From positions 248,001 to 312,000 of the forward strand of contig CM061250.1 of NCBI GenBank assembly GCA_022605425.2: 64,000 bases of DNA, in the 5' to 3' direction. Source of the DNA: Hamiltosporidium tvaerminnensis FI-OER-3-3. Taxonomy: Eukaryota; Fungi; Microsporidia. A program made the translations under genes and the position numbers. The notes beneath the pieces were generated by a model. The model did not search any database, was not told the origin of the DNA, and was given only the letters and a program-made list of their open reading frames with translations. Below, piece by piece: positions 1-64,000 of the stretch; positions within the stretch are counted from its first letter, which is position 1; every line of letters starts with the position of its first letter.

Positions 1-734
1 TATATTATCTAAAAAATACAAAAAAAATTGTTAAAAAATAGACTCTTAGCAATATGATACACTTTAAGCATTAATTACATGCATCCTTTGTTCTTTCAAT
101 ATGTTATTAATTTACGCACAACAAGAAGGTAAATAATCGTTGTATTCTTTTCAAAAAGTTCATAATTAGACTTTATTTTATTTATGAATCTTCGAATATT
201 TTTCTTTTTGAATTATCTTTTGATATGATTTTCAGAATATATTTTCCCGGAAAAATAGCTACAATTGAATTCACTGCTCTGGGATTTTTTATTCCTAAAG
301 ATTTACAACATCACTTGATTTACATTGCAATATTGTCTAAATACGAGATTCGATGTTTCATTTTCGGTTTAGAAAGTGTATTTTGATTTGAAATTTTACA
401 GCGTGACTTATTATTTTTTTAATCTAGAATGCCGTGTAAATCAATAATATAATCAAATATTATTCGTTAATTTTATAAGTAGTTATTCTGACCGAATTTG
501 TTAAAGTATAAGGATTGTAAATATTTTCTTTTTAGCTTAAATTTTGCCCAGACTATATACATAGTGTAATATTTTCCCGCGTCTCTCAGAACAAAAGAGA
601 GAAGTCTGATATTTAATTTTGTTTTTTTTTGTTTAAAAAGAATAAAAAAAATGGATAATTATAGCGTTTCATCATTGTTGATTTAAATATAATTTTTATG
701 ATTCAAATTATATAATAATACTATAGTGTGATTC

Positions 735-1430
735 TTTGGGTGTGCAGAGAAGATAATCGCATTTAAGATGTTAGCTGAGCAATATTTGACTAAATATATG
801 TGAAAAAATTGTTTGAATTTTGGTAAGATAAAAATACCACTATGTTTTTAGTTGCCGTGGAATATCTATAAAAAAGAAATTTTTTAAAAACCCAACATAT
901 ATATGTGCTCATTACTTTACAGTGTTTCATCATTAGATTTTCTGTCGAGTTATTAGGCAATATTTATGCAAAAGCATATAAATATAGTTTGGATTCTTTG
1001 TTTTAGAAGACTTAGCCCTCGTGTAATACAAAAAATCTACACTTTAAAAAGCTAGAAAAAGTAAGTGTCTGGTTATACTATTTAATATGAAATCATAACA
1101 TTTAGGTTGATATCTTGTAGAGACCAAGTTAAATTTTTATAAAAGGTTGATTAAACTAGGCATATTACTAGTCTTGGTGTGGCCAAAGATTATTTCTACC
1201 TAGAATAACAAATTTGATAACGAATCTTAACAAAAATCGAGAGAATATTCACCTTTAAATAGTTTTTACACATTGTGTATTGAAAGGCGTTTTTATCTAA
1301 GCCTTCCGAAGTTAACGGATGAGTTTTTACAACCAGATATCTATATTGAACAATGAAGTTAGTTGATATCATAAAAAAATTCAAAATGCGCTAATTTAAA
1401 CAACTTAATATTATTGTGTATAAAATTTAA
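735..1430 (+). mobile_element. Old, degenerate full-length copy of the ~720-bp SINE-like family
   Basis: Collinear blocks matching 41748-42478, e.g. 'tatgcaaaagcata', 'ttagaagacttagc', 'ggttatac', 'ttacaca...gaaaggc'; boundaries approximate. Confidence 0.55.
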
Positions 1431-1567
1431 ACATTTTTAGAACTAAATTTGAACTTATTCAATTATAAACCAACTATACAGCAAATAATTAACTTAATTA
1501 AATCATTATCTCAAAAATTTATACTTTTTATTTATTTATTCGCGTATAATAGTTTTTATAACACGAT

Positions 1568-2690
1568 TAAGTAAAGTATAGGTTAGTAGAAGAAGTCAAT
1601 AAGAAGAGTGTAGAAGATGCTCAACTTGCAAAACTATATAACGAAATAGAAAAACGAAAACTCCATTCAAAGTTGTATAATGCAAGGGGAAATGAGCTTG
1701 TAAGTGTTAATGACTCTTATAGATGGCTAAAGAAAGGGAATATTAGGTTACACGATGAAACAGTGTTCTGCTATATCCAGGATAGAAATGTATTCTGGGG
1801 AGCAGATGGTCTGTGTCAACGCTGCAATAAATCCGGTAAAGCTGTAGATCATATAGCAACTCGATGTGAAAAAATGCTGGGTCATGACTACAACAGACGG
1901 CATACCGAAGTGGCTAGATGCCTACACATACTTCTCCTGAATAGATATAAGTTTAAGTCCTTGAAACGCATTGGGAGTCACTCAGTTCAAGAAATTCTTG
2001 ATAATGAGTACGCAGAGATAAGAGTGGACACCAGAATAAAAACTGCTATTAAAATTCGGAATAACAGACCGGACATATTTATTTTAGATAAGAAGAAGAA
2101 TAAGATAACACTCATTGAAGTAGGAATCACTTCTCAAGATTCACTGCAAATTTCGAAACTGAAAAACTTAGGAAGTATGACCTGTTAGCCAAGGAATTAG
2201 TTCTTATTTTATAAGTTTAGTGCTGATATAATTCCTTATGTGATGACCTGGGACGGTATTGTGACAAAATACCATAAACACACCTTAAAAGACTACATAT
2301 ACCCATGAATGTAGAGGCATACATTCAGTCTATAGTACTTAAGAAGACAGTCGAAACAATTTCCATTGATCGACGAAGAGGACTTGAGTCAGGACTAAAT
2401 GCCGAAGAGAGCTGGGAAAAGCGTCAATGGGTGTTATTATGAGATCAGAGATGCATGAGGAATCAACACCCCCTTTAAAAGAAGAGAAGAGAGAGGAAGA
2501 TGATGCAAAAAATTTAAAAACAGAAAATATTACACTCTTACTCCAAAAGTAGAAACCACGTTAGCGGAACCTACGCTAAACATAAATGAAGAGTCAGAGT
2601 TGGAAGAAGAAACAACTGTGGTAAAAAAAAGGTAGAAGAAAATGCATAAAAATCGTACAACCATTTCAGCCCAGAATTGTATTAAATAAA
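1568..2690 (+). mobile_element. 5'-truncated copy of the RLE non-LTR retrotransposon (CCHC knuckle, PD-(D/E)xK endonuclease, 3' tail)
   Basis: ORF 1673-2188 contains CQRC..DHIATRC, RH and RPD..IEV; DNA closely matches 40250-41377 and ends at ...attaaataaa; possible degenerate TSD tttataaca..atta on both sides. Confidence 0.92.
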
Positions 2691-3189
2691 ATATTTATAA
2701 CAAAATTATTTTAAGAAATTAAATTTTCAAATATCTTACAATAAATTCACAGCTAAAATTTTGCTTATATTTTGTTATGAGGTGGTTATTTATGATTATC
2801 GTAATTATTTAAACCATATTTCTACATTTTTTTGATAGAAAAATTTTTGTTCGATGTTTTGGAATTTTTTCGAAACTTTCCTTCTTACTGAACTTTTTTT
2901 TCAACTTATCAGCCAAATTCTACACTTTTGAAAAAAATTAAAGCGTACCACCTAAGAAAAAAATAAGTTTATATACGTAGGTATTATTGTTAAACCAATT
3001 CGGCAGTAATTTTGGGTACATTATATTAATTCAAGGATAAAATATTGCAATTTCATTTTTGGTAATAACAGACAATCATAATTTAGATTTGTTTATATTA
3101 TCTCTCATTACTAAAAGATTTTAACATGTAATGAAATCTTATCTAAATTTTCTGCTTAATTATTAATTTCTATTCTTTTATATTTGATA

Positions 3190-3898
3190 TATCACATCTT
3201 TTTAAAACATTGGCAAGTATTATATTTTTTTTTTATGATATTAACACTGTTCTAGTTTTATATAAATAACTGCTATCTCGGCACTCCATCAGTACCCCCT
3301 GCGATACCTTCGCTGCAAAGCCTTTGATCTACCAGGTGTGTAGAACCTAATTAATAGGCGAGGCAGTTGCTCGGAGTTCGTTCATGTCCTTTACATGGAG
3401 TGTGATCAAAGGTCAAAACCACAATGGGCTACCAAAAGACTATGCCGCATTTCCACTTACTCTACCATTTCTAAATCCAACAAAAATTTAGCTAAAATAT
3501 ATTTCAGAGACTTACATGAGGTCTACCTAGACAGTGCAATTCCATGCCGATAGGTATAACCTGCTACTTAGCTCTCTCGGCTTTTAATGGTTTTTATTTG
3601 TATATCTTCCAGGCCCTAAGTCTTCTAACTCGAGTGAAAAAGGCTAGGTTTCCATGCTTCTACATGACAATTACCTACATGTTCGGCTGCGGTCTGCAAT
3701 CTAATTACATAAAAAACAACAAATAAATTTGTAGAAAAAGTTTCGGTATTTCTTAGACCTCTTCTCATCAAACAACACCCATGGAACAAACAAAGATTTA
3801 GTGTGGTTTCATTATGATTTAAAATATAAACAATGCTTTCACACCAGTTTCACATACTCATTACCAAGCAGAAGGTTTTTTGTGTTATCCCCCTTCCA
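3190..3898 (-). mobile_element. ~720-bp SINE-like element, moderately diverged copy
   Basis: End-to-end reverse-complement similarity to 41748-42478 and direct similarity to 21859-22585. Confidence 0.9.
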
Positions 3899-3948
3899 AC
3901 TTTTTAAAATTTATATTTCTATTTAAATGAATATATTTATAATCCTTA

Positions 3949-4218
3949 ATGTCTGCACTAACACTGATAAAAGAAGGCTCAACAATTTTATGTAAAGCTT
4001 TTTTTATGACCGTTTGGGATATATATTGTAAAAAGGATACTATGAGTGTTTCAGAAGCTAGAAATATATTAAATATTAATCACAATATTTCAAAAGAGAA
4101 TTTAAATTATGAATATAAAAGATTATATGAAGATAATGATATTAAAAAAGGCGGATCTTCTTATTTACAACAGAAAATATATAATGCTTACCAAACCGTT
4201 TTAAAAACATTTATATAA
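3949..4218 (+). CDS. PAM16: Pam16/Tim16 J-like subunit of the mitosomal import motor
   Basis: MSVSEARNILNI...LYEDNDIKKGGSSYLQQKIYNA matches the Pam16 signature (LFEVNDKEKGGSFYLQSKVYRA); ND replaces the HPD of Pam18. Confidence 0.85.
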   Translation: MSALTLIKEGSTILCKAFFMTVWDIYCKKDTMSVSEARNILNINHNISKENLNYEYKRLYEDNDIKKGGSSYLQQKIYNAYQTVLKTFI

Positions 4219-6351
4219 AATATTTTTGTTCCTTTTTTATTGCAAAAATTGGTTTTTAACGAATAAATAATATATCAAGTATTCTGTTCTTTTATACGAT
4301 ATTATAAATAATTATATTTTATATATTAAATTATGGTCTTTTCTTCAAGTATAAAGTTCGGACATAATATTGTAATATTTTTCGAAAATTTCTTATAAAA
4401 TATTCCATATTTAGTTAGTTTTTTAATATCTGCTAGATTGAATTGCTTGAATTTGAAATTTAATGTATTTCGGGTTTAACTAAGATTCAATTTTCATTAT
4501 AAAATCATTTTTTTTTGTTTGCTTCTAATTTTTTTGTTATCATAATTTTTTATTTGATATAATCTTTCGCAAATGAACTCAAAGCTATGATTTAAAATTT
4601 TTGAGATGAAATTAATTGATTTTAAATTCTGGTATTTTTTAGTAAACATATACTTTTGATCTTTCTGTGTAGATATAGCAAATAATAGTTTGTTTTTATA
4701 TATGGAAAAACATTCTATATATAATAATTGGTTTTAAATATTTTGTTATTTATTCTTTTTTTCAGAAAAGAATAAATAAAAAAAATATTGTAGCGCTACT
4801 AATATAGATTTATAAGTTTTTTATTTCACATAATTTAGCGCTGGTATATATTGAGTGATCTGTTTAACTGAGTTAAAAACCACATAAAAATCAACCTTCT
4901 CACAGCAAATTATCCTAGAATGTTTTTTGTTGGCAAAAAAATTCAAGTAACAGGAAGAAATTCACGTGTTTTAATACATAAACAGTGTATATATTTTATG
5001 AAAGCATACTTTTCTCTAGAAATCTATATTCAGCACAATTCTCCACAAAAAATTATTCTACTGAAAATTTTTTGTAAAAAAATTTCAGATTGCGTTCATA
5101 CGTATAAAATCATATTTTTAAAAAATACAATCATTTATGGTTCTAGCTATGCCTTAAAATTATCTCAAGAATTTCCCCACCAGTATTTTTTAAAGCTTAT
5201 GTTTTTCTTCCGAATTGTGTGTTTTTAAAATACACTTTTTAAATAAAAATATTTTTTTTAAGTCTCGATATTATTTTCTCAAAGCTTTTAATATATATAA
5301 AAACTCAAAATCTCTAAAAATGCAAGCTCGAATTTACTCTGACCATCTATTTTTAGTCTAAAAAGACAGTTAAATATTCTTTAATGAACAAGCTTTTCAG
5401 TAATGTTTATTTTTTTACACTGTTAGTTTTTTTTATTAGTGTAAGATAGGTTTTGATATATTTTAAAAATTAGGATCTGGTAAAGTATGACGTTGCTCTA
5501 TTTAAATCTAAAAGATATAAATATGGATATATTAAGCGGATTAAATATCAATATAGACATTAGTACTCATATTTGTTTACATCATAAAATCGGATTTACA
5601 AAATTTCAAGCGCTATTAAAAATATTAGTAAGTAAAAATATACATTATAGATCATGAATCTTATAATTTATTTTCTTTAGTAAATTACCGTTATTCATAT
5701 ATCTCGAATATTATTCTTTCATGTATTTATTCAGCAGATTAAAATCTAAAATAGGTTTTTAACCCAAATGAAGGAAAAATATATATTGATATCTTATCAT
5801 AGAAATATTGCTTTAAATTTCTGCTAAACAACAAAAGTAAATTTTTAATAAAGTAATATAATTTATAACAGATATATTGCATCATTTTTTATTTCAATTT
5901 CATTAAGATTCATATGACTTTTGTAATTAATTCTTGAAATTTCTGTTTTTTAATATTATACTTTGATCTTATTTATATATTCTTAATAAGTTATAATTTC
6001 CGTTTTTTTAAAGAAAAAATTTAAACTTTTATTAAAGTTAGTTAAGCTCATTTCTATATAAGAATAAGCTTTATATTCAATACCAATTTTTTATATAAAA
6101 TAAGAAGAATCTTATTAATCAATTTTAAAGTATATTTGATTTATATTTTTTATGTTTCTTACATTTTGTAATTTCAAACAATATCTGATATTTTAAATCA
6201 ACGAATAATTCTAATCGTTAAAAATAATTAAGTATCTAATAAAAAAATATTTGGAGCACTTAAAAAAAATATTTAAATCATTTTTTTTAGATTTTAAATT
6301 GTAATTGTAAAAAGAAGTTTAAAATAATTTAAATATTTGTTTTTGATTTAA

Positions 6352-6457
6352 GCTTAAGAAAAATGAAGAGTCGGATTTAGAAGAAGAGACAGTAGTGGTT
6401 AAATAGGTAGAAAAAAAACATATAAAAATGGTAAAAATATTTTAACCCAGAATTTTA
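6352..6457 (+). mobile_element. ~105-bp 3'-terminal stub of the RLE LINE with a 23-bp target-site duplication
   Basis: 6361-6460 matches 41275-41373; TTAAATATTTGTTTTTGATTTAA occurs at 6329-6351 and 6458-6480. Confidence 0.9.
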
Positions 6458-6692
6458 TTAAATATTTGTTTTTGATTTAATATTTTATATTCATTTAATC
6501 TAACAACAATAAATATTTGGTTTTTTTAGAATATAAAAATATTGTGGTTTTATATATTGAATATAATCTTTTACTTTTTATTTATGATTTTTTAAATATC
6601 CTAAAAAACCTTTCTAATTTAGATCTCTTTGTGATTAAAAAAAAAATTAAATTTTATATTTCATCGTTACCAGAAAAATTTGAAACCCATAT

Positions 6693-7433
6693 ATGGCAGA
6701 TCGTGCAAGACTTTTATTAGATGAATTGATGGGTAAAGATAGAGATTCTATTCATAAAATAACAGAAGAATATTCTTTTAATAATACAAATATTTGTAAG
6801 TACAATTTGGTTTCATTTTGTCCGTTCAATATTCTTAAAAACACCAAAGCATGTTCAAATACGTGTAAATATACAAACCACGAAGAGTATTACGTATCTT
6901 TGTACAATAAAAACGGAGAAAAATACAGAAAAAAATATGAAATGGAAATGTTAAATCTTTTGAAAGAATTTATATTTAATATGGAAATTAGAAAAAGTAA
7001 AAATCAAGATATTTTAGATGAAAAAAATGTAAATAATTATAAATCATATGAGTCATCAAACAAATCCAATAACCAAACAATTAATGTGGAGAATGTTTGT
7101 GATTTGAAAGAAAGAATTTCTATTGCTGAAAAGAAAATGTCAGAAGTGCTTGTAAATGTAAAAAATTTATTTATGGTAAATAAAGTATCAGAAGCATATG
7201 AATGTTTATTATTTTTGGATAAAATTAAATTCGATTCTGAAAAACTTTATGAAAAATTGGATTCAAATGAACAAAGAAAAAATTTGAGTGTTTGTGAAAT
7301 ATGTGGAGCACTCATTAATATGAAAGGGATACAAAGCCGATTGAATAATCATTTTAATGGTCGAATGCACAAAGGATTTGTTAAGATAAGAAACGTTTTA
7401 GCAGATTTACTAATTAAATATGAATCAAATTAA
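6693..7433 (+). CDS. LUC7: U1 snRNP-associated protein Luc7
   Basis: N-terminal RLLLDELMG; zinc finger 1 (CKY..FCP..C..H); zinc finger 2 VCEICGA...HFNGRMHKGF; CCC motif just before the ATG. Confidence 0.93.
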   Translation: MADRARLLLDELMGKDRDSIHKITEEYSFNNTNICKYNLVSFCPFNILKNTKACSNTCKYTNHEEYYVSLYNKNGEKYRKKYEMEMLNLLKEFIFNMEIRKSKNQDILDEKNVNNYKSYESSNKSNNQTINVENVCDLKERISIAEKKMSEVLVNVKNLFMVNKVSEAYECLLFLDKIKFDSEKLYEKLDSNEQRKNLSVCEICGALINMKGIQSRLNNHFNGRMHKGFVKIRNVLADLLIKYESN

Positions 7434-7604
7434 ATTTATAAATTTTGAATGTTTTAAATTTTTAAAATGAATTAAAATTTTCGGTTTCTATTATTTTCAT
7501 AAATACAAAAGTGATTTTTCTTGCTAAATTATTCCATTCCTTTGGTACATTTTTGGTTACGAAGATGCACAAATAAATGTTTTGCATCAGTTTCTTTTAA
7601 TTGT

Positions 7605-7740
7605 TGTAATTATAGATTATAGATGATTGACCTATAGATGCTGTTTAGTTTTTACCCACCACAATGGCAGCAAGAATTATATACGAATTGTACACACTCA
7701 TTGCCAAGCTGATAGTTTTTAATATAGTTATTCTTTCTCA
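7605..7740 (-). mobile_element. Short element sharing the 5' head of the 720-bp SINE-like family (variant body)
   Basis: 'cacacactcattgccaagc' head; adjacent sequence resembles 13595-13732 rather than the main family. Confidence 0.55.
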
Positions 7741-9296
7741 TTTGATTTTTGTTAAGAATAGGTCATATTTTTAATTAAATATCATTTGTTTTTCCTTAAT
7801 TATCCACAAAAAGAAATCTATAGGTATATTTACTAAAAAAGAACATCAAAAATTCTTATTTAAATTAAAAGTTGTTAAAAAATCTAACTTGAAGATTCAA
7901 AATAGAACCATTATTGACTAGAAAATCAAAAAAAATGATTTAAATGAAATTTATTTATATTTCATTTTAAATTACTTAGAAATAATCCAAAATTTTTTAA
8001 TAAATATTTTTGATGATTTTATTTGTAAAAATTCAATATTGCGTTTTAAGTTTTAAATATTTTTATTGCAAATGCACTAAAACTTGAATATTTATTCCTT
8101 TCAAAACTCAAATTTTTAGTTTTTTAAGCACAATGTAGTCATACGGATATGTATTCCTGACCATAGTAAAACTTAAATTTCCTTTTTTAAAAAAACTATT
8201 TATTGTAGATATATTAGTAGACTTCAAGATTCCTATATATATTTTAGAAATTTAAATCTTATCATAAACACATATTTGACCATATTGAATCTATTCCGGT
8301 GTTTTAGAAGATATATTGAATTGAATAAAAAAAATTAAACTCAAATACATATATTCAGATACTTTTAGTTATACATTAAAATTTTATAATATATCATGAC
8401 TCATATAAATTTTTATATAAAGATATTGAATCTATAGTTTAGTAATTATATCAATAAAATTAAAATATAGGTAATAAGTATGTTTTAAGTTTCAAAATAT
8501 TTACATATTGCATTATTTTTTGATTTAATCTATATATCTAAATATTAAGGATGAAGTTGATATGAAATATTCTATTGGGATCTTATAAAGACGGGAATAT
8601 AAATATATTCATGTATAGAGATTTTGTTTTTTGATTGTGTGTTAAATCTCATAAATGCATTTTAAATCCAATGGTAACATACATTTTATAATTCTAAAAG
8701 CATATTGATTTGTACTTAGAAATTTGAAAATATTTTTATATGAACCATCACTAACTATCAAACCATTTTTTCGAATTGTCACAATCCTAGATATTTTTCA
8801 ATTTTTATTTTTTGCTCTTTGGTTAAATCGTAATAATTCTTAGTATTTACTATTTTTTTATCAGAATAAAAAAAATAGTAGATCTTCCGTTGTAAATAAT
8901 AATTTTATTATTGTTTTGAATCAAAAGTTCGGTTTTTATTATTATGCTCGTCTTGGAATTAACAATAGAATTTACCTAACTTAACTTGATATATATTAAT
9001 AAAATCTATACATTTTAAATCTTAAATTATAAAATACTCTATTTTTAAACGAAATATATCGATTTTAATAAAAGTTGTACTCTTCTCTAATTATTTAAGA
9101 TGAATTATAATAAAAAAATTATTCTACAATTCGAAATATTAATCTAAAAAACATTAAAAACATCTACCTCAAAGCTAATATACATAAAAATTATGTTTGA
9201 AATGTATTAAAATCGCTATGAAGATAATAAAAATTAAGAAATTTTAATAATTTTGAACTTCATATATCAACTACTAAGTTTTCTAATCCATCCTAT

Positions 9297-12200
9297 TCAT
9301 GAAAAATAAATTGAGGATTCCAAAATATAATTGTTCTCTTTTATAACCTGCATTATTTCTTCTCTCATATATTCGAATTCGTTATTTTGATAAATAAAAT
9401 TTCTTACTTTCATCATCATATTTTTATCACTGACAGTGATAAATATATTAAAATAAATATCAGGCCATTCATGAGTAGAACTTTTTATATCTTCAAAGAA
9501 GAAAATCATATATTCATAAATAAAATCTCTTTTCTTTGAATTTTCTGTAATTTTTTCAGATAAAAGCTTTTTAGAATCAGATGAAATTTTATTTGATCTA
9601 AACAAATCTAAAACTTGTGTAAAAATAAAATCATCATTAAAATATGACAGTGCTGTTATAACATCTTCCTTTTCCTTTGTATATTCATACATATCATATT
9701 TAAGTAAAAGATCTTTAAATAATCTTTCAGTATTTATTCTTTTAACGGCTGATATGAATATAGATAGTCTTTCACATGAATTTATAGTGTTTTTGGAATT
9801 TCGTTCTTTAAAAATATTTTTATGTGAAATGTAACTTAAAAAACTATTTAAGAAAAACTTTTGTTCATTTTCTTTAAAATTCGAATCAGGTTTTTTTTCT
9901 GTTTCAAAAGTGTACTTTTTACTCATTTTTTTTAAAATTTCTATTTCGTTATTTATAACTTTTTCTGTTAAAGCTAAACATTTTGTTTCGTCTGTATTTG
10001 GTTTTATATCTTTCAATAAATATGTAATAACGTTTTTTACTTTTTGTTGAAGTCCATTTTCTTTGTAAAATATCGATTTTAGTTTTTTTAAATCCATTAT
10101 TGCCTTTTCTAATACATGTGGATCATTATTGTTTATAAAAATAATTATATTAAAGAATTTTTCTAAATCTACACCATAGTTTACAATGAAATCAAAATAA
10201 TCTGAAAGTAGATTGATTTGATCTTCAGAATTAAGTAAATTGTTTTTTAATGCCATTATTAAAGAATTGTAAGATGAATCGTCATCATATAAGATCCTAA
10301 ACATTCCATAACTGGGAACATAGTAGCCTTTGCTTATGGAATCAATATTGTTATTTTCCTTATCGGGTAATATTTTTAAGGAGGTATCGTTCAGAAGAAA
10401 CGTTATTGTCTTATTATTTAGGTGTAGAATCAAAGGTATTTCCCACAGGCTTTCAATATTTTTTTCTGTTTCCTCGATAATTTTATTTTTGAATTTTTTG
10501 AATTTAAATTTGATTTTTTCAATATCAGTTTCAGAGGAACAATTTGATTCAACATCATCAAATTTATTTATATATGTTTCTTGGGAAAATATTAAGTGTT
10601 TATTTTCTTCTTTTACCCTGATTAAAGGAAAATGTTTTTTTTCTAACCATTCTACAATCATGCCTTGTGAATCTCTCATGAATTCCAAAAAATTATTTAA
10701 ATCGGCATTTCTACCTTTATTCCTAAATAAATATCGACCGATACGTTTTTTAAAATTTAATTTTCCAATTTTGACTTCTAACATTCTTAGAATCAAAGCT
10801 GCTTTATTATAAATTATGTAATATTCGTAATTGTTCACATCAGGTGTATTATTCGGAGGAGAATAGAATCTTTGCGTTGTTTTTTCTTTCAAATTAGTTT
10901 TTTTTGACAAACTGGATTTCCAAAACTCTTTAATTTTGGATAAAAATGTTTTGTCTTCATTTTCGAACTTTCCTTTGATTCTTACAATATGAGTTTTAGA
11001 TTTGGAATCATATTTTAATGTTTTGTTCCTTTCTTTCAAACTAAAAAAAGTCCAGTTTTTTAATATCTCATTAGAATAATATGTAGCGAATCCTTCATTA
11101 AGCCATAAATCGCTCCAATCTTTACACGTAACCAAATTACCAAACCAATGATGACTTATTTCATGACAAATAGTATCACCAACTTCTTTTTTATGATCAA
11201 AACTATCCTTAAATGAATTATACAACAGATATTCCAATCTAAATATAATTAAAGAATCGTTTTCCATCGCAATATCTTCAAAATTTGGTATTCCTAAAAA
11301 ATCAATTTTTTCCGTTTTCAAAGCAATTTTAAATTGACTTAAAAAATATTTTATACATTTTTTAGCAATTGATATGCCATAGAATGTATCAGAAAGTTTA
11401 TATGCCGTTGGTATATAAAAACGAACCGTTAAATGAGCATTTGTTGGCTCTTTATTTTTATTATTACCCGATGATATTTTAGTTAAAGAATTATTTGAAC
11501 TTTGGGTTATTGATTCATATAAATGGTTTTTTTCATTTACTTTATTGTTTAAAAAGTCCGAATTTTTATTAAGAAGTTCAGAATCATTTATTTCTGAATT
11601 CGAATCGTAATTTGGTATTTTATCTGGGTCTGTATTCTTATCATTTTTGTTTGAAATATCATTATTGATTTGATATATCGGTGGAACAGGAATCACAGAT
11701 GAGTTTATATTTTGAGGTTCTATATTTTTAGTTTTTGATTCTGTAAAATCAATCGAAGAGAGCGGTAAAGTTTTAGTTCCTGAATCTTTAAATAAAGTAT
11801 TTATGAAATCCTTAGTAGTAAGTAAGAATTCAGTTGTGCTGATATTCTGAGAGATTTGCATTTTGGTGAAATCATGTGTTTTTGGGTTATCAATATTGAT
11901 ATTAGAAATAGAAACTGTTTTAAGTAAATTTACTTTAGAAAATGAAGAAGTGTTTGAACTGGAAATATTGCTTTTTGTTGTAATATATCTTTCTTTCGTA
12001 GAATTTGTTGGTAATATTTCTGTATTTGTATTATTTGTTTCAACTATTTTTAATCCTGAATAAGTTGCAGTTTTCTGTTGCAATGATTCTTTGTTTCTTG
12101 ACTTTATTTCATTATATTTTATAAATATTGAACTTGTTGAGATAATCATAGTTTCGCTTTTATCACGGTGTAAAATATCTTGTAGATTTTTTCCTAAATA

Positions 12201-13109
12201 CCAATTTTTCTGTTTTTCTTGAAATTTTTTTTTGTAATTATAATCTGAAAATTTGTTTTCTATGATAATTTCAGTATAATTGAATACACCAATTGCAAAA
12301 GCCAGAAGATATGTCGGTAAAGGTTCTGTTTTATTAAAAAATACTTTTTTATACTTTTCGCCTATCAATATTTGATGAGGCTGTGTATTTGAAAGTGCAG
12401 TATAATACTTAGGTATTCTCAATATTAATGTAAAATGAGATTTGATAGATGGGTGATCAAAACAAGGGAACACATTTCTTGCATATGATGGCTGAAACTG
12501 TGTAGAGTATATCTTGTTCTCGCCTTCGATATCTTGATATTTATTTCGTTTTTCTTTATCAATATAAGTTTTGTAGAAACCATGTGGTTTATGATGAATT
12601 TTATTATTAAACATAATTATTAATTTACTGTTACTTGACGGTTCTACATCAGAAGGAATATAAAGACTCAATTTTTCATCAATAAGTGTAGGTATTAGCT
12701 TAAAAGGCTCATGATAATTTACAATATCATCTTCAAAAACATCATTGTAGTCAAAAACCTTATTATCATCGTTATCAATTTTTATATCGAAATCTAGTTT
12801 TTTGGTATTCAAAATTCCTTTCCAAATAAAATGTTTTTTGTTATTTTCAGTATAAAAATGTATTTCAGTTATTGTTGATTTATTAGAATTGAGATATATT
12901 TTATTAGATTTTTCCGAATTTTCTAATAGAATATCAACTCTTCCTTCGTAACTATCGGTATCACCACTCAAAGACAAATATAGTTTATAATCTATAGGTT
13001 TAAAATTGAAATCATTGTTTGCTTTTACAATCGAAACAACTATACAAAGTATAAAATACTTTAATATTTTATCTTTCTTCATTTGAATTTCAAAAAATTT
13101 CAGTTTCAT
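9297..13109 (-). CDS. M1-family zinc aminopeptidase with N-terminal signal/anchor and a large low-complexity insertion
   Basis: TQFQPSYARNVFPCFDHP, IAMEN (GAMEN-like), HEISHHWFGNLVT..W..LWLNEGFA (HExxH-x18-E), IYNKAALILRML; hydrophobic YFILCIVVSIVKA near the N-terminus. Confidence 0.95.
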   Translation of the reverse strand: MKLKFFEIQMKKDKILKYFILCIVVSIVKANNDFNFKPIDYKLYLSLSGDTDSYEGRVDILLENSEKSNKIYLNSNKSTITEIHFYTENNKKHFIWKGILNTKKLDFDIKIDNDDNKVFDYNDVFEDDIVNYHEPFKLIPTLIDEKLSLYIPSDVEPSSNSKLIIMFNNKIHHKPHGFYKTYIDKEKRNKYQDIEGENKIYSTQFQPSYARNVFPCFDHPSIKSHFTLILRIPKYYTALSNTQPHQILIGEKYKKVFFNKTEPLPTYLLAFAIGVFNYTEIIIENKFSDYNYKKKFQEKQKNWYLGKNLQDILHRDKSETMIISTSSIFIKYNEIKSRNKESLQQKTATYSGLKIVETNNTNTEILPTNSTKERYITTKSNISSSNTSSFSKVNLLKTVSISNINIDNPKTHDFTKMQISQNISTTEFLLTTKDFINTLFKDSGTKTLPLSSIDFTESKTKNIEPQNINSSVIPVPPIYQINNDISNKNDKNTDPDKIPNYDSNSEINDSELLNKNSDFLNNKVNEKNHLYESITQSSNNSLTKISSGNNKNKEPTNAHLTVRFYIPTAYKLSDTFYGISIAKKCIKYFLSQFKIALKTEKIDFLGIPNFEDIAMENDSLIIFRLEYLLYNSFKDSFDHKKEVGDTICHEISHHWFGNLVTCKDWSDLWLNEGFATYYSNEILKNWTFFSLKERNKTLKYDSKSKTHIVRIKGKFENEDKTFLSKIKEFWKSSLSKKTNLKEKTTQRFYSPPNNTPDVNNYEYYIIYNKAALILRMLEVKIGKLNFKKRIGRYLFRNKGRNADLNNFLEFMRDSQGMIVEWLEKKHFPLIRVKEENKHLIFSQETYINKFDDVESNCSSETDIEKIKFKFKKFKNKIIEETEKNIESLWEIPLILHLNNKTITFLLNDTSLKILPDKENNNIDSISKGYYVPSYGMFRILYDDDSSYNSLIMALKNNLLNSEDQINLLSDYFDFIVNYGVDLEKFFNIIIFINNNDPHVLEKAIMDLKKLKSIFYKENGLQQKVKNVITYLLKDIKPNTDETKCLALTEKVINNEIEILKKMSKKYTFETEKKPDSNFKENEQKFFLNSFLSYISHKNIFKERNSKNTINSCERLSIFISAVKRINTERLFKDLLLKYDMYEYTKEKEDVITALSYFNDDFIFTQVLDLFRSNKISSDSKKLLSEKITENSKKRDFIYEYMIFFFEDIKSSTHEWPDIYFNIFITVSDKNMMMKVRNFIYQNNEFEYMREEIMQVIKENNYILESSIYFS

Positions 13110-13594
13110 CTAAATAGAATGTTTTAGTTATTTTTATATATCTGTTTTATAAAAAAAATTATGTGTAATTACGAATAGAAATTCATTATACATTTTTTTT
13201 ATTCAGAATTATATTATATTACACATTTTTCTATTAGAATATATTTCCTATTTAAGATTTATGACATGTAAAATCAGTACAATGATATCAAAATAATGTT
13301 TTAAGAAATATTTTTGTAAAAAAAAACATTTTGCAAAGTTTAAAATTTAATAAAATAATTCGGGATTTATTATCAATATATTGTAAATATTATATAGATT
13401 TCCCTTTTTACATTTACCTTATATAAATCAATAACTAATTTATAAGTTTAATTTATATTTAAAATATTACATAGATTTCCCTTTTTAAATTCAATAAATC
13501 AATAAATAATTTTTTTTTAAATAATCCATCCTTACCTTATCGGTGTAGAGAATCAATAAATATAATTTTCCAGTTGTTTTTTTTAATCTGTTAT

Positions 13595-13732
13595 AACTTG
13601 GAATTATAAGGGATTGTCCTATAGATCAAGTGTGGTTTATATCCTACCAAAATGATAGCATTGATTTTAAATGCGAATTATACAAACTCATTGCCAAGCA
13701 AAAGTTTTTAATGTGGTTATCTTCCCTTCACC
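13595..13732 (-). mobile_element. Short element sharing the 5' head of the 720-bp SINE-like family (variant body)
   Basis: 'actcattgccaagcaaaagtttttaatgtggttatcttcccttcac' is the reverse complement of the family head. Confidence 0.65.
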
Positions 13733-13862
13733 ATGTTACCGCCTAAAAAAGCGTAATATTTCTCACCCATATGATATATTAAATGGAAATATCTTCCCTT
13801 CACCATGTTACCGCCTAAAAAGGCGTAATATTTCTCACCCATATGATATATTAAATGGAAAT
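13719..13862. repeat. 72-bp direct tandem duplication (2 copies)
   Basis: atcttcccttcaccatgttaccgcc...aaatggaaa starts at 13719 and 13791, with one internal mismatch. Confidence 0.95.
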
Positions 13863-13960
13863 TCTCCTGTGTCTTATCTAAAGGAAAAGTAAAATTTGGA
13901 TGAGGGAACCATAAGAGATAGATTTTAAAATATTATGAAATTATTTTGTAAGATATTTAA

Positions 13961-14299
13961 CCCTTGGTGTGGATGTAGGGGAGATAGAAAGATAGGAATC
14001 CTTGGTGTGGATGTAGGTGGGATAGAAAGATAGGAATCCTTGGTGTGGATGTAGGTGAGATAGAAAGATAGGAATCCTTGGTGTGGATGTAGGTGGGATA
14101 GAAAGATAGGAACCCTTGGTGTGGATGTAGGGGAGATAGGAATCCTTGGTGTGGATGTAGGTGAGATAGAAAGATAGGAATCCTTGGTGTGGATGTAGGT
14201 GAGATAGAAAGATAGGAACCCTTGGTGTGGATGTAGGTAGGATAGAAAGATAGGAATCCTTGGTGTGGATGTAAGTGGGATAGAAAGATAGGATCCCTT
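13961..14299 (+). repeat. 38-bp G-rich minisatellite, 9 units (one with an 8-bp deletion)
   Basis: Unit ccttggtgtggatgtaggtgRgatagaaagataggaat starts at 13962, 14000, 14038, 14076, 14114, 14144, 14182, 14220 and 14258. Confidence 0.97.
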
Positions 14300-14571
14300 C
14301 AAAAAAATGTCATATAATTCATTCATCAAACAAAGATATAATATATCCTCATAAATCCTATAATAAATATAAAAACATAATTCTTCTGCCAATCCAACTT
14401 AAAATTTTATTTTAATTAATTTATTTTTAAAAAATTATTTTCTATTCACCACAAATATTTATTCTACTCATTTAATATTATTTTTCAAATGTTTAAGGGT
14501 TTGAAAAAAAAGTAAATTTTTTTCTTTAATTTTTCAAATTTTTTTTAAAATTTTCAATTTTTATTCGACCC

Positions 14572-15159
14572 ATGGATTCATTGATAGGAATAAAAGGCAA
14601 TGATTTTGTTTTAATTGCATCTGACACAGTAACAAAATCATCTCTTCTTCTTATTAAAGATGATGAAAATAAGTTTTACAAAATAAATTCTCATCTTATT
14701 ATGGCATATTCTGGTGAACAAGGAGATTCGTTTAGAAATTGTTCTTTTACTGCTGAGAAAGTTAAATTTGAATGTCTTCAGAACCAAATACATGCTACAC
14801 CTGCAGTTGTGGCAAATGTTTTACAAAAAAAATTACATACTGCTTTAAGAAAGCAACCACTTTCTACATCCTGTCTTATTGCAGGAAAAACACCAGAATC
14901 TTTTTCTCTTTACCAGGTAGACACATACGGTGCCATTTCTTCAAGTAAATATTTTTCTCTCGGTGCATCTTCATATTTTACGTACGGTATACTCGATAAG
15001 AATTATCATGAAGGTATTACTTTAGAGCAGGCACTTTCTACCCTTCAAGAATGTGTAAATGTACTTAAAAAAAGATTTGTTCTTGATATTCCAACATTTA
15101 TAGTTAATATTGTTAGAGATTCTGGTATTGAATCTTTATCTCTTAAACCTTCTGAATAA
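14572..15159 (+). CDS. PRE1: 20S proteasome subunit beta-4 (PSMB2/Pre1)
   Basis: MDSLIGIKGNDFVLIASD, GEQGD, YFTYGILD, LKKRF; no N-terminal catalytic Thr; CCC immediately before the ATG. Confidence 0.93.
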   Translation: MDSLIGIKGNDFVLIASDTVTKSSLLLIKDDENKFYKINSHLIMAYSGEQGDSFRNCSFTAEKVKFECLQNQIHATPAVVANVLQKKLHTALRKQPLSTSCLIAGKTPESFSLYQVDTYGAISSSKYFSLGASSYFTYGILDKNYHEGITLEQALSTLQECVNVLKKRFVLDIPTFIVNIVRDSGIESLSLKPSE

Positions 15160-15508
15160 AATTTCATTTGTCTTCTATAAATTTATTTTTTTTATTTTAT
15201 TTTGTAATTTTTTTTCCTTTTTTTTAAATAAATTATTTGTCATCTCTAGATTTATTTTTTTTATTTTATTTTTTTCCATTTTTTAAATAAATTATTTGTC
15301 ATCTCTAGATTTATTTTTTTTATTTTATTTTTTTATTTTTCTTCTTTTTTTAAATAAATGTATAATTTTAAAATTTATTTTCTAATCTAAAATTTTACTT
15401 TTAAAAACTTCTTTTAAATTATTTAAGTGCCTTCTATAAATTTATTTTCAACTGTGAAATTTTACTTTTAAAAACTTATTTTTTAAAATAAAATTTTTCC
15501 CTAAAAAA

Positions 15509-16237
15509 ATGTCAGCTGAAAATATTTTAGCAGGAAATGTTTTAAGACTAATAATAGACAATCACAGCAGAGATACATGTACATCAAAGAAAGATATTAA
15601 ACACATGTTTAAAATATCAACAAATGATTTGATTAGTACTTTAAATAACATAGAAAATAAATTAAATAATATTTGTATGAAATTGGTTGGAATTTATAAA
15701 GATTTTCCTACTGAGGATTTAAATTTAGCTGAAAAATTTTTTATTGTAAAAAATATTTCTGATAAATTTAACGAAAATTTACAAAATAATAGTGAAAGCA
15801 GTAAATTTACAAATAAAAATGAAAATAAAATTCATACAGAGGATAACAATTGGAATCAAAATAATAGTGAAAGCAATAAATTTACAAATAAAAATGAAAG
15901 TAAAATTCATACAGAGGATAATAATTGGAATCAAAATAATAAAATATGTGATTCTAACAATAATGAAAGAAACGATAATATTAATAATCAATATAATAAA
16001 GATTTTGAAATTCTTGTTATTATTTTGGGTGTATTATATTTAGAAGGTGGTCGATGTTCGTATAGAAGAATGGTTGTTGTTTTGAAAGATACAATTAATT
16101 TTGAAAAATTTATTTCAATTTTTAGAAAAAAAGGATATTTAAAAGTATATAAAGAAGATGGAGAGGTAATGATAGAATATGGGTGGAGGTTTCATTTAGA
16201 ATTTCCTTCTTTCAGTATCGATGAAGATATGTTTTAA
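15509..16237 (+). CDS. NSE3: Nse3/MAGE-domain subunit of the Smc5/6 complex
   Basis: C-terminal MAGE winged-helix pattern LVIILGVLYLEGG...KKGYL...EYGWRFHLEF; CCC motif upstream. Confidence 0.72.
   Translation: MSAENILAGNVLRLIIDNHSRDTCTSKKDIKHMFKISTNDLISTLNNIENKLNNICMKLVGIYKDFPTEDLNLAEKFFIVKNISDKFNENLQNNSESSKFTNKNENKIHTEDNNWNQNNSESNKFTNKNESKIHTEDNNWNQNNKICDSNNNERNDNINNQYNKDFEILVIILGVLYLEGGRCSYRRMVVVLKDTINFEKFISIFRKKGYLKVYKEDGEVMIEYGWRFHLEFPSFSIDEDMF
15782..15940 (+). repeat. In-frame 75-bp (25-aa) tandem duplication inside NSE3
   Basis: QNNSES(S/N)KFTNKNE(N/S)KIHTEDNNWN x2 plus QNN; units start at 15782, 15857 and 15932. Confidence 0.93.
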
Positions 16238-16714
16238 AATATTCTTTTGAATATAAAATATTTATTCATGCAAATATTTTTTGTAAAAAAAGAAAATTTG
16301 ATTGGAAAGAAAACCAAATTTTATTTCTTTTGATGATTACAACAAATATTTCATTTATAAGTTAAAACTTGTGAATTTATACTAAAACTTCCTTCAAATA
16401 GATAAATTTAATTTAATGATTACAACAAATATTTAATTTATAAGTTAAAACTTGTGAATTAGCTTAAAAGAAACGAATTTTTTTTCATTAAATATTACAA
16501 CAAATATTTCATTTATAAGTTATATTTATATTTAAAATAAAAATTCCTCGAAAGAATCAAAGGTTTAGAATAAATAATTATTTTATTTACGTTATTCTTA
16601 TAAATAAAATTATTCTTTTCATTTTTATTTGAAATTAAAAAAATAAGTTTTAAAAAATTAAAATTTTAATTCCATAAATAGAAAATAAAAATAAGAAATC
16701 TAACTAACTTATAT

Positions 16715-17281
16715 TTAAATAACAACACGATAATATAAGGCTGTACCTGCTGATTCAGATTTACGTAATATTTCAAACACTTGTCCTCTTTTAGCCCCAT
16801 AATATCGTGCAACTGGGTCACTCTTAAGTATTTTAGGAAGTTCTTGTTCTTTAAGTTTACGATTCTTAAGAAATATTTCTTTCTCATTTTCTGATAATAA
16901 AATATGTTTCGGAACCAATTCGTGTTTAGTCACATTGAAAAGAAGTTCTCTTTCTTTGAATACTTCGATTGTAAATTTGGAATTATATTCTTCAATAAGT
17001 CTTGATGAAGCGGGTGAAAGTGCTTCTTTACAGATAAGAAGGATGTGTGATATATCTTGTTTTTCAAACGACTCGATAAGCATCTTTAGTGTTTTAATAC
17101 CAACTTTGGCTTCATCGCAGTAGTGCACAAGAAGTTGTGCGTTCGTTTTTTTGTGGTGTACCAACATTTTTAATTCGGCTGAATTTTCTAGAAGACGAGT
17201 GTCTATTATGTATTCTCTGTCAGTTAACATTTCAATCAAAGTGTTTTTGCAAAGTAAAAGTTTCTCTGAAATTTCGGTCAT
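16715..17281 (-). CDS. RPB5: RNA polymerase I/II/III common subunit Rpb5
   Basis: EMLTDREY, ELLFNVTKHELVPKH, LPKILKSDPVARYYG, RKSESAG..YYRVV. Confidence 0.97.
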   Translation of the reverse strand: MTEISEKLLLCKNTLIEMLTDREYIIDTRLLENSAELKMLVHHKKTNAQLLVHYCDEAKVGIKTLKMLIESFEKQDISHILLICKEALSPASSRLIEEYNSKFTIEVFKERELLFNVTKHELVPKHILLSENEKEIFLKNRKLKEQELPKILKSDPVARYYGAKRGQVFEILRKSESAGTALYYRVVI

Positions 17282-19944
17282 AAAAAAATAAGGAGGTGGT
17301 TTTTTTGTGATAAAAAATATTTTTTTTATAAGAAATTTGGCAGCTTTTTTTTTTAATGAAATTATTTTTTAAAATTTAAATCTTTAAAATTAAGGACCCT
17401 CTTTTTGTTAAGAGCATTAAGCAACAAAAGTAAGTAAATGCTTGGTCATGACTATACTAGACGACATAATGAAATCCAATGATATATATCTATATATATT
17501 GGTTTTAAGGCTTCAAAATGAATTAGGACCAGCTTGTGTGAAGTAATTTTTGAAAATGAGTATATGGAAACAGAAGTGAATACCAGAAATAAATTGATGT
17601 CAAATTTCGGAATAATATACCAGCATATTGATTATATTCAAAACAAAAAATATTCACTCTCATTTACGATGAAATTACTTCCCAAGATTCACTCAAAATG
17701 GCTAAATTGTAAAATTTTTTTTCAGTTGTTCCTTTCCCTACCTATAGAAGACAATCCATGATTTGAATTAGAGCTTCGCCTATTAAATGCCTTCATAGAC
17801 ATTTTTGCTTAGACTGTTAGGCTGTCGGCCCAATAAAAACATTCTTTGTTCGAAGGATAAAGAGTATAGTTCTGGCAATCTAAATCAACTCTTCGGTGGT
17901 ATATTTCAATATTTCATACAAGACCATTAAAATAATACCGAGAAGCTTTAGTAATATGACTTTATAGCAAATGGGTTAGATCTTATTTAATAATTTAATG
18001 TAGAGCTAATTTCCTATATGTCAACTTTGGGGGTATTCGGGCAATGACTATAACATGTACCTTAAAATACTAACAATACCAACAAATTTAAGGCATACAT
18101 TGATTAGATAGTCCTGAAAAGACATTTAAACAAAATTTTTGCCAAAAAATTATATATTAGCTGGGCATATATGTCAAATAGAGGGGGATAGGGTGTATAA
18201 TTACTGTAAAGAGCAAAGAGATGTAAACAACCAATATCCTCCTTAATTTAAACTATGGGAAGAAAAGCAAAAATATATTTTAAGAAACGAAATCGGAAAA
18301 TATTTTGAGTCATAAATTATTTGGCGCAATCATTACAGATTAAATTATAATAAATTAATAAAAAGCCAACGATTAAATAAAAAGCAAGGATGGCTAAAAT
18401 CGAGCAAAAAGAATTTTAAGTGGGAACATGTTAGTTGTAAAAGCTTTAATTAAATAAAAATGAGTTTTTAAAAGCACGATTAATTTTTCTTTTTAAAAAA
18501 GCCTCAAACCAGGGCTTTTGTTCTATTTTATCTGACTATTTCTTATTGATAATATATTTGAATTTAGAAATTTAACTCCGGATATTTGTATTTTTTATTT
18601 CATACCTAATGATCTGTATTTATAATGATCAAAATTAACTTGATCGTTCACCTAAATACTGTGAAATATTCCTTAAAATATTAATTTACAAAGAAAATTT
18701 TTATTCTTTTTTGTCGTTAGAAATTTCTGTTATAAACTTATATAAATTCATGAATTTTTAAAAAATGGCAGATATTATAACATCCAATATAATTAAATCG
18801 TGTAAAACTCAAATTCTCAAGAATAAATTTTAATATTGCAGTTTTTGCTTTAGTAAAGATACATTTAATCATTATTTTGGCATATTAAAATCTATGATGT
18901 ATCAAAGAAAATGAATCTATTATGTTTATATTACTGTTGCACCAAATCTTATTTGAAGATAATTATATGTCTTTCTTATAAGTGATAACTTAGTAACAGG
19001 CTATTTTACATATTTTTTAAAATAGATGTAAATATCTTTTTAAAAAAATGTTTTAAATAATAAATGTTGAATGCTTTACTGTTCAATTAAATCGTATTTA
19101 CATTAAAATTTGGTAAAAAAAAAAGTCGATTTGATAGTATTAGAAACCAATTTTTATTGATTAAACAAATATTCAGGTTTAAATTTCTATTGCATAGAAA
19201 TCACTCAAAGAAAATTCAAAAATCAGTATGTAATATTCTAGATCGTTAGGCTTTTTTATGAGTGCTTTGATTTTAATTTAGAGTTTAGATTTCAATTGGA
19301 CTAATTATAGTTTTAGTGCAGTAAAAGATTTTTTGTTTGTTCTTTGTCACATTATAATATTAAAGCATTGCAGACATGAAACTGATAAAAAATCTAAATT
19401 ATAAAACTTATGAAAAACATACCAAATTTTATAGCAAATTTTAATCTACTTATAGAGGGAAATTTGGAAACTCATGCTACAAATAAATTAAATCTGCTGT
19501 TTTTATTTTAGAAGGAAAAGGAAAAGATGTATTTTAACATGTATAGGAATGAAAATAAAATTTTTCGTTTCTTAAATACTTTATAATAAAATCTAAACCA
19601 TTGTCATTGAAATGGATTAAAACCAAGAAAATTCATTTGAAAATCCAAATGTCACATTTTGAAAAAGTTCATTTAATATGACTGGTTTAATGTAATTCCG
19701 ACTCGATAATTTCAAATCAATAACCAAAACAAAATTATTTTTAATAGCATTGTTGACAAGAAAGCTGATTGTAAAAAATTAGTTGCATTAGTCAATCAAG
19801 ATAAAATATAAAATACAATTTTTATCGCGAATTTTTCTTAATTAATCCAAATTCGGCATAAATTTATAATTTTATACATGTTTTTATCAATTTTGGAGAT
19901 AAAACTCACAAACGTTACACATTTTAATTAAAAAGAAGTTTATA

Positions 19945-21513
19945 ATGGTTTTTTGTGTTCTAAAAACTTGTATGAGCAATATGAAAAGGAACATTAAGTT
20001 TACGATTCAAATTTTAATCCTATCAGCGTTTGTTAAGTTAACCACTTTGGAACACCATAAAAACTACCTTACGCTACTTCTGAATGATATATGTGAGCTA
20101 AGTATAAAAGAAGAAAATATTGAAATTACTGAGAACTTTTATAAAGAAATAATATGATATTTCTTATACTCAAAGAAGATAATAATTCGTACTATCTACC
20201 AATTTCCGAATCTTTTGAAGGCGATAATGAACAGATCTACAGCAACGAAATAATTATGTTGATTAATTCGATCAAATATAAAGATACAAATTTATCTGTC
20301 AAAAACGTCTTGGAGATATTAGTAAAAAATAAAATTTTTATATTTCCTGGCTTATTTAAACTTGAAAAACTCAAAGAATACGTTTCGAAATACGAAAAAG
20401 ACACATTCCAACATGATAGATCATTACGCCATGGAAGAAGTATGGTTTTGAAATTTATAAGAGAATATATTGGAAGAATTGATAATTTTATTTCAAAATC
20501 TGAAAATGGTATATATTTTATCGGCCATAATTTCAGAAAAGATACTATTTCGTTAAATATGAAATCTTTTTTCGGTGAATCAGAAGTAAATGACACGATT
20601 ACAATTATAGAATGTGAAAATGAATTAAAACATATAAACATAGAATTCAAAATATTTTTTTTGTTTTTAATTTTAAAATCCCAATCAAGTGAGTTACAAA
20701 AAGAAGAACTTGAAATGATTTATTCCCTTTTCGGTGCTTTAGGAATCCCTCTCGATGAACTTTTTTATAAACTTTTTGATGAGTTGTTTCCATTTATTGT
20801 TTCTAATTAATTAGTCCCGAATCGACAAAGTAGCGAAATTTTAAAAAACTTTTTTGGTTTGATTGTAAGTGGTATAGCAGGTGCAAATATGAATTTTAGC
20901 CATAAGACAGTTTATGAAACACTAAAATATATTTATAATAGTAGTTGTCAGGAGTTATGGACATTTTTTTCTTAAAAACAAACGATTGTGTCATTCTTTG
21001 CTTGTGAATTTTGAAGATGCTATAGCTGCATTTCATTTAGCTCATAATATTCAAAATGCATTCGTAAATTTATTTTTAGATAGAGAAGAATATAGCAGAA
21101 CTTCACTATCAAATATTATGTTATGCCTGTTTCATCTTTCAGAATTTATCAAATTTGTGCCAAAAAATATTTTTAGGAATATTGACATGATATTATCTGA
21201 TATCGACAATGATTTGTTGCAACTAGCGCCGTTGATGAACCAGGAAGAATTAAATGAACATGCAGCAGAATGTTTGAAACAAAGGTTGTCGTTAGAACTT
21301 TTAAGCAACAAAGGAATAATGTGTGATTGTTTAAGCAGATTTGTTGGCAATTTGTTAGATCTTACCAAACAAAATAGATCTGAATTTTTAGAAAAATTTA
21401 GTGTGCATTTTAGTAGATTTCTAGCATCTAATTGGCTTTTTTGCCAATATATTGTAAGAAATCCCGAAATATTACTCATTTTACTTTCTAAAACATCTAT
21501 TACAATTTATTAG
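19945..21513 (+). pseudogene. Fragmented, diverged member of the lineage-specific 'IFPGLFKL' putative secreted family
   Basis: Consecutive ORFs 19945-20157, 20154-20810 and 20986-21513 align collinearly with 54861-56381 (IFPGLFKLEKLKEYVSKYEK; NMKS..GE). Confidence 0.8.
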
Positions 21514-21858
21514 ATCACGAGAAAATAAAATGATATATTAAAAGATATTTTGATATTCATCATACCACAGCTTTTATATTATATTGTTTTTTTAAATTTT
21601 TTAAAGTTTTTTTTTATTAAAATTTATTATATATAATTCTCAATTCTCTTTAATTAGTCTGGCATTTGTTATAATTCAATATCTTTATTTGTTTTTGCGA
21701 CTTTTAATATATAGTATTCAATAAAGGATACAGCAACATTCTGAAAATTCTACTTCTCGTATAAGTTCGCACTCAAACCACATCTAAATTTGAGTATAAA
21801 ACCAGCACTAAAAGAATCGGTTTTTTTCGAAATTTTATACATTATGTTAACACATAAA

Positions 21859-22585
21859 GTTTTAATTAAAAATATCACATCGTTTTACAATAGTGGCAAG
21901 TGTTATATTTGTTTTTATGACATTAACGCAGTTCTAGATTTAACATAAATAACTGCTACCCCAAAACTCCATCAGTAACCCCTGCGATACCTACGTCCCA
22001 AAGCCTTTCATCTACCAGGTGTGTAGAACCTAATTACTAGGCGAGGCAGTTGCCCGGAGTTCGTTAATGTCCGTTGCTTGGAGTGTGATCGAAGGCCGGC
22101 CACCCGGGCTCTCCCAAGACTATGCAGCATTCCCACTTACTCTATACTTTCGGAACCCAATAAACTTCTAGCTAAGATATATTTCATAGACTTACATGGG
22201 GTTCACCTAGACAGTGCAATGTCATACCAACAGGTATAACCAGCTACTTAGCTTTCCTGGCATTATATGGTTTTTTGTTTTTTATCTCCCAGGCGCTAAG
22301 TCTTCTAACCCGAGTGAGCAAGGCTAGGTTTCCATGCTTTTACATGGCAATTACCTACATGTTCAGCTGCGGTCTGCAATCTGGTTACATAAAAAACTAC
22401 AAATAAATTTGTAAAAAAAGTTTCTCCATTTCTTAGACCTCTCCTCTTCATAACAACTCCCATGGAACAACCGATGATGTAGTGTGGTTGTATTCCCACC
22501 AAAAATCCAAACAATGATCACAAACCATTTTCACACACTCATTGCCAAGCAGAAAGTTTTTTATGTGGTTATCCTCCCTCCACAA
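21859..22585 (-). mobile_element. Young full-length ~720-bp SINE-like element with a 12-bp TSD
   Basis: TTAACACATAAA at 21847-21858 and 22586-22597; near-identical to 41748-42478. Confidence 0.93.
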
Positions 22586-24204
22586 TTAACACATAAATAA
22601 TATTTATTTCTTTTAATTCATCGATTTAAAAAACTTTTTGAAGTGATTAAACCACACAAAATAAAATAAAACCATTTATAATCAATTAATTAAATTTAAT
22701 TAATCATACAATATTATATTTATTACTGTTTTAATATATAAATGCGCCTGCGAATATAAACAAGTCTATATGTTATCAAATTACACCTTTAAATATTAGA
22801 AATTAGTATAGAAGTCATTATAATTAATTTTAGTTTATTTTAATAGCTGTGTATTCAAAAAGTTTAATTTAATATAAACAGGTTTTTAAAAAAAATATTT
22901 TAGAAAAAACAACCAAAATTACGACTGAAAATGTATTTTTTTTTTATTAAATGTAATCATTTCAAACTAGAAATAAGCTTTAAAAGCACATAAGCCTTAT
23001 ATTAATCTCCTTAAAATAGATAAACGAATAAACGCTTTAAATAAAGTAAAAGAATTAATAAATATTCTAAGATCAAAAGACAAGTCTCAATATCACAGAA
23101 AATATAGAAATTCAGCGGATAATTTGGTAATTGAATATGAAAAAATGTTCAGATATAAACATACCAAATAAGAATTTGTAGAAGAGCAGGCAATGCCTAT
23201 ATATCACCTACTTAAGAAATTTATATTCAACTTTATAAAACGAATCAAGAGTCACTACATGCAAAAAATCTAAGAAATTATTAATCTTTATAATTTACAC
23301 CGATTCTAATCAGTAATTATATTTGATTGCAGCTATAAAAGTCAGAATTATTTCATAAGATTCTTTTTAAAATCTTTAAAATTAAGAAATAAAAAAGAAC
23401 ACAACATATTGAAAAATAAATTATTATATTTATAAACATGGCTACAATATAACTTCTTATATGATATGAGATAAATTAAAATAAATAAATATTTTAATAT
23501 TTACTTTTAGAATCTTTAAAATTAAGAAATAAAAATAGAAACTTATATTTAGACGATAGCACTTAGACAGAAAATCAAAACATTTTAAAATAAAAAAAAG
23601 TCTGTAGCCAACACAGATTTAAGAAGAGAGCCTGGAAAGAGCATATGGTATAGCACATATAAAGCAAGAAAAACATCAACAATCCATTACACATTTATAC
23701 TAATTAGTAAAGATTTAACCAAAAAAAATATAAACTAAGTAAATCAAAACTAATAGCTAAAACAAAGTATTAACTCAAAAATATAAAAAAATGCCAAAAA
23801 AACGGGAAAAAGACACAACAAGAAAGATTTATGAAAAAACTAAGTAAGATATGACTTGTATTAAATAATTTGTAGTTTTCTTTTTTATATTCTCTTTAAA
23901 TATTCTTTTTTTTATAATTTTTATATTCTCTTTAAATATTCTTTTTTATATAATTTGTCGCTTTCTTTTTCATATAATTTGTAGTTTTATTCTTAAATAA
24001 TTTATAGTTTTATTTCGAAATAATTTATAATTTATTCCCTAATAATTTTTTTTATAATTTCTAGTTTTATTCTTAAATAATTTATAGTTTATTCCCAAAT
24101 AATTTTTTATATAATTTGTAGTTTATTCTCCAAATATTTTTCAACTAAAATTTACTTTATTTCCAAATAATTTTTAATAAATGTAATTATAAAAATATTT
24201 TATT

Positions 24205-27200
24205 ATAACTTAACACCCTATAAATCACCATTCTTCAATCCTACTTAAAACCTCTTCACTTCTCTTAATACCCCTCTCAACCTCAAAAATTATCCCTTTA
24301 ATTAAATTAAACTCTTTTTCCATTTTTAAAACCCCCATCACTTCAATTAAATCTTTCCATTCATTTTTCCATTTAATTATCCCTTTAACACACTCATCTA
24401 CTCTCTTTTTAACACCCCCAATACCTCTCTTTCTTCCTCCTTCACTCACACCACTAAAACTACTTATAGACACATCATCTACACCAATTCCCATTTCTAT
24501 ACCTTTTTGTATTCTTTCAAATAACCTGTCCACCTTTTCTACCACTTTATTCACACTAATTCTTATTTTTTCTATTTCTTCTACACTCTTACTAAAATAT
24601 CCTTTTAATTCAACAACAAACCTTTCCATAGAAATACCATTAACACCCTGTTGTATAGTATTATTGTTATTAAAGGGGTGTTGTATAGTATTATTGTTAT
24701 TAAAGGGGTGTTGTATAGTATTATTGTTATTAAAGGGGTGTTGTTCATTACTATCTATATTAACACCCCTATTATTACTACTATCATCATTAACACCCTG
24801 TTGTATAGTATTATTGTTATTAACACCCCTATAATTACTACTATCAATATTAACACCCTGTTGTATACTATTATTGTTATTAACACCCTGTTGTTCATTA
24901 GTACTAATATTAACACCATATTGTTTATCAGATGGCTTATTAACACCCTGTTGTTCATTAGTATATATATTAACACCCCTATAGTTACTACTATCTATAT
25001 TATCACCCCTATAGTTACTACTATCTATATTAACACCCCCTACCTCCCTACAACCCTTTATAATATAATAACTCTCCATAAATTTACCAGCCTTATTAAA
25101 ATAATAAACACATTCTTCTTTATCATTGAAATACCTTTTCATAATATAACCAACACCTTCATATTTCTTGTTATTTAAAAGGTATGAAATTAAAAGACAT
25201 AAAAAATTATTTAAAGGTAAATTTATAAGACTGGAATATGTTTGTATATCTTCATTAGAATAACACACCTTTACAAAAGTAAAAGGTAAGTCAATACTAT
25301 TATTAATATTGGTTATATTACTACTATTAGTATTATTACTAATATTGTTTATATTAGTAATCTTTTTATTATTAATATTATTACTATTCTCACCTTTACT
25401 ATTACTATTCTCACCTTTACTATTATTATTCTCACTTTTATTGTTACTATTCTCACCTTTATTATTCTCTTCACTATTCCTCCTTTTTCTTAGTACCTTG
25501 TAGTGTCTAATACACTCTTCCCAGTAAAACAACTCAAAAGATAAAATAAAAGTTTTTTTTAAATTTTTAATTTTAAAATAAATTTTATAAGAGTCTTCTT
25601 TAGATAGGGTGTTAGCATATAAATTATAGAAATAACCAGGTTCTCTATTTATAAAGGGTGGGGTGTTATTACAGGGGGAAATGTAAAATGAATGGTTAAA
25701 GTATTTTTTTAAACAAAGAGGGAATAAAGGGTTATAAATGTATGGAGTGTTATTAGGGGGGTGTTGTATAGTATTGATATTAAGAGGGTGTTGTTCATTA
25801 GTACTGTTATTAAGAGGGTGTTGTTCATTGGTATTGTTGTTAAGAGGGTGTTGTTCATTAGTACTGTTATTAAGAGGGTGTTGTTCATTGGTATTGTTGT
25901 TAAGAGGGTGTTGTTCATTAGTACTGTTATTAAGAGGGTGTTGTTCATTGGTATTGTTGTTAAGAGGGTGTTGTTCATTGGTATTGTTGTTAAGAGGGTG
26001 TTGTTCATTGGTACTCTTATTAAGGGGGTGTTGTTCATTGGTACTGTTATTAAGAGGGTGTTGTTTATACGGAGTGTTGTTAGTAACACCCTGTTGATCA
26101 TGGGCACAGTTACTAGTGTTATTAACACCCTGTTGTTTATTAATACTGTTGTTAACACCCTTTATATCATACTCCTTATCATTAACACCCTTACAATCAC
26201 CTATATCATTAAAACCCTTACAATCACCTATATCATTATCACCTGTTAAATCACCTACTTCATTATACAGACTATCATATTTTAAAGATGAAATGTATAA
26301 ATTATTTCTTTTAATATATTCTTGTTCTTTAATTTTATCATTTATAAGTAATAAATAATACAAAGAAATTTCTTTTCTACCGAGATAATCATTAATAAGG
26401 AATTTTTCATATGAAGAACAATAAGTATCATTAGTAGTGTTACTAGAGGGGTGTTGTTCATTAGTAGTCTTATTAAAGGGGGGTTGTTCATGAGTAGTAT
26501 TGTTAACACCCTGCTGTATATTAGATAGATTGTTAACACCCTGTTGTATATCAGATAGATTGTTAACACCCTGTTGTTTATTAGTACTGTTACTAACACC
26601 CTGCTGTATATTAGATACATGGTTAACACCCTGTTGTATATTAGATACATGGTTAACACCCTGTTGTATATCAGATAGATTGTTAACACCCTGTTGTTCA
26701 TTAGTAGTATTGTTAACACCCTCTACCACACTACTATTATAATTAACCTCCTTTACCACACTACTAATATTATTAACACCCTCTACCATATCTCTGTTAC
26801 CCTTTAACACTTCATTATATATTAAAGGATCTTCATTACAATACTCTGCCAATTCTATCACAAGTCTCTTATTATAACACCCCATACCTTCTCTAAAGAT
26901 ATCATGGTATGATAAATAAGAAGAAAGAATTTTAACACAATTTTTTAGTTTTTTTAATTTGTAAGAAAAAATAAGTGCTGTGTCTACTTTTCCTATAAAA
27001 TGTAAAATAACAATTATTGAGTTAAAATCTTCTATTTTGTTTAAATTTAAAAGGAATTTAAAGATAAATAAGTTTATATCAGTAAAGGGTGTTATATATA
27101 AGGATGTGTAATAAGGGGTATTAAGAGGGTGTTGTGTAATAGGACTCGTATTAAGAGGGTGATAATTATTAGATAGATTGTTAAAGGGGTGTTGTTCATC

Positions 27201-28020
27201 AGAGATAGTGTTTACACCCTTTATATTACTACTGTTACTAAAACCCCTTAATTTCATATCCATATCCTCTCCTTCATTAACACCCTTTATATCACTACCC
27301 TTGTCATTAACACCCTTTATATCAACACCCTTATCATTAACACCCCCACACCTGTTATTCATAGAACTATAATCTGTGTAAATAACACCTAAAAGACAAT
27401 CATTACATAAAGGGGTGTTATTCTTCTTATCAAGCATATTATAAATTTCCAAGAAAATATCAGTAATAAGACTGTTAACCATAAGACTATCCTTATCACT
27501 AGTATAACAACACTTAGAATTAACTATTCGACATGAAAATAATAATTCTTTAATATTAATATTATTATTAAATAACACACTATAATTTAAAGAATATGTA
27601 TTTATAAGTGTAATAGCTGCTTCATATTTATTCTTTAAAATATAATTTTTAATTTTTTCTGTTACTAAAGTCTTGGGTGTTAATGATTCTATACTTCCAC
27701 GTATTATATAGGAAATAAGAGTGGTGTTATTTCTTATACAGAGGATGTATGGGGTGTTATCTGATGGAAGTGTTTCTATTAAGTTTAAAGGGTCTAATTT
27801 ATAGATACTGTAAGTATGTTTAGAGGATGTTATTAAGTAGGTGTTATTTGTAATAAAAGAAAGGGTGTTAGGTATAAGGGTAGTAGTAGGGGTGTTATCT
27901 GAAGGGAATGTGGTAGGGGTGTTAGATAAAAGGGTTGTAGTAGGGGTGTTAGATATTGAGTTAGTAGTAGGGGTGTTAATAATGGTACTACTAGTAGGGG
28001 TGTTAGTTATAGTATTGGCT
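24205..28020. repeat. Dispersed and tandem GGGTGTTA/TAACACCC motif arrays (mostly 30-bp units) within the 3' two-thirds of ELP1
   Basis: e.g. 25780-26060 (NEQHPLNN(S/N)T x~9), 26500-26720 (QQGVN x~7), 24640-25040, 27840-28010 (NTPTT). Confidence 0.95.
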
Positions 28021-30149
28021 TCTATGTTAATAATATGTAATTGGTTGTTAATTAATGCGAGTAAAACATTTTTATGCAAATAAATTTGAAAATGCATTGT
28101 TTTTATGCATGGAAGTATAAAAGAAATATTTTTATGCATAAACAGATGGTTGGTGGTGAGGAGAGACAATGAATTTTGAAAATTAAACATTTTAAGAATT
28201 GAAGAATTTTCTTTTTTTAAATATATTGTGTCATCTATAACTAATAGTTGGGAAAATGTGTTTGAAATGTTTTTTTTATCTGTGTTAGGTATCTTTTGAG
28301 TAATTATAGGATGTTTTAGTGCGGTAAAGGATTTTTGTGTGGAATTACAGTTACAATTTATTTTTTTATTTGAAATATTTATTATTTGACAAGAACAAGG
28401 ATCTGTATAAGGAATGGTTATAATAGAATCAATTGAAAGAGTATCGTTTTCTATTTTTATTGTTTCTATAAAATAAGAAATTTTAGGTGAAATAAGTGAA
28501 GAGGAATTGATTAAAACAGAATCTGATTTGGTTTCTGAATCTTTAGAATATATTGTAGAGATTTGATCGTTGGAATTTATTGTAGAGACGGAAGAAATTG
28601 AATCCGATTTGGTTTCTGAATCTTTAGAATTTATTATAGAGATTTGATCGTTGGAATTTATTGTAGAGACGGAAGAAATTGAATCCGATTTGGTTTTTGA
28701 ATCCACTTCATATTTAGTTTTAGAATCTTCAGAATATATTGCAGCGACAGAAGGAATAGATAGAGGATTGTTTGAATCCACTTCATATTTAGTTTTAGAA
28801 TCTTCAGAATATATTGCAGCGACAGAAGGAATAGATAGAGGATTGTTTGAATCCACTTCACATTTAGTTTTAGCATCTTCAGAATTTATTGCAGCGACAA
28901 AAGGAATAGATAGAGAATTGTTTGAATCTAATTCATATTTAGTGTTTGAATCTTCTGAGTTTATTGTAGAAGTCAAAACAAATATTTTGTGATTTGAAAA
29001 ACAAATGTCTATAACGTTATAAGAAAGAGAAATGCTACTTGAAGAAAACGGTGGTGGAATAATTTTGTTCTGATAATTGTAAAAATATATATTTTTACCA
29101 TTTATGACACCAAATTGTGTGTCTTGAGAAGTAATTTCTTTGTAAAAATAATATTTTATAATTTTATTTTCACTTTTTAAAAAAATAATATTTTTATGAA
29201 TTGAAAGAAATTTTTGTGTTTTGGGAACAAATTTATGAATTTTAAGGTACCATTTAAAATTTGATAAGAAAAATATTTTAAATTCGTTAAATTCTTTAAG
29301 ATGGTTGAATACTAAAAGTAAATTGGAATCGATATAAGAAATGTGTGTGTTGTGTGTTTTTAGAGGAGAATGATGTAGAAGCCCGTTTGGTTCTATAAAA
29401 TATATAATTTCTGGTGAAGAAAGAGCAAATGTATTATATTTTGAATTCCAAGAAATTGAACCGGTGGGTTTGAAATTTAAAGATACGGAAATATTTTCTA
29501 ATTCTGTGTTATATATTAATATTTGAGTGTTAAAAATTATTGCGAATTTATTTTGATCGGACCATTCTAAGTTTATAAAAGTTTCTTCGGTAGTAAATAT
29601 ATGATTTGTATCAATATATTTATTTGGAAGTATAGTATCTGACAAAATATGTGTATTTTTTAAAATTTCAAAATTCTCATTCAAAAGATATATTTCCTTG
29701 TTCTGAAGAAGAATTACACAATATTTTTGTGATGGACTGAATCTACAAAGAATAATTTTATGTTCAAAAGTTCCTATTTCTGTGATTTTGTTGAGTTTTT
29801 TATGAATAAGAAATATTGAGTTTGTATTAGAAATAAGAAAGTAAAAATATTTTGAATTGAAAAAATATTCAATTTTTAAAGATGAATTAAGTTCAGTATT
29901 TGGCATGTTTTCTTCGTAGGATTTTTTTGATTTTATTATTTCTGAAATTTTAGAATTCTCGTTTTTGATTTCTTTTTGTGAATTATTTGAATGAATAATT
30001 GTTGATTTGAACGTTTCCAAGTCACATAATATTTCTAAGTCTGATATAGAAAGTATTTTATTGTCAATAAGTATAGATTTATTAGAATATAAAAAATCTT
30101 TTGATTTTAATTCTACTATTTTAGAATTTCTTATAAAAAAATTTTCCAT
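24225..30149 (-). CDS. ELP1: Elongator subunit Elp1 (Iki3/IKAP), expanded by multiple in-frame repeat arrays
   Basis: Elp1 motifs IEPNGLLH, NFKWYLK, IIPPPF, RGSIESLTPKTLV, EDPLIY, KFLINDYLG; likely start is the ATG at 30149, which follows CCCCAAAAAA (the ORF-track start at 30170 is TTG). Confidence 0.85.
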   Translation of the reverse strand: MENFFIRNSKIVELKSKDFLYSNKSILIDNKILSISDLEILCDLETFKSTIIHSNNSQKEIKNENSKISEIIKSKKSYEENMPNTELNSSLKIEYFFNSKYFYFLISNTNSIFLIHKKLNKITEIGTFEHKIILCRFSPSQKYCVILLQNKEIYLLNENFEILKNTHILSDTILPNKYIDTNHIFTTEETFINLEWSDQNKFAIIFNTQILIYNTELENISVSLNFKPTGSISWNSKYNTFALSSPEIIYFIEPNGLLHHSPLKTHNTHISYIDSNLLLVFNHLKEFNEFKIFFLSNFKWYLKIHKFVPKTQKFLSIHKNIIFLKSENKIIKYYFYKEITSQDTQFGVINGKNIYFYNYQNKIIPPPFSSSSISLSYNVIDICFSNHKIFVLTSTINSEDSNTKYELDSNNSLSIPFVAAINSEDAKTKCEVDSNNPLSIPSVAAIYSEDSKTKYEVDSNNPLSIPSVAAIYSEDSKTKYEVDSKTKSDSISSVSTINSNDQISIINSKDSETKSDSISSVSTINSNDQISTIYSKDSETKSDSVLINSSSLISPKISYFIETIKIENDTLSIDSIITIPYTDPCSCQIINISNKKINCNCNSTQKSFTALKHPIITQKIPNTDKKNISNTFSQLLVIDDTIYLKKENSSILKMFNFQNSLSLLTTNHLFMHKNISFILPCIKTMHFQIYLHKNVLLALINNQLHIINIEANTITNTPTSSTIINTPTTNSISNTPTTTLLSNTPTTFPSDNTPTTTLIPNTLSFITNNTYLITSSKHTYSIYKLDPLNLIETLPSDNTPYILCIRNNTTLISYIIRGSIESLTPKTLVTEKIKNYILKNKYEAAITLINTYSLNYSVLFNNNINIKELLFSCRIVNSKCCYTSDKDSLMVNSLITDIFLEIYNMLDKKNNTPLCNDCLLGVIYTDYSSMNNRCGGVNDKGVDIKGVNDKGSDIKGVNEGEDMDMKLRGFSNSSNIKGVNTISDEQHPFNNLSNNYHPLNTSPITQHPLNTPYYTSLYITPFTDINLFIFKFLLNLNKIEDFNSIIVILHFIGKVDTALIFSYKLKKLKNCVKILSSYLSYHDIFREGMGCYNKRLVIELAEYCNEDPLIYNEVLKGNRDMVEGVNNISSVVKEVNYNSSVVEGVNNTTNEQQGVNNLSDIQQGVNHVSNIQQGVNHVSNIQQGVSNSTNKQQGVNNLSDIQQGVNNLSNIQQGVNNTTHEQPPFNKTTNEQHPSSNTTNDTYCSSYEKFLINDYLGRKEISLYYLLLINDKIKEQEYIKRNNLYISSLKYDSLYNEVGDLTGDNDIGDCKGFNDIGDCKGVNDKEYDIKGVNNSINKQQGVNNTSNCAHDQQGVTNNTPYKQHPLNNSTNEQHPLNKSTNEQHPLNNNTNEQHPLNNNTNEQHPLNNSTNEQHPLNNNTNEQHPLNNSTNEQHPLNNNTNEQHPLNNSTNEQHPLNINTIQHPPNNTPYIYNPLFPLCLKKYFNHSFYISPCNNTPPFINREPGYFYNLYANTLSKEDSYKIYFKIKNLKKTFILSFELFYWEECIRHYKVLRKRRNSEENNKGENSNNKSENNNSKGENSNSKGENSNNINNKKITNINNISNNTNSSNITNINNSIDLPFTFVKVCYSNEDIQTYSSLINLPLNNFLCLLISYLLNNKKYEGVGYIMKRYFNDKEECVYYFNKAGKFMESYYIIKGCREVGGVNIDSSNYRGDNIDSSNYRGVNIYTNEQQGVNKPSDKQYGVNISTNEQQGVNNNNSIQQGVNIDSSNYRGVNNNNTIQQGVNDDSSNNRGVNIDSNEQHPFNNNNTIQHPFNNNNTIQHPFNNNNTIQQGVNGISMERFVVELKGYFSKSVEEIEKIRISVNKVVEKVDRLFERIQKGIEMGIGVDDVSISSFSGVSEGGRKRGIGGVKKRVDECVKGIIKWKNEWKDLIEVMGVLKMEKEFNLIKGIIFEVERGIKRSEEVLSRIEEW
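28515..28975 (-). repeat. In-frame ~75-81-bp tandem repeats in the Elp1 beta-propeller region
   Basis: SED(S/A)KTK(Y/C)EVDSNNPLSIPSVAAI x~3.5 and SDSISSVSTINSNDQIS..SKDSETK x2; these lack the GGGTGTTA motif. Confidence 0.9.
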
Positions 30150-30159
30150 TTTTTTGGGG
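30150..30159 (-). promoter_or_regulatory. Microsporidian CCC-like start-proximal motif (example at ELP1; also at LUC7, PRE1, NSE3, SEC15 and BPL)
   Basis: ccccaaaaaaATG (ELP1), acccatatATG (LUC7), acccATG (PRE1), ccctaaaaaaATG (NSE3), cccatATG (SEC15), ccctttcattaaaatataaATG (BPL). Confidence 0.75.
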
Positions 30160-30409
30160 CTAAAGATCAAACAAAATCTAAAAACGAATTCTTTCTTGGT
30201 TGTTTAGATTAACATGAAATTTTATAAGATTTTTTTAAATTATAATAATCGTTTTATTAATAATATTACATTTGAATATAAGAAAGGAACATAATATAGA
30301 CATATGTAATTGTGTGAGAAACATACTAAAAACTATTTTTTGTTGGAATCATTTAAGTCGAATTCGTTTGGAAAATTATTGTTATAATTAATAGAATGAA
30401 AAATTCATT

Positions 30410-31220
30410 ACATTTTTAGTTTTCCCATGAGATTTTTATGAGAAATAAAAAGTCTACGAAATGACGATAATTTTTCTAAAAACTTATTTCTTGGTTCTGT
30501 TACTAAATAGATAACAGACTTATGCCAAACCCGTGTTTAATTGCCATGTAAAAGCATAGAAACCTAGCCTTGCCCACTTGGGTTAGAAGAATTAACGTCT
30601 GAGAGATACAAAAACATTCTCTTAAAAAGACAAGAGACTTCAGTAGCAGTTATATATTTTAGAACGACATTCCTAAATCTGAGAAAAATTTCTGTTGGTA
30701 TGTTTTGGAGTAAAAATTTCGAGAAAAAATTAAACATTTAAATTGAAATAAATCTCTATTCCATCAAAAAACATGCACGGACAGCCAAACGAAAGAAAGC
30801 CAGGATTATTGGATAAAAATCATAATGGCTATTTCTTATAATATTTTTTTCGTGGCAAACGACGGGTTCTCTAGCCGGAATTCCGACAATATGAAATTTT
30901 AACATTTAGGTTGACCTAATATAGTTAGTCAAAATATTTTTGAGAATAAATTTTATTCGTTCGCAAAATTTATAGTGAATCCAATGCTTTGGTCTTAAAA
31001 AATTCCAAAATTGGTTTTGAATTTCATTCACATTCCTAACACCAAATATTGCCGAATCTGGACTATCTTCTCGCCGATAAATAGGTTCTACGTACCTTTT
31101 AGATGGAAATCCTTGAATTTAAAAGTCGTAGGAAATACTGGGGATGGATTGGAAAGCAATAATCTATGTAATACCTAGATTTGGGTTGGTTTTAAGCAAA
31201 TAATACAGCATATATCACTT
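30410..31220 (+). mobile_element. Degenerate copy of the 720-bp SINE-like family, apparently interrupted at ~30660-30880
   Basis: 'aattgccatgtaaaagcatagaaacctagccttgcccacttgggttagaag' at ~30539-30589; later 'ataggttctac...tagatggaa'. Confidence 0.7.
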
Positions 31221-31276
31221 TTATAGGGAGTACTAATTATGGAATTGTGTTCCCCTTTACGGAGATTTTAAAATGG

Positions 31277-31507
31277 ATCATCATCGGCACTACAGCCCTG
31301 TATGAGCCTTGGCTGCCTTCAAGTAATATTGCCTTCACTGGTTTTTTAACAGTGGGTTTGTTTAGTTTTTCGGGTTTCGTAACAAAGTGGTTTTAAAGAA
31401 TGGGTTGATCGCCCTACGCTCAACCCCACACCAGAGGACCAATCCCTATTAGTTCGCTCTTGCGACAAGCAAAGAATAGTTCAAGCCAATTCTGCACCCG
31501 GCATGAT
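31277..31507 (-). mobile_element. ~230-bp RTE-type bipartite non-autonomous retroelement
   Basis: Reverse complement of 58400-58632; ends gccaaggctcatacagggctgtagtgccGATGATGAT, like RTE 3' tails; contains ggtcctc..ggggttgagcgtagggc..aaccc..gttacgaaacc, like RTE 5' UTRs (recall-based). Confidence 0.75.
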
Positions 31508-32779
31508 CTAAAGCTGTTTTACAAATACAAAGACGAATTTGTTAGAATTAATGTAAAAATCTCTTTCATTAAATGTTTACATCCCGAATAATAATTCAAT
31601 TAAAACTTATGCGTCGAGCAATATCTTTCAATTATAAATCAAATTAAGTTAAACAATTTCTAATAAAAAGAACAATAAAGTTATATTATGATTGACTTAA
31701 ATAAAACATCGTTCCATTTAGGCAAACTGTTTTTTCAGGCAATTGGAAAGCCTAAAAACTTAAATCAATCAATAAAAAAGCGAAATATAATAAAAACAAA
31801 TGATAAAATTAAATGAGCAAGAAATAAATAATTAGCCAGAGATGCAAAAAAACAGAGTAAAGTAACAAGAACAAAGATCAATATGCCAGTAAAAAATATT
31901 TTCTATTCATTAAAAAATGGCACAAATACAAAAAAAAAGCAGACATAAAAAAATCATTCTGGGTAACATATCATGCGACTATTTAAAAGTCTAATTGATA
32001 ATCTTGAGAGATTATGGTTCATATAATAAAGTTCAAGATAATTATTATATACAGTCATGTTTCTTTTTTTAAATGAAATTGGTTCCATTCCACATCCTCA
32101 GAACAGAAAAATTAAAATATGTTAAGAACGCGGGGAATAAATGCTTGTTATAAGCTATAAAAGCTTTATTAACAAAAAATTTCTCGGTGATGAATTTGAT
32201 TTCTAAAATCTTAACATTTATCTGTTGGATTTTAAATATTAAGGTATTTAAAAAAAAACAAAAACTGGTATTCTTCTTCAGGATTGATTACTTAACTCTT
32301 TAAAACATAGAATGAAATTATTATTTTACTAAATCAATTCACTATTAGAAATAAAACAAGAAATAAATAATACTTTTGAATTTTGTTTGAGTGTGATGTT
32401 ATTATAAAAAGATTCGTAAGTTACTTTTGTTATGAAAATATAAAATGGAAATACGAGTGTGATAATAAATGATATATTAATTTTTGTATAAAATATGGAT
32501 TAATATTCTTTTTCGCTCGTTATAAATTTTCTTCTACCTCCTCATATATTCTTTTTAGTTTTCTAAATCCAACCTTTTCTTAGGTTTATTGTCATCGCCT
32601 CTAGTTAGTTTATTTCCTATATGGAAACAGAGGTGTAGTATTTTTTTTTGGTTTACTGTGTTTAATATCATATTCCTTGTTGCCAATTTTTTAAACAAGG
32701 TATTGGTTTTCCATTCATTTCTGCTTTTTGTAGAACACGCACTAATGCTATATTGCATTTAATCACGTCATTTAGTCCT

Positions 32780-33250
32780 TACTCAACCAGTCTTTTTCTA
32801 CTAAATATATGGTTTTGACCATCTTCTTAAGTGATATTACCCGAATATATGTCTCTAATTTATGAATATTTGTAGTTTTTTAAAGTTTCTCGTGTAGTAT
32901 TTTTTCACAATATCGTCCCAGGGAATAAAATAAAGGTTCATAGCAACATGGTACTTATAAATAAGACATATCTTAATGGCTACAGGGTCATATTTTCTAG
33001 TTTTTCTATTTAACTCATTTAAATCAAATGCTAAAATTGATTCCAACCATAATAAGATGTATCTTATATTTTCTTTAATCTAACACAAATAGATAGGGTC
33101 TAGTATTCCGTATCTTAACTTATGTTTTTATCGTATTTCCCACTATTATTTTAGCATGCTTGATTATGAAGTTTCTTACACAGAAAGGAACCTTATTCGT
33201 TTAATTAAAATTTATATCTATTTAGGAGAACTAGGCGTAGTTATCCTGTA
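32780..33250 (-). mobile_element. Highly decayed remnant of a related RLE LINE (endonuclease C-terminus)
   Basis: ORF 32855-33046 RKYDPVA..LIYKY...IPWDDIVKKY aligns to RKYDLLA..LIYRC...MTWDGIVTKY of the 37.6-41.4 kb element. Confidence 0.65.
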
Positions 33251-45200: not shown

Positions 45201-47834
45201 TTCAACACTAACAAATACATTTTTACTTCATTTTCCGCGTAAGAATATATAAATCTCAATTTCTGTGTTAATATCATTTAATAAAACATATTCACTACTT
45301 TAGTGCTTTTTAATGAAATAATTCCTGGTATTCAATATATTTATATTAAAAATATCCTATAAAGTACGAATAAAGTGGATAAAACATATGTTTTTGTATT
45401 TGTCAGGATATTTTATTTATTGAAAACTTTTTTCTAATGAAAAAATCTATTCAAGCGCAGACTATTTCGTTGCTGTTTTAAAGTTCCGTTAAATCAGTAA
45501 GTATACAAAATTAAATTTTTATTTAATTATTTTACGAATTATAATATTTAGTTTCAGTATATCTTATAGAAGTATTTATTTAGCTGTTTACTTGCAAATT
45601 TATTTTTTTTTGGATTCAATATCATGTGATTATATATTTGACCGTAGCGGAATAATTTTTACTTTCTAATTTCAATTTTATTTGGTTTTCAAATCTTATT
45701 TTATATCAAATATTACAATCGTTTTAATTTTAGGCAGAAAAATCTTAGATTTGTTTCATCTCTTTAATTTAATCTAGCTTAATTTTTACAAAGATCATTG
45801 TATAATAAGCCAAACGGGCTTTAATAGTTTCAACTCTTAATACCACGAAAAATAATTGCATTTCAAAACTATATTTAGATTCTCTAACGTAGAAACTCAT
45901 ATTTAAATTTATATATATTTAAAGACTTATGATTTACATATTTATGTAATAACAGTATTTTTTAATATTTCATACATTGTACGTTCATATTCTTAAATTG
46001 CTTTCAATTAATTCGATTTTTGTTCACAAATAAGGATCAGATCATTTTAAATATAATTGTTTAACTTCAATTGTATAAATTTCTATAACTCGGTAATATA
46101 AGGATATACTTACAGTTTACCTAAAAATTCTTTTTATTCTATTAATTTTACAATATTTTTTTTATACCTGATTATAAATCAGCCAAATTTAATAGTTTTT
46201 CGTATCAAATTTTACTTTCAAAAAACTTTTAACAAAAATAAATTCTATGATCTTATTTGATTTGTACTAAATACACGTTGCTGCTATTTACTCTTTTATA
46301 TTTCGATCTGTAAGTATCAATATGGAATCCGTATCTAATTTCTTAATATATAAGATATTAATATTTCTAAATGAATCTGAAATTACTTTTTAATATCATA
46401 AAAGTAAATCAATAACAGTGTAAACCGTTCTAATATGATTTTAATTTGTAAAAATTCATTTTTTTCTAATTTTGAATTTATATTTAAAATTGTGGTATTA
46501 TATTTACTTAAAGATTAAAATTTGAATTATATATACTCACATAATATTTTATTATAGATTATAAAAGAGGATATATATTATGTAGGCATTTGACTTATTA
46601 TTTGGGTTTACAAATCCCTTACATTGCCGTTTTATATATAATCTTAACCTAATCTCGTAAAATAACAAAAAAATATAGAACAACCATTTTTTTAAATACT
46701 TTAAACATAATTTATGACTTACATATGGCTGATTTTTATAGTTTAGAAGATAAAATTTGATATAAATAGTAAATATGCTTAGTTTGGTTGTTAAAAGAAG
46801 CTACTCTCACAAAGTTTTTATATTACACTGATCATTTAACAAATCGGTTGCATTATGGAGTTATAACCTTTCTCTAAAATTTAAACCAATTTTATCGGGA
46901 ATTTCTACTTCGCACGATTATTCTGCTCTAATTCATACAGAAATGAAATTTTAATATTATATTTGTATTGAAACTTGTTTCTTTGTAGTCTGTTAAATAA
47001 ATAAAATTAATTTTAATTGTAAACAACTCAAACTAGAAACCTTAAAATCCCTATTATGCATAAAAGCATTTCACGTTTGGTACAAATCTCTTGTGCTAAG
47101 TCATTTGTTTCTATCGTTTAATCAAATTAATTTTTATAAATCGCAGAGAATCTTAAAAATTCATGATTTTTTTTAATTTCTCTTTTACGTTTCAAAAAAG
47201 TATTTTTGTCTATCACGATTAAAATTTATGTCTTGTGGCACATTTTTATTTTATGTAAAAATTTTTCAGAATCGTTTGTACTAAATTTCTATCACAAATA
47301 CACAAAGCATCGAATATAATTCCAAGTTTAATCTCCATTAATACTATCTAATCTAACTTGAATCTAAAATTAATTAATTATCAAATATAATTTATCAGTA
47401 AAAAATTAGTTTCATAAATATTAGTTTTTTATATTTATTTCTATATATTTTTTATCAGTCAAGCAAAAATTTGGAAAAATAAAAAATATTTACTAAATAC
47501 CAAACATATGTACGTTTAATATATAATTTAGTTAAGAAATTGCTTTAATGTATAAAATTCATAAATTTTATAAGAAATAATCAAACGGAATTAAGAAAAT
47601 ATATCAAACTAAAAAATAAATAAGACTTAGTTTTAAATCTTAAAAAACCGTGTCATTTAAAAAATAATACTCCTATTTTTAGTAATTTCTAAATTTTAAA
47701 CCTAGGGATTGATAGTAGAATACTTAATTAAACGTTTTTAAAGTAAGAAATATAAACAATTTTAGATTTCTAAATTTTACAAAAAAAAAACACTAAAATT
47801 GAAATACTTGAAAAAAATGTAAAAATATTTTCAT

Positions 47835-49439
47835 TTATGATATTTTTTTTATGATATCTTCCAATATATTTTTGCATCCAGGTTCTTTTTTTTCTATGTA
47901 ACTATAGAAAACAATAATATAACCATCAATTTTTCTTTTATATTCGTCTTTGTATTTAGGATTATTGAATATATCATTTAAAGATTCTTTCACAATGTTT
48001 ACACCAAAAGAAAAATCTTCTTTATCAGATATTTTGTCAAAAATATCTAAAAGCTTTTCAATTTCAATTATTTTTAAGTTTTGATCTTTTAAATCTTTAT
48101 TTTTAATAAAAGCTGTCTTTTTAAATATTTCTTTAATTTCTCTTTGTAAAGTTTCATTTTCATCTTTAAATTTACCTAAACAAGTAAATTTGTAATTTCT
48201 TTTTAATTTTTCTGTAAAATTTAAAATATTTTTTTTCATTTCAGATTTGTTAAGATTGCTTAGATTCATTAGATTATCCAAATATTTCAACAAAATATCA
48301 GTTAATTCATGTTTTGATTGTGGAACATCCAAAATCAAATCATAAAAATAATAAAAATAGGTATTAATACTTTCTTTACTCACACAAATATTTTCATCTT
48401 CTTCATTTGATTGTGTTAATTCTTTAAATCTTCCATCCATAGAAATATAACACTGTTTTTTTATTTCTTCTTCTAAGATTGTATATTCAAATCCATAATT
48501 CTTCAAAATTTTGTAAAAATTTAAAATTAAATTTTTATTTTTTTCATCAAATATTGTTTCTGATACAATTTTCTTTAAACGGCAATCATATTTACTTTCA
48601 AGATTTAACAATCCTTCTTCTTTAATAAAATAATATTCACAAACAAAAAAACCAATCATTTGATTTATATTTGATAAATTAAAAAGTAAATTTTTTCTTT
48701 TATCGTTAAAATATGAAACAAATTTCTGTTTAAGATTTAACGAAATATAAATGTTATAAATAAGTAAAAATTCCTTAAAATGCACAGGCAATTCTTCATC
48801 AAAAATCATGCAATACTTATTTTTATTATCAATATCTTCTTTATTTTTCATATCTTTAATTTCTTTATTTCCAATTTTTTCATATTTTCCACAAATGTCA
48901 CACAAATATTCATCTACGAGACATTTAATTTTATTTGTAAATCCATTTTTTGTCTTTGAAATACATTGTAAAAGATCAGGATAAATGAGATAATCTTTAA
49001 AAACATGAACAGTATCTTCTACGTCCATAATATAAATAATTGTATTATAAATATTGTTGGGGTCTGAATTATATTTTAGACTTGTTTTATCAACTTGTCT
49101 CAATTTATAAATTATTTCATCAACAGAATGTACTTTTTTTAAAATATTTTCTATTCTTCGATAAATTCGGTCATTGTTGTTATATTCAGCCATAAAATTT
49201 TGATATTTTAAAGAAAAAGTTCGAAAAAAAGTGGAAATTGAAGAATTTAAGTTTTGAATAGAAGAAATATTGGCATTGATTTGGTTAAAGGATTCTATAA
49301 TTGTTGATATTTCAGTTGAATTATAAGAAATGAGTTTGTGTAAATGCTTTGTAGAGTAATTTATTTCTTCTGTCAAATCAATTGGTTTATTTAAAGATTT
49401 TTTAAGGCAGGAAAAGTTTGATGGTGATAAAGTAAACAT
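47835..49439 (-). CDS. SEC15: Exocyst subunit Sec15 (EXOC6), shortened
   Basis: N-terminal coiled coil; IYNIYISLNLKQKFVSYFNDKRK...NQMIGFFVCE resembles Sec15 HIYSVLG..FENYYRKQRK...QIVGFFVVE; CCC before the ATG. Confidence 0.7.
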   Translation of the reverse strand: MFTLSPSNFSCLKKSLNKPIDLTEEINYSTKHLHKLISYNSTEISTIIESFNQINANISSIQNLNSSISTFFRTFSLKYQNFMAEYNNNDRIYRRIENILKKVHSVDEIIYKLRQVDKTSLKYNSDPNNIYNTIIYIMDVEDTVHVFKDYLIYPDLLQCISKTKNGFTNKIKCLVDEYLCDICGKYEKIGNKEIKDMKNKEDIDNKNKYCMIFDEELPVHFKEFLLIYNIYISLNLKQKFVSYFNDKRKNLLFNLSNINQMIGFFVCEYYFIKEEGLLNLESKYDCRLKKIVSETIFDEKNKNLILNFYKILKNYGFEYTILEEEIKKQCYISMDGRFKELTQSNEEDENICVSKESINTYFYYFYDLILDVPQSKHELTDILLKYLDNLMNLSNLNKSEMKKNILNFTEKLKRNYKFTCLGKFKDENETLQREIKEIFKKTAFIKNKDLKDQNLKIIEIEKLLDIFDKISDKEDFSFGVNIVKESLNDIFNNPKYKDEYKRKIDGYIIVFYSYIEKKEPGCKNILEDIIKKIS

Positions 49440-49710
49440 ATGGGATATTTTATTATAAAGAAATTAAGAAATTAGGAAGCAGGAAATTAAAAAATCTAAG
49501 ATAAGAAAGCGAAAATAAAGAAATTATAAAAATTAAGAAATTAAGGAACAAAAAAATTTATTATTTGCAATTCCTTTTATATTAGAGAAAAGCCTAATAG
49601 AATTTTAAAGAAGATACAAATTATATGACAAATTTATTTTTTTTAGTATTTTAATAAAGAAAGAAATAAGAAGTCATCGAATAGTATTTTTAAAAAAAAA
49701 TTCTAAAAAC

Positions 49711-50415
49711 TTAGAATGAAGTTCTTTTTATTAATTCATTGTTTTTATAATCATAAAAAAAATGCAAAGGAGAGATTTTAACTAATCTTGAATCTTTAGA
49801 TTTAAGAATTAAACAATCATTCTGGAGATCGACAATTTTATATTCCAATCCATTTAAATACGTGTATTTTGGTTGAATATATGAAATATCAATATTAACT
49901 TTTTCTAACCTAGAAAATAATTTTATTTCTTTGAATATTTCATATACCAATTCAATTTGATTTATAGATATACCTGTCAAATCTTTGATAGATTTATAAG
50001 ATGGATGATCACCTAATATATTCATCCCTATTCCTATCACAATATATTCCTTGACCTGCTCTACCAAAACACCACATATTTTACTTTCGGAAATATATAA
50101 ATCATTAGGCCATTTTATCAAAGTATTCACACCGAATTTAGTCAGAACAATTGATAACCTCATCAATAAACCACACACCATATTTTCTAATACTTTACCC
50201 TTATATCCAATAGATAGTGCCAAATTCCCTTTTAAATGAACCCATCCGTTCCCTTTTCTACCATAACCATACGTCTGACACTTTGTAATAATACATTCAA
50301 ACTCACTATACATATTACTATTTATTAGTCTTTTTATTTCCATTTGTGTAGAATCCAATTTATTGTACGATTTTATTACAATACCACTTTCCTTATCACA
50401 TTTAATGATTTCCAT
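49711..50415 (-). CDS. Biotin--protein ligase, minimal catalytic-domain form
   Basis: LDSTQ, QTYGYGRKGNGW (QxxGRGRxGxxW), IKWPNDLY, KICGVLVE, IGIGMNI. Confidence 0.92.
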   Translation of the reverse strand: MEIIKCDKESGIVIKSYNKLDSTQMEIKRLINSNMYSEFECIITKCQTYGYGRKGNGWVHLKGNLALSIGYKGKVLENMVCGLLMRLSIVLTKFGVNTLIKWPNDLYISESKICGVLVEQVKEYIVIGIGMNILGDHPSYKSIKDLTGISINQIELVYEIFKEIKLFSRLEKVNIDISYIQPKYTYLNGLEYKIVDLQNDCLILKSKDSRLVKISPLHFFYDYKNNELIKRTSF

Positions 50416-51278
50416 TTATATTTTAATGAAAGGGAATCTAAAAAAATATATTTACAAAAACGTAAGACTTAAAATAATATTTATTTGATAACCAAAAGAA
50501 TGTTTTCATAAATATGAAATAAAATTTCTAGTTTTATATCTTTAATTATCTTTCTTATCAAATATATTGAATAAATTAAAAAAATGATTTGGTTTTTTCT
50601 AATATTTTTTATATAATTGATTTGCTGCTGAATACATAATATCGAATTCATTGTATCGAATTCATGATATCGAAAGTAAATTCATATAAATCAATTATAT
50701 AACTCTTATTTTACGTAACATATATCTTTATCTCTGTTTTTAGCATTTGTAATATCATCCTAAACCATATTTTGAATCATTTAAATGTATTCGTCATTTC
50801 TATTTTTAATCGAACTTTTTTAATACTGAATAGAAATAAGATATAAAATTCATTGATTATTTAAATATCTTCGGTTTAGAAACTAAATGAATAATTAATT
50901 TAACAAATTAATTCACAACAAGTATATTCTTATAGTTAAGGACGTAATTCAAGAAAAATTAAAGTAAAAAACACAATTATTCTATATATAATGATGTATA
51001 AATAAAAAAAGTAAATTATAATATTCATTAACTTATATCCAATAAAAAATTATAAACTGATTAGATAGTATAAAAATATCCTTGGCGAAAAAAAAACAGA
51101 AGAATCAAAATAGGCATGTTTAAAGTTATATGTAAATTATCACATAGATCTATTTCGGAAAAAGCATTTAATTTATTTCTAAATTCTATTGAAAAGTATA
51201 AATTCTAAATATGTAATTGCATTCTGTTCGACTTCAAAATTTATTTTAAATTTATATAAATTGCTATAAAATTTTATA

Positions 51279-52010
51279 GTAGAGGGAGGAGAGCCATATA
51301 AAGCACTTTCTGTTTGGCAATAAGGACTGAAACTGGTGTGAGATCATTGTTTGAATTTTTGGTGGGAATAAAACCACACTACATCTTTGGTTGTTCCATG
51401 GGAGTTGTTATGAAGGGGATAGGTCTAAGAAATGGAGAAACTTTTTCTACCAATTTATTTGTAGTTTTTTACGTACCAGATTGCAGACCGCAGCTAAACT
51501 TGTAGGTAATTGCCATGTAAAAGCATGGAAACCTAGCCTTGCCAACTCGGGTTAGAAGACTTGGCGTTTGGGAGATATAAAACAAAAAACCATTTAAAGC
51601 CAGGAGAGCTAAGTAGCAGGTTATACCTGTTGGTATGCCATTGCACTGTCTAGGTGGACCCCATGTAAATCTCTGAAATATATCTTAGCTAGAAGTTTAT
51701 TGGGTTCAGAAAGGGTAGAGTAAGTAGGAATGCTGCATAGTTTTTTTTTTTTGGGGGGGGAAGCCCAGGGCTTCGGCCTTCGATCACACTTCATGCAACG
51801 GACTGTAACAATCCCTGGGAAACTGCCTCGCATTTTAATTAGGTTCTACACACCTGGGAGATCAAAGGCTTTGGGACGTAGGTATCGCAGGGGTTACCGA
51901 TGGAGTGTTGGGTAGCAGTTATTTATGTTAAACCTAGAACTGCGTTAATGTCATGAGAACAATATAACGCTTCCACTGTTCTAAAAAATATCTGACATTT
52001 TTAAATAAAG
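51279..52010 (+). mobile_element. Full-length ~730-bp SINE-like element, fairly young
   Basis: End-to-end similarity to 41748-42478; no clear TSD found. Confidence 0.92.
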
Positions 52011-53719
52011 ATGATTTAGGTTATTTAGTGGTACTATAACAAACTTTACGACACTTATTTCCCTTTACAATCCCTAACATAATTAATAAAAACAGAGAAC
52101 CACAAAAAAAAGCAGTGGAAAGAAAAATAATAATAACTTCATCAGATTTTATGTTCATATTTAATAATCCATAATTTTTTATGCAAAACAAATTTCAAAA
52201 AGTGATGGTATAGGTAATGACGTGAATTAATATTATACTTAGATATATATTGGTATAAAAATAATGGAATAAATAGAACAATTTTGAGTGCAATATATAA
52301 TGTTGAACAAATAAAGGAAATATATCATAACAAGTGTATGGGAATTAATGAGGGCTTATTGGACATAAAGTTAATAGGTATGAGCCAAATAATATTATTA
52401 GTGATATTTGTAATTTCAAGTATTCACATATTAAATCATATATAGTGTAGTGTCAGTTTCATATGTAGTTTTTAAAATTTTCAAGTATTTAATATACAAA
52501 TTACTTTTATTAGAGTATTTCTTTCGTTAGATATATCTGGTTTACGTTTATTCATTGGAAAAAATATACAAAAATTGTATCACATCATATATTAAATTAA
52601 AAAAACAAATTATCTATGGGTATGAAACATAGAATATAAAAAAAAAGAATCAAAAAAATTGCATTTTAAATTCAGTTTACATCGAGACTCTAAATATGTT
52701 TTGAATTTTTTTTAAACCAAAAACAGTGCAAAGATGCCAAAAAAATTATTTTAATATGATAATATTTTATAAATATTAAATTATCAGTATATTTCTTGAG
52801 GAATCATATCTTTTTTTCGAAAGATTTTATTTAAAGTGAATAAAGAAAATTTTTATGTAAAATAAATTAAGAAAAAAATGATGAGTTTAATAGAATTTAA
52901 ACATTTACAATATTAAAATATATTAAATAAATATTAAAATGAGTATCCACTTTGTTTTATACATATAATAGAATGTGTCAAAAAAATCTTTCTTAACACT
53001 AGTAGAATAATCAAATCTAAATTTAAAATATATACCCGGTTATTAATTTTACCAGATAATATTTTGCTCATGAAATAGGGGCTTCAAAATATATATTCGA
53101 TTCAATCATTAAAAAATAAATATACTGTGGTTTCATTAGATGAAAAATGGCTAAATTAAAGCTTTGAGATTTTTTTAACATTCTATAAAGAACAAATTTA
53201 AATTTTTATTAAAAAGTAAATTAAGTTATTGTTTTTCTTAAGAAGAAAACCATGATTTTTTAAGAAAAATTATATTCTTTGTTGGCTTAATATAATATAA
53301 AAGAGTATAATCCTGAGAAAGTGTGGTATTTACTGAGCCGAGGTTTTAAAAGCTATATTTCCATTCTAAGGACTTTATCTGCTTTTAATATCATATGAAA
53401 TTATAATTTGTATATTTTTTTTCCTTGATTCTCTATTGAGGCTTTTTGTTCAAATTAAATTAGTTACCGGTTTTATGAGTTTATTTTATTTTGTTACGGT
53501 AAACATATTATTTATAATAAACTGTTTTATATAATGTCTTGGCGTCTAGCTTTGTAGCATATTTGTTTTAGAATCCAAAACAAAGATTTTTATTTCTTTC
53601 AAAGTACATATGATATATCATTTTCCTTTACTATCAAAAAACTTACAATTCTTTTGTGTGTAATTTTTGAAATACAAAAAAAAAAATTATCGACATTTAC
53701 TTGTATTTGTATATTTATG

Positions 53720-54440
53720 GTAGAGATAAGATAAACATATTAAGGAGTAGATGGTCGCCCTATATTTAGTGAATTAGATGTAAAATCCTCTTGTATATTT
53801 TTTTGATATATAAAAAGCTCGGTACATTTCTGGTTAAACAATGAAAAATTTTATTCTAAACTAAGGTTTATAGAGTTGTTGCATTTCTTCTTCAAAGCTA
53901 TTTCATAGTTTCCTATATAATATATTGGTAAACATGACTAAATTTGTAATTAATTGGCATGCAAAGCAGGAAAATCGAAACTGTATCACCAGGAGCAGAA
54001 GATTTAACACCTGATAGGGCCCGAAAAAAATACACTTTAAAAGCAAGGTAAGCTATTTTTCATGTTATACTCCTTGGTATGGCATTCTGATGTTTAATTG
54101 AACTTCATATGAAGCTCTAAGATATATTTTAGCCGAGGACTATTCGATCAGAAGATATAGAGTATGTGGAAATGAATGACTTCCAAGATGCCTAAGATAT
54201 ATTTTTACATGTTATAACGCACTTGGCAACAAATATCAACAACTTTGGCTAGTTTATTCACCTATAAAATAGGCTCTAAAAATCCTTTAGGTAAAAAAAT
54301 ATTTGAGATATGGTTAACTAAGGGAGACAAATGAAGCTTTTCGAGAATTTTTCACCTATGAAAATTAAAAAACTGTGCACATATTATGGTGCAATTATAT
54401 CATATGTCACTCTATAAATAAATGTGATGTTCATATATTA
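53720..54440 (+). mobile_element. Old degenerate copy of the SINE-like family
   Basis: 'aattggcatgcaaagcagg', 'agaagatttaacacctg', 'gttatact..tggtatggcatt' and 'atatattttagc' in family order. Confidence 0.65.
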
Positions 54441-54860
54441 GATGTGTGAGTAAATTATAAGATATCGGAAAATAGGTTTTTTTTCAAAAAACATTAATTT
54501 TATTTAGGGACCGGCATGCGAATTACAGGTCTGTAAAATGTTTTAAATTAGTAAACTTAATTCTTACTCATAAATTCGGCATTTTTTAACCATTTTTCTC
54601 AAATTTTTTCATTATTTTCTAAGATTTGTAAAATAATATTCAAAACATATAAAAGAATGAGAATTGGTTATTGCTTACTAGAATTATAAATAAATTTATG
54701 AAGTTCAAAACTTTACATAAATACTCGAAATAAAAATATTCTAAAATTTAATAATACAAGTAATAATATTTAAAACATATATACAATTTAATCAAATATT
54801 TATAAAACAAAAAGACGTTTATTAATCATGAAACTCACTTAATAAAATAATATTTTCAAA

Positions 54861-56381
54861 TCATAGCTGTTCAGGCCGATCAAGACGTGAAAATTCCGAA
54901 TAAACAATTAATAAACTCTTGATATTTTTCACCAAATTCTGATAAAAATCAATATTTGAAAATCGTTCATCAAAAACTTTGCTAAACCCTTCTGTATGTT
55001 TCAAATCTCCATGTTCAACAAAAGAAAATAAGCCAGCAACAATTTTACTAAGAAGGATAGACATCGTATTATCTTCATTGGTTGACACCATATAATAAAT
55101 CATCTCCTCAAGATTATTTACTGCAGTCTTATTTTTTTCTTTGTCGACTCTATCAGATTTATCAGTAACAAAATTTTGGTACGTATCTTCTAGAATCCTA
55201 TAAATCTTCGAAAATATAGGTTGAGGGAGTAATTCAACAAACTGACACAAAAAATCAATTACATTATAATTGGTGCTTATCGACGATGAGGAAGTCAATT
55301 TTCTAAGAATAAAATTGAGAAAAAAGGAAATCTCAGTCTTGTATAACAAAAGATTGTATTTTAAAAGTATGATAGGGTTTGTTAAAAAAAGTTCGTATAG
55401 CTCTCGATTCTGACAATAAGCCGACCAATTTTCATTCAAAATTTCCTTAAACATATCGCTAAAATCTTCTTTTTGCAGCTTTTTAGAAATGCTTCCAAGA
55501 TTAAGAGACACATTTATAGTTATATCACCCCCTTCATTAGCTTGTTTATTGAGCTCTAATTGCGGGAGGGGCGCTAAACGAGGTTTTTTGAAAATTAACT
55601 TAAATTTTTCTTTCAAAATACCAAATAATAAATTTTCAAGTTTTTGCTCTTGGATTTTTCTAACCAGCGATTTATTCATCAAAAACACAATAAATTTCGC
55701 AAAACCAATATTTTTATCTTTTAACTTTTCGTGGACTTTCTTAATATCAAAATATTCTTTATTTTCGAATTCTCCTGATAAAGATTTCATATTAATTTCC
55801 AATGCCTCAGAACCAATCGTATGTTTAACAAAAACGATATCACATCCAGATTCTGAAAACATTTCATCAATTTTATTGGTGTATTCGATAATAAAATCAG
55901 GAAAAATATTTTTTTGTAAGTCTGATGTTCCTTTGTCTCGAAAAGTAACTTTCTCGTATTTGAAAACATATTCTTTAAGTTTTTGAAGCTTAAACAAACC
56001 TGGAAATATATTTAAATCACTTCTTGTCAAAATTCTCATTAAATTTTTCGAACACAAGTTTTGGGAATCCTTGTCCTTTGATTCAACCGATGAACTAGTT
56101 TCTTCATTGAGAAAATCTGCATCTTCTTTGTTAAAAATAAAAAGAGGCACATAAAACAATAAACCTTGTATCTTAAAAAAGACCGAAGAAACTTCGGATT
56201 TATCATGAAGATTTGCAAAAATATCAGCGTATTTTTCGTGAAAACCAAGTTCATTGATTCCCTTGACAAGTTGATTGAAATATTCCTCCTCACTTTGAAA
56301 AGCGGCTAGCTTAATACATTTTATCATAAACAGAAGCATAAGCGGACATTTCATGCACATCTTTTCAAAATTTATTTTCAT
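54861..56381 (-). CDS. Intact 506-aa lineage-specific putative secreted protein ('IFPGLFKL' family)
   Basis: Long ORF; hydrophobic N-terminus ending KLAA|FQSE (signal-peptide-like); two paralogs in the window; no domain recognised. Confidence 0.85.
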   Translation of the reverse strand: MKINFEKMCMKCPLMLLFMIKCIKLAAFQSEEEYFNQLVKGINELGFHEKYADIFANLHDKSEVSSVFFKIQGLLFYVPLFIFNKEDADFLNEETSSSVESKDKDSQNLCSKNLMRILTRSDLNIFPGLFKLQKLKEYVFKYEKVTFRDKGTSDLQKNIFPDFIIEYTNKIDEMFSESGCDIVFVKHTIGSEALEINMKSLSGEFENKEYFDIKKVHEKLKDKNIGFAKFIVFLMNKSLVRKIQEQKLENLLFGILKEKFKLIFKKPRLAPLPQLELNKQANEGGDITINVSLNLGSISKKLQKEDFSDMFKEILNENWSAYCQNRELYELFLTNPIILLKYNLLLYKTEISFFLNFILRKLTSSSSISTNYNVIDFLCQFVELLPQPIFSKIYRILEDTYQNFVTDKSDRVDKEKNKTAVNNLEEMIYYMVSTNEDNTMSILLSKIVAGLFSFVEHGDLKHTEGFSKVFDERFSNIDFYQNLVKNIKSLLIVYSEFSRLDRPEQL

Positions 56382-57059
56382 ATTTTTTTGAAAATTCGAA
56401 CTATTAAATACTTTTACAATTTACCCTTTTAGGAATGTATTTTCAAAAGCTGTCATATTTTTTATTTTCTACAAGCTTCGAAGGTGAAAAATCAAATTTA
56501 ATTTCTTTTTTTTATTAAAAATTAATTTTGATCAATAATAGTTTTTTTTTAAATTAAAAATGTAAAGTTTGAGATAAATTTATTACTGGATTTGGTAAAT
56601 TTCATTTTTGATTTATAAAAGCTATTTTTTTAGATCAAAAATGTAAAGTTTGAGATAAATTTATTACTGCATTTGTCATGAATCAATTTTAAACGATAAA
56701 TATTTGAAATATAACCAAGTATATCTCATGTGACATTATAAGTGAAAATGGAACACACCGAGACTATCAATAGTTATAAATCTATAGGTATACTTACAAT
56801 TTTTCTTCCACTTTTTTGAACTTTTGGGAAATCGTAAAAAATATTTCGATTTTTTAAGAAATAAAAGATAATTAGAATAAAAAAATAAGATATGAGCATA
56901 ATACCATTGTCTTTAATAAATATTGATAATGCCTATTACCTCAAATTCGTTTTGCTATGTCTTTAAATTTTTCTATTTCGTTATAAAATAATAAAAAAAA
57001 TGTGCAAGCCTCGGAGAAAAAGCCACAAAAGTTAAATTAAAAAATAAACAAATCCCCAG

Positions 57060-57720
57060 ATTTATACCGAAATAAATAATGAAAACTTTTCTCAAAATTA
57101 TATTATGTCATAAAAAATCGGTTTGTAGCTGGTATTGACTCTTCAAGATGGTTAAAGAACGTAAATATAAAATCAAGAGATTAACCATTTTTTCGATATA
57201 TTTAAAGTAGAAATGTATTACAGGGGACAAGCGTAAAGTGCCAACACCGCAATTTGTAATTTAACGGTGGATCATATAGTGAATCGATGTGAGAAGATAT
57301 TTTGGCAGAACAATAGCAAAACACATGAATATGGGGCTATATTTTTACCTATATTTGTCTAGAACATATATAAATAAAATAACGCAGTACGAAGTTAAGG
57401 CAAGGTGTTCGAAAAATTCTTGAAAATGGGTATTCGAGAATATAAATGGACGTCATATCAGAACTCAACCTAAAAAATAGGTATAATAAAGCGGTTTATA
57501 TAATTCGATAAGAATTAAAACAAAAACTCGCTTTTATTTAGAATTAATCTCCAAGATTCACTTCAAATTGTTGAAATTAAAAAAACTGAAAAATACAGAC
57601 TTATTTTTAATTAAGGTAAGCCTTTTTTATGAATTTTTTCTTGAGATAATTCTATCTGTGATATTTTAGGACGACATCGTAATGTATATTTTGTTGGGTA
57701 TTTGGGAAGCGCAGGGTACC
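57060..57720 (+). mobile_element. Decayed remnant of a related RLE LINE (knuckle plus endonuclease)
   Basis: Translatable fragments DSSRWLK, CQH...TVDHIVNRCEK and QDSLQIVE are collinear with 40390-40860. Confidence 0.75.
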
Positions 57721-58399
57721 CACAAAATAAGATAAACACATCTATCTTAACAATAAAACACAAATAAAAATATATTTTTGATGACTAAGAGAACTATTGC
57801 TCATAAATATGGCCCGTATGTTCCGAGTAAAGTCATTAAAGGTTATCATCATATGAACAGCAGAGAAATGGTTTCATTTTATACACTTTTCAAAGATATG
57901 TATCAGGAAGATGTCTTTGAACCAAATCTTACGCAAAATATCGAATGGTAATTAGGAAATACAGGCTTAAACAAAGAAGAGATATTTAAAATCAAGCAAT
58001 TCTGGATATAGGTGTGTTTAAAGGCTAATTTATACGCAGAAACTTATAATTACTCTTAATCCAGTATTTAAATAATGTTTTGAAATATATAATTCAACAA
58101 ACTAACAAATTCGAAAACCCCGGGTCATGATTAATTTACAATTTTGTTGGTCATAGATATTGTTTCTAATTTTTAGATAGATTTATCTAGATTTTTTCTT
58201 AATTCCCTCTTGGTTTCTTAATGATTATTTTTAGGATTTAAGAGGTTGATTGTGTGCAAATATATGTATTTGTTGGATTTTATGATTAAAAAATAGATAA
58301 TTACTGACTTGCAGAATCAGAAGTGATAAACACCTCAACCGGATTCTTGTTGAATCCAGGAAACTTATAATCAGTCAACACTCGGTAAATAATATCCCC

Positions 58400-58632
58400 A
58401 TCATGCTGGGAGAAGAATTGGCTTGAAGTATTCTCTGCTTATCGTAAGAAGCGACTAGAAGGAACTAATTCTCCATGTTAGAGTTGGGGGTAGGTCTAAC
58501 AATTCACCGTCTAAAACCACCTTGTTACGAAACCCGAAAAAGTAAACAAACCCACTGAAAAAATACCGGTGGTCGGTATTACTGAGGGCGGCCAAGGCAT
58601 GTGCTGGGCTGTAGTGCAGAGGATAATAATAA
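58400..58632 (+). mobile_element. ~230-bp RTE-type bipartite non-autonomous retroelement (second copy)
   Basis: Matches the reverse complement of 31277-31507; ends ggccaaggc...gggctgtagtgc + gataataat. Confidence 0.75.
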
Positions 58633-61600
58633 AAAAGAAGAAATAATATATGGTTTTACTAAAAATAAACTTATTTAAAACATTTTAATTACCCTATTAT
58701 AGAGCTAAACTATTTTATTGGAACTAAACAACTAACGAATTTTCGGCAGTCTGTCTTATATTTCTTTAAACAAACTAACGTTAAATTTATGTTGAAATTT
58801 GCTTCAAATGCAAACAAACTTATATTCGAGGTGCGAATTCCATTATAAATATTCATTGTGGGATTCGATTTTTAAAATGATAATGATTTATACAATTATA
58901 CAATAATAAAGTGATCTAAAAAAAGCTATTAATTATAATACTTGATAAATTGTATCATAATGATTTTATGTTAATATCATTCTTATGTTTATTTTTCATG
59001 ACATAATTAATTGATTACAAATAGAGTAACTTTATACAAGTTTTGTGCAGTATTTTAAACCATTAAAAAATTTTAAATTAACTATTTTTTTATCGAAATG
59101 GTTCTTCATTTATTTTTTTTGAATCACTCAAACTTGTTCTTACCGATTCATATATTTTTTTTTATAAATATAGATTTTATTTATGATTTATATATAGTTT
59201 AAGCAGTAGAATCCAAATAAAAAGACATCCTTAGTCATATCATACAATTATTCGCTAAAAAAATTAAAATCATGAGTTTATTTTTATCTTATTTAAATCG
59301 GTAAGGAATGCTGTTTTCCTTGCCATTTACAAATCTAAACACATTTTTTAATTGTTATACACTATATTTCTTTATAATAAATATTCTTAAATTTCATTAA
59401 ATATACTTTTTATTTTGAAAGTTTATAAAAAAAAAAACTAAATTCTTTAATTCTGTATAAAATAAAATTAAAATCACTATTATATTTATAAATCATTGAA
59501 TATAAAAATTAAATCATATTTTCTTTTAATTTCAAAGGAAATTTTTAGTCACACTTTCTGAATATAAAGAGATTGATTTAATTTTTCAAATAGATATATT
59601 TACTTGATATACAAGATATATTTAGAATTATAAAGTAGAAAGTTGGTTCATAAAACAAATTTTTTTTTCTTTATTTCATTATATATCAATTTTAGAGGCT
59701 TTACATTATTAAGCAAATGAAGATGGTTCAGAAGTTTTTTAGTACGAGATTTACAAAGACTCAAATATAATTTAAAGTTTCAAACCAAAATTTTTAATAT
59801 TTTTCTGATTCATACTGGTTTAGTTATAATCTTATTATATTATCAAAAAAACAACTTAATATAAACTTTTTTATGAATTTAATTGTTCGTTTAAAAAAAT
59901 TCATTTTTTTTCAGAATAAAATTTACAATGAAAACTTAAAATTACGACAGAATTAAAATCATGCGATATCCATAATAATCCAATTCCATAAATAATATGA
60001 AAATTGAATAAAATACCATTAAAAGTTTATAAAAAAACCAATTGTCAAAAGTGATTTCAATTTTTAAATCTTATATTAAAGACAATAATTTCTTTTTTAT
60101 TTAAAAATCTTCCTGGTTATAAAACTTAAGTTATGTAAAAAATTTTAATAAGAAGATTGTTATTAAAATATATATTACAAAATTATTTCTTGGAGAACAA
60201 TTATTTAGTTTAAGTTTTTTTAAAATAATATATTTACCTCTATTTTTTAGACATTAATATATAAAATTAGTGGAAAATCAAATTTTTTGTATTAATCGTA
60301 CGTTTTTTTTAATTAGTCATGTCTATAAATAGTAAGATTAGATTCTAATTATTTGCCCCAATTAGCGTTTTTTTTAATATCGTAAGAATTATAACAAAAA
60401 TTGCTTAGTTCAAATAATTTGGTTTAGATGACTTATATATTTTATTTTTAGGCATCAAAATATATTTTGTTGAAAATAAGCATCATGAAACTATATTAAT
60501 TAGTTCAAATATAACCCAATTACTTCATGAGGTTATCCATATCAGATTATCTAACATATAAGATATGATAATCAATGATGAATTATACTATTGTTCAAGT
60601 ATAAATATAGAGATAATTAAGTGGTAAATAATGATGTCCTTTCATAACAATGTTTTATGTACTTTGAAAGGAATCGGGGCAAGGAACGCAAATCCAACTA
60701 TTGTTTATAAATATAATGGCAACTAAAACATTTGTTTTTCCTTATGTAATTATTTAAAATTATATTTAAGACTAAAAATAATTTTATTTGATTTCGAATA
60801 ATTGTGAATGAAAAAAAGTTTTCTATATCCAACTTAAACTTTTCTGCGTTATTATTTTATTTCACAATATTCGTGTATTCTTTATTTAAGCCTCAAAGTC
60901 CATGTTTTATTTATTTCGTTCTTTGAGAATTTAGTTAAAAATTTTTTATCCTTTTTCAGTACAATTTTCTAAAATCTTTAATATTTCGACCTTTTTGCTG
61001 ATTCTTAAAAAATTTTGATTCAATTCAATTTTCCAACGAATATTTTAATTTTGAAAATTTTATAGTTTTCTCTCGTTTTATATTGACCACAATAGAAGTA
61101 TGCTGGTACCCATTTTTAATAAACTCGGTTTTCCGGTCAACAAATCTACACTTTTTATATGTCAAATACCATACATGGGATTGAGATTATTCTAGCATTT
61201 TGCAATTTCTTGTCACTGTTTCGGCTTGCTTGTTTTGTTCATACCAGCTGATCCATCTCTAATTATTTCAACGTTAAATTACTGAATAAAAAAAAGAGCA
61301 TAAAATTTTATAAAAACATATAGCATATATTAAATACTATATACATTTTTTACATGATATAAGGCTTTAATACTAGACATATTCTTATTTTTGACATATT
61401 TTATTTGGATCATAGTTAATATATTTTTCTTACTTTTAATATACAGTTTTCTAATCCAATAAGATTTGATTTATTATCATTAAGGCTTATGATATGTGGT
61501 ATAAAATACATTATTTCATTTCATAAAGATATATGCTTGTGTTTTGTTATTAACTCCTTCAAAATATAGTATTTTCTCAGAATTATACATAAGTTCGGTG

Positions 61601-62589
61601 GTTTTTCGAGTATATATACTTTTTGATAAAATTTATTTCCGATTCGGGAAAATTTATAGTTATAAATCGTCCTAAGATTTGTTATCTTTATTCTCGGTAG
61701 TTTATAAGAACAGAAAATATTCAAATTTAGTAAATATCTGAGATTATATTATTAAGACAGAAAAGATACCAATTTTATACAGTTTGGGTATATAATTGGA
61801 CAATAAGGTTTTTTCATGTTTAAATTTATAGTTTTAAATAAATTATATCATTAGATTATAAGAAATATTTATTCAGAAAAGGTTTCTAATTTAACTTTTA
61901 TTTTATAAGATAAACAAATGTAAAATTGTAAAATATTAGAATTTCATACAGAAGATCTTAATTAAGAAACAACTAGATAAAGTCTGTTTTTTTCTTTCTG
62001 TTCAAATTTTGACTAGATTAAAGCTTTTACTCAATTGATATAATTATCTTTGAACCACAATTAGAGTTACCGATATACGAAAGGGAAACCATCATCTTTG
62101 CTTGATTTTTATGCCGTTTTTATTATTCAAGAATTATTTTGATTATTGATTTTCTTTCTGGTTTTTTTGTAAATTTCTCTGAACAAAATTTGATGAAGGA
62201 ATTTTATCCATGAAAGTTATTTTGACTATATTAAAGATAAATTCGGAAAATAAAATACCTAGAAATAGAACCAAAAGACCTTTTGATTTATTATTGCAAA
62301 GAAAAAATGAAATTTTAGAAAACAAAAAACAACGAGTAAATAAACTGAAATTTTCTCTGAATAAATATGCTAAAGAGTCAGTCTCTATCAAGCGTTCGGA
62401 AAACAGCAAGAAACATTCAATAGACTTAATTGCATGATAAAGAAGGAAAAAAAGCGATGTATGAAAGTACCAAACTCGTTTTATCTGTTCAAAAAGGAAG
62501 GATCTACGAATATGTCTCAAATTGTTTTACAGGATGAGATATGAACAACTATAGCACATTTCTCAGAAAAAATTAATTTTTGAACGACA

Positions 62590-63050
62590 ATATGTGGTAT
62601 TTCGTGTAAAACAGATTTTGTTGGCCTAAGAAACCATGCCAATTAAAATGATGGATATAGATGAACTGTAAATTTTAGACTGTTATTCAATTTTTTCTCG
62701 CTTAGATTTAAACATAACATAGAAAACATTTAATCTGACCCGAAGCTAATATTCATATATGAAGATGTTCCGAATATTTTACACAGCGACAAAGGCCAAG
62801 AATTCAACGAATCTAATATTACAGAATTTTTATATAGACAAACGTTAGATTTGTAGACAAAGTCAAAATAACACAAATAGAAACCAGATTGAATAATTCG
62901 CAAATGAAGTAAATATAAAATTCTGAAGGCATTTTTCGGTGCGGAAACCTAGACCAAGATAATATTTTGATAAGTTTATATTTAAACATAATAGATCGTG
63001 GTATAAACTCATTAATATGTCACAAATATGAGCATTAAAGTTCGCCTAGT
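62590..63050 (+). mobile_element. Decayed rve (DDE) integrase remnant
   Basis: Fragments TDFVGLRN..NDGYR*..(L)DCYS and HSDKGQEF match the xDLVD..NDGYxWIL..DxFS / HSDNGxEF integrase core; many stops; may extend upstream to ORF 62210. Confidence 0.7.
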
Positions 63051-64000
63051 TTAAATATATCGTTCTCCGTAATTAATTTAATAGAAAAAGAAGAAGTATT
63101 CGAAATCAAGAAGAGGAATCAGCCATTGAAAACATCTTAACGTTTATGAAAAAATAAAAATGTATGGTAGTTGATAGTGTTTTAAAGTCGCAAACCGCTA
63201 TTATGTACCCAGAAAAGTTGAAATTAGGTATAGAGCGACTTATGGTTCAGGAATGGTCTAAGATACTGAGGTTCATTACCATGCTATCGCCTTTAATCTA
63301 GGTGATGTTGTTCATATTCGAAGATCTTTTTTAAAAGCACTCATACGAAAATCAAAATACCTAGCTTTGATAAATAAGAGTTTTTAATTATTGCCGAGAG
63401 AGTTTTTTCTGAAATTTTTGCTTCTTTGATTGAATATTCCAAGAATATTGTAAATTAACACAAAGTCAGACCAATGAAGCTATCAAAATGATAAGTTTTT
63501 GTTTCTATCATGAATTTTCTTTTTTAAAGTTTTTTTGTATCTCTTCCTATACAACGAACTCTACATATGTCGACTAAGATACAAAATAATTCAAGTTGAT
63601 ATTTATTTCGTTTTATAAGATATCTGATATACGTTTATTTGTTGTAAAAAAATTCCGAAAATAATATCACATTATTCATTGAAAAAAGTAATCAAATCCT
63701 CTATTTATATAAAAAATATAATTTAAGAAATGGTATTTATTTGAATTCAGGTTATATCGATACACTCAAAAGTATTTTAAATAAATTTTAAGGTCTATAA
63801 CAGCAGAAAGATGCAAAACATTAATTATAATATTAAATACTTTAGTTATCTAATATTGGATAATGAATTGTTTTCTAAATGAAGCACATAATATTTTAAA
63901 CGTTTTTATTTAAATAGAAGGAAAAAAAAAGATTTTAATAAATAAATTAAACATAAAACAATCTGTTTAATAGAATAGAAATCATTTGAACAATAGTAAA

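Follow-up and report, generated by a model that had tools for sequence, protein, structure and literature searches.

Hypervariable minisatellites of the Jeffreys type are dispersed loci whose units of 10–60 bp have a common short G-rich core and vary in number, the core being regarded as a stimulus to recombination or slippage. The inserts known from Plasmodium proteins are mostly simple codon runs, and Rickettsia palindromic elements (RPEs) are single palindromic elements of 100–150 bp in bacteria. In Plasmodium falciparum, asparagine-rich low-complexity insertions in proteins have been ascribed to slippage combined with weak selection (PMC3749963; PMC5762703), and RPEs have been described as selfish DNA lying in frame in protein genes (PMC10969869; PMC1779305). 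In the genus treated here, the portions of two earlier papers considered for this comparison report species-specific in-frame inserts in proteins of Octosporea bayeri (= Hamiltosporidium tvaerminnensis), with RT-PCR indicating that comparable inserts in 14 other proteins are retained in mRNA (Corradi et al., 2009; PMC2784321), and, for the MCM proteins of Hamiltosporidium, in-frame expansions rich in N (Haag et al., 2020; PMC6944219). Literature searches found no description of a shared core of these in-frame inserts. In the 64,000-nucleotide stretch of H. tvaerminnensis DNA analysed here (the window), the ELP1 gene contains five in-frame arrays and scattered single copies of a Hamiltosporidium-wide minisatellite family that is defined by such a core.

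The ELP1 gene and its arrays

Judged by its predicted protein, the reading frame carrying the arrays (Table 1) encodes ELP1/IKI3, subunit 1 of Elongator. The two N-terminal beta-propellers expected of ELP1/IKI3 are represented by Pfam matches to PF04762 (34.7 bits, cut-off 26.8) and PF23797 (27.8 bits, cut-off 27.8) on residues 1–400, and the Hamiltosporidium orthologues carry the NCBI name IKI3. Searches of Pfam and PDB with the whole protein did not match ELP1 and gave only a spurious match to Extensin; subsequent homology searches used the pieces 27666–30170 and 24225–27626. As regards the C-terminal helical (TPR-like) dimerisation region expected of ELP1, Pfam matched none of the inter-array pieces, phmmer against PDB matched no structure, and protein searches with the pieces found no homologue outside Hamiltosporidium. 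The frame, in which codon 8 is the first ATG, comprises 1981 codons free of stops, close to the roughly 1970 open codons counted in the first-pass annotation, and compared with yeast Elp1, which we take to have about 1350 residues, the protein is longer by an estimated 600 residues. All arrays are in frame, and the frame runs uninterrupted through them, which together with the mRNA retention reported for other inserts (PMC2784321) speaks against an intron, intein or bypass element.

The arrays consist of head-to-tail units of 27 or 30 bp, each combining an AT-rich spacer with a GC-rich core of 8 bp that does not vary (GGGTGTTA or its complement), and were detected by TRF with a period of 27 or 30 and 2–11 copies. 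Of the 42 copies of the 8-mer in the window, 40 lie within 24211–28005; shuffled windows contain 0.85 copies on average and never more than 3. Its 7-mer GGGTGTT/AACACCC is present 29 + 29 times within 24205–28020 (58 copies, spanning 24211–28005) and 5 times elsewhere in the window, in agreement with the dozens of copies previously noted in this segment. As had also been noted, strand and register determine whether the core is read as GVN, QHP or NTP, with 27 copies in ELP1 read on the coding strand as xxG GGT GTT (GV), 17 as CAA CAC CCT (QHP) and 10 as AAC ACC CCT (NTP). The single cores pointed out in the segments DNTPY, SLTPK and NNTPL are indeed present (at 27758, 27681 and 27419) and are kept in both Hamiltosporidium species, a further copy lies just past the stop codon as reported, and the 5' third of the gene, said to be without core arrays, holds no core copies but only other tandem repeats. 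On its G strand the unit of array 0 has stops in two of the three frames (TRF consensus read by eye). Again by eye, these stops resemble those of non-coding arrays.

Table 1. Repeat features of the ELP1 gene and its 3' flank (positions within the window)
Feature	Position	Strand	Remarks
Reading frame, ELP1/IKI3 by predicted protein	24225..30170	-	
81-bp and 75-bp in-frame tandem repeats, N-terminal part of ELP1	28519..28966	-	core-free, unrelated to the core arrays
Array 0, 27-bp units x5.3, NTPTT-type	27863..28006	-	G-rich core on + strand, antisense to ELP1
Three single antisense cores: DNTPY 27752-27759, SLTPK 27675-27682, NNTPL 27413-27420	27413..27759	-	
Array I: KGVN/GGVN (27278-27345), then QHPF/YHPL/QHPL (27087-27200)	27087..27345	-	from TRF and core positions
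Array II: EGVN, then eight 30-bp QQGVN, then two QHP-type units	26428..26788	-	
Array III: KGFN/KGVN/QQGVN (26084-26265), then 10.7 30-bp NEQHPLN units (25748-26065)	25748..26265	-	
Two single antisense cores, ANTLS and NNTPP	25607..25668	-	
Array IV: RGVN/QQGVN units, three QHPFN units, one last QQGVN	24638..25038	-	
Single core in 3' flank of ELP1, 7 nt past TGA	24211..24218	-	

That the arrays might be assembly artefacts is contradicted by their recurrence in independently assembled proteins of H. tvaerminnensis and H. magnivora; all of them are present in both of these very close species. Furthermore, at least 58% of the 31-mers sampled from the window are present in twenty public runs from 7 studies. 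In three independently assembled proteins, arrays I–IV have unit numbers other than those in the window, although short-read assemblies can collapse arrays. Array I varies among isolates and species, array II is reduced to about one unit in the protein of one isolate, and array III has 11 QHP units in the window as against 5 in the protein of another isolate. PI4K paralogues likewise differ in unit number, and in a PRP8-like gene this assembly has frameshifts inside the arrays that are absent from the Illumina-based protein.

A genome-wide family of core-bearing arrays

Throughout the H. tvaerminnensis genome (21.64 Mb), GGGTGTTAA occurs 2,667 times as compared with 90 for a reversed control, and AACACCCY 6,790 times as compared with 429. 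The core is present in more than 100 other housekeeping genes as well as in non-coding DNA, clustered as 27/30-bp arrays in many conserved genes. From the core count, the separate arrays are estimated to number several hundred in all; they are spread over nearly all contigs and are found for the most part within long genes. The suggestion in the first-pass annotation that the motif might be genome-wide was thus correct, and the k-mer scan shows it to be clustered, far above the control and not confined to the ELP1 locus. The single regional domain proposed there has to be given up, and a centromere signal is unsupported, since several hundred mostly coding arrays are a misfit for the centromeres of 13–17 chromosomes.

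Between genes, homology extends over whole stretches of several units. Neighbouring cores lie 27 bp apart in 346 cases, 28–29 bp in 256 and 30 bp in 1,335. When the half of ELP1 that holds the arrays was used as a protein query, 65 matches were obtained, all from Hamiltosporidium, including Sec7, VPS13, helicases, RNA polymerase, PI4K and Prp8. At the DNA level, ELP1 arrays II and III resemble at least 40 scored loci at 72–86% over 220–320 nt (array II at 72–85% over up to 240 nt and array III at 71–86%, each in at least 40 scored loci elsewhere), and three identical 27/30-mers are common to different loci. With units arranged head-to-tail and the same core at loci that differ in units and flanks, the arrays are minisatellites with a shared core.

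The distribution of these relatives is far from even, as 51 of 63 regions homologous to ELP1 units (81%) sit in long sense ORFs, and coding sequence makes up about 23% of the genome by our own arithmetic from published figures (PMC10542269). Random spread of DNA followed by filtering explains such an enrichment poorly, which hints at spread from gene to gene or at a link with transcription or RNA. The core is also present in the 3' UTR of a LINE of the APE-RT type, one copy of which carries an expansion of about 17 cores; this array and the gene arrays have only the core in common.

Conservation of the core at the DNA level

Codon usage was analysed in 86 long ORFs, a sample picked from motif hits and hence biased to array-bearing loci. 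Gly-Val is written GGT GTT in 942 of 1080 cases (87%) and His-Pro is written CAC CCY in 302 of 326 (93%). The base preceding GGT GTT is G in 824 of the 942 (87%), as compared with a third-position G background of 11%, while the amino acid at that position varies between K, E, Q, G and R. Non-coding arrays with periods of 28/29 bp carry the same core. In nineteen non-coding arrays with mutually unrelated flanks, identity to the next unit is higher in the core (0.96) than in the spacers (0.74) in 19 of 19, a gapped comparison given 1-nt indels, in which the requirement for an intact core in the first unit (corrected consensus frequency about 0.85 for the spacers and 0.96 for the core) and, further, higher-order repeats inflate the difference. 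The edges of core conservation in these arrays are sharp, at positions 0 and 7. Synonymous-site conservation, the occurrence of the core in both orientations and its presence in non-coding arrays uphold the earlier claim that the unit being propagated is DNA and not peptide.

The converse reading, by which the GVN and QHPLN peptides are selected for a role in the protein and the DNA identity reflects recent common descent and gene conversion, would account for the conserved unit order, for the share of homologous regions in sense ORFs and for the finding that, in the biased ORF sample, 90% of the G-cores within ORFs are in one frame. Nevertheless, we regard it as very improbable: the conservation ignores codon boundaries, with the synonymous G before GGT kept where the amino acid varies, the choice of GGT GTT and CAC CCY runs against AT pressure, three unrelated peptides are read from one core, non-coding arrays with stops in all frames retain it, and the host proteins are functionally unrelated. 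Enrichment in a single reading frame had been named beforehand as a sign of selection on the protein; this sign is in part present, but tolerability accounts for the bias better than a selected peptide does, since the other open frames encode hydrophobic peptides. Selection as a filter for frame, as originally suggested, is in keeping with this.

If the DNA is what is conserved, the core might serve as a binding site. The sequence ACACCC resembles the half-site of yeast Rap1 and AAGGGT resembles Reb1 and telobox sites, so that a putative Myb/Rap1/Reb1/Tbf1-like binder of double-stranded DNA could be envisaged whose role at the chromosome might be to mark chromatin, to block replication forks or to serve an origin; the footprint of the protein would set the 28–30-bp spacing, and fork stalling would yield tandem duplications. 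The sharp-edged 8-bp core, which is kept at synonymous sites, in non-coding arrays and whichever way it points, and the likeness of the 28–30-bp spacing in coding and non-coding DNA are both consistent with such a factor. Its existence is nonetheless rather doubtful, given that most copies lie inside coding sequence, which is unusual for regulatory sites or origins, and that several hundred arrays follow no obvious positional logic. The Rap1 families PF09197 and PF08914 of Pfam were unmatched in the genome, although they were unmatched in control genomes too.

Addition by telomerase or another fixed template at chromosome breaks, which had also been proposed, is scarcely credible. GGGTGTTA can indeed be written as GGGTTA, the G-strand unit, plus two bases, and a telomere-associated LINE carries the core. 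However, the telomere repeat of the species is TTAGGG (PMC10542269) and differs from the core, the spacers are long, variable and locus-specific rather than copies of one template, and the arrays are internal to genes with the frame kept.

Unit order, core flip and propagation

Composite arrays in the biased ORF sample (n = 51) have GV-type units followed by QHP-type units in 40 cases, the reverse order in none and a mixed order in 11. In ELP1, the consensuses of GV and HP units, core excluded, have 33 of 36 positions in common when aligned directly and 15 of 34 when aligned as reverse complements (hand count). On this sequence comparison, QHP units are QQGVN units in the same orientation in which only the core is flipped, the central GGG having become CCC inside the short palindrome AACA-GGG-TGTT. 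An origin of QHP arms by inversion of GV arms was rejected in the case of the coding arrays, the HP units of which are in direct orientation, but holds for one non-coding array.

The fixed order suggests that a whole ordered module is copied between loci, which is more like a mobile module than like independent slippage. One such scheme is a selfish mobile module, a cassette ordered EGV, KGV, QQGV, QHP that is copied between genes and then altered in unit number by local slippage, either as a non-autonomous foldback/MITE-like DNA element or through copying of transcripts by a reverse transcriptase, in effect a eukaryotic counterpart of RPEs. Apart from the unit order, it would be favoured by the multi-unit homology of 72–86% that joins dozens of genes, the strong excess in sense-frame coding DNA, the LINE with its expanded core, and a foldback-like non-coding array with true inverted arms at L030:3010–3570. 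Against this, the arrays showed neither defined ends nor terminal inverted repeats nor target-site duplications, 19 non-coding and 22 coding arrays have no common flanks or ends, the coding arrays are not inverted repeats, ELP1 offers no empty site with all arrays in both species, and the LINE array resembles the gene arrays in the core only. Predicted RNA folding at the GV/QHP junction (z = -0.65) gave no hairpin better than that of shuffles. All in all, such an element appears unlikely. A single transposon comprising the arrays was rejected separately on the grounds of their unrelated flanks.

A related view, which is possible without being the probable one, is that of a eukaryotic selfish 'coding minisatellite': a polar cassette of 27/30-bp units in fixed order would move between genes, nearly always in sense orientation and without loss of frame, with the core as the target of the propagating machinery, be it a sequence-specific DNA-binding protein or nuclease or a route via reverse transcriptase and cDNA. 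If it were true, protein lengthening in Hamiltosporidium would be an active, element-driven process instead of passive slippage.

On balance, we lean towards a self-propagating minisatellite family that is anchored by its core and filtered by reading frame and peptide tolerability. Arrays of this family would gain and lose units through replication slippage or through unequal exchange that respects the unit register. We infer that the GC-rich core acts as annealing anchor: in DNA of 26% GC it would be the only stable one, and for this reason units with an intact core would be copied preferentially. The same anchor could permit template switching or gene conversion between arrays of different genes, as well as a strand switch that flips the core. 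Selection would act only as a filter, so that the copies surviving in genes are those that leave the frame intact (27/30 bp) and are translated into hydrophilic loops rich in N, S, K, Q and G, the outcome being a non-adaptive lengthening of proteins.

Significance and comparison with known systems

Microsporidia are the textbook case of protein and genome shrinkage, and the large-genome Hamiltosporidium shows the opposite, with one DNA repeat family adding hundreds of residues to essential proteins, among them Elp1, Prp8, RNA polymerase, PI4K and helicases. Conservation of DNA rather than of codons implies that protein sequence can be written by the propagation of a repeat and merely be tolerated by selection, which fits a non-adaptive view of these vertically transmitted parasites (PMC6944219). 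The family also accounts for introns invented by gene predictors in Hamiltosporidium and for frameshifts within such arrays in long-read assemblies, and its arrays are hypervariable markers for strain typing. Should a specific factor act on the core, it would offer a new handle on replication and recombination in a group where both are barely known.

As far as the portions of the 2009 and 2020 papers considered here extend, the inserts described there and the ELP1 arrays come from the same organism and represent the same protein-level phenomenon, in-frame sequence between conserved motifs; in these portions ELP1 is absent from the proteins named, and no shared DNA core, tandem units, orientation, polarity, non-coding copies or genome-wide numbers are given (PMC2784321; PMC6944219). 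Plasmodium resembles Hamiltosporidium in being a parasite with an AT-rich genome and hydrophilic inserts in conserved proteins, but its inserts are not known to have a shared GC-rich core or to form a family of 27/30-bp units homologous between genes. RPEs and the Hamiltosporidium arrays are both repeated DNA that occurs in non-coding sequence as well as within unrelated proteins, where it lies in frame and is translated, whereas the arrays are tandem and lack a detectable palindromic fold or defined ends. Jeffreys-type minisatellites are like the ELP1 family in their locus-specific units, shared core and variable unit number. In contrast to them, the Hamiltosporidium arrays lie mostly in essential coding sequence, in frame and adding hundreds of residues, and their core is flipped within units that otherwise have the same orientation.

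The core motif in ELP1

The window (contig 5, 248001-312000, of an assembly of 21,638,905 bases in 17 contigs; 26% G+C) holds 42 copies of the core counted as GGGTGTTA, against a mean of 0.85 and a maximum of 3 in dinucleotide-preserving shuffles of the window. Forty of the 42 lie within 24211-28005, and the 7-base core GGGTGTT/AACACCC is found 58 times in 24205-28020 vs five times in the remaining window. The motif stretch is contained in an ORF of 1981 codons without a stop, whose residues 1-400 match both ELP1 beta-propeller models at or above the Pfam cut-offs and whose nearest database proteins, from H. tvaerminnensis and H. magnivora, are named IKI3. The C-terminal half gave no profile match, so that the N-terminal half is the basis for assigning the ORF to ELP1; database searches recovered no ELP1 from outside Hamiltosporidium. 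Three readings of the core occur on the coding strand, xxG GGT GTT (GV, then N or S; n=27), CAA CAC CCT (QHP; n=17) and AAC ACC CCT (NTP; n=10), and a further copy stands 7 nt past the TGA stop. The first-pass annotation thus described the motif in ELP1 accurately.

ELP1 also carries in-frame 81-bp and 75-bp repeats (93-96% matches) without the core, and therefore more than one repeat family lengthens the protein. The two GGGTGTTA copies outside ELP1 both lie in copies of one retroelement ORF, are read M-G-V-I-M and look like chance occurrences rather than repeat units; the retroelement protein, also present at L006, L009 and L010 of the same genome, contains what we read as a restriction-like endonuclease motif. 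Elsewhere in the window, a non-coding 38-bp tandem repeat (8.9 copies; higher-order periods 106/144/182 bp) is TG/GGTG-rich, includes a AGATAGAAAGATAGG segment and is unrelated to the ELP1 units.

Coordinates of the ELP1 arrays (Tandem Repeats Finder) and of the other features discussed
Feature	Window or locus position	Genome position	Remark
ELP1 ORF	window 24225..30170		minus strand
Array 0	window 27863-28006		period 27/30 class
Array I (part)	window 27274-27345		period 27/30 class
Array II	window 26428-26788		period 27/30 class
Array III	window 25748-26265		period 27/30 class
Array IV	window 24638-25038		period 27/30 class
Core-less ELP1 repeats	window 28519-28966		81 bp and 75 bp
38-bp repeat	window 13962-14293		non-coding
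GGGTGTTA in retroelement ORF	window 2429-2436		
GGGTGTTA in retroelement ORF	window 41113-41120		
PRP8-like gene	L003:3100-5700	contig 1:855100-857700	
PI4-kinase gene, copy 1	L005	contig 1:1265500-1270500	
PI4-kinase gene, copy 2	L014	contig 1:1171100-1174100	
APE-RT LINE copy	L001:1-2690		
Array with inverted arms	L030:3010-3570	contig 4:421510-422070	non-coding
Four-array block	L019	contig 3:629500-637500	
QQGVN-homologous array	L040:1506-2009		
QQGVN-homologous array	L045:3548-3929		
QQGVN-homologous array	L044:1514-1707		

Genome-wide distribution

The motif belongs to a genome-wide family and does not form a local domain. In a genome-wide k-mer count, GGGTGTTAA occurs 2,667 times vs 90 for the reversed control and AACACCCY 6,790 times vs 429, and the copies are clustered. 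In our tally of 100 core copies listed for the first 1.5 Mb of contig 1, about 87 fell inside long ORFs; those of the ORFs that could be recognised, from translations and source names rather than profile matches, look like genes for a large helicase, a PRP8-like protein, an isoleucyl-tRNA synthetase-like protein, a PI4-kinase and a topoisomerase-like protein. When the array-bearing half of ELP1 served as a protein query, the 65 proteins recovered all came from the two Hamiltosporidium species and belonged to many unrelated families. For each of two ELP1 array stretches, of 251 nt and 326 nt, at least 40 loci were scored as matches (184 and 153 candidates); they lie on nearly every contig, with 72-86% identity over up to 320 nt, and homology therefore spans whole 30-bp units and not the core alone. 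Regions homologous to ELP1 units lie in sense-frame coding DNA in 51 of 63 cases, vs about 23% of the genome coding (our arithmetic from the number of genes and their mean length in PMC10542269). Proportions in the fetched sample are rough because it is about 0.3 Mb, selected mostly via motif hits.

Conservation of the core as DNA

In 86 long ORFs of the fetched loci, a sample biased to array-bearing genes, Gly-Val is written GGT GTT in 942 of 1080 cases, 824 of these 942 being preceded by G (background third-position G, 11%), and His-Pro is written CAC CCY in 302 of 326 (background CAC outside His-Pro pairs about 30%, by our subtraction). The codon that ends in this G may stand for K, E, Q, G or R; the base is kept while the residue varies, and conservation thus disregards codon boundaries and amino-acid identity. 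Selection on the encoded peptide is accordingly disfavoured, and we consider it improbable. Non-coding arrays show the same trend: identity in the next unit is 0.93-0.99 at the 8 core positions vs 0.59-0.86 at spacer positions, core exceeding spacer in 19 of 19 arrays, in a test that requires the first unit to have an intact core and with spacer divergence inflated by higher-order repeats (corrected consensus frequency about 0.96 vs about 0.85). The earlier proposal that the propagated unit is DNA, not peptide, holds.

Neighbouring cores are spaced by 30 bp (n=1,335), 27 bp (n=346) or 28-29 bp (n=256); the fetched 28/29-bp arrays lie outside ORFs, have stop-containing units and are flanked by mutually unrelated sequence. 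An APE-RT LINE family (L001, L008 on the reverse strand, L009 and L010; copies about 66% identical) bears a single GGGGTGTTAAC in its 3' UTR and ends in CCTAACCCT, which resembles the C-strand of the telomere repeat, TTAGGG in H. tvaerminnensis (PMC10542269). In the L001 copy this single core has expanded into a non-coding array of about 17 units of 28-29 bp. The chromosomal functions suggested in the first-pass annotation are unsupported, and addition of cores by a telomerase-like activity is disfavoured as very improbable.

The array at L030 has true inverted arms, 7 G-strand units followed by 8 reverse-complement units, and thereby forms a palindrome of arrays that recalls foldback elements. 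At L019, about 5 kb hold four core-bearing arrays with periods of 30, 59/60, 38-40 and 40/64 bp, overlapped by no ORF above 100 aa; the block may derive from an array-rich gene that became a pseudogene long ago, or it may be a satellite. The QQGVN-homologous arrays at L040, L045 and L044 are open in the +1 frame only, giving NNRVLI-type hydrophobic peptides, and could represent copies that are frameshifted or non-coding, or else errors of assembly.

Anatomy and dynamics of coding arrays

All GV-type units precede all QHP/YHP-type units in 40 of 51 composite arrays, the remaining 11 being mixed and none reversed. The typical order is xLEGV, xYKGV or xIKGV, KQQGV and KQHP(L/F/V)N, and ELP1 arrays I-IV keep to this order. 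Outside the core, the ELP1 GV and QHP consensus units agree directly at 33 of 36 positions vs 15 of 34 in reverse complement (hand count), which rules out QHP units as inverted copies of GV units. They differ as CAG GGT GTT vs CAC CCT (G/C/T)TT, that is, by a change from GGG to CCC within the short palindrome AACA-GGG-TGTT. Other genes commonly carry QHPV, the exact product of such a flip, and hybrid cores reading QHGV are present too. RNA folding at the GV/QHP junction was no better than in shuffles (z = -0.65). NTP arrays are the G-strand repeat antisense to the gene, and by our reading of the Tandem Repeats Finder unit their G strand has stops in two of three frames and by eye resembles non-coding arrays.

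ELP1 flanks are nearly identical among the window, two other H. tvaerminnensis proteins and an H. magnivora protein, among which unit counts vary: for array III, 11 QHP units in the window vs 5 in another protein, and for array II, 8 QQGVN units vs about 1, differences to which short-read assembly collapse may contribute. The PI4-kinase paralogues, an inverted segmental duplication about 95 kb apart, have arrays differing by two repeat units and a few substitutions. The PRP8-like gene occupies three reading frames with shifts inside G-rich arrays, and the Illumina-based database protein P0063 is continuous across them; the breaks probably stem from indels that persist in G runs of the long-read assembly and are not taken as a sign of array removal.

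Proposed mechanism and known systems

The family is dispersed, with a core conserved as DNA in both orientations, variable unit number, multi-unit homology, a polar cassette and coding enrichment. On balance, we lean towards a model in which array length would change by slippage or unequal exchange in unit register, and the GC-rich core would anchor annealing in very AT-rich DNA, which would favour the copying of core-bearing units. Core flipping by a strand switch could depend on the same anchor, as could gene conversion or template switching from one array to another, and selection would act as a filter passing only in-frame, hydrophilic readings. The alternative open frames, in translations of homologous regions, give RVLI-type or INTLL-type hydrophobic peptides. 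Coding enrichment and invariant unit order are not well explained by slippage and anchoring, and they keep alive two other models: movement of the units as a mobile cassette, which appears unlikely, and a protein that binds the core, to which we give a little less credence still.

In-frame insertions have been reported before. Corradi et al. (2009; PMC2784321) describe 14 proteins of the species with insertions of 15-57 residues, kept in mRNA by RT-PCR, and Haag et al. (2020; PMC6944219) report MCM proteins with asparagine-rich in-frame expansions, raising inteins as a question; the searched portions of both texts do not mention a shared DNA core. Full-text literature on Hamiltosporidium inserts and microsporidian minisatellites yielded no further description. 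The core-bearing arrays represent a real, genus-wide and largely undescribed family of DNA repeats by which protein sequence is written, and the nearest concepts to those of ELP1 are core-sharing minisatellite families, the low-complexity inserts of Plasmodium and the palindromic elements of Rickettsia.
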